Assembly (NCBI GenBank): GCA_963840335.1
Contig: CAWIYP010000017.1
Span: forward strand, 7,879-71,878
Reading direction: 5' to 3'
Origin: an uncultured Chloroflexia bacterium
Lineage (GTDB): Bacteria > Chloroflexota > Ktedonobacteria > Ktedonobacterales > JADMIN01
DNA length: 64,000 nucleotides
Shown: piece after piece, positions 1-64,000 of the stretch
Position numbering within the stretch: position 1 is the stretch's first letter
How the letters are laid out: every line of letters starts with the position of its first letter
The notes under the pieces: model-generated
Seen by the model: the letters and a program-made list of their open reading frames with translations, nothing else
Told to the model about the DNA's origin: nothing
Databases searched by the model: none
Made by a program: the position numbers and the translations under genes

Positions 1-1585
1 CTTCCACGTCACGCCGCCATCATCGCTCACCACCAGACGCCCTGGTGGAGGGGAGCCACTCGCCGCGAGCATGATCTGGCTGACGGCGCTATAGAGCCGT
101 GTCCCCTGCGTGATGATGGTAGGGGATGCGCTATACAACGGCAGACCGAAGCCCAGCAGACCAGGGGCGGGCAGCGACAGTTGCTGCCACGACGCGCCAC
201 CGTTGGCCGTCACGTACTGGAGCTGACAGACCCTCACGCTATTCTTTGGGCAGACGCTGTAGTTTGTGCCGTTGAGTTGAAGCGTCAGGATGAAGACCTG
301 TGGGTTTATCGGACTCTCCTGGCCGATAGCAAGGTTCACGCTATCAGGATAGGTCACGCCCGCGATCTGTGGCGGCGTCAGGTTTGTCCATGTCTGGCCC
401 CAATCGTCCGAGCGCTGTAGGACGAACTGTGGCGGCGAAGTCTTCGAGGTCTGCGCCGACAGAAGCGTTGTACTGCGTGCGCAGGATGGCTTGGCGCGAT
501 GCTCGCTACCTGGCTGAGTGAGGTCGCTTTCGTCCACGCCGCGCTGCCGATCAGTGGGGTGACAGTAGGCGTGACGGTTGGCGCCGAGTTGTTCGTGAGT
601 GGTTCAAGCTGCGCCCACTCGGCGACGAACGCCTGTGTCGTCTCGCCCGTCAGCCAGAGCCGCGTCTGCCCACCCGGCGCGGCCTGCGTGAAGGCGCTCG
701 CGTAGCTGGACAGTCCGTCGGGGTTTGCGACCTGGCTCCAGCCCGCCGCATCCGAAGGCTGGCGCTACATTCCAGGCGTCTACGGCGCCGTAGTTCTCGA
801 CCACGAGCGTCCCATCGGAGAGCGTGGTGAGCAGCGTCGGGCTTGGCGCATTTGTGTGCGGGGTGATGGCTGGCGCGCTCACGAAGCCGCCATTTTCGCC
901 ATTGCGGCTGCCCTGGATGTAGAGCTTGCCCGCCGCGTCGGCGGTTTCCAGATAGAGGATGGTCGAGTTGGTCGAGTTGTCCCATGCCGCGCGCATGTCC
1001 AGCAGCATCCGATTAGGCGGCGCGCCGATCTGTGTCCACGTCTGCCCGCTGTCCATGCTGCGCCAGAGCAGCAGCGGCGGCGCGGACGAGATGGGGCCAG
1101 TGGACGACTGGTTGAGCGGCTCCGTCGCGGCGAAAACCGCTTTGCCGCCCGGCGCCGCTGAGTAGGTGTAGACGCCCTGGCCCGCAGCCCGGAATGTCCC
1201 GTCAATCAGCTTCCAGGTGAAGCCGCCATCGTCGCTGGCGACCAGCCGCGCGGGTGGAGGCGCGGAGTTCGCGCCGAGCGCCAAGGCCGTTGTGATGACG
1301 CTGAAAAGTCGGTGTCCCTGCGCCTGAAGATTGCCCGCGACGGATGAGATAGTGTTGGTGCGAATGGCGGCGCCCGTCAGCAAGTTGGGCGCTGGGCAGG
1401 GATCAGCCTGCGCCAGGTCTGGCCGCCATTCGCGCTGACAAACTCGAACTCACAGTTCTCCGCGACACGCCCGTCGCGGCGCAGCCCCCGGTCGGTGTCC
1501 CCGCCCCGATGATGAGTAGACCACCTGCGGATTGATTGGACTGACAAAGCCTGATGACTGGCCCAATGATGTTCGGATAGGTCAC
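1..1585 (-). pseudogene. BNR/Asp-box repeat ectodomain. It continues the anti-sigma gene, is split over at least 5 frame segments, and runs off the window start.
   Basis: Minus-strand translation shows repeated S-x-D-x-G-x-T-W boxes: RSDDWGQTW (about 375-400), SMDSGQTW (in ORF 604..1383), SANGGQTWRRL (about 1410-1440) and TTDQGAHWT (about 1600). Each box is preceded by a TSKT(S/A)PP-like segment. The readable sense jumps between frames near 1590, 1480, 1385, 750 and 480. Frame 1..600 is open but unlisted because it has no stop inside the window. Confidence 0.6.
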
Positions 1586-2223
1586 GCCCGCGATGGCTGG
1601 CGGCTTGAGCTGATCGTCCAGTGCGCGCCTTGATCGGTTGTGCGGCGCATCGTGATGACAGGCGGCGCGGTCTTCGAGGTGGTGACGAGCGCGAACTGAT
1701 AGGCCACTCGCGGATTCGATGCCGCGATGACCACGCCGTTCCCGCCGTCGTAGGCGGTGACATCATGCCAGACGCCGTTGGGAACTGCCGTTGCGGTGGC
1801 CGCAGCCGTCGGTGTCGTGGTGGGCGAGGGACGCAGCGACGCCTGCCGCGCCAGCAGCGCCGCGAAGAGCGCGACGAGCAGCAGCGCGGCCACACCCGCG
1901 CCTACCCGCCCCCAGAGCGCGCGGTTGGAGAGCGACAGCCCGCCGGGCAGCGCCAGCCTCTGGCGCGGCGCGGCGATGCGGCGACGCATGGCAGGCCACG
2001 GGTCGGCGCTGGGGACGGGAATCATCTGTTGCTGGAGAGCGGCGCCGATGCGCTCGTAGTCGCGCATGCGCGACTGGCAGGCCTGGCAGCCCGGGACATG
2101 CCGCGCGAGCCACTGCGCCTGCGCGGGGAGTTGCAAGCCATCGCGCCAGGCGGAAAGCTCCTCCGGCGGGACATTCGCGGCGCAAACGAGGGTGGCGCCG
2201 CCGCGTCGCATCTCATCGCTCAT
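1582..2223 (-). CDS. Anti-sigma factor, zf-HC2 type: cytoplasmic N-terminus plus one TM helix. The ectodomain continues downstream in other frames.
   Basis: Internal start MSDEMRRGG at 2223. The ATG shares one base with the sigma-factor TGA (GACTGATGAGC). HC2 motif HVPGCQACQSRMRDYE; TM segment GAGVAALLLVALFAALLA; then a Thr/Pro/Ala linker. Confidence 0.75.
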   Translation of the reverse strand: MSDEMRRGGATLVCAANVPPEELSAWRDGLQLPAQAQWLARHVPGCQACQSRMRDYERIGAALQQQMIPVPSADPWPAMRRRIAAPRQRLALPGGLSLSNRALWGRVGAGVAALLLVALFAALLARQASLRPSPTTTPTAAATATAVPNGVWHDVTAYDGGNGVVIAASNPRVAYQFALVTTSKTAPPVITMRRTTDQGAHWTISSSRQPSRA

Positions 2224-2879
2224 CAGTCCGCCTCCCTCCGCAGATAGCGCCGCCGGAAGCCTTCGCGGCCCCGGAAGAGCGCCATCTTCACCGCATCGCG
2301 CGAGATGCCCAGCGTCTCGCCAATCTCCTCGCAACTGAAGCCGTAGACCTCGCGCAGGGTCAGTGCGGCGCGCTGGTTTGGCGGCAGTTCCAGCAGGGTG
2401 CGCTGCACCAGATCGCGCTCGGCCAGCCGCTGGGTGGGGTCGCTGTGCGCGGGCGTCTGCGCCTCGGTCAGCGCGTCGGCGGAGAGCGCGCCGCCCTGCT
2501 CGCGGCGGTGGGAGGTGCGCGCCAGATTCGTCGCCACGCGCAGCAGCCACGCGCGCGGGTTGTCATAGCCGCGCACCTGCTCGAAATGGCTCCACGCGCG
2601 CAGGAAAGTCTCCTGTGTCAGGTCGCGCGCGGTGTGCGCGTCGCCGCTGAGCCGCCAGAGGAAGGCATAGACAGCGCGCTCATGCTCGCGGAAGAACGCT
2701 TCGAATGCGGTGTCTGGCGCTCCACCCGGCGCGCTGTTCGCTCCCGGCGCGCGTGTCTCTGGCGACGTGTAGGGCTGCCCACGTCGCTGCTCGTCCGCCT
2801 GCCCGCGAGCGCGCGTTGCCAGCAGCGCGGGCCACACGCTACGCCACGCGCCCGAGTCCCAGCGCCTGCTGATCGCCAT
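2223..2879 (-). CDS. ECF (group 4, sigma-70 family) RNA polymerase sigma factor
   Basis: Region 2-like DLTQETFLRAWSHFEQVRGYDNPRAWLLRVATN and region 4 HTH ALTLREVYGFSCEEIGETLGISRDAVKMALFRGR. Translationally coupled to the anti-sigma gene. Confidence 0.85.
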   Translation of the reverse strand: MAISRRWDSGAWRSVWPALLATRARGQADEQRRGQPYTSPETRAPGANSAPGGAPDTAFEAFFREHERAVYAFLWRLSGDAHTARDLTQETFLRAWSHFEQVRGYDNPRAWLLRVATNLARTSHRREQGGALSADALTEAQTPAHSDPTQRLAERDLVQRTLLELPPNQRAALTLREVYGFSCEEIGETLGISRDAVKMALFRGREGFRRRYLRREAD

Positions 2880-3110
2880 CCGCGCACTCCATCCTCTTCG
2901 CAGTGGGGCGCGTGGCAGCCAGCGCCGCGCGCATCTACTCCATTACACTCAGATGATGGGTGGTTAGTAACGCTGGCTTGTCGATTTCGGTCGGGGAGAG
3001 CGCGCCACGCTCAAGAAAAAACTGGCGGGCCGCAGCCGTTACATATGAGAAATCGCTGAACTATACTGAAAGAGCCTACACTGATCGCTCTCTGTCCAGG
3101 AGTAGCCAGG

Positions 3111-4259
3111 ATGGAAGACCAACAAATGCGACGCCCGCGGCAGAGCTGGCGCTCACCGTTGAAGGCGCGAACGTGGCTTGCGCGGCCGTGGCTTGCGCGG
3201 CTCATCACGACGCTGGGCGTTATCCTCGTGACTGCCGGACTATATACGCCATTCATCGTCACCGACGTGTTCATCACAGGCCACCTTCCCACCCGAGACT
3301 CAGAGACCTGGGCGGTGGGAGGTGTGATGGGCCTGGTCGCGGCGCGCCTTCTCTCATGGCCCCCGCCACTTTCCCTGTGGCTCGGATTCGACGCGGCGCT
3401 CTCCGCTCTCATGCTGGGCGGGCTGGCGCTGCTGCCATTGCTCTGGCGGCCGCTCACCCGAAAGAGACTCGCGCTCGTCCGCTGGACCTATGCCGCATGG
3501 CTGGCGCTGCTCATGATCCTCGCGATTGCGGGTCTCGTCGCTCTGCGTCAGTCCGTACCGCTCGCCTTTTCGGGGCATTCGCAGTTCAACACCTATGGCT
3601 TCTTCCACGTCCTGCCTGGGGCGGTTGTCTTTCCGCTGGGCGCGTTCATCATTGTCGCCGCGCTCGTCCTCCTGTTCAGGGAGTCGGCGCCTGCGACTCT
3701 CCCAACGCCTGCGCCGCGCAGTGGCAGGCTGTGGGCGGCCACGCTCACGCTCACGGCGGGTGCGCTGGTCTGGGGCGTCGGCTTCTACCTCATGCCTCAG
3801 GCCATCACCACCACCTGCCCGCCAGTGACCTTCTCGTTCACGCAATTCGCGCACGGCTCCTGCGCCGGGATTGATTCCGATCAGGTGTTGCAATGGGCCT
3901 GGTACGCTGGACTCAATCCTGTCGCCTCTCTGCTCTATACCCTCGGCAGGAACTTTGAGCTATTGGTCGCGCTCGGCGTCATCACGGCGCTTGGCGGATG
4001 GACGCGGCTCCTCTCGGTCACGACGCTGGCCTGGCTGGCGGCGTGGCCCGCGCTGGCGTTCGGCGTCGCGCTCGTCGCCCTCCAGGGCGTGGGAGTCGTC
4101 GCGCGATACGGGTTTCAGCTTGCCGCTGAACCAGGCGGTAGCTGGCACGCGGCGCCTGGCATGGTCGTAACCTTCGCCGGAATCATCCTTGTCGCGCTAG
4201 GGCAGATTGGCCTGTGGCGCGAAATGGTGAAGCGAAAGCGCGCCGTGAGCGCAAAGTAG
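3111..4259 (+). CDS. Polytopic integral membrane protein, unknown function
   Basis: 382-aa ORF with many long hydrophobic stretches (LITTLGVILVTAGLY, AWLALLMILAIAGLVAL, LVALGVITALGGW and others). Divergent from the ECF sigma operon. No family recognised. Confidence 0.6.
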   Translation: MEDQQMRRPRQSWRSPLKARTWLARPWLARLITTLGVILVTAGLYTPFIVTDVFITGHLPTRDSETWAVGGVMGLVAARLLSWPPPLSLWLGFDAALSALMLGGLALLPLLWRPLTRKRLALVRWTYAAWLALLMILAIAGLVALRQSVPLAFSGHSQFNTYGFFHVLPGAVVFPLGAFIIVAALVLLFRESAPATLPTPAPRSGRLWAATLTLTAGALVWGVGFYLMPQAITTTCPPVTFSFTQFAHGSCAGIDSDQVLQWAWYAGLNPVASLLYTLGRNFELLVALGVITALGGWTRLLSVTTLAWLAAWPALAFGVALVALQGVGVVARYGFQLAAEPGGSWHAAPGMVVTFAGIILVALGQIGLWREMVKRKRAVSAK

Positions 4260-4272
4260 CAACAGCCAGACG

Positions 4273-6248
4273 TCACTTCACCGGCTCGCCCGCGTCGGCT
4301 GGGGGCGCGTGCAGGGTGCGCTCGCGCTCGTAGATGACCATGCCGGGGCCGCCGCCCTTCATATGGCGGACGTAGCGCGCCTCGGTGTAGTCCACCGCCA
4401 CGCTGCCCGCCTCGCGCAACTGGCTGTACCAGCCCGCCAGCGCCGCCGCCTCGCGCAGCGCCTCATCGGGCGCGGGCCGTCCCGCCACCTTCAGGATGAC
4501 GTGCGCGCCGGGAGCGCCGCGCGCGTGCAGCCAGAGGTCGTTTGGCGCCGCCTGATGGAAGGTCACTTCCTCGTTCTGGCGGCTGTTCTTGCCCACCAGC
4601 GCCAGCATCGTCGCCGCTCAGCCGCCGCCGCAGGGGCGCGCCACCCTCCGGCTTGCCGGGCTTGCTCTGGCCACCCTTCGCGCCTTTCGCGCCTGCCTTG
4701 CCGCCCGCTTTGCCCTTCTTGCCACCCTTGCGCTGCTCTTTCGCCAGCCGCCGCGCCTCGGCCCCGCCCTTGATGTAGCCCGCCTCAGCCACCTCCGCGC
4801 GCACATGCGAGACCTCGGCGGGCGTCTCGGCCAGCGCCAGATCGGTCAGCAGTTGCTCGACACGCGCCAGCTCCACGTCGTTCGTCTCGACCTGCTCTGG
4901 CAGCAGCTCCGCCGCGCGCTGGAGCTTGTGGTAGCGGGTATAGCGGCGGTTCGCGTTCTCCACAGCGGAGTACTGCGGATCGAGCGCGATGGTCAGCGTC
5001 GCGCCCTCCTCGCTGGCCCAGGCGTCGGGCAGCGTCGCCGACTTCGCGCCCGACGGGCACCTCCGCCTGGAAGGCCAGCAGCGTATCAGCCTCGCGCCGT
5101 AGCTGGGCCGCCTCGGCCTGCGCCGCCTGATCCTCCGCCAGCGCCTCCGCCTTGCGCTGGCAGCGGTCGCGCTGATGCTGGAGGATGCGCCGCAGATCGC
5201 CCTTCGCCTGCTCCAGCTCCACACGCCATTCCGCCCCGCTGAAGAGCAGATCGAGCGCGTCGTTGACGCTGGCGATGGGGCGCAGGGCATCCTCCGGCGG
5301 ATACTGGCGCGGCTCGTAGGCCGCCAGCGCGATGGGCCGCTCGGGCAGATCCGCGGTGGCGGGCGCGTAGACCAGCGTGGGGCGCCAGTCGCGCGTCGTG
5401 GCCAGCGTCGCCAGCGCTCGTGTCTCGCGCGCCAGCGCCTCCCAGACCTCCCACGGCGCGGCGGCGTCCACGGGCGCCTCGGCGTCACCCAGCGCGCGGG
5501 CGGCGACCTCGCGCCCCAGCTCCCGCCCGAAGCCAAAGACGCTCATGGCGAGCGTCACGGCGATGGTGGGCGGGGTCGCGCCGCCCCGCTTGCCGCGCTT
5601 GCCCTTCGCCGTGGGCTGGGCCGGCTCCGCCTGCGCCGCTGTGAAGGTCGCGAGCGCATCGAGCGCGGCCTCGCGCAGGTCGCTGGCCGTCACGTCGGCG
5701 CCGGGAAGCTGTGGCAGGGTCGCGCCTGCCAGCGTGCGGGTCTGCGGGGGTGGAGAATGGTACGGCGCATGCGGCAGAATGACGCGATACTGATTCGTCT
5801 CAGCGGTGGCCAGGCGGAGCGCGCCCAGAATCACCCGCTCGGCGTCGGTGAGGATGATATTGCTGAAGCGGCCCATCACCTCGGCGATCAGCCAGGTCGT
5901 CGCCGCGCCACTGGCCGCGTCTGGCCCCCGCGCGAAGCCTAGCTCGACGATGCGCTCCCAGGCGGGCTGGCGGGTCGCGACCAGACGCGCGCCCTCCAGA
6001 TGCTTGCGCAGCAGCATCACGAAAGGCGGTGGCTCGGTGGCGAGCTTGCGCGGTTTCGCGCTGGTCAGCCGCAGATGCGCGAGCTGCGGATGCGCCGAAA
6101 CGACGAGCCAGCGATTGCGCCCGCCGCCCCATAGCTGTAATGCGATAGAATGTGGTGTCGGCTGGATGACATCATCCACCCGGGCGCCGCGTAGCTCGCG
6201 CTCGAATTCATCGCTGAGCGCAGCCAGAGTAAGCGCGTCTATCTGCAT
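4273..6248 (-). CDS. rqcH: NFACT/FbpA-family ribosome quality control protein (RqcH-like), with 2 apparent 1-nt frameshifts
   Basis: N-terminal NFACT-N (MQIDALTLAAL..., MGRFSNIILTD), a coiled-coil middle part, and C-terminal NFACT-R/DUF814 (LALVGKNSRQNEEVTF...WLHARGAPGAHVIL). The sense frame switches near 5055 and 4612. Span length is 3n+2. Confidence 0.75.
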
Positions 6249-6415
6249 GATGGGCGAATCCTTGGCGATGCTGATGCGGCGACTGCGGGCTGTTCCCGCG
6301 TGGGGCAGTATAACACCCGCTGGCGCATCCCTTGTTGTTTGGGCGCGACCTCACCCCCGGCCCCCGCCCCGCGAGGAGAGGGGGTGAAGTCGCTGGGGAG
6401 AGATATAGAACGACT

Positions 6416-7043
6416 ATGACGACACCTGCCAGCGAGCCATTTGTCGTGGCGCAGTCGCCGCTGCTGATCGTGCTTTCGGGGCCGTCGGGCGTGGGCAAGA
6501 CGACGCTGACGAACCGCCTGGTCGCGCGCGGCTGGGGCGGCCATGTGATGGTGACGGTCACGACGCGACGTCCCGCGCCCGAACGAGATCGATGGAACGC
6601 ATTACCACTTCCGCACGGCGGAGCAGTTTCACGAGATGCTCCAGCGCAACGAACTGCTGGAGCATGCCGAGGTGCATGGCGCCTGGTACGGTGTGCCAGC
6701 GGAGATGGTGCGCGAGCGGCTCCACATCGGGCAGGATGTCATCCTGACCATCGATCCACAGGGCGCGCAGACCATCCGGGCCAAGACGCATGACGCCATC
6801 TTCATCTTCCTCGCGCCGGAGTCGCTGGATGTGCTGACACGCCGGGTGGACAATCGCGGCCACGACAGCCCTGAGCAGCGGGCCTTGCGCATGCTGAACG
6901 CCGAGCGCGAGATGGCCGAGCTATCCAAATACGACTACGTCATTGTCAATCGCGAAGGACGCCTCGATGAGGCGGCCAGTCAGCTCGAGGCGATTCTGTG
7001 GGCGGAGCATAGCCGCGTCAGCCCACGTCGCCCCAGGCTCTAG
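6416..7043 (+). CDS. gmk: Guanylate kinase, with 1 apparent 1-nt insertion
   Basis: P-loop LIVLSGPSGVGKTTL, then TTRRP|RPNEIDGTHYHF...LEHAEVHGAWYGVP. The frame switches at about 6572 in CGTCCCGCGCCC. Span length is 3n+1. Confidence 0.85.
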
Positions 7044-7222
7044 CCCGCCGCCGCGCGCGGTGGAAGCGCGGCATGCGCGCCCGGCCCGTTCTGGCGCCGG
7101 TGATACCCCACAATGGCGTGAGGCTCGCCGCCCGCACGGCTCAGCGCCGTACGCCAACATCCAGGAGGACCGCAGTGACACAGCAGCATCTCGACAGTAA
7201 TGGCAGGTTCGGGCGCGCTGAA

Positions 7223-8179
7223 ATGAAGGAGCGCAATCTGGGCCTGGAGCTGGTGCGCGTAACCGAGGCCGCCGCCTACGCCGCCTCGCGCTTCATGGGG
7301 CGCGGCGACAAGATCGCCGTGGACCAGGCGGCGGTGGACGCCATGCGTAGCGCCGTGGATGGCGTGGACATGCACGGCGTCGTTGTCATCGGCGAGGGCG
7401 AGAAGGACGAGGCGCCGATGCTCTACGTCGGCGAGGAGATCGGCAACGGCCTGCCGCCAGAGGTGGATGTGGCGGTCGATCCGGTGGATGGCACGCGCCT
7501 GACCGCGCAGGGCCTGCCCGGCGCCATCGCCGTCGTGGCCACCGCCGACCGCGGCTCGATGTTCCAGGCGCCTCCCGGCGTGTACTACATGGAGAAGCTG
7601 GCCGTCTCACGCGCCGCCGCGGAGGTGATCGACCTCGACGCGCCCATCGCCGAGAATCTGGCGCGCATTGCCGCCGCACGCGAGACCCGCATCAATGACC
7701 TGACCGTGACCGTGCTCGACCGCGACCGCCACCAGGACATCATCAGTGAGGTGCGCGCGGCTGGGGCGCGTATCAAGCTCATCACTGATGGCGATGTGGC
7801 GGCGGCGATTCACGCCGCGATGGAGGACTACATCGAGACCGACGTCTACATCGGCATCGGCGGCGCGCCAGAGGCCGTGCTGGCGGCGGCGGCGCTGAAG
7901 TGCGTCGGTGGGCAGATGCTCTGCCGCATCTGGCCGCGCACCAACATCGAGCGCGAGAAGCTGCTCAGCGATGGCGTGGATCTCCAGCGCATCTACACGG
8001 TGGATGATCTGGTGCATGGAGAGAATGTCTCCTTCGCCGCGACGGGCATCACCAGCGGCGACCTGCTGCGCGGCGTGCGCTTCGGCCCGACAGGCGCCCG
8101 CACGCACTCGGTGATGATGCGCGCCAAGAGTGGCACGATCCGCTACATCGAGGCCATTCACAACTGGAAGAAGCCGTAG
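7223..8179 (+). CDS. glpX: Class II fructose-1,6-bisphosphatase
   Basis: MKERNLGLELVRVTEAAAYAASRFMGRGDK...VVIGEGEKDEAPMLYVGE...DPVDGT is typical GlpX. An internal ATG of ORF 7073..8179 was chosen as the start. Confidence 0.9.
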   Translation: MKERNLGLELVRVTEAAAYAASRFMGRGDKIAVDQAAVDAMRSAVDGVDMHGVVVIGEGEKDEAPMLYVGEEIGNGLPPEVDVAVDPVDGTRLTAQGLPGAIAVVATADRGSMFQAPPGVYYMEKLAVSRAAAEVIDLDAPIAENLARIAAARETRINDLTVTVLDRDRHQDIISEVRAAGARIKLITDGDVAAAIHAAMEDYIETDVYIGIGGAPEAVLAAAALKCVGGQMLCRIWPRTNIEREKLLSDGVDLQRIYTVDDLVHGENVSFAATGITSGDLLRGVRFGPTGARTHSVMMRAKSGTIRYIEAIHNWKKP

Positions 8180-8181
8180 CG

Positions 8182-8236
8182 CCCCCACCCCCACCCCCTC
8201 CCCCGCCGCGCGGGGGAGGGGCGTGAAGGGTGGGGG
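8182..8236. terminator. Nested GC-rich hairpin between convergent genes; candidate bidirectional terminator
   Basis: CCCCCACCC (8182-8190) pairs with GGGTGGGGG (8228-8236). Inner stem CCCTCCCCCG (8196-8205) pairs with CGGGGGAGGG (8211-8220). No U-tract. Confidence 0.4.
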
Positions 8237-8277
8237 CCTGGCGCCACGCCTTTACCCAATCAACACGTAAAGAAGCA

Positions 8278-9118
8278 TTATGGCCGCGCGTGAACGACTA
8301 CGTGGCGGGCGCTCAAGGCCGCGCGTGGGCCGTGGCGCAGCAGCCAGAGCGTCACCCCGTGCGAGAGCAGCGCCGCCACAATCGCGGCGGTGAATGTCGC
8401 CGCGATGCCCGCATGCTCCAGTAGCGTCGAGACCACGATGAAGAAGATGACAAAGGCGAACATGCCAAAGAGCAGGCCGCGCAACACGCCGCCCGCCGCC
8501 TCGCCCCCCTGCTGCTGGTGCGCGAAGACCGCGAGAATCGTCGCGTAGACCGGGAACGGCGCTACCAGGCCCGTCAGGTGCGGCCCCAGCAGCCCCGCGC
8601 TCCCCGTCAGCAGCGCCACGAAGATACCAGCGATCAGCATGCGCGACGGGAAGATCCCAGTGCGAGGGGACGGTAGCGGTGGTTGGCGTGGCGGCGCGTC
8701 CGGGCCGTGGCATCAGCGCAATGGTGATGACCATGCTCAGCAGCACGCCAACGATCAGCAGCGGCAGGCGAGGCGTCACATACTGGAGCAGCAGCGTCGC
8801 CCCGCCGAAGGCCAGCACGCTGGCGGCGAGCGCCAACGGCCAGCCGCCAGCGCCGCGCCGTCCACGCATAGGCCAGCTGAACACATCGAGCGAGAGTGTG
8901 CCCGCGAGGGTTCCGCGCGCGGCGGTGGCCGCGAAGGCTGGGCCATACGAGAGCGCCAGGAGGAAGGAAATCGGGCCGGAGGTGAGGGGTAGCCCTATCA
9001 GCCACCCGCTAATCGTCGGCCCCCAGCGCCGCCCGACGAGACTGGCGGCGGCGATCAGCGTGGGAGCCAGGACGACCCTGAGGAGTAATGAATCCATAGA
9101 TAATGCTGTACCTGACAT
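8278..9118 (-). CDS. Integral membrane protein, unknown function, with 1 apparent frameshift
   Basis: The N-terminal part lies in the frame of ORF 8252..9118 (LLLRVVLAPTLIAAASLVGRRWGPTISGWLIGLPL...). The C-terminal part lies in the frame of ORF 8278..8640 (LIAGIFVALLTGSAGLLGPHLTGLVAPFPVY...). The switch is near 8650. Span length is 3n+1. Confidence 0.5.
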
Positions 9119-9141
9119 GCGGAAGCTGAGTGAGCGCGAGA

Positions 9142-11739
9142 CTACGCCCAGCGAATGAGGCCAAGCTCGAAGGGAGAAGCCAGCCCGACATGATACGGTG
9201 TGATGCGCACACCGTAGACCACACTCCCCGTGTGGAAGCGATCCATCTCCGCGCTATAGCGCAGCGCGCCATCCACTGGCGCGCCCTCGCGGCGCATCTC
9301 GATCACCCGCTGCTCGGAGAGCGCGCCATTCTCGTCGCGCGCTGTTACCAGCTCCACGCGCACGTCGTCTGGCGTGAGGTCGCCCAGCCGCACGAGCGCC
9401 TCGACGCGCGCCGACTCACCCTCGGCGATCTGCTCATCGCTGGGGCCACTCGCCGTCAGGCTGATCTCGCCCCAGCGCTCGCGCACCCGCCGCTCCCAGG
9501 CTGTCAACTCGCGGGCCAGCGCGTAGTCGCGCGCATCCATCCGCTCGCCCGCGCGCACGGCTGGCATGTAGTACGACGTCACGTACTCTTTGACCATCCG
9601 GCTCATGCTGAACTGTGGCGCAACGGTGCGCATCGCCTCGCGCATCACCGCGAGCCAGCCGTGGGGCAATGCCGTCATCGCCGCGCTCGTAGTAGAGCGG
9701 GACAATCGCCTGCTCCAGTGTCTCATAGAGCGCAAGCGCATCCGCCGCGTCGCGCGTCTCGTCGTCCTGATACTCGCGCCGCTCGCCGATGGCCCAGCCA
9801 TTCTTGCCGTTGTAGCCTTCTTCCCACCAGCCATCGATGATGCTGCAGTTGGGCAGGCCGTTCAGGCTGGCTTTCTGGCCGCTGGTGCCGCTGGCCTCGT
9901 GCGGACGGATGGGCGTATTCAGCCAGACATCGCAGCCGCTCACCAGTCGCCGCGCCATATCGATGTCGTAGTCCTCCAGGAAGACGATCTTGCCCGCGAA
10001 TTCCGGCTGCTGGGTGAAGCCGTAGACCTTGCGGATCAGCTCCTGCCCGGGGCGATCGGCGGGGTGCGCCTTGCCCGCGAAGATGATCTGCACGGGGCGG
10101 TCGGGATGATTCAGCAGCCGCGCCAGTCGCTCCTCATCGCGGAAGAGCAGGGTCGCCCGCTTGTAGGTGGCGAAGCGCCGCGCGAAACCGAGCGTCAGCG
10201 CACTGCGGTTCAGCAGAGCCGCCCGACGCGCTGCACCGCCTGCGGGCCTTCGCCGTGGCGTGTGCGCTGGCGGGCGATGCGGCGGCGCGCGTAGGCGATC
10301 AGGTCGTCCTTCATCTGCTCATGCGCGCCCCAAAGCTCGCTGTCGGGAATCTCGCTCACACGCTCCCAGCGCGCCTGATTATCAATATCCCCGCTCCAGC
10401 CCGGCTCCAGATATTCATCCAGCAGCGTCGCCAGCTTCGGGTTCAGCCACGACTCGGTATGCACGCCGTTCGTCACATGGCCAATCGGCGCCTCGCTCGC
10501 CTCGACATCGGCCCAGAGCGAGCGCCACATCTCGCGCGAGACCTCGCCGTGGAGCCGACTGACCCCATTGCGCCGCGACGAGAGGTGGATGGCCAGCACG
10601 GTCATGCTGAAGCCCGCCCCCCAGCTCGCGTCCTGCCGCGCCAGCCGCATGAAAGCGTCGCGGTCGAGGCGCAACTGTGGCCAGAAATCAGCGAAGTAGC
10701 GGTCCATCAGATCGAAGGAGAAGACATCGTTGCCAGCGGCGACGGGGGTATGAGTGGTGAAGACGCTATTCGCGGCGGCGATCTGGCGGGCGACCTCGAA
10801 CTCGACATCCAGCCCGTTGACCAGCTCGCGGCAGCGCTCCAGGCCGAGGAAGGCGGCGTGGCCCTCGTTCATGTGCCAGATCTTCGCGTCAATGCCCAGC
10901 GCCCGCAGCGCCCGCACACCGCCGATGCCCAGCACGATCTCCTGCGAGATGCGCATCTCGTGGTCGCCGCCGTAGAGCCGCGCCGAGAGCGTGCGATCCG
11001 AGGGCGTGTTCTGCGGCACGTCGGTATCCATCAGGTAGAGGGGGATGCGCCCCACCTGGACATGCCAGACCTTCGCGTAGACCGTGCGCCCCGGCAGGTC
11101 AACGCTGATGCGCGCCTCGCGTCCCTGGGCGTCGCGGGCGGGTCGGGCGGGCGCCTGCGAAAACTCCAGCTTCTCGTAGATGGCCTCCTGCTGCCCATCG
11201 CGGTTGATGCGCTGGCGGAAGTAGCCCTGCGGATAGAGGAAGCCGACGCCGACGAAGGGCAGGCCGAGGTCGCTGGCCTCCTTGCAGTGGTCGCCGGAGA
11301 GAATGCCCAGGCCGCCAGAGTAGATCGGCAGCGACTCGTGCAGCCCGAACTCAGCGGAGAAGTAGGCGATAACGGAGTCGGCGTCTTTCGGGAATTCGCG
11401 GCTGAACCAGGTCGTCGCTGGCTTCATGTAGGCGTCGAACTCGGCCAGCACGGCGTCGTAGCGGGCCAGAAACTCGGCGTCCTCCGCGAGCGCGTTCAGG
11501 CGCTGTGGGTCGGCCCCCGCGAGCGTGGCGACGGCGTTATGCTCCGTGCGCTCCCACATCTGCGCGTTGACCTGGGCATAGAGCGCCTGCGCGCTTGGCG
11601 TCCACGACCACCAGAGGTTATACGCCAGTTCATAGAGCCGCTCGATACGCGGCGGAATCGTCGGAAAAACAGAGAGACGGCCTAATATCTTCACCCAGTC
11701 AAACTCCTGCTCATGTTCCCACTCACGCGGGGAGCGCAT
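9142..11739 (-). CDS. glgP: Alpha-glucan (glycogen/maltodextrin) phosphorylase, GT35 alpha-glucan family, with 2 apparent frameshifts
   Basis: YFSAEFGLHESLPIYSGGLGILSGDHCKEASDLGLPFVGVGFLYPQGYF, and EASGTSGQKASLNGLPNCSIIDGWW (pyridoxal-phosphate Lys region). Frame switches are near 10220 (1-nt deletion) and 9668 (1-nt insertion), net 3n. Confidence 0.85.
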
Positions 11740-11991
11740 GCTCTCGCACGCGAGACGTTGTGATTGTCGTGCGCGGCAGAGATGTAGCGCTTAGCTCGTT
11801 TCACGATACCACACGCTCTTGAGAGATACGTCGGCGGGGACGGCTGGGCGTGTGGGGGCGGGGCGGGGTGCCGCTCTCGGCATTGAAAAGGCCGGAGCAC
11901 GCGGATGCGGCCTGATGATGTTTTGGCAATAGGGCGAACACGTCGGCGCGGGTAGGAGGGGCGGGTAAACCCGCGGCTAAGGGTGTGCGCG

Positions 11992-12146
11992 CCACGAAGC
12001 CCGCCGACGCGGGCTGGGTCTCGGCGGAAGGGGACGCCGATAGGCAGACGCATCGTCTCACGTTGGCTGGTTCCTAGTCCGCGTCGGCGGACTTCGCGGC
12101 GGAACGCCCTCCAGGCGCGGCTTGAGCCGTCAGCCGCCGCGCGCCG
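11992..12146. repeat. Palindromic intergenic repeat element, copy C
   Basis: Arms CCACGAAGCCCGCCGACGCGGGC (11992-12014) and GTCCGCGTCGGCGGACTTCGCGG (12077-12099) are near-perfect inverted repeats. They are followed by CCAGGCGCGGCTTGAGCCGTCAGCC, which resembles the tail of copies A and B. Confidence 0.55.
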
Positions 12147-12282
12147 TGCTCGCGGTTATTGCTAAAACAGCATAATTCGCGCCGGAAGGGCCTTCCGGCG
12201 CTGCCGCACTCCCTAGCCGTGTGACGTCGCGCCATGGCTCAGTATTCGATTAACGCAGTACGTGACAGTAACCGCCAGCGCG

Positions 12283-12380
12283 CCTTCCCCTTCATGTGTG
12301 AATAGAATCGCTTGCGAGGGCGTCTACTTCCTGCCATACTAACGGCGACAGTCTGGGTTGTTGGGCAGGAGGGTAGCCGT
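12283..12380 (+). promoter_or_regulatory. Conserved 5' region (candidate promoter plus leader) of TIR-STAND paralog 1
   Basis: About 80 percent identical by eye to 60773-60868 upstream of paralog 2. Shared CTTCATGTGTGA(A/C)TAGAATCGCTTGCGA with a -10-like TAGAAT (12303-12308), and GTTGGGCAGGAGGG(T/A)AGCC with an AGGAGG RBS before the ATG. Confidence 0.4.
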
Positions 12381-15300
12381 CATGGCGACGAGTGATTCCC
12401 CCGCGAGCGCCACGGTTCGGGCGCGTCCGCGTGGTGCGAGTCTGTGGCGTGCGCTTGGTTGGATCGGTATCATTCTCTGGCTGGCGATGCTCGCGGTGAA
12501 TGCGGCGCCATACCTCAGCGGGCGTCCCTGGCCCGCGGCCAGCGATCTGCTCCCGCGCCTGCTCACGCCACCCGCCGCGCTGGGCCTGCCGCCCGATCTG
12601 GCCGCGCAGGCCATGCCGTTCATCACGGCGCTCGCGGTCTTCCTCCTCGTCCTCGTTGTCACGCTCACCATCTCGCCCTACCGCGCAGGAGGGCTGCCCA
12701 TCGCGCACCCGCGCCGCGCCCTCTGATCGCCAGAGACGCCCGCGCCGCGACTAACGTCCGCGCCGGACAGCGGGGCCAGCGCGCGCCCTCACCGCTCGCC
12801 AGCGCGCGCCAAAGAAAATCACGCCGCCCGCGCCAGCGACGGAGTCAGCCACCCGCGCGTCTTCATCAGCCACAGCAGCAAAGACGATGGCTTCGGGTTG
12901 TGGCTGGAGCAACGACTCAAGGAGGCGCTGGGCGACCCCGACGACGTGTTCTATGACCACGATGGCGGGCTGATCGGCGGCGATGAGTGGCTGAAGACGC
13001 TGCAATATGAGATTGGGCGGCGCGATGTCTTCGTGCTGATCCTCTCGCCGCAGGCCCTCGCCTCGGGCTGGGTCGAGCGCGAGGTGAGCTACGCCCTGCG
13101 CCAGGCGGTCTCCGTCGGCGGCAAGGTGATCGTCCCCGTGCTGCATGCGGACGTAGATGTGTGGCCCTTCCTCGCGGACTATCAGATGGTGGACTTCCGC
13201 GAGCCGGAGCCTTCGAGGCCGCGTTTGCCGATCTGCTGACCGCTGTGCGCCTGGGCCGCTCGCGCCTGGTGGAGCTGCGTGGGCTGCGGGGCGTGCGGCG
13301 TGGCCCGCCCTTCGACCTGGAGCGCCTGCCCCTGCCGGAGCGCTTCATCGGACGCGCTACCGACGATCGAGTGGGCGCTGGAGCGGCTCGCGCCTGACCT
13401 GAACCTGGACCGACGTCCCCGACTGGTGGGTGGGCATGTGGCGAGCGGGCTGGCCAGCATCGCCGCCGCCAACGGCCTGGCGGGCATCGGCAAGTGGGCG
13501 CTCGCGGGCGCACGTGGCGCGCATCCTCTACGCCACCAACCGCTATCCCGATGGCATCGCCGTCATCGCCTGCAATGGGCTGAGCGACCCGGTCGCCGTG
13601 CTGCGCGCCGTCGCTGGCCCGCTTCGACCCGGAAGGGAGCGCGCCGCAAGAAGAACACGGTCGAGGCGCTGAGCGAGGTGGCGAAGGGTGTCTTCGCGCA
13701 GGCTGCCCCACGCGCTGGTCGATGCTGGACAACGTCGAGCCGAGCCTACCAGCGGAACGGGTGACGAAGCCGCTGCGGGTCGCGGGGGCCGCGCTGCTGC
13801 TGACCTCACGCCAGCGCCTCCCTACCAATGCCGTCCCGCCGACGATAGCCACCAGCTCGATCTGCTCTCGCAGGACGAGGCCATCGCCGTCTTCATCGAG
13901 AACCGCGAGCGCGTGACGGCGCCCACCGAGGCCAGCGCCGCGCCTGCCGGGCAGGATGGCGCGGCGGTCAACGAGGCCGAACGCGCCGCCATCGCAGAGT
14001 ATCGTGGCGGCGCTGGGAAAGCCACACGTTGGCCGTGAAGCTGGCGGCGGCCCGCGCGCGTGGTCGCGACCTGGCCGCCCTCGCGCGCGACTACGCCGCG
14101 AACCCGCGCCTCGGCGTGAATTTGCGCGATGGACGGGAGGCGGTGGACGTGGTCATGTCATCTAGTGTGGCGGGACTGCCCGCCCCCGCGCGCCTGCTCT
14201 TCGCCGCGCTCGGCGCCTTCGCCAGCGACGAGATTGGTCGCCGGGCGCTGCTGAGCGTCGGGCGGACGATCTGGAGATCGCCGACCCCGAGGCCAGCCTC
14301 GACGCGATCCTCGATCTGCGCCTGGCTGACGCCTACCTCGCCCCCGACCTGCCCGCCGACGAACGCCGACAACGAGCGCCTGCGCCTGCACCCGCTGACC
14401 CGCGCCTATGCCCGCGACCTGCTCGACGCCGAGCGCGCCGTCGGCGATGAGCCCGCTCTGGCCGACGGCGCGCCGCGCGCAGGCCCAGCGCGCCGTCGAC
14501 CGCCTGGTACGCCAGCTACGCCAACAACGCCGCCACCCCCGACGCCGCGCGCACGCTCGACGAAGCGAACATCGGCGGCGCGCTGGCCTGGGCCGTCTCG
14601 GCGGCGAGGATGACCCCCTGCTCGCGGACCTCTGCAACGGCATGGCCGCCTACTGGAACCTGCGCGGCAGAACCGACGACCGCAAGCGCTACCTCCCGCT
14701 GGCGGTGGCGGCGGCCCAGCGCGTGGCGGAGGCGACAGGCACGCGCGACGACCGCCTGCGAGCGGACGCCTGGAGGGGTATCACTGCGACCTGCTGCTCC
14801 TCCTTGGCGATGTCGCAGCCGCACGCGCCGGCTACGAGCGCTAGGCTCGCAGTCATGCAAGCCGTCGGCGACCAGCGGGAGGAGGGCGTCGCGCTGAGCA
14901 AGCTGGGCGATCTGGCGCTGCGCGAGGGCGATGTCGCCGCCGCCGCGCCGCCTACGAGCGCGTCCTCGCCATCATGCGCGCCGTCGGCGACCAGCGGGCG
15001 GAGGGCGTCGCGCTGAGCAAGCTGGGCGATCTGGCGCTGCGCGAAGGCGATGTCGCCGCCGCACGCGCCGCCTACGAGCGCGTCCTCGCCAGCATGCGAG
15101 CCGTCGGCGACCAGCGCAGGAGGGCGTCGCGCTGAGCAAGCTTGCAGATGTTTCTGAGCGCATGGGTGATATTGATGAACGCCGAGTCATTCTATCGACA
15201 GACTCTGTACTATTGTAAGGCGAATCGCCAGCCCGCCAGATCTTGCCGATGTACTCTCACTCGTGGGCGCGTTCCTGCTGCGGCATAGGCGCGGCGACGA

Positions 15301-15423
15301 CGAGGGGCGCGTGATGCTAGCGGAGGCGGCGGCGATCTACACGCGGCTGGGGATGGCGGCGATGGCAGGGGAGGCGGATGGCGGCGGGGAGGATGTGGAC
15401 GGCGGGGAGGCGGCCAGCGATTG
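12381..15423 (+). pseudogene. 2TM-TIR-NB-ARC(STAND)-TPR protein, paralog 1, heavily disrupted
   Basis: N-terminal 2-TM module (ALGWIGIILWLAMLAVNAAPYL; AMPFITALAVFLLVLVVTLTI). In-frame TGA at 12724-12726. TIR (VFISHSSKDDGFG...ILSPQALASGWVEREV). P-loop remnant GLAGIGKWAL about 13480-13505. 40-aa TPR-like repeats (VGDQREEGVALSKLGDLALREGDVAAA) at 14.8-15.15 kb. C-terminal end AIYTRLGMAA...ASD*. The sense jumps frame at least 10 times. Confidence 0.75.
14800..15150 (+). repeat. Tandem repeats of about 120 nt encoding TPR-like units inside paralog 1
   Basis: Units starting at 14861, 14980 and 15100 (GCCGTCGGCGACCAGCG...) are nearly identical. Two carry 1-nt deletions relative to their neighbours. 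Confidence 0.7.
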
Positions 15424-15428
15424 AATTC

Positions 15429-15545
15429 GCGCCTGAAGGGCCTGACGGCCCACGAGGTCCGCCTTCGCGGACCCGAACCCGGACCCGCGTCGGCGGGTCT
15501 TGTGGCGGCGCCAGCCGCCTTCAGGCGCGGTTTCAACCGCCAGCC
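15429..15545. repeat. Palindromic intergenic repeat element, copy A
   Basis: GCGCCTGAAGGGCCTGACGGCCCACGAGGTCCGCC pairs imperfectly with GGCGGGTCTTGTGGCGGCGCCAGCCGCCTTCAGGCGC (15429-15528). Then the tail GGTTTCAACCGCCAGCC. Shares an about 70-nt core with copy B. Confidence 0.6.
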
Positions 15546-15714
15546 ACCCTCCGCTGCTCGCAGGCTCATTGTAGGCGCTGGCGGGCATGCGTCTTCGAGT
15601 GGCGCGACCCGCGCGAGAGTCAGGAGAGCGCAGAAACTATGTCGGCGATGAGAACCAGCAGCCCCCGCGCTGCCCCGCTATCAGACGCGCATTCAGTTCG
15701 ATGCGCGCGTCCCC

Positions 15715-17349
15715 ATGCGCGATGGCGTCACGCTCTCGGCGGACATCTACTTCCCCGACGCGGGCGCGGCTGGCGATGCGCCGACCCGCTGGCCCGCCAT
15801 CCTCGCGCGCACGCCCTACATGAAGGCTACCGCGAACATCCTGGCGCAGGGACGCTGGTTCAGCGAGCGCGGCTACGTCTTCGTGGCGATGGATGTGCGC
15901 GGGCGCGGGGACTCTGATGGCGAGTTCATCCCTTATTTCAGCGAGGGGCGCGATGGCTACGACAGCATCGAGTGGATCGCCGCGCAGCCGTGGAGCGATG
16001 GCGCCGTGGGCACCCTCGGCGGGTCGTATCTGGGGCGCATCCAGTGGCTTACCGCGCTGGAGCAGCCGCCACACCTCCGCGCGATGGTCGTCGCCGTGCC
16101 ACCCTCCGACCCTTTTGTCGAGACGCCGACCGGGCTGCCCAGCCCCATGCACCTCTGCTGGATGCACTTCACCAGCGGGCGCCAGCTGCAGTTGATGGAG
16201 GCGGTGGAGTGGGAGCGCGTCTACGACCACCTGCCGCTGCTGACGATGGACGAGGCGGCGGGACGTGGGCCGATGCCGCGCTGGCGCGAGGAGATCGCGC
16301 ATGCGCAGCTCGATGAGTTCTGGCGGCCACTCTGCTACCAGGACAAGTTCGACCAGATGAGCGTGCCAACGCTGCACATCTCTGGCTGGTACGACGACGA
16401 GCAGGTCGGGACGCCGCTCAACTTCCACGGCATGACGACCCAGGCCAGCACGCCAGAGGCCCGCCGCAGCCAGCGCCTGCTGATGGGGCCGTGGGGGCAT
16501 AACGTCAACTCGACGGCCAAACTGGGCGAGGTGGACTTTGGCTCCGCCGCGCTGATTGATCTGGCGGGCGAGCAGCTTGCGTGGTTCGACCGCTTCTTGC
16601 GCGGAGTGGGCGCCGAGGAGCCAGTGACGCCCGCGCGCATCTTCATCATGGGCGAGAATCTCTGGCGCGACGAGCAGGAGTGGCCGCTGGCGCGCACCCA
16701 GTGGACGCGCTACCACCTGCGCGGCGCGGGCCACGCGAACAGCCGCTTCGGCGATGGCGCGCTGGCCACCGACACGCCGCCCGCCGACGAGCCAGCCGAC
16801 AGCTACCGCTATGACCCCGCGCGCCCCACGCCGTTCATCACCGAGGCCACCTCCTCGCAGATTGGCGGGCCAGATGACTACGCCGCCGTGCAGCGTCGCG
16901 ATGACCTGCTCGTCTACCAGACAGAGCCGCTGACCGAGGCGCTGGAGGTCACAGGGCCGATTCAGGTAGATCTGTACGCGGCATCCTCGGCGCCCGACAC
17001 CGATTTTACCGCGATGCTGCTGGATGTCTGGCCCAGTGGCTTCACTCAGCGCCTGAGCGATGGCATGGTGCGGGCGCGCTTCCGCGAGGGGATGGATCGC
17101 CCGTCGCTCATCACCCCCGGCGCAGTCTACCGCTATCAGATAGACTGCTGGAACACCGCGCACGTCTTCCGCGCGGGACATCGCATCGCCGTGCAGATCG
17201 CCTCCGCCGCCTTCCCGAAGTACGACCGCCATCCGAATACAGCGGCGCCGCTGGGAACATCGAGCGAGCTGGCGGTAGCCCAGCAAACCATCTACCACGA
17301 CGCTGAGCGCCCGTCAGCCATCATCCTGCCGGTCATTCCGCGCCCGTAG
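15715..17349 (+). CDS. CocE/NonD family hydrolase (S15 X-Pro dipeptidyl-peptidase-like alpha/beta hydrolase)
   Basis: MRDGVTLSADIYFP...TPYMK...YVFVAMDVRGRGDSDGEF...GGSYLG (nucleophile elbow). The true start may be ATG 15639 (MSAMRTSSP), joined by removing one C from a C5 run near 15662. Confidence 0.85.
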   Translation: MRDGVTLSADIYFPDAGAAGDAPTRWPAILARTPYMKATANILAQGRWFSERGYVFVAMDVRGRGDSDGEFIPYFSEGRDGYDSIEWIAAQPWSDGAVGTLGGSYLGRIQWLTALEQPPHLRAMVVAVPPSDPFVETPTGLPSPMHLCWMHFTSGRQLQLMEAVEWERVYDHLPLLTMDEAAGRGPMPRWREEIAHAQLDEFWRPLCYQDKFDQMSVPTLHISGWYDDEQVGTPLNFHGMTTQASTPEARRSQRLLMGPWGHNVNSTAKLGEVDFGSAALIDLAGEQLAWFDRFLRGVGAEEPVTPARIFIMGENLWRDEQEWPLARTQWTRYHLRGAGHANSRFGDGALATDTPPADEPADSYRYDPARPTPFITEATSSQIGGPDDYAAVQRRDDLLVYQTEPLTEALEVTGPIQVDLYAASSAPDTDFTAMLLDVWPSGFTQRLSDGMVRARFREGMDRPSLITPGAVYRYQIDCWNTAHVFRAGHRIAVQIASAAFPKYDRHPNTAAPLGTSSELAVAQQTIYHDAERPSAIILPVIPRP

Positions 17350-17388
17350 GGGCGTAGCTGAACGTGCATGCGCGGGAGGGAACAGGGT

Positions 17389-18007
17389 ATGCTCACGGTC
17401 TATTATTCGCCACACGCGACCAGCGTGGACAACGAAGCGGGGCGCGCCTCCGGTCACGCCGATGTCCCGCTCGCGGAGCAGGGACGCCAGCAGGCGCGCA
17501 CGCTGGGCGGCCACTACGCCGCGATTCCCGTGGGCGCCGTGTTCTGCTCGGACTTGCGGCGAGCTGTGGACACCGCGGCGCTCATTTGCGGCGATCGCGC
17601 GGCGCCACTCATTCCAGACGCCCGGCTGCGTGAGTTCGACTATGGGACGATGACCCAGTGGCCGCGCGCAGAGGTCGAGGCCGAGTTTCCCCGGCGCATC
17701 ACCACGCCATTCCCCGGCGGCGAGAGTCTGCTGCTGGTCGTGGAGCGCGTGGGCGCCTTTCTGCGGGATACGCTCGCGGACTACGACGGCAAGACCATCG
17801 TCGTCGATCGGCCACCGTGGCACGAAGTGGGGGCTGGACTACTGGACGGGGCGCCAGTCGCTGGAGGAGATTGTCCAGACGCCGTGGGAGTGGCGAGAGG
17901 TTCCGATCTGGCGCTACGCTCTTGAAAGCGGCGACATTGCGCGGCGGAAGCCCATCGTGGCGCGCGGGCCAGGTGAGCCGCGCGCAGCAGGGAGGAGCGA
18001 AGCATGA
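17389..18007 (+). CDS. Histidine phosphatase (phosphoglycerate mutase-like) family protein, with 1 apparent frameshift
   Basis: MLTVYYSPHATSVDNEAGRASGHADVPLAEQG (RHG-type N-terminal motif variant). GKTIVV|IGHRGTKWGLDYW is restored by dropping 1 nt near 17806. Span length is 3n+1. Confidence 0.7.
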
Positions 18008-18435
18008 ATGACAGCGAGATTCCCGCCCGCTATCAGGACTCCGCGACCATCGAGGCCATCCTGCGCGAGAGCAAGACCATCGCTATCGTCGGCCTCTCGC
18101 CTGACCCCAGCCGTCCCAGCAACGGCGTCGCCCGCTATCTGCAAGGCCAGGGCTATCGCATCGTGGGGGTCAACCCGACGGAGACGGAGCTACTGGGCGA
18201 GCCATGCTACGCCACCCTGAGCGACATCCCGTTTCCCGTTGACCTGGTGGATGTCTTCCGGCGCTCCGAGTTCACGCCAGCCATCGCTGAGGAGGCGGTG
18301 AAGATCGGCGCCAGGGCGCTCTGGCTCCAGCTCGATGTCATCAACCTCGACGCGGGAGCGACGGCGGAGCGCGGTGGCCTGCGCGTCGTGATGGACCGCT
18401 GCACGGCCATCGAGCATGCGCGCTATTGCCGTTGA
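18004..18435 (+). CDS. CoA-binding domain protein (YccU-like)
   Basis: ILRESKTIAIVGLSPDPSRPSNGVARYLQGQGYRIVGVNP...VDLVDVFRRSE...GARALWLQ is typical of CoA_binding_2. Confidence 0.8.
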   Translation: MNDSEIPARYQDSATIEAILRESKTIAIVGLSPDPSRPSNGVARYLQGQGYRIVGVNPTETELLGEPCYATLSDIPFPVDLVDVFRRSEFTPAIAEEAVKIGARALWLQLDVINLDAGATAERGGLRVVMDRCTAIEHARYCR

Positions 18436-18443
18436 GCCGTGCG

Positions 18444-18881
18444 CTAGCCGATCTGCTCTGGCGCGTGGGCGCCGTTGCGGCCAAAGAGCTTGCGCACGCG
18501 CGGGCTGAGCAGATAGAAGAGGATGGAGCCAGAGACGACGATGGTGATGAGGGAGCTGACGGTGAGCGCGCCTGTGAAGAGGCCACCGAGCGCGCCGAGC
18601 AGCGTGACGGATTCGAGGACGACGCCGAGCGTCCAGGCCCAGCCCCGGAACTGCCACAGCCCCACGCCCACGATGATCTGCGCGACGCCGATGATCATGA
18701 AGGTCAGGCCAATCGTGATGAGCGCCATCCCGCTCAGACCCTCGGCGGTAAACTGGTTCGCGGGAGCATTCACATCGAGGACCGCGCCGACGATCACCGA
18801 GAAGCCGCCAATCACGCCCCCGATGATGCCACTGATGATCGCTAGCCAGGCAGCCAGAATGATGCCAAATTTGATGAACAT
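18444..18881 (-). CDS. Small integral membrane protein (4 predicted TM segments), unknown function
   Basis: Internal start MFIKFGIILAAWLAIISGIIGGVIGG. Four hydrophobic segments. Confidence 0.6.
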   Translation of the reverse strand: MFIKFGIILAAWLAIISGIIGGVIGGFSVIVGAVLDVNAPANQFTAEGLSGMALITIGLTFMIIGVAQIIVGVGLWQFRGWAWTLGVVLESVTLLGALGGLFTGALTVSSLITIVVSGSILFYLLSPRVRKLFGRNGAHAPEQIG

Positions 18882-19154
18882 CGTCGCGTCTTCCCTCACG
18901 CGCCCGCGCATGTCGCGCAAGGCCACCAGTCTCCGCGCTCGTTGGAGGCCAGTGTACCGCGCCAGACGCCGCATGTCTATCGGGATAGTCTATCTGTTGC
19001 GTGGAGAGCCAGCAGCGCCAGGAGAACGGCGTCAGCGAATCAAATTGTGAAAGCGAGAGAAGGAAAGAAAGAAGGAATGTGTTCTATGTGGCGCCTATTT
19101 CACCTGTCCGCGCACATCTCATCGCGTCGCCCTCACACATCCCATGGGCGCGGT

Positions 19155-19649
19155 ATGCCGCCGCTCGCTGTCGGTGTGGCAGTCGCGGCGCTGCTCTGCT
19201 CCGCTTGCGCCAGTGGTGTGACCGCGCAGGCGGCTAAGCCGACGGCCATACCCACTGTGACGGCCACGCTCGCCGCGCCGACCGCCACATCGCGCCCGGG
19301 CTGCGGCCCCGTCGGCGTTGATCCTGGGAATACGGTCACTCCCACCCTCCCGCTGCCACCAGGAACTATCTCCGAGCGGCTGCCATCCGCGGCGGGCGCG
19401 GGCTTCCTGCTCGAATGCACACCAAACGCGACGCAGGCCAGCATCAGCGCCTATCTCAACAAGGCCTTGCCGCAGGCAGGCTGGCACAAGTGGAATCCAC
19501 AGGTGGATAACGCCTATGGCTGCGGGTCACAGGCCAACGACTACTGGCAGTGGGCCACGAGCCAGCAAGCGATTGGCTGGGATTTCCGCGAAACGGCGCT
19601 GCCACTGTGGCATATCACGGTCTGCTCGCGGAGCTATGGCGCCCCGTAG
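19155..19649 (+). CDS. Secreted or lipid-anchored hypothetical protein
   Basis: Signal-like MPPLAVGVAVAALLCSACASG, then a Thr/Ala/Pro linker and a Cys- and Trp-containing domain. No family recognised. Confidence 0.5.
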   Translation: MPPLAVGVAVAALLCSACASGVTAQAAKPTAIPTVTATLAAPTATSRPGCGPVGVDPGNTVTPTLPLPPGTISERLPSAAGAGFLLECTPNATQASISAYLNKALPQAGWHKWNPQVDNAYGCGSQANDYWQWATSQQAIGWDFRETALPLWHITVCSRSYGAP

Positions 19650-19662
19650 CGTGTGTCCTTGC

Positions 19663-20151
19663 TCAGTCGCTGGCGGGAGGGTGGCCGCTGAGCCGCTCCC
19701 AGCAGGCTCCCAGGGTGGCAATCTCCTGCTCGCTGAGATGATCGAGGAAGAGGCGATGTATCGCGCTGGTGTAGGTCTGGTGCGCGGCGCGCAGGCGTTC
19801 CACTCCCGCCTGGGTGAGCGTGGCGCGGGCGACCCGGCGATCCTCGGTCGTCGCTTCACGCCGCACCAGCCCATCGCGCTCCAGCCGATCAACCATGCGA
19901 CTGACACCGCTCAGCGTCAGTGGCCCGCCCGCCGCCAGCTCCGACATGCGGAGTTGACATGCGGGCGCCTGCGCGAGCTGTAGCATGATTTCATACGCGG
20001 TGAGGCCGAGGTGGTGCTTTGCGCGCAGGCTGGCGTCTATTCGCCGCGTGATGCCCGCATGAGTTGCGAGCAGGCCCAGCCATGCGCGCGCCTGCGCGGG
20101 GGAAAGGGGCGCCCCCAGGTCCGCCAACGTCAATGAGGTGTTCATCGTCAT
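19663..20151 (-). CDS. MarR family transcriptional regulator
   Basis: Winged-helix core LTAYEIMLQLAQAP...LRMSELAAGGPLTLSGVSRMVDRLERDGLVRREATTEDRRVARATLTQAG. Confidence 0.85.
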   Translation of the reverse strand: MTMNTSLTLADLGAPLSPAQARAWLGLLATHAGITRRIDASLRAKHHLGLTAYEIMLQLAQAPACQLRMSELAAGGPLTLSGVSRMVDRLERDGLVRREATTEDRRVARATLTQAGVERLRAAHQTYTSAIHRLFLDHLSEQEIATLGACWERLSGHPPASD

Positions 20152-20366
20152 ACCTCTACTTCAGCGTAGAAGAAAAGAGACTCTGTCCAGCAACGTCTGG
20201 CTATCCCTGCGCATGCTGCGCGCCTGCGATTTTAAGGAACGCGCTACGGGGTCGAATGTGGGGCGCTCGACGCCTAACAAGACACGATTCCTCGTCCTGG
20301 ATTCTAGAAGGCACGTCCTATTATGCGCGTTTGCGGCGCTCAGCGCCACAGTATTCTTGCCATCGC

Positions 20367-21797
20367 TCAGGAGGCTGGCGTGGCGCTGGTATCGGCGCTC
20401 GCCTCACCACTCCGCGCGGACACCTCGCGAATCGCTTCTATCCGCAGCGCATGCAGGGATTCGCTGAAGCGCACGGGATACGGCTCCGGCGCCTTGAGCG
20501 CGTGGTAGCGTTCGGGGAGTGCGCGCAGATTGGCCTGGGCCAGCTCCCAGATCTCCGAGAGCGGCGGCAGGCTACCAGGAATCACCTTGCCCCCGCGCAT
20601 CACCGGGCGCAGCAGACGCTGGTAGCCAGCGGGCGGTGTCTCCGTCTCCAGTTGCACGATATCCTCCTCCCACTGTGGATGCCGATAGACCGCCTTGCGC
20701 CCTGGCCAGGTGGTTTTCTCCGCCGCCAGCTTCAGCTTCGGATGCTCGCTGCCGTCGTCGTCCACATACCACACTTCCTTGTAGACGCCGCCAAGGGTCG
20801 CGCCGCCAACGCCATGCGCCAGATTGCCCGCGCCGACCCCCAGCGCCGTCCCGACACCGAAAGCGTCAACCTCCGCGCCCGCCGCCAGCAGATCAACAAT
20901 CTCGAATTCGTCGAGGTCGCCGCTCGCCAGGATGCGCACATGCTCCATCCCCGCCGCCGCAAGCTGCGCGCGCACGTACTGGCTGTCAGCCACGAGGTCG
21001 CCGCTATCCAGCCGCACCGCCGCGAGGGTGTGGCCGAGATCGTCGCTGACCTGCCGTGCGACGGCGATGGCTGTGTGGATCGCCTGGCGGGGGTTATAGG
21101 TGTCGAGCAGCAGGGTGTAGCGGTTGAATGAGCGCGCCACCGAGAAGAACGCCTCTTCTTCGGTGGGGAAGAGCTGGATCAGCGCGTGCGGCACGGTTCC
21201 CGTGGCCAGCAGGCGATACTCGAATGCCGCCGCCAGCAGGGATGTGCTCGATGCTCCGCCGATGCTCGATGAGCGCGCCACCACCAGCGGATTCTGCGCG
21301 CGGCGGAAGGCGAACTCCGAGACGCGGCGGCTCTGCGCGACATGGACGATGCGCGCCGCCTTGGTCGCTATCAGCGTCGCCAGGTTGACCGCCTGGAGCA
21401 GTCCCGCCTCCATCAGAATCGCCTCGCGAAAGGGCGCCGTCACCCGCAGCAGCGGCTCATTGGGGAAGGCGATGCTACCCTCTGGCATCGCGTATATCTC
21501 ACCTGTGAAACGCAGCGCGGCTAGCTCATCGAGGAAGGCGGAGTCGTAATCGCGGATGCGCGCCAGGAATGCCAGCTCGTCTGGCTCGTAGCGGAAGGAC
21601 TGGACGAACTCCAGCGCGGCCTCCAGCCCAGCGACGAGCAGATAGGCGCCATCGAAGGGGGCTGAGCGCGCATAGAGGTCGAAGGTCGTGGCGCCATTCC
21701 GACCCGACACCCAGCTCACATAGGCGGCGTCCGGGTGATACATATCGGTGAAGAGGCCAGGGTGCGCCCCAGGCTCGCGGCGCGGATACATCCCCAC
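20367..21797 (-). CDS. pncB: Nicotinate phosphoribosyltransferase
   Basis: LFTDMYHPDAAYV...VSEFAFRRAQ...GTVPHALIQ...RLDSGDL...ASGDLDEF is a NAPRTase signature layout. Intact at 476 aa. Confidence 0.9.
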   Translation of the reverse strand: MGMYPRREPGAHPGLFTDMYHPDAAYVSWVSGRNGATTFDLYARSAPFDGAYLLVAGLEAALEFVQSFRYEPDELAFLARIRDYDSAFLDELAALRFTGEIYAMPEGSIAFPNEPLLRVTAPFREAILMEAGLLQAVNLATLIATKAARIVHVAQSRRVSEFAFRRAQNPLVVARSSSIGGASSTSLLAAAFEYRLLATGTVPHALIQLFPTEEEAFFSVARSFNRYTLLLDTYNPRQAIHTAIAVARQVSDDLGHTLAAVRLDSGDLVADSQYVRAQLAAAGMEHVRILASGDLDEFEIVDLLAAGAEVDAFGVGTALGVGAGNLAHGVGGATLGGVYKEVWYVDDDGSEHPKLKLAAEKTTWPGRKAVYRHPQWEEDIVQLETETPPAGYQRLLRPVMRGGKVIPGSLPPLSEIWELAQANLRALPERYHALKAPEPYPVRFSESLHALRIEAIREVSARSGEASADTSATPAS

Positions 21798-21830
21798 GTT
21801 TGCGCGCTCCTCCCACTCACATACGCCAGA

Positions 21831-22432
21831 TCAGGCCTCAGCCAGTGGCGGAAACTCGTCACGGAAGTCCGCGAGCCGCTGCTCCACATCGAGGCGGCGG
21901 CGGTGCAGCGCGGGCGGCGCGATGATGTTCAGGCTCAGGATGTTGCTGTTGATCTCGCGCAGCGCCTCGGCGTAGCGGCGCTCAGTCGCCTCCCGGAGAA
22001 TATTGTAGGCGCGGCGGTCGCTGGCGACGACCCACGAGCGCGCGCGCAGGGTGTCGCGGCGATGGCGCAGCCTGCGCAGCAGCCCCTCGGCGCGCGCGAT
22101 TGCTGGTCGATCTCGTGGCCGCGCTCCAGTTCCTGCGGGGCGACATCGTTGCTCTTGAGCAGGTGATAGGCCATCGCCTTCTCGCCCGCCCAGACATCCT
22201 CGTCCAGGCGCAGGGGCTTGCCCGCCCCCTTGAGATTGTCGAACTTGCCTTCCTCGCGCGCCTCCTGGATGCGCTGCTCCACGATGTCGCGGACGGCCCG
22301 CCGCCGCGCCTGCTCCATCTCCCACAGGTAACGGGCGCCGCGCTGGGTGGCCGGGCGCTCCTGCTGGTCGGGGGCGGATTGCTCGCGGGCGTCATCCGCT
22401 GGGGTTGGTGTTTGGTTGGCTGGATCACTCAT
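21831..22432 (-). CDS. DUF1992 (DnaJ C-terminal-like) domain protein, with 1 apparent 1-nt deletion
   Basis: VEQRIQEAREEGKFDNLKGAGKPLRLDED...AYHLLKSNDVAPQELERGHEIDQQ | IARAEGLLRRL...INSNILSLNIIAPP. The frame switches near 22100. Span length is 3n-1. Confidence 0.65.
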
Positions 22433-22617
22433 GGCTGGCTCCGCCGGGCTTGTCGCTAGCTCACACACGTCTCAGCAAGATGGTAGCACACCGCGCGGGC
22501 GTTCCTCACGGGCGACGATTCAGGCGCCGTTTGCGCGGTGAGTCGCGCATCGTCTATCCTGACTACGCGGCAATCAGGCGAAGGACGTGCGCGCACAGCC
22601 ATGAGGAGATAGCCAGT

Positions 22618-22749
22618 ATGTTCGGTCTTGGCGCTAATGTATCCGCACTCGTCGCGCAGTTAGCGGTGGTCACGATGTTCCTGGTGGTGGCGGTGGCGAT
22701 CATCGTCGCGCTGGTGGTGGCGATCAGGGTGTTGAGTCGGAGCGAGTAA
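22618..22749 (+). CDS. Possible 43-aa hydrophobic peptide
   Basis: MFGLGANVSALVAQLAVVTMFLVVAVAIIVALVVAIRVLSRSE, preceded by GAGGAG. Short, so weak. Confidence 0.3.
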   Translation: MFGLGANVSALVAQLAVVTMFLVVAVAIIVALVVAIRVLSRSE

Positions 22750-22762
22750 CCCTGGCTCGCGC

Positions 22763-23584
22763 TCACGAGAGCCGCGCTTCGGGTGGGCGCGTCAGCCAGT
22801 AGCGGTCACGCTCGGTCGCCAGGGTTCCGCGTGCGAGCAGTTCGCGGCGGATCGCTTCGGCGTCGCGCGCGTGCTGGCGGATGAGCGTGTCAAGCTCGGC
22901 CTGGGTGTAGACATGGCCCCACTCCAGGCTGCCTTCCACCCGCCGCAGGAGTGGCTCGGTCAGCGCCTCGGTGCGCCAGTAGCGGCCATGATCGCGCGCC
23001 ATCAGCCGCTCCCCGATCAGCTCGCGCCGCAGATAGGCTGCGTCTGGATGCCGTCGCTTGAGGATGTCGTTGACCTCAGCCTCGCTATACTCGCGCTCCC
23101 AAGTGAATTGCTCAGCCAGCCAGCGCAGGATCACCTGTCGCTTTTTCAATTGCGCGGGGATCTCTTTCAGCCGCTCGCCATCAAGGTAGTCGCGCAGGGT
23201 CTTGCGCTCCCAGGTGGCGCCCTCCGCGTCGGCGGCGAGCGTCGCCACTACCGCTGGCGTGGCGAGCATCTTCGCGATGTCCTCCAGTCCCTCCACACGC
23301 AGCCGGTTCCAGCGCGTCACGCCATCGGCGCGCGTCTCCACCAGCCCCAGCGCCCGCAGCCGCGCCAGATGGTGCGAGATGGTCGGGGCCTTCAGCTCCA
23401 GCAGGTCGGACAGCTCCTCGACCGTGCGCTCCTGTGTGGCCAGCGCCCCCAGGATGCGCAGCCTGCTCAGATCAGCCAGCGCCTTCAGTGCGTTCAGCAG
23501 CAACGTGACCCGCTCCTCTGGGCTATCGGCGGCGCTGTCCGACGGGCGTTGTGACGTTGTGTCGCTTGTCTGATCATCCCTCAT
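22763..23584 (-). CDS. ArsR/SmtB-family HTH regulator fused to two DUF2087-like domains
   Basis: LKALADLSRLRILGALATQERTVEELSDLLELKAPTISHHLARLRALGLV, followed by two repeats of the EAEVNDILKRRHPDAAYLRRELIGERLMARD type. Confidence 0.8.
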   Translation of the reverse strand: MRDDQTSDTTSQRPSDSAADSPEERVTLLLNALKALADLSRLRILGALATQERTVEELSDLLELKAPTISHHLARLRALGLVETRADGVTRWNRLRVEGLEDIAKMLATPAVVATLAADAEGATWERKTLRDYLDGERLKEIPAQLKKRQVILRWLAEQFTWEREYSEAEVNDILKRRHPDAAYLRRELIGERLMARDHGRYWRTEALTEPLLRRVEGSLEWGHVYTQAELDTLIRQHARDAEAIRRELLARGTLATERDRYWLTRPPEARLS

Positions 23585-23620
23585 TACATTTGCCTCTCAG
23601 TTTGTATTGAAATCATATAA

Positions 23621-23636
23621 TTAGATATATATCTAA
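23621..23636. promoter_or_regulatory. Perfect 16-bp palindrome TTAGATATATATCTAA; candidate operator of the ArsR-family regulator
   Basis: Lies 37-52 nt upstream of the ArsR-like start, in a sharply AT-rich divergent intergenic region. Minus-strand TTGACT/TTGACG hexamers at 23647-23657 lie just upstream of it. Confidence 0.45.
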
Positions 23637-23885
23637 ATAAATGTTGCGTCAAGTCAACTTCCTGAGGCATGAGACGAAAGTCTGCTACCGCCTACTTTTG
23701 CCACAGTGAACAGTCCGTATTGTCAATGATGGTCGCATGATTCGCGGCTAGCATCTCATGACGGTGTCATACGCCCGGCGGCGCGCTGTCTGGCGGAGTG
23801 GGGGGAACCACAGTGGACGAAGCTACAGAAGATAGGTAGTCTGGCCGAATCATCCCCGGAGGCTGAAACATCTGGGGATGATTCG

Positions 23886-25210
23886 GTGACAGCGAAACGC
23901 CCAGTTGTCACAGGCGCCAAGCGGAGTGCGAGGCGCAGTCACTTCGCCACGTTCGGCTACATCGCGCTGACGTTGGCGCTGGCGGTCGCGGTGATCATTG
24001 TCAGTCTGATGGGCAGTGGCTGGCTCTTCTTCAACCCCATCAATGGCATCACGTCAATTGGGGCGCCACAGCAGTCCCAGAGTTTCGGCTTCACATCCAC
24101 ATTACCGACGACCGCGCCGGGTTCGCTCGTCATCGGGTAGTATCGCGGCGATCTCTGGCAGACGCACTTTCCGACGGCTCAGCCGACGGCGACCGCGACA
24201 GCTACACCGAGTGGTGGCGGCGGTAATGGCGGCGGTGGCGGCGGCGCGGTGACCACGTATCCCGCCAGCTTCACAGGCTCATGGTCTGGTGGCGCGGGTC
24301 AGGGCTGCCCCAGCGGCGGCGCGCCCAAGCCCCGAACCAACATCATCTATGGCGCGAGCGACTACGGCGTCACGCATACGAACATGGTGGCGCTCACCTT
24401 CGATGATGGCCCCACGCCCTATAGCTCGCCCGCGATTCTCTCCTATCTGGAGAAGTCGCACACACGCCGCGACCTTCTTCGTGCTGGGACAATACGCGCA
24501 GGCGTATCCGTATCTCATCCGGCGTGAGGCGACGGATGGGTTCGCGATTGGCGTGCATACGTGGGATCACCCAGACATGCAACTACTTTCGGTGAGCCCA
24601 GCGCGCCAATGAGCTTGGCTCGACGATTCAGCAGTTGCACCTCGACCTTGGCTCGAAATTCTGCGTGTGGCTCTGGCGCCCGCCCTATGGCGCGGTGGAC
24701 AGCAGCATCGTGCGCCAGGCGGACGCATTCGGCCTGACGACGATCTACTGGAATGTTGATCCGGCGGACTGGTCGCGCCCCGGCACGATGACCATCGTGA
24801 ACCGCGTGCTGGCGCAGGTGCGCCCCGGCTCGATCATCCTGATGCACGATGGCCCCGCCGCCCGCCAGCAGACCGCCGACGCGCTGCCCTACATCCTCGC
24901 GGGGCTGCACAAGCGCGGGCTGGTTCCGGTGACGCTGCCCACGCTGCTGCTCAGTGGCGGCTATATCAGTGGCAGCCCCACCCCCACGCCGACCCCCAAG
25001 CTAACCGCGACGGCGACCCCGCAGACGACAGCGACGCCCTCCGCGACGGCGACACCCTCGCCCACGCCAACCAATACGCCGACACCTGTCCCATCGCCGA
25101 CCGCGTTCATGGACGGCGCGTTCGCGTGGCTCTCGCGCCTCTCCTCAGCGGTCGCGGTGAGCCTGTGGCGCTGGTACATGACCTGGCCGCCGGGCGTGAG
25201 CGGCGGCTAA
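23886..25210 (+). pseudogene. Membrane-anchored polysaccharide deacetylase (NodB homology domain), with one in-frame TAG and 2 frameshifts
   Basis: TM anchor FGYIALTLALAVAVIIVSL. In-frame TAG at 24138-24140. NodB motifs MVALTFDDGP, ATFFVLG, HTWDHP, RPPYG, IILMHD. Frame switches near 24470 and 24603. Thr/Pro-rich C-terminal tail. Span length is 3n+2. Confidence 0.75.
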
Positions 25211-25319
25211 ACGCGGAGTGGTTGGGGCTTTCAGCGAAGTGTCCGCAAAAATCGGACAGTTGCGCTCCTGATTCACTTTCCCTGTGGCGTCTGAATACAG
25301 AGCGGTTGATAATTTCACT

Positions 25320-25346
25320 GAACCGTTGGCAATTTGCCAACGGTTC
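25320..25346. terminator. Perfect hairpin between convergent genes
   Basis: GAACCGTTGGC-AATTT-GCCAACGGTTC: an 11-bp perfect stem in the 156-nt gap between the deacetylase and the APH-like gene. Confidence 0.45.
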
Positions 25347-25366
25347 CATTGTTGCCCGCCACAGTT

Positions 25367-26388
25367 CTACCCCAGCGGCGCTAGCAGCGCGGCGGGCTCG
25401 CCGATCTCGACGCCGAGCGTGTCCTGCGACCAGGTGAGCGCGCGACCTATCTGCCCGATCACGCCTGCGCGCGCGGGTGGCGGGATGACGCCGGGCTGCG
25501 CCAGCGCCGCCAGCGCCGTCAGCGTGAAGCCCATCGGCGCGACCGAGGCGAAGATCCGCAGCCGCTCCTCCAGTGTCGTGTCTTGCAGGTCGCGCATGCC
25601 GTCGAGATAGGCGGCGACGAAGCGGACATACTGCTGGCTGGAAAGCTCCCCAGAGAGCGCCGCCAGCGCCGCCCACCCGCGCCACCTCGATGGCTGGATC
25701 GCCCAGGCCAAAGCCGCTCCACTCCGTCAGCGTCAGCCGCCCACCGGTGTTCACCAGCCGTCCTGGGGCAGGATTGCCGTGGCAGGGGCGGCGCGTCATG
25801 CCATCCCACAGCGCGCGATTCGTCTCGATGCGTACCTGGGTGATCGCGTGGAGTTGGCTCAGTACGCGCATCAGTGGCGCGAAGGGCGCGGCGGCGTAGG
25901 CGTTGCGGCAGGCGCTCCAGTCGGGCTGCACGCGCGCCCACCATGCGCCGAGGTCCGCGCTCATGCTGGAGGGCTGCGAGGCCATCGCTGGGCGCAGGTG
26001 GTGCAGCGTCAGCAGCAGAAAGAGCCAGCCATCCGCCTCAGCGTCGGTCAGTGGCCGCTGCCCCAGCGTCTCACCCTGGGGCCGCTGCGCGATGACCGCC
26101 CAGGAGCCAGGCTCCAGCCCGGCTGCGGGCGTCGCCTCGCCCGCGTAGAGCAGGTCTGGCGCCAGCCCCACCGCGCTCCCCAGCCGCAGCCCGGCCTCCT
26201 CGCGCCGCGCCATCTCGCGCTCGCTCGGTGGATACAGATGGATCTCCATCCCCGCCTGCTGCGCGTCGCTGGGCGACGAATCGCTGCTCGCGGCCCTCAG
26301 GCGCGCTGGGGGTCAGACGCATCGCCGCCGCCGCTGGCCCGACATGCGCGGCGAGCAGCGCCCGCAACGCCTCTACGCCGATGGCCAT
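25367..26388 (-). pseudogene. Phosphotransferase enzyme family (APH/choline-kinase-like) protein, with 2 apparent frameshifts
   Basis: Brenner-like CHGNPAPGRLV and TEWSGFGLGDPAIEVA (DxD region) in ORF 25107..26249. The C-terminal part is in ORF 25367..25711. The N-terminal part MAIGVEALRALLAAHV is in ORF 26071..26412. Switches lie near 25690 and 26255. Span length is 3n+2. Confidence 0.6.
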
Positions 26389-26522
26389 GCGTGTCCCTCT
26401 CGCTTCTCTCATTGCGCTCGCTCAACGCCAGCGCATCCCACTGAGACACAAATGGACCGATGGGCAGCTACGCCTATCGGTCCATCCATCACACTCCGCG
26501 CATCGTTTCGCGGTGGCGCGCG

Positions 26523-26888
26523 CTAGTTCATCCACTCGTCGGCGCTCTGCTCGCGCAGCCGCACGGTGGCGTTCGTCGGGCGCGCGGCTCGCTGCTGCAG
26601 TGTCACCTCAGCCTCGCCGCTCTTCTTGCCAACGATGGAGGGCAGGAAGAGCACGGCGAAGACGAAGACACCAGCGGCGATCAGCTTGACTGGCCAGTCC
26701 AAAAGAACATGCACCAGATTCGCCTCTTTGCCGACGATGATGCCCACCGCGGCGATCAGGCTGACCAGGCCAGCCAGCGCCCGGACGGCCAGCACCATCG
26801 GCTCGTCGCGATGCATGGCCGCAAGAGTGAAATTCACGATGGCCGCGAGGATACCCAACGCGATGATGGCAATCCAGAACGGAGTCAT
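26523..26888 (-). CDS. Small membrane protein (3 TM), unknown function
   Basis: Internal start MTPFWIAIIALGILAAIVNF, preceded by GAGGAGGGA. Confidence 0.55.
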   Translation of the reverse strand: MTPFWIAIIALGILAAIVNFTLAAMHRDEPMVLAVRALAGLVSLIAAVGIIVGKEANLVHVLLDWPVKLIAAGVFVFAVLFLPSIVGKKSGEAEVTLQQRAARPTNATVRLREQSADEWMN

Positions 26889-27383
26889 ACGTCCCTCCTC
26901 CCGAGGCGTACAGCCGACTGGCGGAGCTGCCGGGCGCACCCGGAGCCACATGCTGTGACGCTCCTTCGCGCTCCACTCCAGGCGCCACAACTGGCTCCCG
27001 GTCGTGAGCAGTCCTTGAATATGCGCGCATCTGGCGGCTCGCCGCAATCAGGGGAACGACGCTCGATAGGCGCTTGTTCAACGAGTCTAACATACCTACG
27101 CAATGAAGCCGCCTCCCTACATGACGACTAGGACTTCCTGGTATTACAGGGCGCCGCGCGCAGATTGGGCGCCAGCCGTTGCGTACATGAGCCGCCGATT
27201 CAGGCAGGATGCGGCTTGCGGCGTCTTGCGGCGCCTGCGCGAGGACTATGTGCGCGGCCACACGCCGTACCCTTGGCTGCTGCGAGCGCAGGGCGTCATG
27301 GTATGCTGTGGACTGTTCGTGAGGGGCGGCGCAACGCGGATCGCGCAGGGCGTCTGTGGCGTCTGGACGAAGGAGAGGCGCGC

Positions 27384-27854
27384 GTGGTGATCCTCGCGCT
27401 GGATGTCGGCGATGCGCGTATCGGTGTCGCCGTCAGCGATGAGCTGGAGTTGATCGCCACGCCGCGTCCGCTGATCCGTCGCAAGTCCACCGCCGCCGCG
27501 CTCGACGCCGTCACCCAGGAGATCGCCCGCGCGGAGGCGCAGCTCGTCGTCGTGGGCCTGCCCGTCAGCTTCGACGGCCAGCTTCACGCGCAGGCGCGGG
27601 CCATCCAGGCGTTCGGCGAGAAGCTGCGGCGCCGCATTGCGCAGCCCCTCATCTACGCCGATGAAACGCTCACCAGCGTGCGCGCTGAGGAGCGTCTGCG
27701 CGCGGCGGGTGTCCGCCCGGAGCGCATCCGCGAGCGGATTGATTCTGAGGCGGCGGCGATCATACTGGAAGATGTGCTGGAGCAGCGTCGTCGCGAGCGC
27801 GCGCAAGACGCTGCCCGGTTAGAAGATAGGCAACAGGAGGACGAGAGCCGATGA
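27384..27854 (+). CDS. ruvX: Putative pre-16S rRNA nuclease / Holliday junction resolvase-like YqgF
   Basis: VVILALDVGDARIGVAVSD...VVGLPVSFDG...DETLTSV. GTG start after AGGAGAG. The stop overlaps the next ATG (ATGA). Confidence 0.85.
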   Translation: MVILALDVGDARIGVAVSDELELIATPRPLIRRKSTAAALDAVTQEIARAEAQLVVVGLPVSFDGQLHAQARAIQAFGEKLRRRIAQPLIYADETLTSVRAEERLRAAGVRPERIRERIDSEAAAIILEDVLEQRRRERAQDAARLEDRQQEDESR

Positions 27855-29079
27855 AAGGCTTCGCCCGTGTCATCGTGGTCTTCCTCACACTCGTGGCGCT
27901 GGCCGTGGGATTCGTCGGCGGCACCGTCGTCCTCGATGTCTTTCAGCCCTCCAACAAGCAATGTCAGTACCGTCGTCAACTTCGAGGTCAAGTCGGGCGA
28001 CACAGCGTGTCAGCATGGCGCAGCGCCTGCAAGACGATGGACTGATACGCAACGCTCTGGTCTTCCGCACCTGGGCGCGTTACAAGAAGTTGCTGAACTC
28101 AGGCGTCGAGTCGGGTATCTACTACCTCAGCCCCAACATGACGATGGACGCCATTATCACAAAGCTGGAAGGCAAGCCCGACAAGAGTAACATTGCACAG
28201 GTGTTCGTCGTCCTGAACGACCACATGCGCGCGACTCAGTATCCCGCCAAATTCACAAAATTGCCACAAGTTCAGCGCGAAAGAATTCCTCACGATCGCG
28301 AAGACGGGTATCGAGCCAGACGGCACGAAGCTCTGGCAAAAATACTGGTACATCAAGCAGCCGATACGCTGGGAAGACCGCCTACGCGCTGGAGGGCTAC
28401 CTCTATCCAGCGGGCTATTACTTCTATACGGACGCCACGGCGACGAATGTGATCGAGAAGCTCATCACCCAGTTTGGCGAGGAGCTGTGCCCTGGCCCGT
28501 CCAGTAATCCCACGCTATACATCACCGACGCGAAGCAGTGCCGCGCGCACGCTATTACCGTCGGTGGCAAGAATATCTTCGACGCGATGCGCGCCGCCTA
28601 TCCCGATGCGAAGACCGATACCGCCGCGCTGAGCGACACGCTCATTATCGCGTCGTTAGCCACCCAGGAGATCAAAAAGGCGGCTGACTTCGCGGGCGTG
28701 GTCACCGTCTACCATAACCGCTACCTCAACATTGAGACGCAGGGGTCGGCGGATGTCGGCTATTTACTTGGCTCCGATCCCTCCGCCGAGTATGCGCGCG
28801 ACACCATCACACCGCCGGCCAACGGCAAGTGGTGGGCGGCGCCAGCCGACGCCAGCAAAATCGCGGTGACGAATCCCTACAACACACGTACGCAAGCAGG
28901 CATGCCACCAGGCGCGATCGTCGAACCCGTTTATTACCGACATCAAAGGCGCAGCCGCTCCAGGAAAGTCGCCCTACTTCTACTTCGTCTCAGACAAGTG
29001 CGGCAAGTTCTACTATGCGACGAACCTGGCCGACTTCAACAACAACGTCAAACCGAAGCAGGATACCGGCAATTGTTAG
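27851..29079 (+). pseudogene. mltG: Endolytic murein transglycosylase MltG (YceG-like), with about 5 frame switches
   Basis: TM anchor VIVVFLTLVALAVGFVGG. FEVKSGDTA..SMAQRLQDDGLIRNALVFRTWARY, GIYYLSPNMTMDAIITKL, YALEGYLYPAGYYF, NPYNTRTQAGMPPGAI..NPFI, YFYFVSDKCGKFYYATNLADFNNNV. The sense changes frame near 27957, 28005, 28270, 28380 and 28918. The ruvX-mltG pairing is a common conserved neighbourhood. Confidence 0.75.
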
Positions 29080-29249
29080 GATGACGCTTCCCGCGCGTCG
29101 CATGTCGCCGCCGCGCTAGCCTCGCTGGCTGAGCGTGGCGGCGGCGCGTGGCGGCTCCAGGCCGCTGGCGGGACGCTGTGACGGGAGGTAGGAAGGGAGG
29201 ATGGTTGCGCGAAGTTGAGGCGGGAGATGAAAAAGGGCATGCAAAGCCC

Positions 29250-29279
29250 TTGACGGCATCCCCTACAGGGTGATACAAT
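29250..29279 (+). promoter_or_regulatory. Strong sigma-70-like promoter candidate facing rpoB
   Basis: TTGACG (29250-29255), an 18-nt spacer, then TACAAT (29274-29279). It lies about 950 nt upstream of the rpoB start with no convincing ORF between. Confidence 0.5.
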
Positions 29280-30230
29280 CACACCCTGCGGTATTTTTGC
29301 GCCCACTGACGGGCATGGAGCGCAAAGCGCCGCTGGCGATTCTCAACACCGGCCCGTGGATGCGGAGCGACCACTCCTACGAGCAAGTATTTCTCTGGCC
29401 CTGAGTATACACGATAGAGCAAGTCCCCGTTCAACCCGAACGAAGAGCGGACCTGCTCTCTTCATGCGTGCGCAGCAGTCAGTCTCGTGGGCTGAAAGTC
29501 CTCCGTAGGCCGCGCCCTGTGACGAAGCGTGAGCGGCATTCGATGTCACTCATATATCGGCAGGAAAGTAGCGCGATGAACACGGTCTGCGACGATCTCG
29601 TGAACATTCAAGGCCTCTCGACAGGGAGGCCTGTCATGCGTTCAGTCATGCGTCCCGGTTAGCCTGGAGGCTCCGGGCCATGCGCATGTTCCCTCGCGCC
29701 GGTGCATGCGTCACTCGCGGCGCCCAGGCGCAGTATGTCGCTCTTACCCGGTTTCGTCAAGCTCAGCCATCGCAAGCGTTCCCGCGCACGACACACGTTC
29801 CCCAATGCTGTGGATGTCGCGCACGGCGGCGCCCCGCCCGTTCAACGTGGCCGCATGCGGCTTCCAGGCCGCTGACCCCGCGTCATCGCGCCAGGCCATC
29901 CCGATGTCGTCTCGCGCGGCATCATGTCGCACCGTTCAGAATCCACGGCGCCGTAGCGCGTCTCGCGCGTCGAGCGCGTCCATCGCGAATCCAGACAGGT
30001 CAGCCATTCCAGTCATCACGAAGGTCAGTTCCGGTCATCGGGTCGTTCCGGCAGCAAGTACACCCGTTTGAAGCGCAGTGTCCCCAGCGTCTTCCGTGCG
30101 TCGTGTGTGTATGGCATCGTATCGGGCGTTGTGCGCCCCGCACGAGCTATCCGCTCGCGGGTGTCGCGGGTCGCGGCATGGGGGCGCCAGCCCGCATCGT
30201 AGGGCGACTGGCGAGAGGAGTATTCATCAC

Positions 30231-33701
<3,471 letters not shown>

Positions 33702-33869
33702 CGGCGAGAGTCGAATTGCGCCGCTACCGAACCGCGACGCGAGAGGAGTGCGGGCCTCTCGCGTCGCCGGAGCGACGCCAGCAACTGTGGTCCCGCGGCG
33801 CCAACAGCCGGCAGAGTGTCCGGTAGGCATTAGGAAAGGAGACAGGCGCGGTGGTCATCCTCAGACGAG

Positions 33870-38267
<4,398 letters not shown>

Positions 38268-38305
38268 TGTTAAGATTCCACATCGTGCGTCAGATGTACT
38301 CTAGC

Positions 38306-38338
38306 GGCGCCATACCCTCCACACGGAGGGCTGGCGCC
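38306..38338 (+). terminator. GC-rich stem-loop downstream of rpoC
   Basis: GGCGCCAUACCCUCC-ACAC-GGAGGGCUGGCGCC. No U-tract, so it may be an attenuator or processing site rather than a terminator. Confidence 0.3.
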
Positions 38339-38443
38339 GCGGGTACCTCGAGTCGCGGGCGATGCGGATGCGACGCCTGAACAACGCCTGGCGTGGGTCG
38401 GGCGTCGTGAGGCTTGTCACGACGAAGACGTAAGGAGTTTCCC

Positions 38444-38881
38444 TTGCCGACGATCAATCAGCTGGTGCGCAAGGGCCGGAACAAGAAGACCAAGAAGAGC
38501 AAAGCGCCGGCGCTGCAATTCAGCTACAACAGCCACAAGAATCGCACACTGAAGATTCCAGGTGGCGCGCCGCAGAAGCGCGGCGTCTGCACGCAGGTCA
38601 AGACGATGACGCCGAAGAAGCCAAACTCGGCGTTGCGCAAGATCGCCCGTGTGCGCCTGACCAACCATCAGGAAGTCACGGCGTACATTCCTGGCGAGGG
38701 TCACAACCTCCAGGAGCACTCGGTGGTGCTCATCCGCGGTGGCCGCGTGAAGGACTTGCCGAGCGTGCGCTATCACATCGTGCGCGGCGCGCTCGATAGC
38801 CTGGGCGTGGACAAGCGCCGCCAGGGCCGGTCGAAGTACGGCGCGAAGCGACCGAAGGCTGGCGCTGCCGCCAAGCGCTAA
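38444..38881 (+). CDS. rpsL: 30S ribosomal protein S12
   Basis: [11 protein letters not shown]...[10 protein letters not shown]...[18 protein letters not shown] start after AAGGAG. Confidence 0.95.
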
Positions 38882-39324
38882 ACACGCTGGCCGCGCGAGC
38901 GCATCGCGAACGAATTCAGATACATCCGCGCTGAAACCAGTGACGGAACGCCAGATCACATCGGGCGTCTCGGCGCCAGGTCGGCCAAAATACCACGGCT
39001 GCGCGCGAGGCGGCGCCTTCATTCGACGCCCACCACGGCACGCGGCATGTCAGACGACCTCCCTGCGGTTGCGACCAGACGAACAGGATGGCCAGCGACC
39101 AGCATCTCAGCGGTGGCGGCTCACACGAGCGACGTCGTGCGAGTCATGGGGAAAGGCGTTTGACGGTGGGGCGCCGGGGCAATTTGCCCTGGGCCCCTTT
39201 GCGCTGTCTGCGACGCCAGGGCCGACAAAGTAGCCTGCGTTGCGGCGCGTGACAGCGCGTATTCTGCGTCAGTTGGGCATTTGAGTGGGTTTTATTCGCC
39301 CGCGCCAGAGGAGATGTGTAGCGT

Positions 39325-39798
39325 ATGCCGCGACGTGCCAAGGTTCAGCATCGTCCTGTGCTGCCTGATCCAAAGTACAACAACAAAAACGTGACTCGCC
39401 TGGTTGGTCGCCTCATGTGGGACGGCAAGCGCAGCCTGGCGGAGCGCATCGTGTATCAGGCGCTGGAATTGGTGGAACAGCGCGCGAAGCGGAACCCGAT
39501 CGAGGTGTATGAGCAGGCTCTACGCGCTGCGACACCGATGATCGAGGTCAAGCCACGTCGCGTCGGCGGCGCCACCTATCAGGTGCCAGTCGAAATTCGT
39601 GGCGAGCGCAAGACCGCGCTCGCGATGCGATGGCTCATCGCCTCTTCGCGCAACCGCGCCGGTGGCCGCTCGATGGCGGAGAAACTGGCGGCGGAGTTGA
39701 TGGATGCCGCCGCTGGACAGGGCGCGACCATCCGCAAGCGTGAAGAGACACATAAGATGGCGGAGTCCAACCGGGCTTTCGCGCACTATCGCTACTAG
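39325..39798 (+). CDS. rpsG: 30S ribosomal protein S7
   Basis: [20 protein letters not shown]...[10 protein letters not shown]. Confidence 0.95.
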
Positions 39799-39830
39799 TC
39801 GCCACAAGCGACAGACCACTGAGGGAGCAC

Positions 39831-41932
39831 ATGGCCGGCAGAGAATATCCCCTCGAACGAACGCGCAATATCGGAATCATTGCGCATATCGATGCGGGGA
39901 AGACAACGACCACGGAACGGATTCTCTTCTACACCAAGAAGATTCACCGCATTGGTGAGGTGCATGAAGGGGCCGCTACGATGGACTGGATGCCCCAGGA
40001 GCAGGAGCGCGGCATTACCATTACGTCCGCCGCGACGACCTGTTTCTGGCTGGATCATCGCATCAATATCATTGACACTCCAGGTCACGTAGACTTCACC
40101 GCCGAGGTCGAACGTTCTCTGCGCGTGCTGGATGGCGGCGTCGTGGTGTTCGACGCGGTCGCTGGCGTGGAGCCGCAGTCCGAGACTGTCTGGCGCCAGG
40201 CTGACAAGTATCATGTGCCGCGCATCTGCTTCGTGAACAAGATGGATCGCATCGGCGCGAACTACTGGCGCACGGTCGAGATGATCAAAGAGCGCCTGAA
40301 CGCGAAGCCCGCGCCTATCCAGATTCCGATTGGCAGCGAGTCCGCGTTCAAGGGCTTCGTAGATGTCATCGAGCAGGAGGCGGTCATCTTCGTTGATGAC
40401 CTGGGCACGAAGTCCGAGTCAGCCGCGATTCCGGCGGACCTGGTGGACGAAGCGAAGCAGCGCCGCGAGGAGTTGATCGAGGCGGTGGCTGAGACGGACG
40501 AGGACCTCATGATGAAGTACCTCGAAAGCGAGCCGATCAGCAACGATGAGATTCGCAAGGCCCTGCGCGCCGCGACCATCAAGAGCCAGCTCGTGCCGGT
40601 GCTGTGCGGTTCGTCGCTGAAGAACAAGGGCGTCCAGGCGATGCTCGACGCGGTCATCGCGTACTTGCCTTCGCCGCTCGAAATCCCAGCGCCGACCGCC
40701 ATCAGCCTCGACGATGACAGTGAGGCCCCGCTGCTCGTCTCTGACGACGGCAAGTTCGTGGCGCTGGCGTTCAAGATCGTGGCCGACCCATTCGTTGGGC
40801 GTCTCTGCTACTTCCGCGTGTATTCAGGCACCCTGAGCAAGGGCACCAACGTCTACAACGCGGCCAAGGGCAAGCGCGAGCGCATCAGCCGCCTGCTGCA
40901 GATGCACGCGAATCACCGCGAAGACATCGACATGATCTATTCCGGTGACATCTGCGCCGCCGTCGGTCTGAAGGATACCTTCACCGGCGACACGCTCTGC
41001 GATCCCGATCATCCGGTGTTGCTGGAGAATATCGTCTTCCCGACGCCGGTGATCGCCATCGCCATCGAGCCGAGGACCCGCGCCGACCAGGACAAGATGG
41101 GCATCGCCCTCCAGCGCCTGGCCGAAGAAGACCCGACGTTCCGTGTCCACACTGACCAGGAGACGGGGCAGACGATCATCGAAGGCATGGGCGAGCTGCA
41201 TCTCGATGTGCTCGTTGACCGCATGTCGCGCGAGTTCAAGGTCGAGGCGAACATCGGTCGCCCGCAGGTCGCCTACCGCGAGACGATCTCGAAGACCGCG
41301 CAGGCCGAGGGTCGCTTCATCCGCCAGTCGGGTGGTCGCGGCCAGTACGGCGATGTGTGGATTCGCGTCGAGCCGCTGGAGCGCGGCAAGGGCTTCGAGT
41401 TCGTGAACGGCGTCGTCGGCGGCACGGTGCCGAAAGAGTTCATCAAGCCGACCGAGGAAGGCGTGCGTGAGGCCCGCGAGGCGGGTGTCTTCGCTGGCTT
41501 CCAGATCGTTGATGTGCGCGCGACCCTGTACGATGGCTCCTACCACGAGGTTGACTCGTCTGAGATGGCGTTTAAAACCGCTGGCTCGATGGGCTTCCGC
41601 GCGGCGTGCGAGAAGGCTGGCCCAGTGCTGCTGGAGCCGATCATGAAGATCGAAGTCACCACCCCGCAGGACTTCTACGGCGATGTCGTGGGTGACATCA
41701 CCCGTCGGCGTGGCCAGGTGACGGGTATGGAAGAGCGCGGCTGGCGCGCAGGTGCTGCGGGCGCTCGCTCCACTGGCCGAAATGTTCGGCTACGTGAACG
41801 ATCTGCGCTCCATGACCAGTGGGCGCGCAGCGTACACGATGGAATTCTCGCACTACGAGGAGACGCCGAGAGAACATCGCCGACGAAGTGAAGGCGAAGT
41901 CTTCCGGCAAGGTCGTGCGGGCGCAGCAATAA
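39831..41932 (+). CDS. fusA: Elongation factor G, with 2 apparent 1-nt insertions near the 3' end
   Basis: [22 protein letters not shown]; DTPGHVDF. The C-terminal sense ([47 protein letters not shown]...) requires frame switches near 41742 and 41872. Span length is 3n+2. Confidence 0.93.
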
Positions 41933-42109
41933 ACGACTGCGTTCGCGGCGAAGTCGCGGCGCGGTCGAGGCGTGGCCAGCGAGGCCATGCCACTGCCATC
42001 GCGCCCGGCTCCGACCCAGACGATACGGCGGCCATGGCGCTAAGACGCCGAAGCCGCGAGAGGCGCGCGGTAGCCAATCGCGACGCCCACTGAGGAGACA
42101 GACAGGAAC

Positions 42110-43315
<1,206 letters not shown>

Positions 43316-43322
43316 CGCAGCA

Positions 43323-43358
43323 GGAAGCCCCGTTCCCAGCAATGGGAGCGGGGCTTCC
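43323..43358 (+). terminator. Stem-loop immediately after tuf
   Basis: GGAAGCCCCG (43323-43332) pairs with CGGGGCTTCC (43349-43358), a perfect 10-bp stem. No U-tract. Confidence 0.4.
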
Positions 43359-43543
43359 CGCGTAGCGCATCCGATGCGAATGGATCGCCCGAGGGACGGC
43401 GCGCAACCAGACAACTGGGTACGCCGCGTGCTTCCAGAGGCGCTCCGCTCGTCAATACCAGATGCGCCCTGTCTATGGCTGATGTCGCGCGGCCGCTGAC
43501 GGCGCACTGCGCACAACTACATCGCGACAAAGAGAGAGTGGGT

Positions 43544-43867
43544 ATGGCGACCACAACCAAACAGCGCATCCGCATCCGGCTACGGGCATATGACCACCGG
43601 ATTCTGGATCAATCGGCGAAGCAGATCGTCGATACCGCCCAGCATACTGGCGCGCGTGTCTCGGGGCCAGTGCCGCTGCCAACCGAAATCGCGAAGTGGA
43701 CCGTCCTGCGGTCTCCCTTCATCGACAAGGATTCCCGCGAGCAGTTCGAGATCCGCACACACAAGCGGCTGATCGACATCGTGGATCCGAATCCGAAGAC
43801 TGTGGATGCCCTCACACGCCTGAACCTTCCGGCGGGTGTTGACATCGAGATCAAGCTGAACTACTAA
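43544..43867 (+). CDS. rpsJ: 30S ribosomal protein S10
   Basis: [26 protein letters not shown]...[13 protein letters not shown]. Internal ATG of ORF 43475..43867. Confidence 0.95.
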
Positions 43868-44184
43868 GCGAATGAACGGGTTGCGCGGCGTCGCGCCCGT
43901 CCGCGTCTGAGCGGATGGGACACACGCTAGCGCAATGAGCCGACAAGTGGGCGTCGGCACGAGGGGCAAGAGGCTCGGATGGGCGCATCGGTGGCGAACA
44001 GGCGCAGGCCTGCGTCGCCGGAGACATGCGCCACGTGTCTGCGAGTGAACGCTTTCGAGCGTGAGAGCCTCGCGGGCACGCAGCTAGCAGGGGTACACAT
44101 CGCTCAATGAGGAGCGTGCGTGCGTTGGCCAGCAGAACGAGCGCCAGGCGCCTCGTGATACGCGCGCCCAGGAGAATCAGGGCA

Positions 44185-45055
44185 ATGTTGAGTGGATTGC
44201 TTGGCCGCAAGGTGGGCATGACCCAGGTCTTTACGGCCAGTGGCGTCGCCATTCCGGTCACCGTGATCGAAGCTGGCCCGTGCGTCGTGACGCAAGTGCG
44301 CACGATGGTGAAGGACGGCTACGAGGCGGCGCAGATCGGCTTTGGCGAGAAGAGTGAGAAGCACGAGACGCGCCCGATGCTAGGGCATCTAGGGCACGAG
44401 CTCAAGCCGACCGAGCGCCAGCGCGCGCAGCAGCAGAAGCAGAGCGCGAACGCCCGGCAGGAAGCGCGCCGCAAGGCGTCTGAGAAGGCCGAGGACGCCA
44501 ACGCCGAGACCGCCGCTGACGAGGCCGAGGCTGCGGGCGAGCAGGGCAAGGGCAATCGCGGGTCGCGCGCGTCGTCGTGGCGCCGCGACGGCGATGGGGC
44601 CTTTCCAGCTCCTGCGCGAGGTCAAGGTCATCGATGGCGATCAGCCAGAGGTTGGCGCCGTCATCAAGGTGGACATGTTCAGCGAAGGCGAGCAGGTTGA
44701 CCTGATCGGCACCTCGAAGGGCAAAGGCTTCGCGGGTGTGATGAAGCGCCACGGCTTCCGTGGTGGCCCACGCACGCACGGTCAGTCTGACCGCGCGCGC
44801 CGCCCCGGCTCGATTGGCCCCGGCACCACGCCAGGCCGTGTCTACAAGGGCACGCGCATGGCTGGCCGCATGGGCACTGATCGCGTGACGGTCAAGGAAC
44901 TGGAAATCGTACAGGCCGACCCTGAGCGCAACCTGCTCGTCATCAAGGGTTCGGTTCCTGGGCCGAACGGCGGCATCGTGCTCATTCGCAAGAGCGCCGG
45001 TCAGTTGGCGCTAGCCGCTCGGAGCGCGGGCAAAGCCGCGCGCAAGCAGGCTTAG
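44185..45055 (+). CDS. rplC: 50S ribosomal protein L3, with an about 65-aa charged insertion and 1 apparent frameshift
   Basis: [16 protein letters not shown]...[12 protein letters not shown], then the insertion ([35 protein letters not shown]...), then [10 protein letters not shown]...[14 protein letters not shown]. The frame switches around 44560-44595. Span length is 3n+1. Confidence 0.9.
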
Positions 45056-45077
45056 AGCGGGGTGAGGAGTACAGAAG

Positions 45078-45800
45078 ATGCCATCCGCGAACGTCTATGA
45101 TATGGAGGGCCAGATCCTCCGCGAAGCACATCTGGATAGCTACGTCTTCGGCGCCCCGATCAACACAGCCGTGCTGCATCAGGTCGTGACGGCGCAGTTC
45201 GTCAACCGCCGCCAGGGCACAGCCTCGACCAAGACCCGCTCATTCGTGAGTGGTGGCAACAGCAAGCCCTATCGCCAGAAGGGCACTGGTCGCGCCCGCC
45301 AGGGTTCGACGCGCTCGCCACAATGGCGCGGTGGCGGCAGTGTCTTTGGCCCGCGCCCGCACACCTACGACCGCGCGCTGCCGCGTCGCATGAAGCGCCT
45401 GGCGATTCGCTCGGCGCTCTCTGACAAGGTCGCCAATGGCCGTCTGCTGCTGATGGAGAGCCTGACATTCGAGGCGCCGCGCACGAAGGACATGGAAGCG
45501 TTGCTCAACGCCCTGCCCATCGAGCGCAACGTACTCATGCTGATGCCAGAGCGCGACGAGAACGTGATCTACTCCGCGCGCAACATCCACCGCGTGAAGA
45601 TGGGGCATGTCTCCTCGATCAACGTGGTCGAGTTGCTGAAGTATGACATGGTGCTGATGCCCGTCGCGACGGTCGAACGGATTGTCGAGATGTTCGGCGC
45701 CGAGGCCGACGACGCGCTCGTCGCCAAGCGCCACCCGCGCGCCGCTGCCCGCCGTAAGGCTCGCCGCGAGATGGAAGCCGCCGCACAGGCGAGAGGATAG
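45078..45800 (+). CDS. rplD: 50S ribosomal protein L4
   Basis: [41 protein letters not shown]. Lys/Arg/Ala-rich C-terminal extension. Confidence 0.95.
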
Positions 45801-45806
45801 ACGACG

Positions 45807-46124
45807 ATGGAAATTACCGAGGTCATCAAGCAGGGCCACATCACCGAAAAGAGTGTGACGCTGCAGAATACGACGACCCCCACCGGAGTCGTCATTCCGC
45901 GCTACACCTTTGTCGTGGCCCTCGAAGCCAACAAGCACGAGATTCGCATGGCGGTCGAGCAGATCTTCAACGTGAAGGTCGTCCGCGTGAACACCATGCG
46001 CATGCCAGGCAAGCCGCACATGCTGCGCACTCGCAAGGGCGTCTATAACAAAGAAGCGCGCCCGTGGAAAAAGGCGATTGTGACGTTGGCCGAAGGCCAG
46101 TCCATCGCGGAGTTGCAGGCGTAA
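45807..46124 (+). CDS. rplW: 50S ribosomal protein L23
   Basis: ITEKSVTL...KHEIRMAVEQIFNVKVVRVNT. Position between rplD and rplB. Confidence 0.93.
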   Translation: MEITEVIKQGHITEKSVTLQNTTTPTGVVIPRYTFVVALEANKHEIRMAVEQIFNVKVVRVNTMRMPGKPHMLRTRKGVYNKEARPWKKAIVTLAEGQSIAELQA

Positions 46125-46145
46125 GCCGCGCTGGGGAGTATACGC

Positions 46146-46982
46146 ATGCCTATTCGCAATTACAAGCCGACGTCCCCAGGGCGGCGCGGCATGTCGGTCT
46201 CCACATTTGAGGAGATCACACGTTCAAAGCCTGAGCGCTCACTGCTGCGCAAGCAGATCTCGAAGGCCGGGCGCAACAACCAGGGCCGCATCACCTCGCG
46301 GCATCGTGGCGGCGGCGTGAAGCAGCGCTACCGCATCATCGACTTCAAGCGCAACAAGTTCGGTGTGCCAGCGAAGGTCTTCTCCATCGAGTATGACCCG
46401 AACCGCTCGGCCCGCATCGCCTTGCTGCACTATGTGGATGGCGAGAAGCGCTACATCATCGCCCCCAACGGCCTCAAGGTCGGCGACCGCGTGATGAGTG
46501 GCCCCGACGCCGAGATTCGCGTGGGCAACGCCCTGCCGATGAAGAACATCCCGACCGGCACCGTGATCCACAATATCGAGCTGTATATCGGCAAGGGTGG
46601 CCAGATCGTCCGCAGCGCGGGCGCCGCCGCCCAGTTGATGGCGAAGGAAGGCGACTACGCGCAGGTGCGCTTGCCCTCTGGTGAGCAGCGCCTCGTCAAC
46701 GTCAACTGCATGGCGACCATCGGCCAGGTGGGCAACCTGGATCACGAGAACATCAACCTCGGTAAAGCGGGACGCTCGCGCTACCTGGGCCGCCGCCCGC
46801 ATGTGCGTGGCTCGGTGATGAATCCCGTGGATCACCCGCATGGTGGTGGTGAGGGCCGCGCGCCGATCGGTGGCCAGCCACAGACCCCCTGGGGTCAGCC
46901 GGCGATGGGCTACCGCACGCGCCACAACAAGCGCACTGATAAGTTCATTGTCCGGCGGCGCAACGCCGGTAGGGGCCGCTAG
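46146..46982 (+). CDS. rplB: 50S ribosomal protein L2
   Basis: [18 protein letters not shown]...[17 protein letters not shown]. Confidence 0.97.
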
Positions 46983-47006
46983 TCGACCTGAGGAGACCAG
47001 GAGCGT

Positions 47007-47294
47007 ATGTCACGTTCGACCAAGAAAGGCCCCTACATCCATCCCGCACTGCTCAAGAAGGTGCTGGCGATGGCCAAGGGCAGCGATAAGCGCGTCATCA
47101 AGACGTGGTCGCGGGCCTCGACCGTCATCCCACAGATGGTCGGCCTGACGATTGGTGTGCATAACGGTAGGCAGCATGTGCCGGTGTACCTGACCGAGAA
47201 CATGGTCGGGCACAAACTCGGCGAGTTCGCCCCGACGCGGCGCTTCCACGGCCACGCGGGCGGCAAGAGCGAGCGCACGACATCGGTGCGCTAG
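47007..47294 (+). CDS. rpsS: 30S ribosomal protein S19
   Basis: [19 protein letters not shown]...[13 protein letters not shown]. Confidence 0.96.
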
Positions 47295-47318
47295 CGTGCG
47301 GGAAGGCTAAGGGAAACG

Positions 47319-47699
47319 ATGCAGACATGGGCTATCGCCAAGAATGTGGGCCATCCCGTACGTAAGGTGCGCCGCGTGACCGACGCGATTCGCGGGCGCC
47401 GCGTAGGTGAGGCTCTGGCGATCCTGAAGTTCCTGCCGAACACGCCGGCGCGCGACGTGTACAAGGTCGTGGCGTCGGCGGCAGCGAACGCCGAAAACAA
47501 CTATCAGATGGATCCAGACGAGCTTTGGGTCACGAACGCCGTCGCGGATGAGGGTTTCACCATCAAGCGTGTCCGAGCGCGCTCACATGGTCGCTCCTCG
47601 CGCATTCTGCGGCGCAGTTCGCATATTACGGTGTATGTCTCGGATGATCCAGCCGACATTCCAGCGGGCGCGCGGCGCGCAGCCCGTCGGCAGGCGTAG
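47319..47699 (+). CDS. rplV: 50S ribosomal protein L22
   Basis: RKVRRVTDAIRGRRVGEALAILKF...SAAANAENN...RARSHGRSSRILRRSSHITV. Confidence 0.95.
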   Translation: MQTWAIAKNVGHPVRKVRRVTDAIRGRRVGEALAILKFLPNTPARDVYKVVASAAANAENNYQMDPDELWVTNAVADEGFTIKRVRARSHGRSSRILRRSSHITVYVSDDPADIPAGARRAARRQA

Positions 47700-47720
47700 T
47701 CGGTCAAAGGAGGCGCTCGA

Positions 47721-48729
47721 TTGGGGCATAAAGTAAATCCGACCGGCTTTCGTCTAGGCGTGATCGAAGGCTGGCAGTCGCGCTGGTATGCGCGACGTGA
47801 CTACAAAGATCTGCTGGCCGAGGATCGTAAGATTCGCGCGCAGATCAACAAGAAGCTCTACAACGCCGCCGTCTCGAAGATCGAGATCGAGCGCGTCGCG
47901 GGCAATATCGCTGTGACGGTGCATACGGCCAAGCCGGGCATCGTCATTGGCCGGAGTGGCGCTGAGGTCGAGAAGCTGCGGCTGGAAGTCGAAAAGGCGA
48001 CCAGCAAGAAGGTGCGCCTCAGCATCCACGAGATTCGCACGCCAGAGGTTGACGCCGTTCTGGTTGCCCGCAGCATCGCGGAGCAGCTTGAGAAGCGCGT
48101 CGCCTTCCGCCGCGCGATGAAGCAGGCTGTGCAGAAGGCCATGCGCGCCAACGCCAAGGGCATCAAGGTGGTCTGCGGCGGTCGCCTCGGCGGCGCTGAG
48201 ATCGCGCGTGTGGAGAAGGAAGTCGAGGGGAGCGTGCCGCTACAGACGCTGCGCGCCAACATCGACTACGGCCTGGCCGAAGCCCACACAACCATGGGCC
48301 TCATCGGCGTCAAGGTGTGGATCTACCACGGCGACGTGCTGCCAGAGAAGGCGCGTCAGGCTGGCCTCGGCGCCGCGCAAGCGACGCAGGTGAGCCAGAC
48401 GGGCGAGCGTCACGGTGGCGGCGAGCGTGGCGAGCGTGGCGAGCGACGTGGTGGCCCTGGTGGCGACCGACGCGGTGGCCCTCGGCGGCGACCGGCGCGG
48501 TGGCCCTGGCGGCGACCGACGCGGTGGCCCTGGTGGCGACCGACGCGGTGGCCCAGCGCGTCCCACCAGCTCCAGCGGCACAGGCATCGCCAATGCTTCG
48601 CGCCCAGTGCGACCACCACGGCCACGTCCTGAGGCCGCGCCACTGAACCCGGCCCCAGAGCCGACGGCGCCCGCTCAGCCTGAGGCATCGGCCCCAGCGG
48701 AGCCAACGACGGAATCAACGAACGAATAA
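47721..48729 (+). CDS. rpsC: 30S ribosomal protein S3, with a long Arg/Gly-repeat and Pro-rich C-terminal tail and 1 apparent frameshift inside the repeat
   Basis: [23 protein letters not shown] (TTG start), plus KH and S3-C domains. The tail [21 protein letters not shown]... stays repetitive only if 1 nt is dropped near 48483, after which it ends ...EPTTESTNE*. Span length is 3n+1. Confidence 0.92.
48450..48546 (+). repeat. 24-nt tandem repeat (GGPGGDRR unit, about 4 copies) in the rpsC tail
   Basis: GGTGGCCCTGGTGGCGACCGACGC is reiterated. The second unit carries an extra C (CCCTCGGCGGC). Confidence 0.75.
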
Positions 48730-48846
48730 ATCGCGCAGAGGACGCGCGAAGGCGTCCGACGCTCGTAGTGTTGGTCTTGGGCCGCTTCCCTCGCCCCTGG
48801 ATGAAGGGCAGGAAGCGGCAGCGGCCGACGAACTGGAGCAAGAGCC

Positions 48847-49281
48847 ATGTTACTGGCGCCAAACCGTACCAAGTACCGCAAGCAGCATCGCGGGCGCATG
48901 AAGGGAGCCGCGCACAGCGGCAATACCATCGCGTTCGGCGAGTTTGCCTTGCAAGCCCTAGAGCCTGTCTGGCTCGAAGCGCGGCAGATCGAGTCCGCTC
49001 GTATCGCCATCAACCGCTACATCCGGCGCGGTGGCAAAGTGTGGATTCGCGTCTTCCCTGACAAGCCCATCTCCGCCAAGCCAGCCGAGACGCGCATGGG
49101 TTCCGGCAAGGGCGCGCCCGACCACTGGGTCGCGGTCGTCAAGCCGGGGCGCATCATCTTCGAGCTGGGCGGCGTGCGCGAGGAAGTCGCCAAAGAGGCG
49201 ATGCGGCTCGCGTCGAACAAGCTGCCGATCAAGACCAAGTTTATCGTGCGACAGGAGGCTGAAGGTGTCGAAGCTGAGTGA
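48847..49281 (+). CDS. rplP: 50S ribosomal protein L16
   Basis: [20 protein letters not shown]. Confidence 0.96.
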
Positions 49282-49522
49282 TCGCCGCCGGGAGATCCAC
49301 GGCCTGAGCGAGGCCCAGGCGCACCAGGAGCTCTCCGACCAGCGGCGCAAGCTGTTCGAGCTGCGCCTGCAGAAGGTGCGCGGTGAAGTGAAGGACAATC
49401 GGCAGTTTCCGAAGGTCAAAGCCGATATTGCGCGGTTGATGCAACACCTGGGTGAGCTACAGCATGCCCATGCGATGACAGCGGCTGGCGCGCTACCCGA
49501 CGAAACCGCCGGAGAGGAATAA
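49265..49522 (+). CDS. rpmC: 50S ribosomal protein L29
   Basis: GTG start overlapping the rplP end. [45 protein letters not shown]. Confidence 0.85.
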
Positions 49523-49525
49523 CTG

Positions 49526-49891
49526 ATGAGCGCTGCGAAGTCAGCCGGCGGTCAGGCAAGCGCGACCCCACCACAGGCCGCACAGCCAATGCGTCGGCAG
49601 CAGAAGATCGGGCGCGTGGTGAGCAACAAGATGGATAAGACCATTGTGGTCGCCGTCGAGACGCACAAACGCCACCGCCTCTACAAGCGAACGTACAAAG
49701 CGACGACGAAATTCAAGGCGCACGACGAGCACAATGATGCGCTCATCGGCGACATGGTGCGCATCGAAGAGACGCGGCCTCTGAGCAAAGAGAAGCGCTG
49801 GCGCCTGGTGGAGATCACCCAGCGCGCGGTGCAGGCCCCCTCTGTAGCGCAGGTCGTCTCGCAGCTCGACCCGGGGTCGGAGGGCCGCTAA
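49526..49891 (+). CDS. rpsQ: 30S ribosomal protein S17
   Basis: [29 protein letters not shown]...[28 protein letters not shown]. Confidence 0.94.
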
Positions 49892-49892
49892 T

Positions 49893-50261
49893 ATGATTCA
49901 GGTGCAGACCCGTCTCAAGGTCGCCGACAACACCGGCGCCAAAGAGATTATGTGCATCCGCGTACTGGGTGGCTCTAACCGCCGCTATGCGAGCGTCGGC
50001 GACATCATCAAGGCGTCGGTCAAGCAGGCCGCGCCCAATGGCGCCGTCAAGAAGGGCGAAGTTGTCACGGCGGTAGTCGTGCGTGTCGCCAAGGAATATG
50101 GTCGCCCCGATGGCAGCCATATCCGCTTCGACGACAACGCCGCCGTTATCATCTCCGGGGGCAACAACCCCCGTGGGACGCGCATCTTCGGGCCGGTCGC
50201 GCGCGAGTTGCGTGACCGCGCCTTCATGAAGATCATCTCGCTCGCGCCGGAAGTGCTCTAG
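49893..50261 (+). CDS. rplN: 50S ribosomal protein L14
   Basis: [27 protein letters not shown]. Confidence 0.97.
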
Positions 50262-50379
50262 CGACACAACGGCCCGCAGGCGCCCAGACTACACCAGCAC
50301 TGGCGACGATGTGGGCGCCAACGGGCGAGACAACGATCACTACTAGGCCAAAGGGCAAGGGAACGAGGGACATATCGCA

Positions 50380-50766
50380 ATGGCGAATGTAGACGAGAAA
50401 AAGCGCAAGCCCCTGCACCTGGCCAAGCTACACGTGCATAAGGGAGACAATGTTCTCGTGCTGGCTGGCAAAGACCGGGGCAAGCGCGGGAAGGTCATCA
50501 CGACGATGCCGCGCGACAATAAGGTCATTGTCGAAGGCCTCAACATCGTCAAGAAGCATGTGCGGGCGGGCACGAGTGTGGCGGCGGGCATCATCGAGAA
50601 GCCGATGCCGCTCCACGTATCGAACGTGATGGTGATCTGCACCGAATGCGGTGAGCCGACACGCATCGCGCATGAGCGCGTTGAGTCTGGCCCCGACCAG
50701 AAAATGCGGTCACGCCGTATGTGCAAACGCTGCGGCAAGCTGATTGAAGAGCATACGAGGGATTAA
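50380..50766 (+). CDS. rplX: 50S ribosomal protein L24 (Zn-ribbon form)
   Basis: KOW motif [24 protein letters not shown]-terminal CTECG...CKRCG, as in Thermus-type L24. Confidence 0.93.
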
Positions 50767-50769
50767 GCC

Positions 50770-51327
50770 GTGGCCACGACAACGACATCCGGCCTGAAGA
50801 GCCGCTATCTGACTGAGGTCGCTCCAGGGCTGCGCAAGGAATTCGGGTACGCGAATCCGATGCAGGTTCCCTCGGTGCATAAGGTGGTCATCAACATTGG
50901 CCTGGGCGAAGCGACGCAGAACCCCAAGGCCATCGAGAATGCCCGCCGTGACCTCGCTGACATCACTGGCCAGCAGCCAGTCGTCACCAAGGCCAAGCGC
51001 TCCGTCGCGGCGTTCAAGCTGCGCGAGGGCATGCCCATCGGCGTCATGGTGACGCTGCGCGGCCAGCGTATGTACGACTTCCTGGAGAAGCTGATTGTGC
51101 TGGCGCTGCCGCGTCTGCGCGACTTCCAGGGTGTGCCTGCTGACGCCTTCGACGGGCGCGGCAACTACACGCTCGGCATGAAAGAGCAATTGGCCTTCCC
51201 GGAGATCGACTACGACAAGATCGACAAAGTGCGCGGTATGGAGATCACCATCGTGACCACCGCCCGCACCGACGAAGAAGGCCGCCGCCTGCTTGCGCTG
51301 ATGGGCATGCCCTTCAGCAAGAAGTAA
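50770..51327 (+). CDS. rplE: 50S ribosomal protein L5
   Basis: [26 protein letters not shown]...[13 protein letters not shown] start. Confidence 0.95.
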
Positions 51328-51580
51328 GGTCTGCGCGACCCCGGCGCCCTGCCGCACGCCTGACTCACAGAGCGTGAGCCATATGTGGCGGGCGCGGGCG
51401 TAGCTCATGTGAGCGCGCCCGACGTACTGTACGCGAAGTGAAGCAACCGCACAAAGAGCGGGACAAAGAGCACGGAAACCGGCGGATCGCCCGAATGGCG
51501 CTGGCGCGACGACCAATGCGCGCCAGCGACCGCGCGGCCACCGCGCCGAAGCCCGGTCTCTCGCCCTGGAGGGGGCAACG

Positions 51581-51766
51581 ATGGCAAAGACTTCGATGAT
51601 CGTCAAGTCCCAGCGCAAGCCCAAGCATTCGACCCAGCAGCACAATCGGTGCGGTGTCTGTGGTCGCCCGCGTGGGTATATCCGCAAATTCGGCCTCTGT
51701 CGCATCTGCTTCCGCGAGCGTGCGCTCCGGGGCGAGCTGCCCGGCGTGACGAAGTCGAGCTGGTAG
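51581..51766 (+). CDS. rpsZ: 30S ribosomal protein S14, type Z (zinc-binding)
   Basis: 61 aa; [23 protein letters not shown]. Confidence 0.95.
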
Positions 51767-51789
51767 GACTGGCGAGGAGAACACGCGGC

Positions 51790-52200
51790 ATGAATATGAC
51801 CGATCCCATCGCGGATATGCTGACGCGCATACGCAACGCGATCATGGCGCGCCACACGCGCGTAACCATTCCATCCTCGAACATGAAGATCGCCATTGCG
51901 CAGATCCTCAAAGAGGAAGGGTATGTCAAGGATTACACGGTCGATAAGCGGCCTGAGAATCCATTTGGCCCACAGGGCGCGATCATCGTGACACTGCGCT
52001 ATGTGGAAAAGCGTTCTGTTATGACCCAGCTCAAGCGGGTCAGCAAGCCCGGCCTGCGCGTCTACACGCGGCGCGATTCCATCCCCCGCGTGCGCGGTGG
52101 CCTGGGCACGGCGATCATTTCGACACCGCAGGGTGTGATGTCAGGCCGCAAGGCGTACCAGCTTGGGCTGGGCGGCGAAGTGGTCTGCTACGTTTGGTAG
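51790..52200 (+). CDS. rpsH: 30S ribosomal protein S8
   Basis: [22 protein letters not shown]...GGEVVCYVW. Internal ATG of ORF 51649..52200. Confidence 0.95.
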
Positions 52201-52212
52201 GGAGGACGACAT

Positions 52213-52770
52213 ATGTCTCGTATCGGTCGGGCTCCGATTCCAGTTCCATCCGGTGTGAAGGTCGAATTGGGCGCCGATAACTCCGTCACGGTCACCGGAC
52301 CGAAAGGCAAGCTCACGCGCACCTTCCCGCAGTCGATGGAAATCAAGCAGGATGGCGCCACGCTCATCGTCTCGCGGCCAGATGACAGCAAGACGAGCAA
52401 GTCGCTGCATGGCCTCTCGCGTACGTTGCTCAGCAACATGGTGGTCGGTGTCAGCGCGGGCTTCAGCAAGTCGCTGGAGATCAATGGCGTTGGCTATCGT
52501 GTCGCCAAAGTGGGCGAGCATCTCGTATTCTCGGTTGGCTACTCGCACCCGGTGATGGTGAATGCCCCTACGGGTATCTCGTTCGTCACCGAAGGCACGA
52601 CCAAGCTCACCGTGAATGGCATTGACAAGCAGCTCGTCGGTCAGGTCGCGGCGAACATCCGGGCCATCCGCAAGCCGGAGCCATACAAGGGCAAGGGCAT
52701 CAAGTACGCCAATGAGGTCATCCGGCGGAAAGCGGGTAAGGCCGGCAAGGTTGGCGGGAAGAAGAAGTAG
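52213..52770 (+). CDS. rplF: 50S ribosomal protein L6
   Basis: [19 protein letters not shown]...[11 protein letters not shown]. Confidence 0.96.
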
Positions 52771-52773
52771 CGC

Positions 52774-53202
52774 ATGATTAAGAAGCAATATGCGAACCAG
52801 TCGCGCCTGCGCCGCCATCTGCGTGTGCGCAAGCGCCTCGCGGGCACCAGCGAGCGCCCGCGACTCTGCGTCTTCCGCAGCGCCAACCAGATCTACGCGC
52901 AGATCGTTGACGACGCGCAGGGGCGCACACTCGTCGCCGCCTCCTCGCGAGACGCCGACCTGGCGAAGGTAAAGAGCGCTCCCACCGCTGGCGGTGAGGG
53001 CGACGACGCGACTCCAGAGGGCTACCGTGGCCTCGAAGAGAACCGCCGCATTCAGCTCGCCTATAAGGTCGGACTGCTCATCGCGGAGCGCGCCAAGGCC
53101 GCTGGACTTCAGCGGGTCGTGTTTGATCGCGGTGGCTACATCTACCACGGACGTGTAGCTGCCCTGGCCGACGGCGCCCGCAAGGGCGGACTCGACTTCT
53201 AG
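52774..53202 (+). CDS. rplR: 50S ribosomal protein L18
   Basis: [37 protein letters not shown]...[21 protein letters not shown]. Confidence 0.95.
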
Positions 53203-53224
53203 GCGCGAGGAGATCGGAAGATAC

Positions 53225-53977
53225 ATGCCGAAGATTGATGCAACGCGGCTCGACCTCCAGGAAACGGTCGTCAAGGTCGATCGCGTCTCGAAAGTAGTAA
53301 AGGGCGGGCGTCGGTTCAGCTTCCGCGCGCTCGTCGTGGTGGGTGACCGCGCCGGACATGTTGGCGTGGGCATCGGCAAGGCCACCGAGGTTCCCGAAGC
53401 GATTCGCAAGGGTGTCGAGGATGCGAAGAAGCGGCTGATCGAAGCGCCGCTGCTCGGCACGACGATTCCCTTCGAGTCGCGTGGGCGCTTCTCGGCCTCT
53501 GAGGTGCTGCTGCGCCCGGCCGCCCCTGGCACTGGCGTGATCGCTGGTGGCGCGGTGCGCGCGGTCGTCGAGGCGGTGGGCATCCGCGACATCCTCTCGA
53601 AGTCGCTGGGTAGCTCGAACGCCCTGAACACCGTCATGGCGACGGTCGAGAGCCTGCGCGGTCTGCGCTCCTACGAGGCCGAAGCGGCCCGCCGTGGGCG
53701 CAGCGTGCGTGAGCTGGTCGGCCCACGTCGCGCCGCGCAGATCGCTGAAGCCGCCGCACAGGCCGCCGCGATGGCGCCTATCCAGCGCGAGGAGCGCGAG
53801 GAGCGCGGCGACCGTGGCCGTGGTGGTGACCGCGACCGTCGTGGCCGTGGTGGCGACCGTGGTCAGGGCGGCCCCGGTGGCCAGGGTGGCCCCGGTGGCC
53901 CTGGCCGTGGCGGCCCCGGTGGCCCTGGCCGTGGCGGTCCACGCCGCCCCGGTGGCGGTGGCGGCCCCCGTCGTTAG
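53225..53977 (+). CDS. rpsE: 30S ribosomal protein S5, with an Arg/Gly-rich C-terminal tail
   Basis: [27 protein letters not shown]. About 70-aa tail: [58 protein letters not shown]. Confidence 0.95.
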
Positions 53978-54041
53978 GCGGATGACGCTAGAGTAAACGC
54001 GCCGTCAGGGGATTCTTCCTCTGCGCGGCGCGTGTGGAGCG

Positions 54042-54242
54042 ATGACAATGGCAAAGATACGAATCACCTATACCAAGAGCGTCATCGGCTACAACGCGAA
54101 ACAGAAGGCGACAGTCGCAGCGCTTGGCCTTCGCCACCTCCATCAGTCGGTGGAGCGCGAAGATACCCCCGTCATTCGGGGGATGGTCAACAAAGTGTCG
54201 CACCTGGTGCGTGTTGAAGCGGTGGAGGAGGCGGCCCAGTGA
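54042..54242 (+). CDS. rpmD: 50S ribosomal protein L30
   Basis: [33 protein letters not shown]. Confidence 0.92.
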
Positions 54243-54754
54243 AGCTCTCCGAGCTGAGCGCTCCCTATGGAGCGCGCAAATCGCACAAGCGCCTGGGCCG
54301 TGGTCACGGCTCTGGCCGAATGAAGACCTCTGGCCGTGGCCAGAAGGGTCAGAAGGCGCGCACGGGGCATGGCAGCATCCCAGCGTACTTCGAGGGCGGC
54401 CAGAACCGCTTCTCGCAGCGCATGCCATACCTGGGCGGCTTCAAGAATCACTTCAAGAAGGTCTACACCCTCGTCAACCTCAGGGACCTCGACATGTTCG
54501 CGGCCAATGAGGAGGTGAGCGCCGCCACCCTCGTCACCAAGGGCTTCATCCGCCCAGGCGACCAAGAGCAGATGCTCAAGGTGCTCGGCGAAGGCAAGCT
54601 GGATCGCCCGCTCAAGGTGACCGCGCACAAGGTCTCTGAGTCTGCCCGCAAGGCAATCGAGGCCGCTGGTGGCACGGTCACGCTGATCGCGCTTCCAGAG
54701 CGCAAGCGCACCAAGCGCTCGGGCAAGCCTTCGGAATACGACCTGAAGAAGTAG
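54239..54754 (+). CDS. rplO: 50S ribosomal protein L15
   Basis: [41 protein letters not shown]. The GTG start overlaps the rpmD stop (GTGA). Confidence 0.95.
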
Positions 54755-55028
54755 CGCGCTCGCGCAGCACATCAGACCTGCTCATGAGGCGAAACAAGCG
54801 ATTAGGGCGTCTGTCCTGAGACGCTCGCAACATGGGCAGGGCTGGTGTATAGTAGCGGGTAACATGTCCTGGGGATAGCGATAGCCCCGACACACACGCC
54901 GCCCGGCTCCCTTGACCCAGCGGGTACGGCGAAATCTCTATCGTGATCTGGATGATTCCTGGCGACGGCCCTGGCGAGATGACCCCCTGGCGTCCGCTGG
55001 CGTCTGCTGGCGTGTACTGGAGGCGAGC

Positions 55029-56363
55029 ATGTGGAACCGGCTCCGCAGCATGTGGACCGTGCCGGATCTGCGTAACAAGATCCTGTTTACCCTGGCGATG
55101 CTGCTGGTGTTCCGTGTCATGGCCTATGTGCCAGTGCCAGGCATTGACCCCAAAAACCTGAGCAGCATCATCAATAAGAGCGGCAACCTGCAACAGTTCT
55201 TTGGCCTGCTCGACGCCTTCTCTGGCGGCTCGTTCAAGAACTTCTCCGTGGTGGCGCTGGGCGTCTACCCCTACATCACCGCGAGCATCGTCGTCCAGCT
55301 CCTTCAAGGCATCATCCCGCGCCTCGCCGAGATGAACAAAGAGGGCGAAGCTGGCCGCAACCGCCTCTCGCAGATCACCCGCTACATCACCGTGCCGCTG
55401 GCGCTGCTCCAGGCGTTCAGCCAGATGGCCATCCTCGTGAACCTGAACGCCGTTTCCTCGTCCCAGTTCAACCTCTTCAACGCCTCGACGCTCATCCCCA
55501 CGCTCGCGACGATGGCCACGCTGACCGGCGGCACCATGTTCCTCGTGTGGATTGGTGAGCTGATCACCGAGAACGGCGTCGGCAACGGCATCTCGCTCAT
55601 CATCTTCGCCAACATCGTCGCTGGTCTGCCACAGACCATCGGCTCGGCGCTGGTGAGCACGAGCGGCACAGGCGCGGGCATCGACAACGGTGGGCTGCTG
55701 ACCATCGGCTTCACCATCGCGCTCAGCCTGGCGATGATCTACGTCATGGTCATCGTCTACATGGCCCAGCGGCGTGTCAGCGTGCGCTACCCGACGAAGC
55801 GCCGCTTCTTCTCCGACTTCCGCGCCAGCGAAGAGACGACCTACATCCCCTTGCAGGTCAACAGCGCGGGCATGATCCCGCTGATCTTCGCCAGCTCCAT
55901 CCTGCTGCTGCCAGTCGTCATCGCCAACTTCGTCGCGTTCAGCTCGAACAAGGCCGTGGCGAACTTCTTCAGCACGGTGCGTATCTGGCTCGATAGCTCG
56001 AACTGGTATTACTGGGTGATCTACGGCGTGCTGGTCTTCCTCTTCACCTACTTCTACGCCATCGTCCTCTGGCAACAGCAGGACAACGCGGAGAACCTCC
56101 AGAAGCAGGGAGCCTTCATCCCCGGCATTCGCCCAGGGCCAAGCACCGAGACGTATCTCTACAACATCCTGAAGCGCATCACGCTGGGTGGCGCGATCTT
56201 CCTGGGCATCGTGGCCATCGCGCCCGCGCTGCTCAGCCGCAACCCCAGCGCGCAGGTCATCCAGGCGGCGTCGCTGCTGATCGTGGTCGGCGTCGTGCTC
56301 GACACGGTGAAGCAGATCGAGGCGCAGATGGTCATGCGCAACTACTCTGGCTTCCTGAGCTAG
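55029..56363 (+). CDS. secY: Preprotein translocase subunit SecY
   Basis: MWNRLRSMWTVPDLRNKILFTLAMLLVFRVMAYVPVPGID...FSVVALGVYPYITASIVVQLL. Internal ATG of ORF 54912..56363. Confidence 0.96.
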   Translation: MWNRLRSMWTVPDLRNKILFTLAMLLVFRVMAYVPVPGIDPKNLSSIINKSGNLQQFFGLLDAFSGGSFKNFSVVALGVYPYITASIVVQLLQGIIPRLAEMNKEGEAGRNRLSQITRYITVPLALLQAFSQMAILVNLNAVSSSQFNLFNASTLIPTLATMATLTGGTMFLVWIGELITENGVGNGISLIIFANIVAGLPQTIGSALVSTSGTGAGIDNGGLLTIGFTIALSLAMIYVMVIVYMAQRRVSVRYPTKRRFFSDFRASEETTYIPLQVNSAGMIPLIFASSILLLPVVIANFVAFSSNKAVANFFSTVRIWLDSSNWYYWVIYGVLVFLFTYFYAIVLWQQQDNAENLQKQGAFIPGIRPGPSTETYLYNILKRITLGGAIFLGIVAIAPALLSRNPSAQVIQAASLLIVVGVVLDTVKQIEAQMVMRNYSGFLS

Positions 56364-56625
56364 CGCGTCCAGCGGACGCTTGCCTGAACCCCGCTCGCTT
56401 CGTTTGCCCGCGCATCTCGCGCGGTGGCGGACGACGCGGCGGGGTTCGTCTACGCAGTTCGGCGCCCGGTCGCGGCTGCGGCGTATCATAGGGTTGGTGC
56501 GCGTCCGCGGTGAGAGCTCTGGTGGCTGCGGGGGCGCGCTGAGATGAAAGACTCCGCCACGATGACGTGGTGGGTGGGCGTCCGGGCTGTGTTTTGGCGC
56601 CAGACGCACTGTGAGGAGACAGTGA

Positions 56626-57271
56626 GTGAACATCATCATGATCGGCGCTCAGGGGAGCGGCAAGGGGACACAGGCGGAGCTACTGGAGCAGCGAGTTGGG
56701 ACTCAAGCCCTGCGCCAGCGGCGACCTGCTGCGCGAGCACATCGCCCAGGGAACGCCGCTGGGCCGCGAGGCGCAGCCATTCGTGGAGCGCGGCGACCTC
56801 GTGCCAGACACGCTGGTCGTGCAGATGATACTCGACTTCATCCGGGCGCAGGGATCCCAGGGTATCGTACTCGATGGCTTCCCGCGCACCATCTCCCAGG
56901 CCGAGCGGCTCGACGCTGATTTCGCGCAGATGGGCCACACGATCGATCGCGTCATCTATCTCGATGTTCCCCGCGAGCTGCTCTCCGAACGCCTCAGCGG
57001 ACGCTACATCTGCCGCGCCCACGGCCATGTCTGGAATCTCAAGACCAAGCCGCCCACTACGCCTGGGATATGCGATATTGACGGCAGCGAATTGTTTCAG
57101 CGCGCCGACGACACGCCCGAAAAGATCGCGCGGCGACTCGACATCTTCTTCAACGAGACGATCAAGCTGCTCGACTACTATGAGGCGCAGGGCAAGCTCG
57201 TCCGGATAAACGGCGCGCGACATATTGACGAGGTTGGGCAGACGATTCTGGCGACGCTGCGCGGCGCGTAG
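56626..57271 (+). CDS. adk: Adenylate kinase, with 1 apparent 1-nt insertion
   Basis: MNIIMIGAQGSGKGTQAELLEQR | LGLKPCASGDLLREHI...GIVLDGFPRT. The frame switches near 56695. Span length is 3n+1. Confidence 0.92.
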
Positions 57272-57306
57272 CGTAGCGCCTTCGGCGCGAGGAAGGCGCG
57301 GAAAGC

Positions 57307-58150
57307 ATGACAATTCACTATCGCAGTGAGACTGAGATCGAGAGTATCCGCCGGGCTGGCCAGGTGGTGATGGAGATTCTGGCGATCTTGCGCGCGGCGA
57401 CGAAGCCGGGCGTCACCACCGGCGAGCTAGACGCCCTCGCCGCCAGTGAGCTTGCCCGGCGCGGCGCGACCTCCAACTTCAAGGGCTATTCACCCGCCAA
57501 GGGTGTTCCGCCGTTCTCAGGCGTCATCTGCGCCTCGGTCAACGAGGAAGTGGTGCATGGCGTCCCCGGCAAGCGCGTCCTGAAGGAAGGCGACATCATC
57601 GCCATTGACTTCGGCGCCATCGTGGACGGCTGGCATGGCGACTCGGCCATCACCGTTCCGGTGGGCAAGATTTCGGCGACGGCGCAGCGGCTGCTGGACG
57701 TGACGCAGGAAGCGTTGCGCCGGGGCATCGCCGCCGCCCGCGCTGGCTCGCGCGTCTTCGACATCACCGCCGCCGTGCAGTCCTACGTCGAGGGCGAAGG
57801 CTTCTCGCTGGTGGAGCATTACGGCGGGCATGGCATCGGGCGCGAGCTGCACGAAGACCCGTTCATCCCGAACGCGAAGGAGCAGGGCATCCCCAATCCG
57901 CTCCTGCGGCCAGGGATGGTCGTCTGCATCGAGCCGATGGTCAGCGTCGGGACGCCACGCACCCGCACCCTGAGCGACAAGTGGACCGTCTCTACCGCCG
58001 ACCACAGCCTGGCGGCGCACTTCGAGCATACCATCGCCATCACGAGCGGGCGATCCGCTGGTGCTGACGAGCCTGGCGGGCGCGGGTTGGCGGGCGCTAG
58101 GCCGCAGTCGGTCTGTTGGGCTGGTGAACGGGTTACGGCTGCTCATGTAG
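57307..58150 (+). CDS. map: Type I methionine aminopeptidase, with 1 apparent frameshift near the 3' end
   Basis: VVHGVPG..DIIAIDFGAIVDGWHGDSA..HYGGHGIG..CIEPM..HFEHTIAIT. The expected end DPLVLTSLAG...LRLLM* is reached by dropping 1 nt near 58045. Span length is 3n+1. Confidence 0.92.
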
Positions 58151-58937
58151 GGATGGTCAGGCTATGGCGACCCAGGGGTGCGCCGAGAAAGAGAGGATGA
58201 CAGCATGTGGCGGCGTAGAACGTCACGGCGATTCACGTCATCCGCGTCGTGCGGTCGTAGCCAGTACGCTGCTTGCTCCTGTTGCTCGTGTTCGAGATTG
58301 GTATCCGCTGCATTCCGCCCAACGGTGTGACGTATACCACGGACGATATCGGCTTCGGGTCGTGACGCTACTCGCGTGAGTTCAGACGCGATGCGAAGAC
58401 GGTAGGCGCCAATGGAATCGCTAAACCAACACCGGCCGATACGTTCAGCTAGCGGGGTTTCTAGGTCGAAGATGTAGCTGCGCCTGCCATGTATGACCTA
58501 TCGAACCCAACACTTCAACTTACACGTTTACGCTCTGATGGGATTCCGATTGAATCGTTCAGCGGGAGGAAGCGGAACATTTGCGGGTACCAATACGTAC
58601 AGAGCGCCGGAGGCTATGCCCAACCTTTTATCCTCTACGCAGTATTGGATCTCGGTCGAATCAGACAACGCTGGCAATTTCAGCTCACTAAATGAGCGGA
58701 AAGCGCCCAAAAGACACGGCATCTTCGCAGGCTCTTTTGCCTGCTGAGCGTCATCTGGCGGCATCTGTTGATACGCCAATCCAGATCGCTGAGCCCGGCC
58801 AGGAATCTTCGGGGTGGTTGCGCCGCTGGTTGTGAGCGCATACTATACGCAATACTGATGATGTCGCGTCCAGGCCGCCCAGCCGAGTGGGCGCGGCCAG
58901 CGAGTCCGGCTACATCGCGAGAGGAGCAGCAGCAGCT

Positions 58938-60512
58938 ATGGAGCAGTCTCTTACCCCACTCGACTTCTTGCAGCGCGCGCGTCTGGTTCACCCCAACCGC
59001 GAGGCCGTGGTGGATGGCGACCTGCGGTACACCTACGCGCAGTTCGCCGAGCGCTGCGACCGCTGGTCGGCGGCGCTGCAACAACAGCTTGGCGTCAAGG
59101 CGACCGACCGCGTCGCCTACATCGCCCCCAACACCCACGCCCAGCTGGAGAGCTTCTACGCCGTTCCGCAGCTCGCGGCGACCCTCGTCCCCGTCAACTA
59201 CCGCCTCACCCCCGACGACTTCGCCTACATCATCAACCACTCCGGCTCCAGCGTCGTCTGCGCGCACAGCGACCAGCTCGACGCCGTGGACAGCATCCGC
59301 GACCAGATTCCGCATGTGCGGCAGTTCGTCGCGCTGGAAGGCGCCCGCGACGGCTGGCTCGACTACGAGGAGCTGCTGGCGGCGGCGCCCACCACCTACA
59401 CCCATCCCGACATCCCCGAGAGTGGCTTGCTCACGATCAACTACACCAGCGGCACGACCTCGCGCCCCAAGGGTGTGATGATCACCCACCGCAACGCCTA
59501 CATGAATACCGTCGGCACGCTGATTCACGCGCACATGTCCCCCGCCGACACGTATCTCTGGACGCTGCCGATGTTCCACGCCAATGGCTGGACCTTCGTC
59601 TGGACGGTGACGGCGGCGGGCGCGAAGCACATCTGCCTGCGCAAGATTGATCCCAGCACGATCTTCGACACCATCAACGAGGAGCATGTGACGATGCTCT
59701 GCGCCGCGCCGACCGTGCTCATCAGCATCGCGGGCGCGCCGGAGGAGGCGCGGGCCAAGGCGCGGCCCGGCGTGCGTGTGATGACGGCGGGCGCGCCACC
59801 CGCTCCGGCCACCATCGAGCGCGTCGAGGGCGAGTTCGGCTGGGAGATCACCCAGGTCTACGGCCTCACCGAGACGGCGCCGTTCATCACCGTCTGCGAG
59901 CCGCTGCCGGAGCATGCCGAACTGAGCCTGCGCGAGCGCGCCATCATCAAGGCGCGGCAGGGTGTGCCGCTCATCACCTCAGGCGAGATCAAGGTGGTGG
60001 ATGAGGAGATGCGCGAGATGCCGCACGACGGCCAGACCCTCGGCGAGATCGTCGCGCGCGGCAACGTCATCATGCGCGGCTACTACAACGACCCGGAGGC
60101 CACGGCGAAGGCGTTCCAGGGCGGCTGGTTCCATACCGGCGACGCGGCGGTGACGCATCCCGATGGCTACATCGAGATTCGCGACCGCATCAAGGATGTC
60201 ATCATCAGCGGCGGCGAGAATATCTCCAGCATCGAGGTCGAGGGCGCGCTGCTGCATCATCCCGCCGTGCAGGAGGCGGCCGTCGTCGGCATGCCCGACC
60301 CGCGCTGGGGTGAGTCGCCGCACGCCTTCGTCGTGCTGAAACCAGGCGCCAGCGTCACGGCGGAGGAGCTGAACCAGTTCGCCCGCGAGCGCCTGGCGCA
60401 CTTCAAGGCGCCGAAGGAATACCACTTCGTCACCGAACTGCCCAAGACCGCGACGGGCAAGATCCAGAAGTACGTGCTGCGCGGTGGCCGGGCGGGCATC
60501 GCCGCGCAGTAG
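58938..60512 (+). CDS. AMP-dependent acyl-CoA synthetase/ligase (FadD-like)
   Basis: AMP-binding motif TINYTSGTTSRPKGVMITH; QVYGLTE; WFHTGD; GKIQKYVLR. Intact. Internal ATG of ORF 58887..60512. Confidence 0.9.
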   Translation: MEQSLTPLDFLQRARLVHPNREAVVDGDLRYTYAQFAERCDRWSAALQQQLGVKATDRVAYIAPNTHAQLESFYAVPQLAATLVPVNYRLTPDDFAYIINHSGSSVVCAHSDQLDAVDSIRDQIPHVRQFVALEGARDGWLDYEELLAAAPTTYTHPDIPESGLLTINYTSGTTSRPKGVMITHRNAYMNTVGTLIHAHMSPADTYLWTLPMFHANGWTFVWTVTAAGAKHICLRKIDPSTIFDTINEEHVTMLCAAPTVLISIAGAPEEARAKARPGVRVMTAGAPPAPATIERVEGEFGWEITQVYGLTETAPFITVCEPLPEHAELSLRERAIIKARQGVPLITSGEIKVVDEEMREMPHDGQTLGEIVARGNVIMRGYYNDPEATAKAFQGGWFHTGDAAVTHPDGYIEIRDRIKDVIISGGENISSIEVEGALLHHPAVQEAAVVGMPDPRWGESPHAFVVLKPGASVTAEELNQFARERLAHFKAPKEYHFVTELPKTATGKIQKYVLRGGRAGIAAQ

Positions 60513-60612
60513 GCCTGGCTAGCGGGCGTTGGCGGTGAGCGGGGGCGGGGAGACCCGCGGCTACAGGCCCGTTGGGCGCTGCCGCTCTACGCGCGCCGCC
60601 CCGCTCGCTCAC

Positions 60613-60722
60613 GCGCCGCCCTGGCGGCCCACAAGATCCGCCGACGCGGACCCGAGAATCTGGACCCGCGCAGGCGGGTCATGTGGCGGCGTCAGCCGCC
60701 TTCAGGCGCGGTTTCAACCGCT
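60613..60722. repeat. Palindromic intergenic repeat element, copy B
   Basis: GGACCCGCGCAGGCGGGTCATGTGGCGGCGTCAGCCGCCTTCAGGCGCGGTTTCAACCGC nearly matches the copy A core. The left arm GCGCCGCCCTGGCGGCCCACAAGATCCGCC is partly complementary. Confidence 0.6.
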
Positions 60723-60772
60723 GGCGCGCTCCCTCGATTAACACGTGACTCGCCATTAACTGCCAGCACGCC

Positions 60773-60868
60773 TCCCCTTCATGTGTGACTAGAATCGCTT
60801 GCGATAGAGACTACTTCCTGTCATACTGACGGCGTGACGATGGGCTGTTGGGCAGGAGGGAAGCCGCT
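60773..60868 (+). promoter_or_regulatory. Conserved 5' region (candidate promoter plus leader) of TIR-STAND paralog 2
   Basis: Counterpart of 12283-12380. TAGAAT at 60790-60795. AGGAGGGAAGCC before ATG 60869. Confidence 0.4.
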
Positions 60869-63800
60869 ATGGCGACAGGTAATTCTCCAGCGAGCGCCGC
60901 TGTTCAGGCGCGTCCACGCGGCGTGAGTGTAGGGCATGGGCTGGGCTGGCTGGGCGTTGCCGCGTGGCTGGCGATGATCGCGGTGAATGCGGCGCCGTAC
61001 CTCAGCGGGCGTCCGTGGCCCACGGCCAGTGATCTGCCGCAGCGCCTGCTCACGCCGCCCGCCATGCTGGGCCTGACGCCAGCGATGGCCGCGCAGGCCA
61101 TGCCGTTCGTCACCGCGCTCGTGGCCCTCCTCATCGTCATCCTCGCCGCGCTCACCATCTCGCCCACCGCGCCAGCGGCCACACCACCCAGGCCGCATGT
61201 CGCGCTGCCCACGCTACCTGTCGCGCCGCTCACGCCACCCGCGCCGCCTCTGGTGCGCGTGCGCGTGCGCAAGACCTCGCCCGCGCCGCCCCAAAAAGAC
61301 ATTACCCGCGTAGATACCGACATCCTGCCGGTGATCCGTGTGACGCCGCCACTCGCGGAGCCAGCGCATGTTTACGTTCCGCTGCCAGAGCCGCAGATCC
61401 CCAGTCCGCCCAGCGGTGAGACGCCCGCCGAGGCCGCGCCCGCGCCGCAGCGGGAACTACCGGCGCCTCCCGCCAACCCGCACCCGCTCACCGACGCCGC
61501 CGTGCCAGCGCCACCGCTCGACGTTACAACCAAACTCGACCCTACAACCAGGCTCGACCCTACAACCAAGCTCGATGCGACCACCAAGCTCGATGCGACC
61601 ACCAAGCTCGCGCCAGCGTCGCCAACCAGCGCCGCCACTGCGGCCATGTCTGGCGGCAGAAGCGACGCCCACATAGCGCACTTCACCCCCTGGGTCTTCA
61701 TCAGCCACAGCAGCCAGGATGATGACTTTGGCAAGCGGCTGAATGCTGACCTGCGCGCTGCGCTCGCGCCCGACGACGCCGGGCGGGTCTGGTATGACAG
61801 CGCGCCAGAGCGCGGCGAAGAAGACGCGGAGGGCGCCGAGAGCATGGACGAGAGCGCCCAGCCCGGCGGCCTCACGGGCGGCATGAACTTCCCGCGCGAG
61901 ATCGTGGAGCAGATCGCGGCGCGCAATGTGGCTATCGTGATTCTCTCGCCAGCGGCTGCGCGCTCGCGCTGGGTGCGCTACGAGATCGATCTGGCGATCA
62001 ACCGCTACAACGGGCCAGAACGTTTCGCCATCTATCCAGTGGTCTATCGCAACTGCGCGCTGCCGCATGCGCTGAGCATCTTCCAGGCGCTCGACTTCCA
62101 GGGCGCCGACGCTGACCCCGATGCCTACCAGCGCCAACTCAACGAACTGGTGACGCTGATCCGTGAGGGGCGCGTGAATCTCAGTGAGTCGGCGCCGCCC
62201 TTTGAGCTGGGTCTGCTGCCGGAGCCGCAACACCTGATTGGCCGCGATGTAGATCTGGGCTGGGCGCTCGACCGCCTGCGCGCCCGCGAGACGACCGCCG
62301 TGACCGCCATCGGAGGCATGGGGGGCATCGGCAAGAGCGCGCTCGCCGCCGTCGCCATTCGCCGCCTGCGCCAGGAGCGGGTATTCCCCGATGGCATCGT
62401 GGTCGTAAGCTGTGAAGACAAAAAGGACCCCGCCGAGGTGCTGCGGCAGGCGCTCACGCCCTTCACTCCTGGTCGGCGTACGCCTGAGGCCAGCGACCTG
62501 CCGGGCCTCGCCGCCGTGGCGCAGAAGCTGCTGGGCGGCAAGCGCACGCTCATCGCGCTGGACAATATCGAGCCGGACTGGCCCATCGAGCAGGTGACCG
62601 CGCCGCTGGCCGCCGCTGACGCCACGCTGCTGCTGACCGCGCGCCAGATGCTCCCGCTCGCCGCTGTCCCGCTGGATGGTGTGCGCCGCCTCGATCTGCT
62701 CTCGCCCGCGGACGCGCTGCTGCTCTTCGCCCAGAGCTACGGGCGCGCCAACGCCGACACCCTGACCGCCGCAGAGACTGCGAGCGCCACACGTATCGTC
62801 ACCCTGCTCGACCGCCATACCCTCGCCGTCCGCCTCGCGGGCGCCTATGCCGCTGAGATGCAGCGTCCCCTGGCGCGCGTGGCCGAGGAAATCGCCAGCG
62901 ATGTGCTGCGCATCCCGGAGGGCGAGACGCCGCGCAAGGTGGAGGCCGTGCTGGCGCGCAGCGTGGACGCGCTCCCGCCCGACGGGCAGCGGCTCTTCGT
63001 GGCGCTGGCCGCCATCGCCACCGGCGAGTTCGGGCGCAAGGCCGCGCTGGCCCTGGCGCGCGGCCTCGGGCTGGCCGACCCGGAGGCGACAGTGGAGCTG
63101 CTCGTGCGCCGCGCCCTGCTCGACGCCAGCGTGGACACCAGCCTGCCCGCCGACGCCGACGCCGAGCGCCTGCGTCTGCATCCGCTCTTCCAGGCCGAGG
63201 CCGCGCAACGCTTCGCCGCGTGGTCCGCCAACGACCGCGCCGACGCCCTGCGCGCGATGGCGACCTGGTACGCCCGCTACGCCGCAACGCCACACCCGAC
63301 GACTCACTTCTCCCTGATGAAGCGAACATCGGCGGCGCGCTGGCCTGGGCCGAGGCGGCGAAGGATGATCCTCTGCTCGCGCGCCTCTGCAACGGCATGG
63401 CCGCCTATTGGAGGATCCGTGGCAGAACCGACGACCGCAAACACTACCTGCCGCTGGCGGTGGCGGCGGCCCAGCGCGTGGCGGAAGCGACGGGCACGCG
63501 CGACGACCGCCTGCAAGCGGCGCGGCTAGAAGAATACTATGCTGATCTTCAGCTTATGCTTGGAAATGTCGCCGCCGCACGCGCCGCCTACGAGCGCTTC
63601 CTCGCCATCATGCAAGCCGTCGGCGACCAGCAGCAGGAGGGCGTCGCGCTGGGCCTGCTGGGCGATCTGGCGCTGCGCGAAGGCGATGTCGCCGCCGCAC
63701 GCGCCGCCTACGAGCGCGTCCTCGCCAGCATGCACGCCGTCGGCGACCAGCGCGGGGAGGGCGTGGCGCTCTATAAGCTCGCGCTACTTCTCGAATCGCA

Positions 63801-64000
63801 GGGCGAACTGGATGAGGCCGAGGCGTACCATCGGCAATCGCTGGCGATCAGCAGGCGCGTGCAGCATCCACAGGATGAGGCGGATTCGCTGTTGGAATTA
63901 GGGCAGTTCCTCCTGCGGCATGGGCGCGGCGGGGATGAGGGACGCGCGATGCTGGCGGAGGCGGCGGCGATCTACGAGCGGCTGGGGATGGCGGAGGAGG
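60869..64000 (+). CDS. 2TM-(Pro-rich linker)-TIR-NB-ARC(STAND)-TPR protein, paralog 2, with one apparent 1-nt deletion. Continues past the window end.
   Basis: TM1 LGWLGVAAWLAMIAVNAAPYL, TM2 AMPFVTALVALLIVILAALTI. TIR VFISHSSQDDDFG...VILSPAAARSRWVRYEI. P-loop GGMGGIGKSALA (about 62312-62338). Walker B LIALDNIE. After about 63285 the sense continues in another frame (DEANIGGALAWAEAAKDDPLLARLCNGMAAYW..., then 40-aa TPR-like repeats), open to 64000. Confidence 0.85.
61526..61615 (+). repeat. 18-nt x 5 tandem repeat encoding TTKLD(P/A) in the paralog 2 linker
   Basis: ACAACCAAACTCGACCCT / ACAACCAGGCTCGACCCT / ACAACCAAGCTCGATGCG / ACCACCAAGCTCGATGCG / ACCACCAAGCTCGCGCCA. Confidence 0.85.

Follow-up and report, generated by a model that had tools for sequence, protein, structure and literature searches.

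TIR-STAND-TPR receptors are bacterial relatives of plant TIR-NLRs, and the logic of their activation is under active research. TIR-AP-ATPase-TPR proteins are recognised components of conflict systems in multicellular bacteria (PMC7159879), and the fusion of TIR to STAND/ATPase-TPR gives antiphage defence in Escherichia coli, as in TIR-II (PMC11350192). Here, we describe a gene of an uncultured bacterium of the Ktedonobacteria type, the product of which is an "NLR-like" TIR–NB-ARC–TPR protein tethered to the membrane. The gene lies at the end of the analysed stretch of DNA, which comprises 64,000 nucleotides and is referred to below as the window.

The protein shares the order of TIR, NB-ARC, and TPR with the TIR-AP-ATPase(NB-ARC)-TPR proteins (Leipe, Koonin & Aravind, 2004; Kaur et al., 2020, PMC7159879) as well as their phyletic niche, that is, filamentous Chloroflexota, Actinobacteria, and Cyanobacteria (PMC7159879), but possesses in addition a conserved two-helix (2TM) module and a long disordered linker. 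Avs proteins with TIR effectors and E. coli TIR-II (PMC11350192, PMC13581612) are likewise single-protein effector-NTPase-TPR sensors. By analogy, the expected logic would be the same: ligand-induced oligomerisation would activate the N-terminal effector, with TIR as the NAD-consuming part. The differences from Avs are an NTPase of the NB-ARC/AfsR type instead of the Avs1-5 clade, the membrane tether, and a location outside a defence-island context.

TIR, NB-ARC, and the S-x-W-x-x-x-E motif are shared with the plant TIR-NLRs RPP1, ROQ1, RUN1, and flax L6. Among plant NLR structures, ZAR1, NRC4, and MLA13 were matched by the NB-ARC profile and RUN1 by the TIR model. The sensor, however, is of the TPR and not of the LRR type, there is no C-JID, a two-helix hairpin takes the place of a single signal anchor, and EDS1-type downstream signalling is absent in bacteria. 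In flax L6, an N-terminal signal anchor holds the protein on the endomembrane. The TM segments of bNACHT proteins are C-terminal, and those of KAP NTPases are inserted in the NTPase. Together with Tmn (PMC13001434), KAP NTPases and the TM-bearing bNACHT proteins (10.1101/2022.07.19.500537) set a precedent for the placement of P-loop switch NTPases at the membrane, but none of them has the RYPR/W/N/L.LP hairpin of the family described here. The closest solved NOD-arm-TPR core is that of Streptomyces AfsR (PDB 8k60, 8jke; E 2.5e-38), a soluble transcription activator with an N-terminal SARP DNA-binding domain, which has neither TIR nor a membrane segment.

Reading frame and genomic surroundings

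An ATG at 60869 (+), located 3' of the Shine-Dalgarno sequence GGAGGG (60856-60861), opens a single frame with one break at about 63283-63286 and a joined product of at least 1043 aa. According to the ORF, its translation, and the homolog alignment, the first part (60869..63285, +; aa 1-805) encodes the 2TM module, linker, TIR, and NB-ARC. The second part (63286..64000, +; aa 806-1043) continues in the +2/-1 frame to the window end, encodes the arm and the TPR array, and stops about 14 aa short of the expected stop codon. Homologs extend approximately 14 aa past the last codon of the window; the gene is thus truncated by the window edge. The order of elements in the protein is two hydrophobic helices, a Pro/Ala/Thr-rich linker, TIR, NB-ARC, and about four TPR units; all elements listed in the initial annotation were found in their places.

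The frame break (63283..63286, +) was located from the frames, the alignment, and the AF2 model, and amounts to two extra bases or one missing base (tacgcc-GC-aacgcc). The joined 1043-aa protein aligns to its homologs with no gap at the join (WYARYANATPDDSLLPDEANI versus WYGDYTNTAPDLALTPDEANI), and a continuous helix (aa 787-807) spans the join in the AF2 model. The single break that had been reported is there, but its biological origin cannot be shown: other, ordinary genes of the window are frameshifted too, which prevents this frameshift from being accepted as real. Namely, the glucan phosphorylase is split, with Pfam profile positions 219-411 and 488-579 in different ORFs, and map seems to switch frame near position 58043. 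The gene has 0.32 frame switches per kb, which does not exceed the window background, and the rest of its 3.1 kb contains no stop codons or other lesions, with all catalytic motifs intact. Neither an unbroken variant nor the 3' end of the gene with its downstream neighbour was recovered by exact-protein look-ups or by an exact 35-mer scan of metagenome contigs.

The upstream region (60734..60868, +), a putative promoter and 5' UTR, displays 81% nucleotide identity to positions 12246-12381, which lie 5' of a paralog. A strict consensus scan of this conserved region gave no sigma-70 promoter site. The paralog (12382..15380, +) has the same 2TM, TIR, NB-ARC, and TPR architecture and was traced as tblastn segments in changing frames. 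It is heavily decayed: a TGA at 12724 interrupts its frame, and the frame switches 12 times (4.0 per kb). The neighbours of the gene in the window are housekeeping genes (AMP-binding ligase, map, secY, and the ribosomal cluster), and no Rfam families or tRNAs were detected in the window. A prophage or plasmid origin was also considered and found no support, since the ribosomal and rpoBC cluster is present in the same window; the search for plasmid proteins gave one weak actinobacterial match.

A survey of homolog neighbourhoods, as the initial annotation had proposed, gave a varied picture in which metabolic genes prevail: an ABC transporter, CO dehydrogenase, and sugar genes occur, as does a MoxR-vWA pair. 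No defence-island signal was seen around the homolog loci, except for a partial one at locus L005. The MoxR-vWA association described for TIR-AP-ATPase-TPR proteins (PMC7159879) occurs at the orthologous loci L004 and L005, where the pair adjoins the gene, but not beside the copy examined here. As an operon partner, the pair was rejected: tblastn gave no match to it in the window, from which it is thus missing, and it was not seen at loci L001, L006, and L007. Thoeris pairs a signalling TIR, ThsB, with an effector encoded separately; no gene for a ThsA-type effector is present upstream within the window, and no conserved partner gene occurs in the homolog loci. The PADLOC check that had been called for returned no Avs or other STAND defence model of PADLOC-DB 2.0 for this protein; only a TPR model matched at E 5e-8, besides ThsB-like models with weak matches (E 1e-3 or worse). 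Thus, of the conflict or immune sensor initially proposed, the domain logic holds, being that expected for a ligand-triggered oligomerising NADase sensor, but the PADLOC result, the housekeeping neighbours, and the varied homolog contexts do not match it, and we can only infer an immune role. The coupling of envelope or entry events to NAD depletion that had also been suggested is speculative.

TIR, NB-ARC and TPR domains

The TIR domain (aa 276-422; 61694..62134, +), with VFISHSS as its beta-A strand, was recognised by Pfam TIR_2 (PF13676) with 54.1 bits against a cut-off of 28, while the ThsB_TIR profile matched a partial stretch with 25.1 bits (cut-off 21.2). Its AF2 model has a pLDDT of 83.6 and a pTM of 0.80. 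The 50 best Foldseek matches in PDB, with E values from 1e-5 to about 1e-3 and a probability of 1.00, were without exception TIR domains and included MAL, TRR-2, MyD88, SPARTA TIR-APAZ, RUN1, AbTir, and SARM1. Glu372 (61982-61984, +) is located in SRWVRYEI (aa 366-373), in which S366, W368, V369, and E372 are invariant in 18 TIRs of the family. In the profile alignment, E372 falls on the Glu of 'DWTNYEL' in the NAD(+) hydrolase AbTIR, of 'KEWPQKEL' in PdTIR, and of the SPARTA TIR. The catalytic Glu stands at W+4 in AbTIR (E208), SARM1 (E642), and RUN1 (E100) as well. The profile, the structural match to solved TIRs, and the alignment of the Glu together bear out the earlier assignment of a TIR domain with Glu in the catalytic position. 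A 24-aa acidic insert (aa 311-334; 61799-61870, +) follows directly after beta-B, where the BB loop would be expected from solved TIRs; it is disordered in the AF2 model, differs in length among homologs, and may bear on TIR-TIR assembly. A single-sequence phmmer search with TIR plus NB-ARC found no match in PDB, and profiles were needed; a word-indexed homolog search with the TIR alone gave only two matches, this query being too short or too divergent for the index.

The NB-ARC NTPase (aa 468-698; 62270..62962, +) was identified by Pfam (41.0 bits, cut-off 23.5), by its motifs, and by profile match to solved structures. These motifs are the P-loop GGMGGIGKS (aa 482-490; 62312-62338, +), whose residues G486, G488, K489, and S490 are invariant in the homolog alignment; Walker B LIALDNIE (aa 561-568; 62549-62572, +); sensor-I LLLTARQ with the invariant Arg592 (62627-62647, +); and HTLAVRLAG (62816-62842, +). 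An LHPL motif (63176-63187, +) with His771 is MHD-like, the equivalence of the His being judged by motif order only. In Walker B, D565 is followed by Asn566 instead of a second acidic residue (D-D/E), and Asn566 is invariant in six close homologs. AfsR-type sequences presumably have the same 'LDN' Walker B. As a sequence feature, D-N would be compatible with a slowly hydrolysing switch. The NOD profile of the family matched AfsR, ZAR1, NRC4, MLA13, and APAF-1 among solved structures; the best NCBIfam matches were regulators of the AfsR and HaaT types, far under their cut-offs.

The TPR sensor array (aa ~840-1043; 63388..63999, +) consists of about four 40-aa units, as defined by Pfam, the tandem repeat, and AF2. 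Pfam TPR_12 scored 58.6 bits (cut-off 30.1), a 120-nt tandem repeat occupies 63566-63806, and AF2 places the TPR helix pairs with pLDDT >90. The array is short in comparison with the approximately 13 units of homolog P0002. With both domains above their Pfam cut-offs and the 40-aa units real, the description of the protein as an NB-ARC STAND NTPase with a TPR array stands.

Two-helix module, linker and relatives

The N-terminal module comprises TM helix 1 (aa 21-42; 60929..60994, +), an inter-helix loop (aa 43-76; 60995..61096, +), and TM helix 2 (aa 77-99; 61097..61165, +). Helix 1 carries the near-invariant Trp27 and Asn40 according to the family alignment; it is marginal by Kyte-Doolittle hydropathy (mean 1.63) and is predicted by AF2 as a helix of residues 19-45. 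Helix 2 is strongly hydrophobic (mean 2.78; AF2 helix 71-96). The loop, with an 'LLTPP..LGL' motif, is predicted to lie outside the cell from the low K+R density in the family and the 'L.LP' motif; its YLSGRPWP...LGL sequence is also kept in the in-window paralog and in P0003. A Bell domain, rejected as an identity for this N-terminus, is a bundle of five helices, has a single hydrophobic helix at the N-terminus, and in most cases lies on a separate protein with an amyloid motif (Dyrka et al., 2020, 10.1101/2020.01.06.895854), whereas here two hydrophobic helices and a disordered linker are present and there is no helical bundle.

Of the 149 representative relatives in this NB-ARC clade, 48 carry the module, 12 with TIR and 36 without. 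Presence in about one-third of the closest relatives makes it a family trait and not a peculiarity of this gene, so that the initial view of an unusual arrangement was overstated. In family members, about 21-47 aa (34 on average) of loop separate the two hydrophobic helices, and the flanks are basic; this protein conforms to the pattern. Across 37 module members, each flank has approximately four times the K+R density of the loop; the cytoplasmic, membrane-tethered orientation that had been suggested fits this positive-inside pattern of the whole module family. Beyond hydrophobicity, the module is marked by an R-Y-P-R box, Trp27, an Asn in TM1, and the 'L.LP' loop. Trp27, Asn40, and the 'L.LP' loop of this protein align with the family, and the RYPR box is reduced to RPRG. 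A first-iteration HMM built from TIR-less members only scored the N-terminus at 8.2 bits, within the decoy range; the second iteration gave 22.5 bits versus 6.0 for the best decoy. The module has no Pfam match, and five TIR-less 2TM proteins likewise gave none within their N-terminal 150 aa. In a word-indexed homolog search, the module profile matched only the fragment of the in-window paralog, the module being too short or too divergent for the index. While the domains of the protein are already known, the conserved two-helix membrane module appears to be undescribed; a sizeable clade carries it, with or without TIR, and without a Pfam entry.

The linker (aa 100-270; 61166..61678, +) is rich in Pro (23%), Ala (16%), and Thr (13%) and is disordered by composition and AF2 (pLDDT <50). 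A Pro-rich segment had been correctly noted, but its length is about 170 and not 200 aa. An 18-nt tandem repeat (5.3 copies, 61516-61610) encodes TTKLDP units within it, and linker length among homologs varies from about 25 to 175 aa.

The clade comprises 229 clusters at 50% identity (E <1e-30). Those members that bear names belong to uncultured Ktedonobacterales, and it is in metagenome-assembled genomes (MAGs) of this order that the family is concentrated. A metagenome locus scan revealed only distant relatives (25-40% identity). Sister proteins in the NB-ARC clade carry an HTH_3 N-terminus in place of TIR, which, together with AfsR as the closest solved NOD, indicates that the clade is not exclusively immune.

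Candidate mechanism and competing readings

The reading that we favour, with a probability of roughly 0.55, is a single-polypeptide STAND switch: a hairpin-tethered, TPR-triggered, oligomerising TIR NADase that would lead to growth arrest or death. The scheme is modelled on plant TIR-NLRs, Avs proteins, and other TIR effectors. The conserved hairpin would keep the protein on the cytoplasmic side of the membrane, with both termini inside (N-in, C-in), and the long disordered linker would lead to TIR, the NB-ARC NTPase, and the short TPR array, each of them cytoplasmic. The TPR array may bind a protein ligand, which could be of foreign (phage) origin or a self signal of danger or development. 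Binding would lift the autoinhibition of NB-ARC and permit nucleotide exchange and oligomerisation, which, owing to the tether, would proceed in two dimensions at the membrane and cluster the hairpins too. The oligomerised TIRs could then form composite active sites around Glu372 and cleave NAD+, and NAD+ depletion or ADP-ribose-derived products would arrest or kill the cell or filament compartment. Counted against this mechanism were the acidic insert at the BB-loop position, the Walker B D-N, the frame break, the decayed paralog, and the short TPR array, as well as the lack of an Avs match, the housekeeping window, the varied homolog contexts, and the kinship to AfsR and HTH_3 proteins. Should the module only tether, it would show that a membrane surface can serve to organise STAND oligomerisation; should it be an output device, it would be a bacterial counterpart of resistosome channels. 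Practical value is limited at present, given that the organisms are uncultured and the copy in the window may be broken.

That this copy is a recently inactivated pseudogene of a fast-turnover family, idle in its host, is possible but rather unlikely. Its own frame break, the in-window paralog, in which a TGA stands in frame and the frame switches about 12 times (4.0 per kb), and the frame disruption of homolog loci L004, L006, and L007 would all agree with decay, but the glucan phosphorylase and apparently map are broken as well, the 0.32 switches per kb are not above the window background, and the 3.1 kb hold no further lesion and a complete set of catalytic motifs. Moreover, intact homologs lie on contigs with short-read-assembler-like names and disrupted ones on contigs with long-read-like names; this pattern, inferred from contig names, points to technical error. 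We give even less credence to a non-immune signalling STAND that would act as a regulator at the membrane of a bacterium with filaments and complex development. The same low probability applies to its TIR making a signalling nucleotide or serving as an interaction scaffold in development, stress, or phage-unrelated programmed cell death. The proximity of the NOD-TPR core to AfsR (E 2.5e-38), the AfsR/HaaT-type NCBIfam matches far below cut-offs, the HTH_3 N-termini in the same clade, the housekeeping or metabolic contexts, and the concentration of the family in Ktedonobacterales MAGs speak for such a regulator. The catalytic Glu and the TIR core, however, are strictly conserved, as in NADase effectors, and N-terminal modules are swapped freely in the clade, the copies of which often decay; swapping and decay fit conflict-type evolution better than a fixed regulatory role.

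The remaining reading concerns the module, which in view of its 36 carriers without TIR may be an output or sensing device and not an anchor alone. It is doubtful, though conceivable, that NB-ARC oligomerisation bundles the hairpins into a membrane-perturbing assembly, to which TIR has been added as a second output. By analogy, and with no greater probability, this assembly might be functionally comparable to the CC-NLR resistosome or to the TM effectors of CBASS, Thoeris, and Avs; TM effectors are listed in the literature among Avs, Thoeris, and TIR systems (PMC13581612, 10.64898/2025.12.03.692087, PMC11350192). In the 36 of 149 relatives, the two helices are joined via a charged or coiled segment straight to NB-ARC-TPR with no other recognisable effector; this arrangement, the lack of a Pfam domain in the first 150 aa of the five proteins inspected, and the conservation of the R-Y-P-R box, Trp27, the TM1 Asn, and the 'L.LP' loop beyond mere hydrophobicity would be expected of an output module. 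A constitutively inserted hairpin, however, is not obviously switchable, the module is too short for database-wide detection, and the 170-aa disordered linker between hairpin and oligomerising core would weaken their mechanical coupling in this protein. Hence, only a small chance is assigned to the RYPR-W-N-'L.LP' hairpin being an unrecognised NLR-like membrane output or sensor module that forms a membrane-perturbing or ion-conducting ring, with TIR-bearing members as dual-output proteins combining membrane damage and NAD+ destruction. One relative, P0006, combines the 2TM module, a KAP NTPase, and NB-ARC-TPR in a single protein.

Reading frame and domain architecture

The TIR-NB-ARC-TPR gene starts with the ATG codon at position 60869 of the forward strand, with GGAGGG upstream at 60856-60861. 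Its protein-like translation runs from 60869 to ~63285, then shifts to the +2/-1 frame and continues as far as the window's final base, which agrees with the single long frame with one break described in the initial annotation. The joined product comprises 1043 aa, to which all residue numbers refer. The join aligns without gaps to the closest homologs (focal protein, 'WYARYANATPDDSLLPDEANI'; homolog, 'WYGDYTNTAPDLALTPDEANI'), and a single helix, 787-807, spans it in the full-length AF2 model with pLDDT values of 76-79. The break, at tacgcc-GC-aacgcc, is therefore a 2-base insertion or a 1-base deletion. Since the homologs are ~14 residues longer ('...AQRLGCG'), the window edge cuts the gene just short of its stop codon.

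The domains proposed from the sequence alone were all recovered above the curated Pfam cut-offs: TIR_2 (aa 276-422; 54.1 bits, cut-off 28), NB-ARC (aa 468-698; 41.0 bits, cut-off 23.5), and TPR_12 (58.6 bits, cut-off 30.1). The motifs quoted at that stage were located in the joined translation as well, namely, VFISHSS (aa 276-282), SRWVRYEI (aa 366-373), the P-loop GGMGGIGKS (aa 482-490), and the Walker B motif LIALDNIE (aa 561-568).

AF2 gave a confident model for aa 268-445 (pLDDT 83.6, pTM 0.80). A Foldseek search of PDB with this model retrieved TIR domains throughout the matches listed, among them SPARTA TIR-APAZ, RUN1, AbTir, and SARM1. S366, W368, V369, and E372 are invariant in an alignment of 18 family TIR sequences. 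In a profile alignment, E372, the residue earlier suspected to be the TIR glutamate, falls on the catalytic-position Glu of 'DWTNYEL' in the NAD(+) hydrolase AbTIR and on its counterparts in PdTIR and SPARTA TIR. The same W-x-x-x-E spacing is found in SARM1 (WVHKE642) and plant TIRs. A 24-residue acidic insert (aa 311-334), disordered in AF2 and differing in length between homologs, directly follows beta-B, that is, it occupies the BB-loop position of solved TIRs. The family TIR profile also matched (E 3.6e-8) the N-terminal TIR of a solved 824-aa 'Tetratricopeptide repeat protein' (PDB 9m0n / 9umd), on which no publication was found.

The NOD module belongs to the AP-ATPase/NB-ARC clade; the best match of the family NOD profile was AfsR of Streptomyces (E 2.5e-38), followed by ZAR1, NRC4, NRC3, and APAF-1. 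Its Walker B motif carries D-N, not D-D, a feature invariant in six close homologs. About four 40-aa units, modelled with pLDDT >90, make up the TPR part, and an in-frame tandem repeat (120 nt x2, 63566-63806) encodes two 40-aa TPR units.

The N-terminal hairpin and its distribution

The two hydrophobic helices noted earlier occupy aa 21-42 and 77-99, with Kyte-Doolittle 19-residue means of up to 1.63 and 2.78, respectively; AF2 places helices at 19-45 and 71-96. The stretch 94-272 after helix 2 is disordered in AF2 and contains 23% Pro, 16% Ala, and 13% Thr. Within this linker, an 18-nt x5.3 in-frame tandem repeat at 61516-61610 encodes TTKLDP hexapeptides; both this repeat and that at 63566-63806 are potential sites of length variation inside the gene. 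Pfam holds no model for the hairpin module. The Bell domain was considered as the identity of the N-terminus and rejected.

A full HMMER search with the TIR + NB-ARC query against 1.84 billion cluster representatives revealed 3607 relatives at E <1e-3, including 229 at E <1e-30. The N-termini of 149 NB-ARC-containing representatives among the matches listed were surveyed. TIR combined with the hairpin was present in 12 of these, and in 36 the hairpin was fused straight to NB-ARC-TPR without TIR. In a further 28, TIR was present and no hairpin was detected (several of these gene models are cut short), 54 possessed other N-termini (HTH_3 in the three examined), and 19 were fragments with <60 aa before NB-ARC. 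The hairpin is thus a recurrent family feature and not an idiosyncrasy of the focal protein, so that the arrangement can no longer be regarded as unusual.

The hairpins have several sequence features in common: helix 1 is preceded by an R-Y-P-R box (in the focal protein, RPRG) and has an Asn towards its end, a Trp is near-invariant, and the loop carries an 'L.LP' motif. An HMM trained on TIR-less members scored several TIR-bearing N-termini over decoys; after one iteration, the focal N-terminus reached 22.5 bits, and the highest-scoring reversed or shuffled decoy 6.0. In 37 members, K+R averages 3.2 per 15 residues ahead of helix 1, 3.1 per 15 past helix 2, and only 1.9 in the whole loop, whose mean length is 34 aa. 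Under the positive-inside rule, this charge pattern is consistent with an N-in/C-in topology and a cytoplasmic, tethered TIR-STAND part, as had been proposed initially. Two metagenomic relatives display other combinations: P0006 (1351 aa) joins the 2TM module to a KAP-family P-loop NTPase and NB-ARC-TPR, and in P0070 (1887 aa) the module precedes two TIR-NB-ARC units.

TIR-NB-ARC-TPR proteins of multicellular bacteria have long been known (Leipe et al. 2004; PMC7159879; 10.1101/2020.01.06.895854), and other STAND and TIR systems also include TM segments (10.1101/2022.07.19.500537, PMC13581612). For the conserved N-terminal hairpin on NB-ARC-TPR proteins, a limited literature search found no description.

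Possible function and genomic context

The anatomy of the protein supports a membrane-tethered STAND switch. By analogy with plant TNLs, Avs proteins, and TIR effectors, on which all steps past domain assignment are modelled, sensing of a ligand by the TPR array would be followed by oligomerisation of NB-ARC, which would gather the TIR domains into Glu372-dependent NADase sites. Alternatively, the hairpin itself may be an output or sensing device, since it is the sole N-terminal module in a large share of the clade (36 of the 149 representatives).

TIR-ATPase-TPR proteins protect E. coli against phage (PMC11350192). The earlier proposal of a conflict or immune sensor is reasonable at the domain level, with the immune role itself putative. 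A PADLOC search gave no Avs match for the focal protein. On the upstream side, which is the side covered as the window ends within the gene, we identified an AMP-binding ligase, map, secY, and the ribosomal/rpoBC cluster. The close homologs, at 58-78% identity, derive from MAGs of Ktedonobacterales and Chloroflexia and from soil metagenomes, and no conserved partner gene was found across the homolog loci L001 and L004-L007. Neighbours include an ABC transporter (L001), CO-dehydrogenase genes (L007), and an unannotated 1041-aa protein (L006). These housekeeping contexts, the AfsR-like core, and the HTH-bearing sister proteins make a regulatory, non-immune role possible.

At the orthologous loci L004 (6831-9577) and L005 (7270-9757), a divergent pair of MoxR-type AAA ATPase and CoxE-type vWA genes (83-86% identity between the loci) adjoins the TIR-STAND homolog; at L005, GmrSD and a TCAD9/VMAP-C protein are encoded as well, at a distance of 8-10 kb. 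TIR-AP-ATPase-TPR genes adjoining vWA-MoxR systems were described by Kaur et al. (PMC7159879). The pair may represent such a conflict system or simply coxD/E-like genes; the association is absent within the window.

Gene integrity and the in-window paralog

The frame of the focal gene switches once (0.32 per kb), a rate that does not exceed the window background. The alpha-glucan phosphorylase gene (DUF3417 + Phosphorylase; 9142-11739, reverse strand) is broken up over three ORFs that lie in different frames, with Pfam profile positions 219-411 and 488-579 falling on different-frame ORFs, so frameshifts also affect ordinary genes of this assembly. In the region 58000-58935, an apparent frame change near 58043 gives map (methionine aminopeptidase) an odd C-terminal tail, and the ~0.9 kb after map, where infA, rpmJ, and rpsM are usual, is lower in GC, looks non-coding, and had no Rfam or tRNA matches. 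The genes rpoB, rpoC, fusA, and tuf are unbroken in the window.

Among the homologs, L001, L003, and L005 are intact and lie on contigs with names that point to short-read assemblers. Those in L004 (~9400-13100), L006 (~4050-4552), and L007 (~220-3700) are disrupted, often within the linker, on contigs resembling long-read assemblies, the sequencing technology being read from contig names alone. In these three, the 2TM module is out of frame with the called TIR-NB-ARC gene, and most adjoining genes are intact. Possible causes are recurrent decay within the family and assembly errors where the sequence is rich in GC and Pro. Given the broken ordinary genes, the background-level switch rate, and the contig-type pattern, the focal frameshift is not callable as biological, and we consider it rather doubtful that the focal gene is a real pseudogene.

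A second copy with 2TM, TIR, NB-ARC, and TPR parts is located on the forward strand at 12382-15380. Its reading frame is interrupted by an in-frame TGA at 12724 and switches ~12 times (4.0 per kb), and the copy is most likely a genuine pseudogene. Nucleotide identity to the focal gene is 81% both in the initial 300 nt of the CDS and in the 135 nt upstream (upstream region, 12246-12381), and 77-80% at the TPR end. The TIR of this copy shows only ~30% protein identity to the focal TIR and only short fragments of its NB-ARC match, both being of a different type, similar to those of the relatives P0005/L003. The mosaic of identities points to gene conversion or an exchange of modules between the two paralogs.
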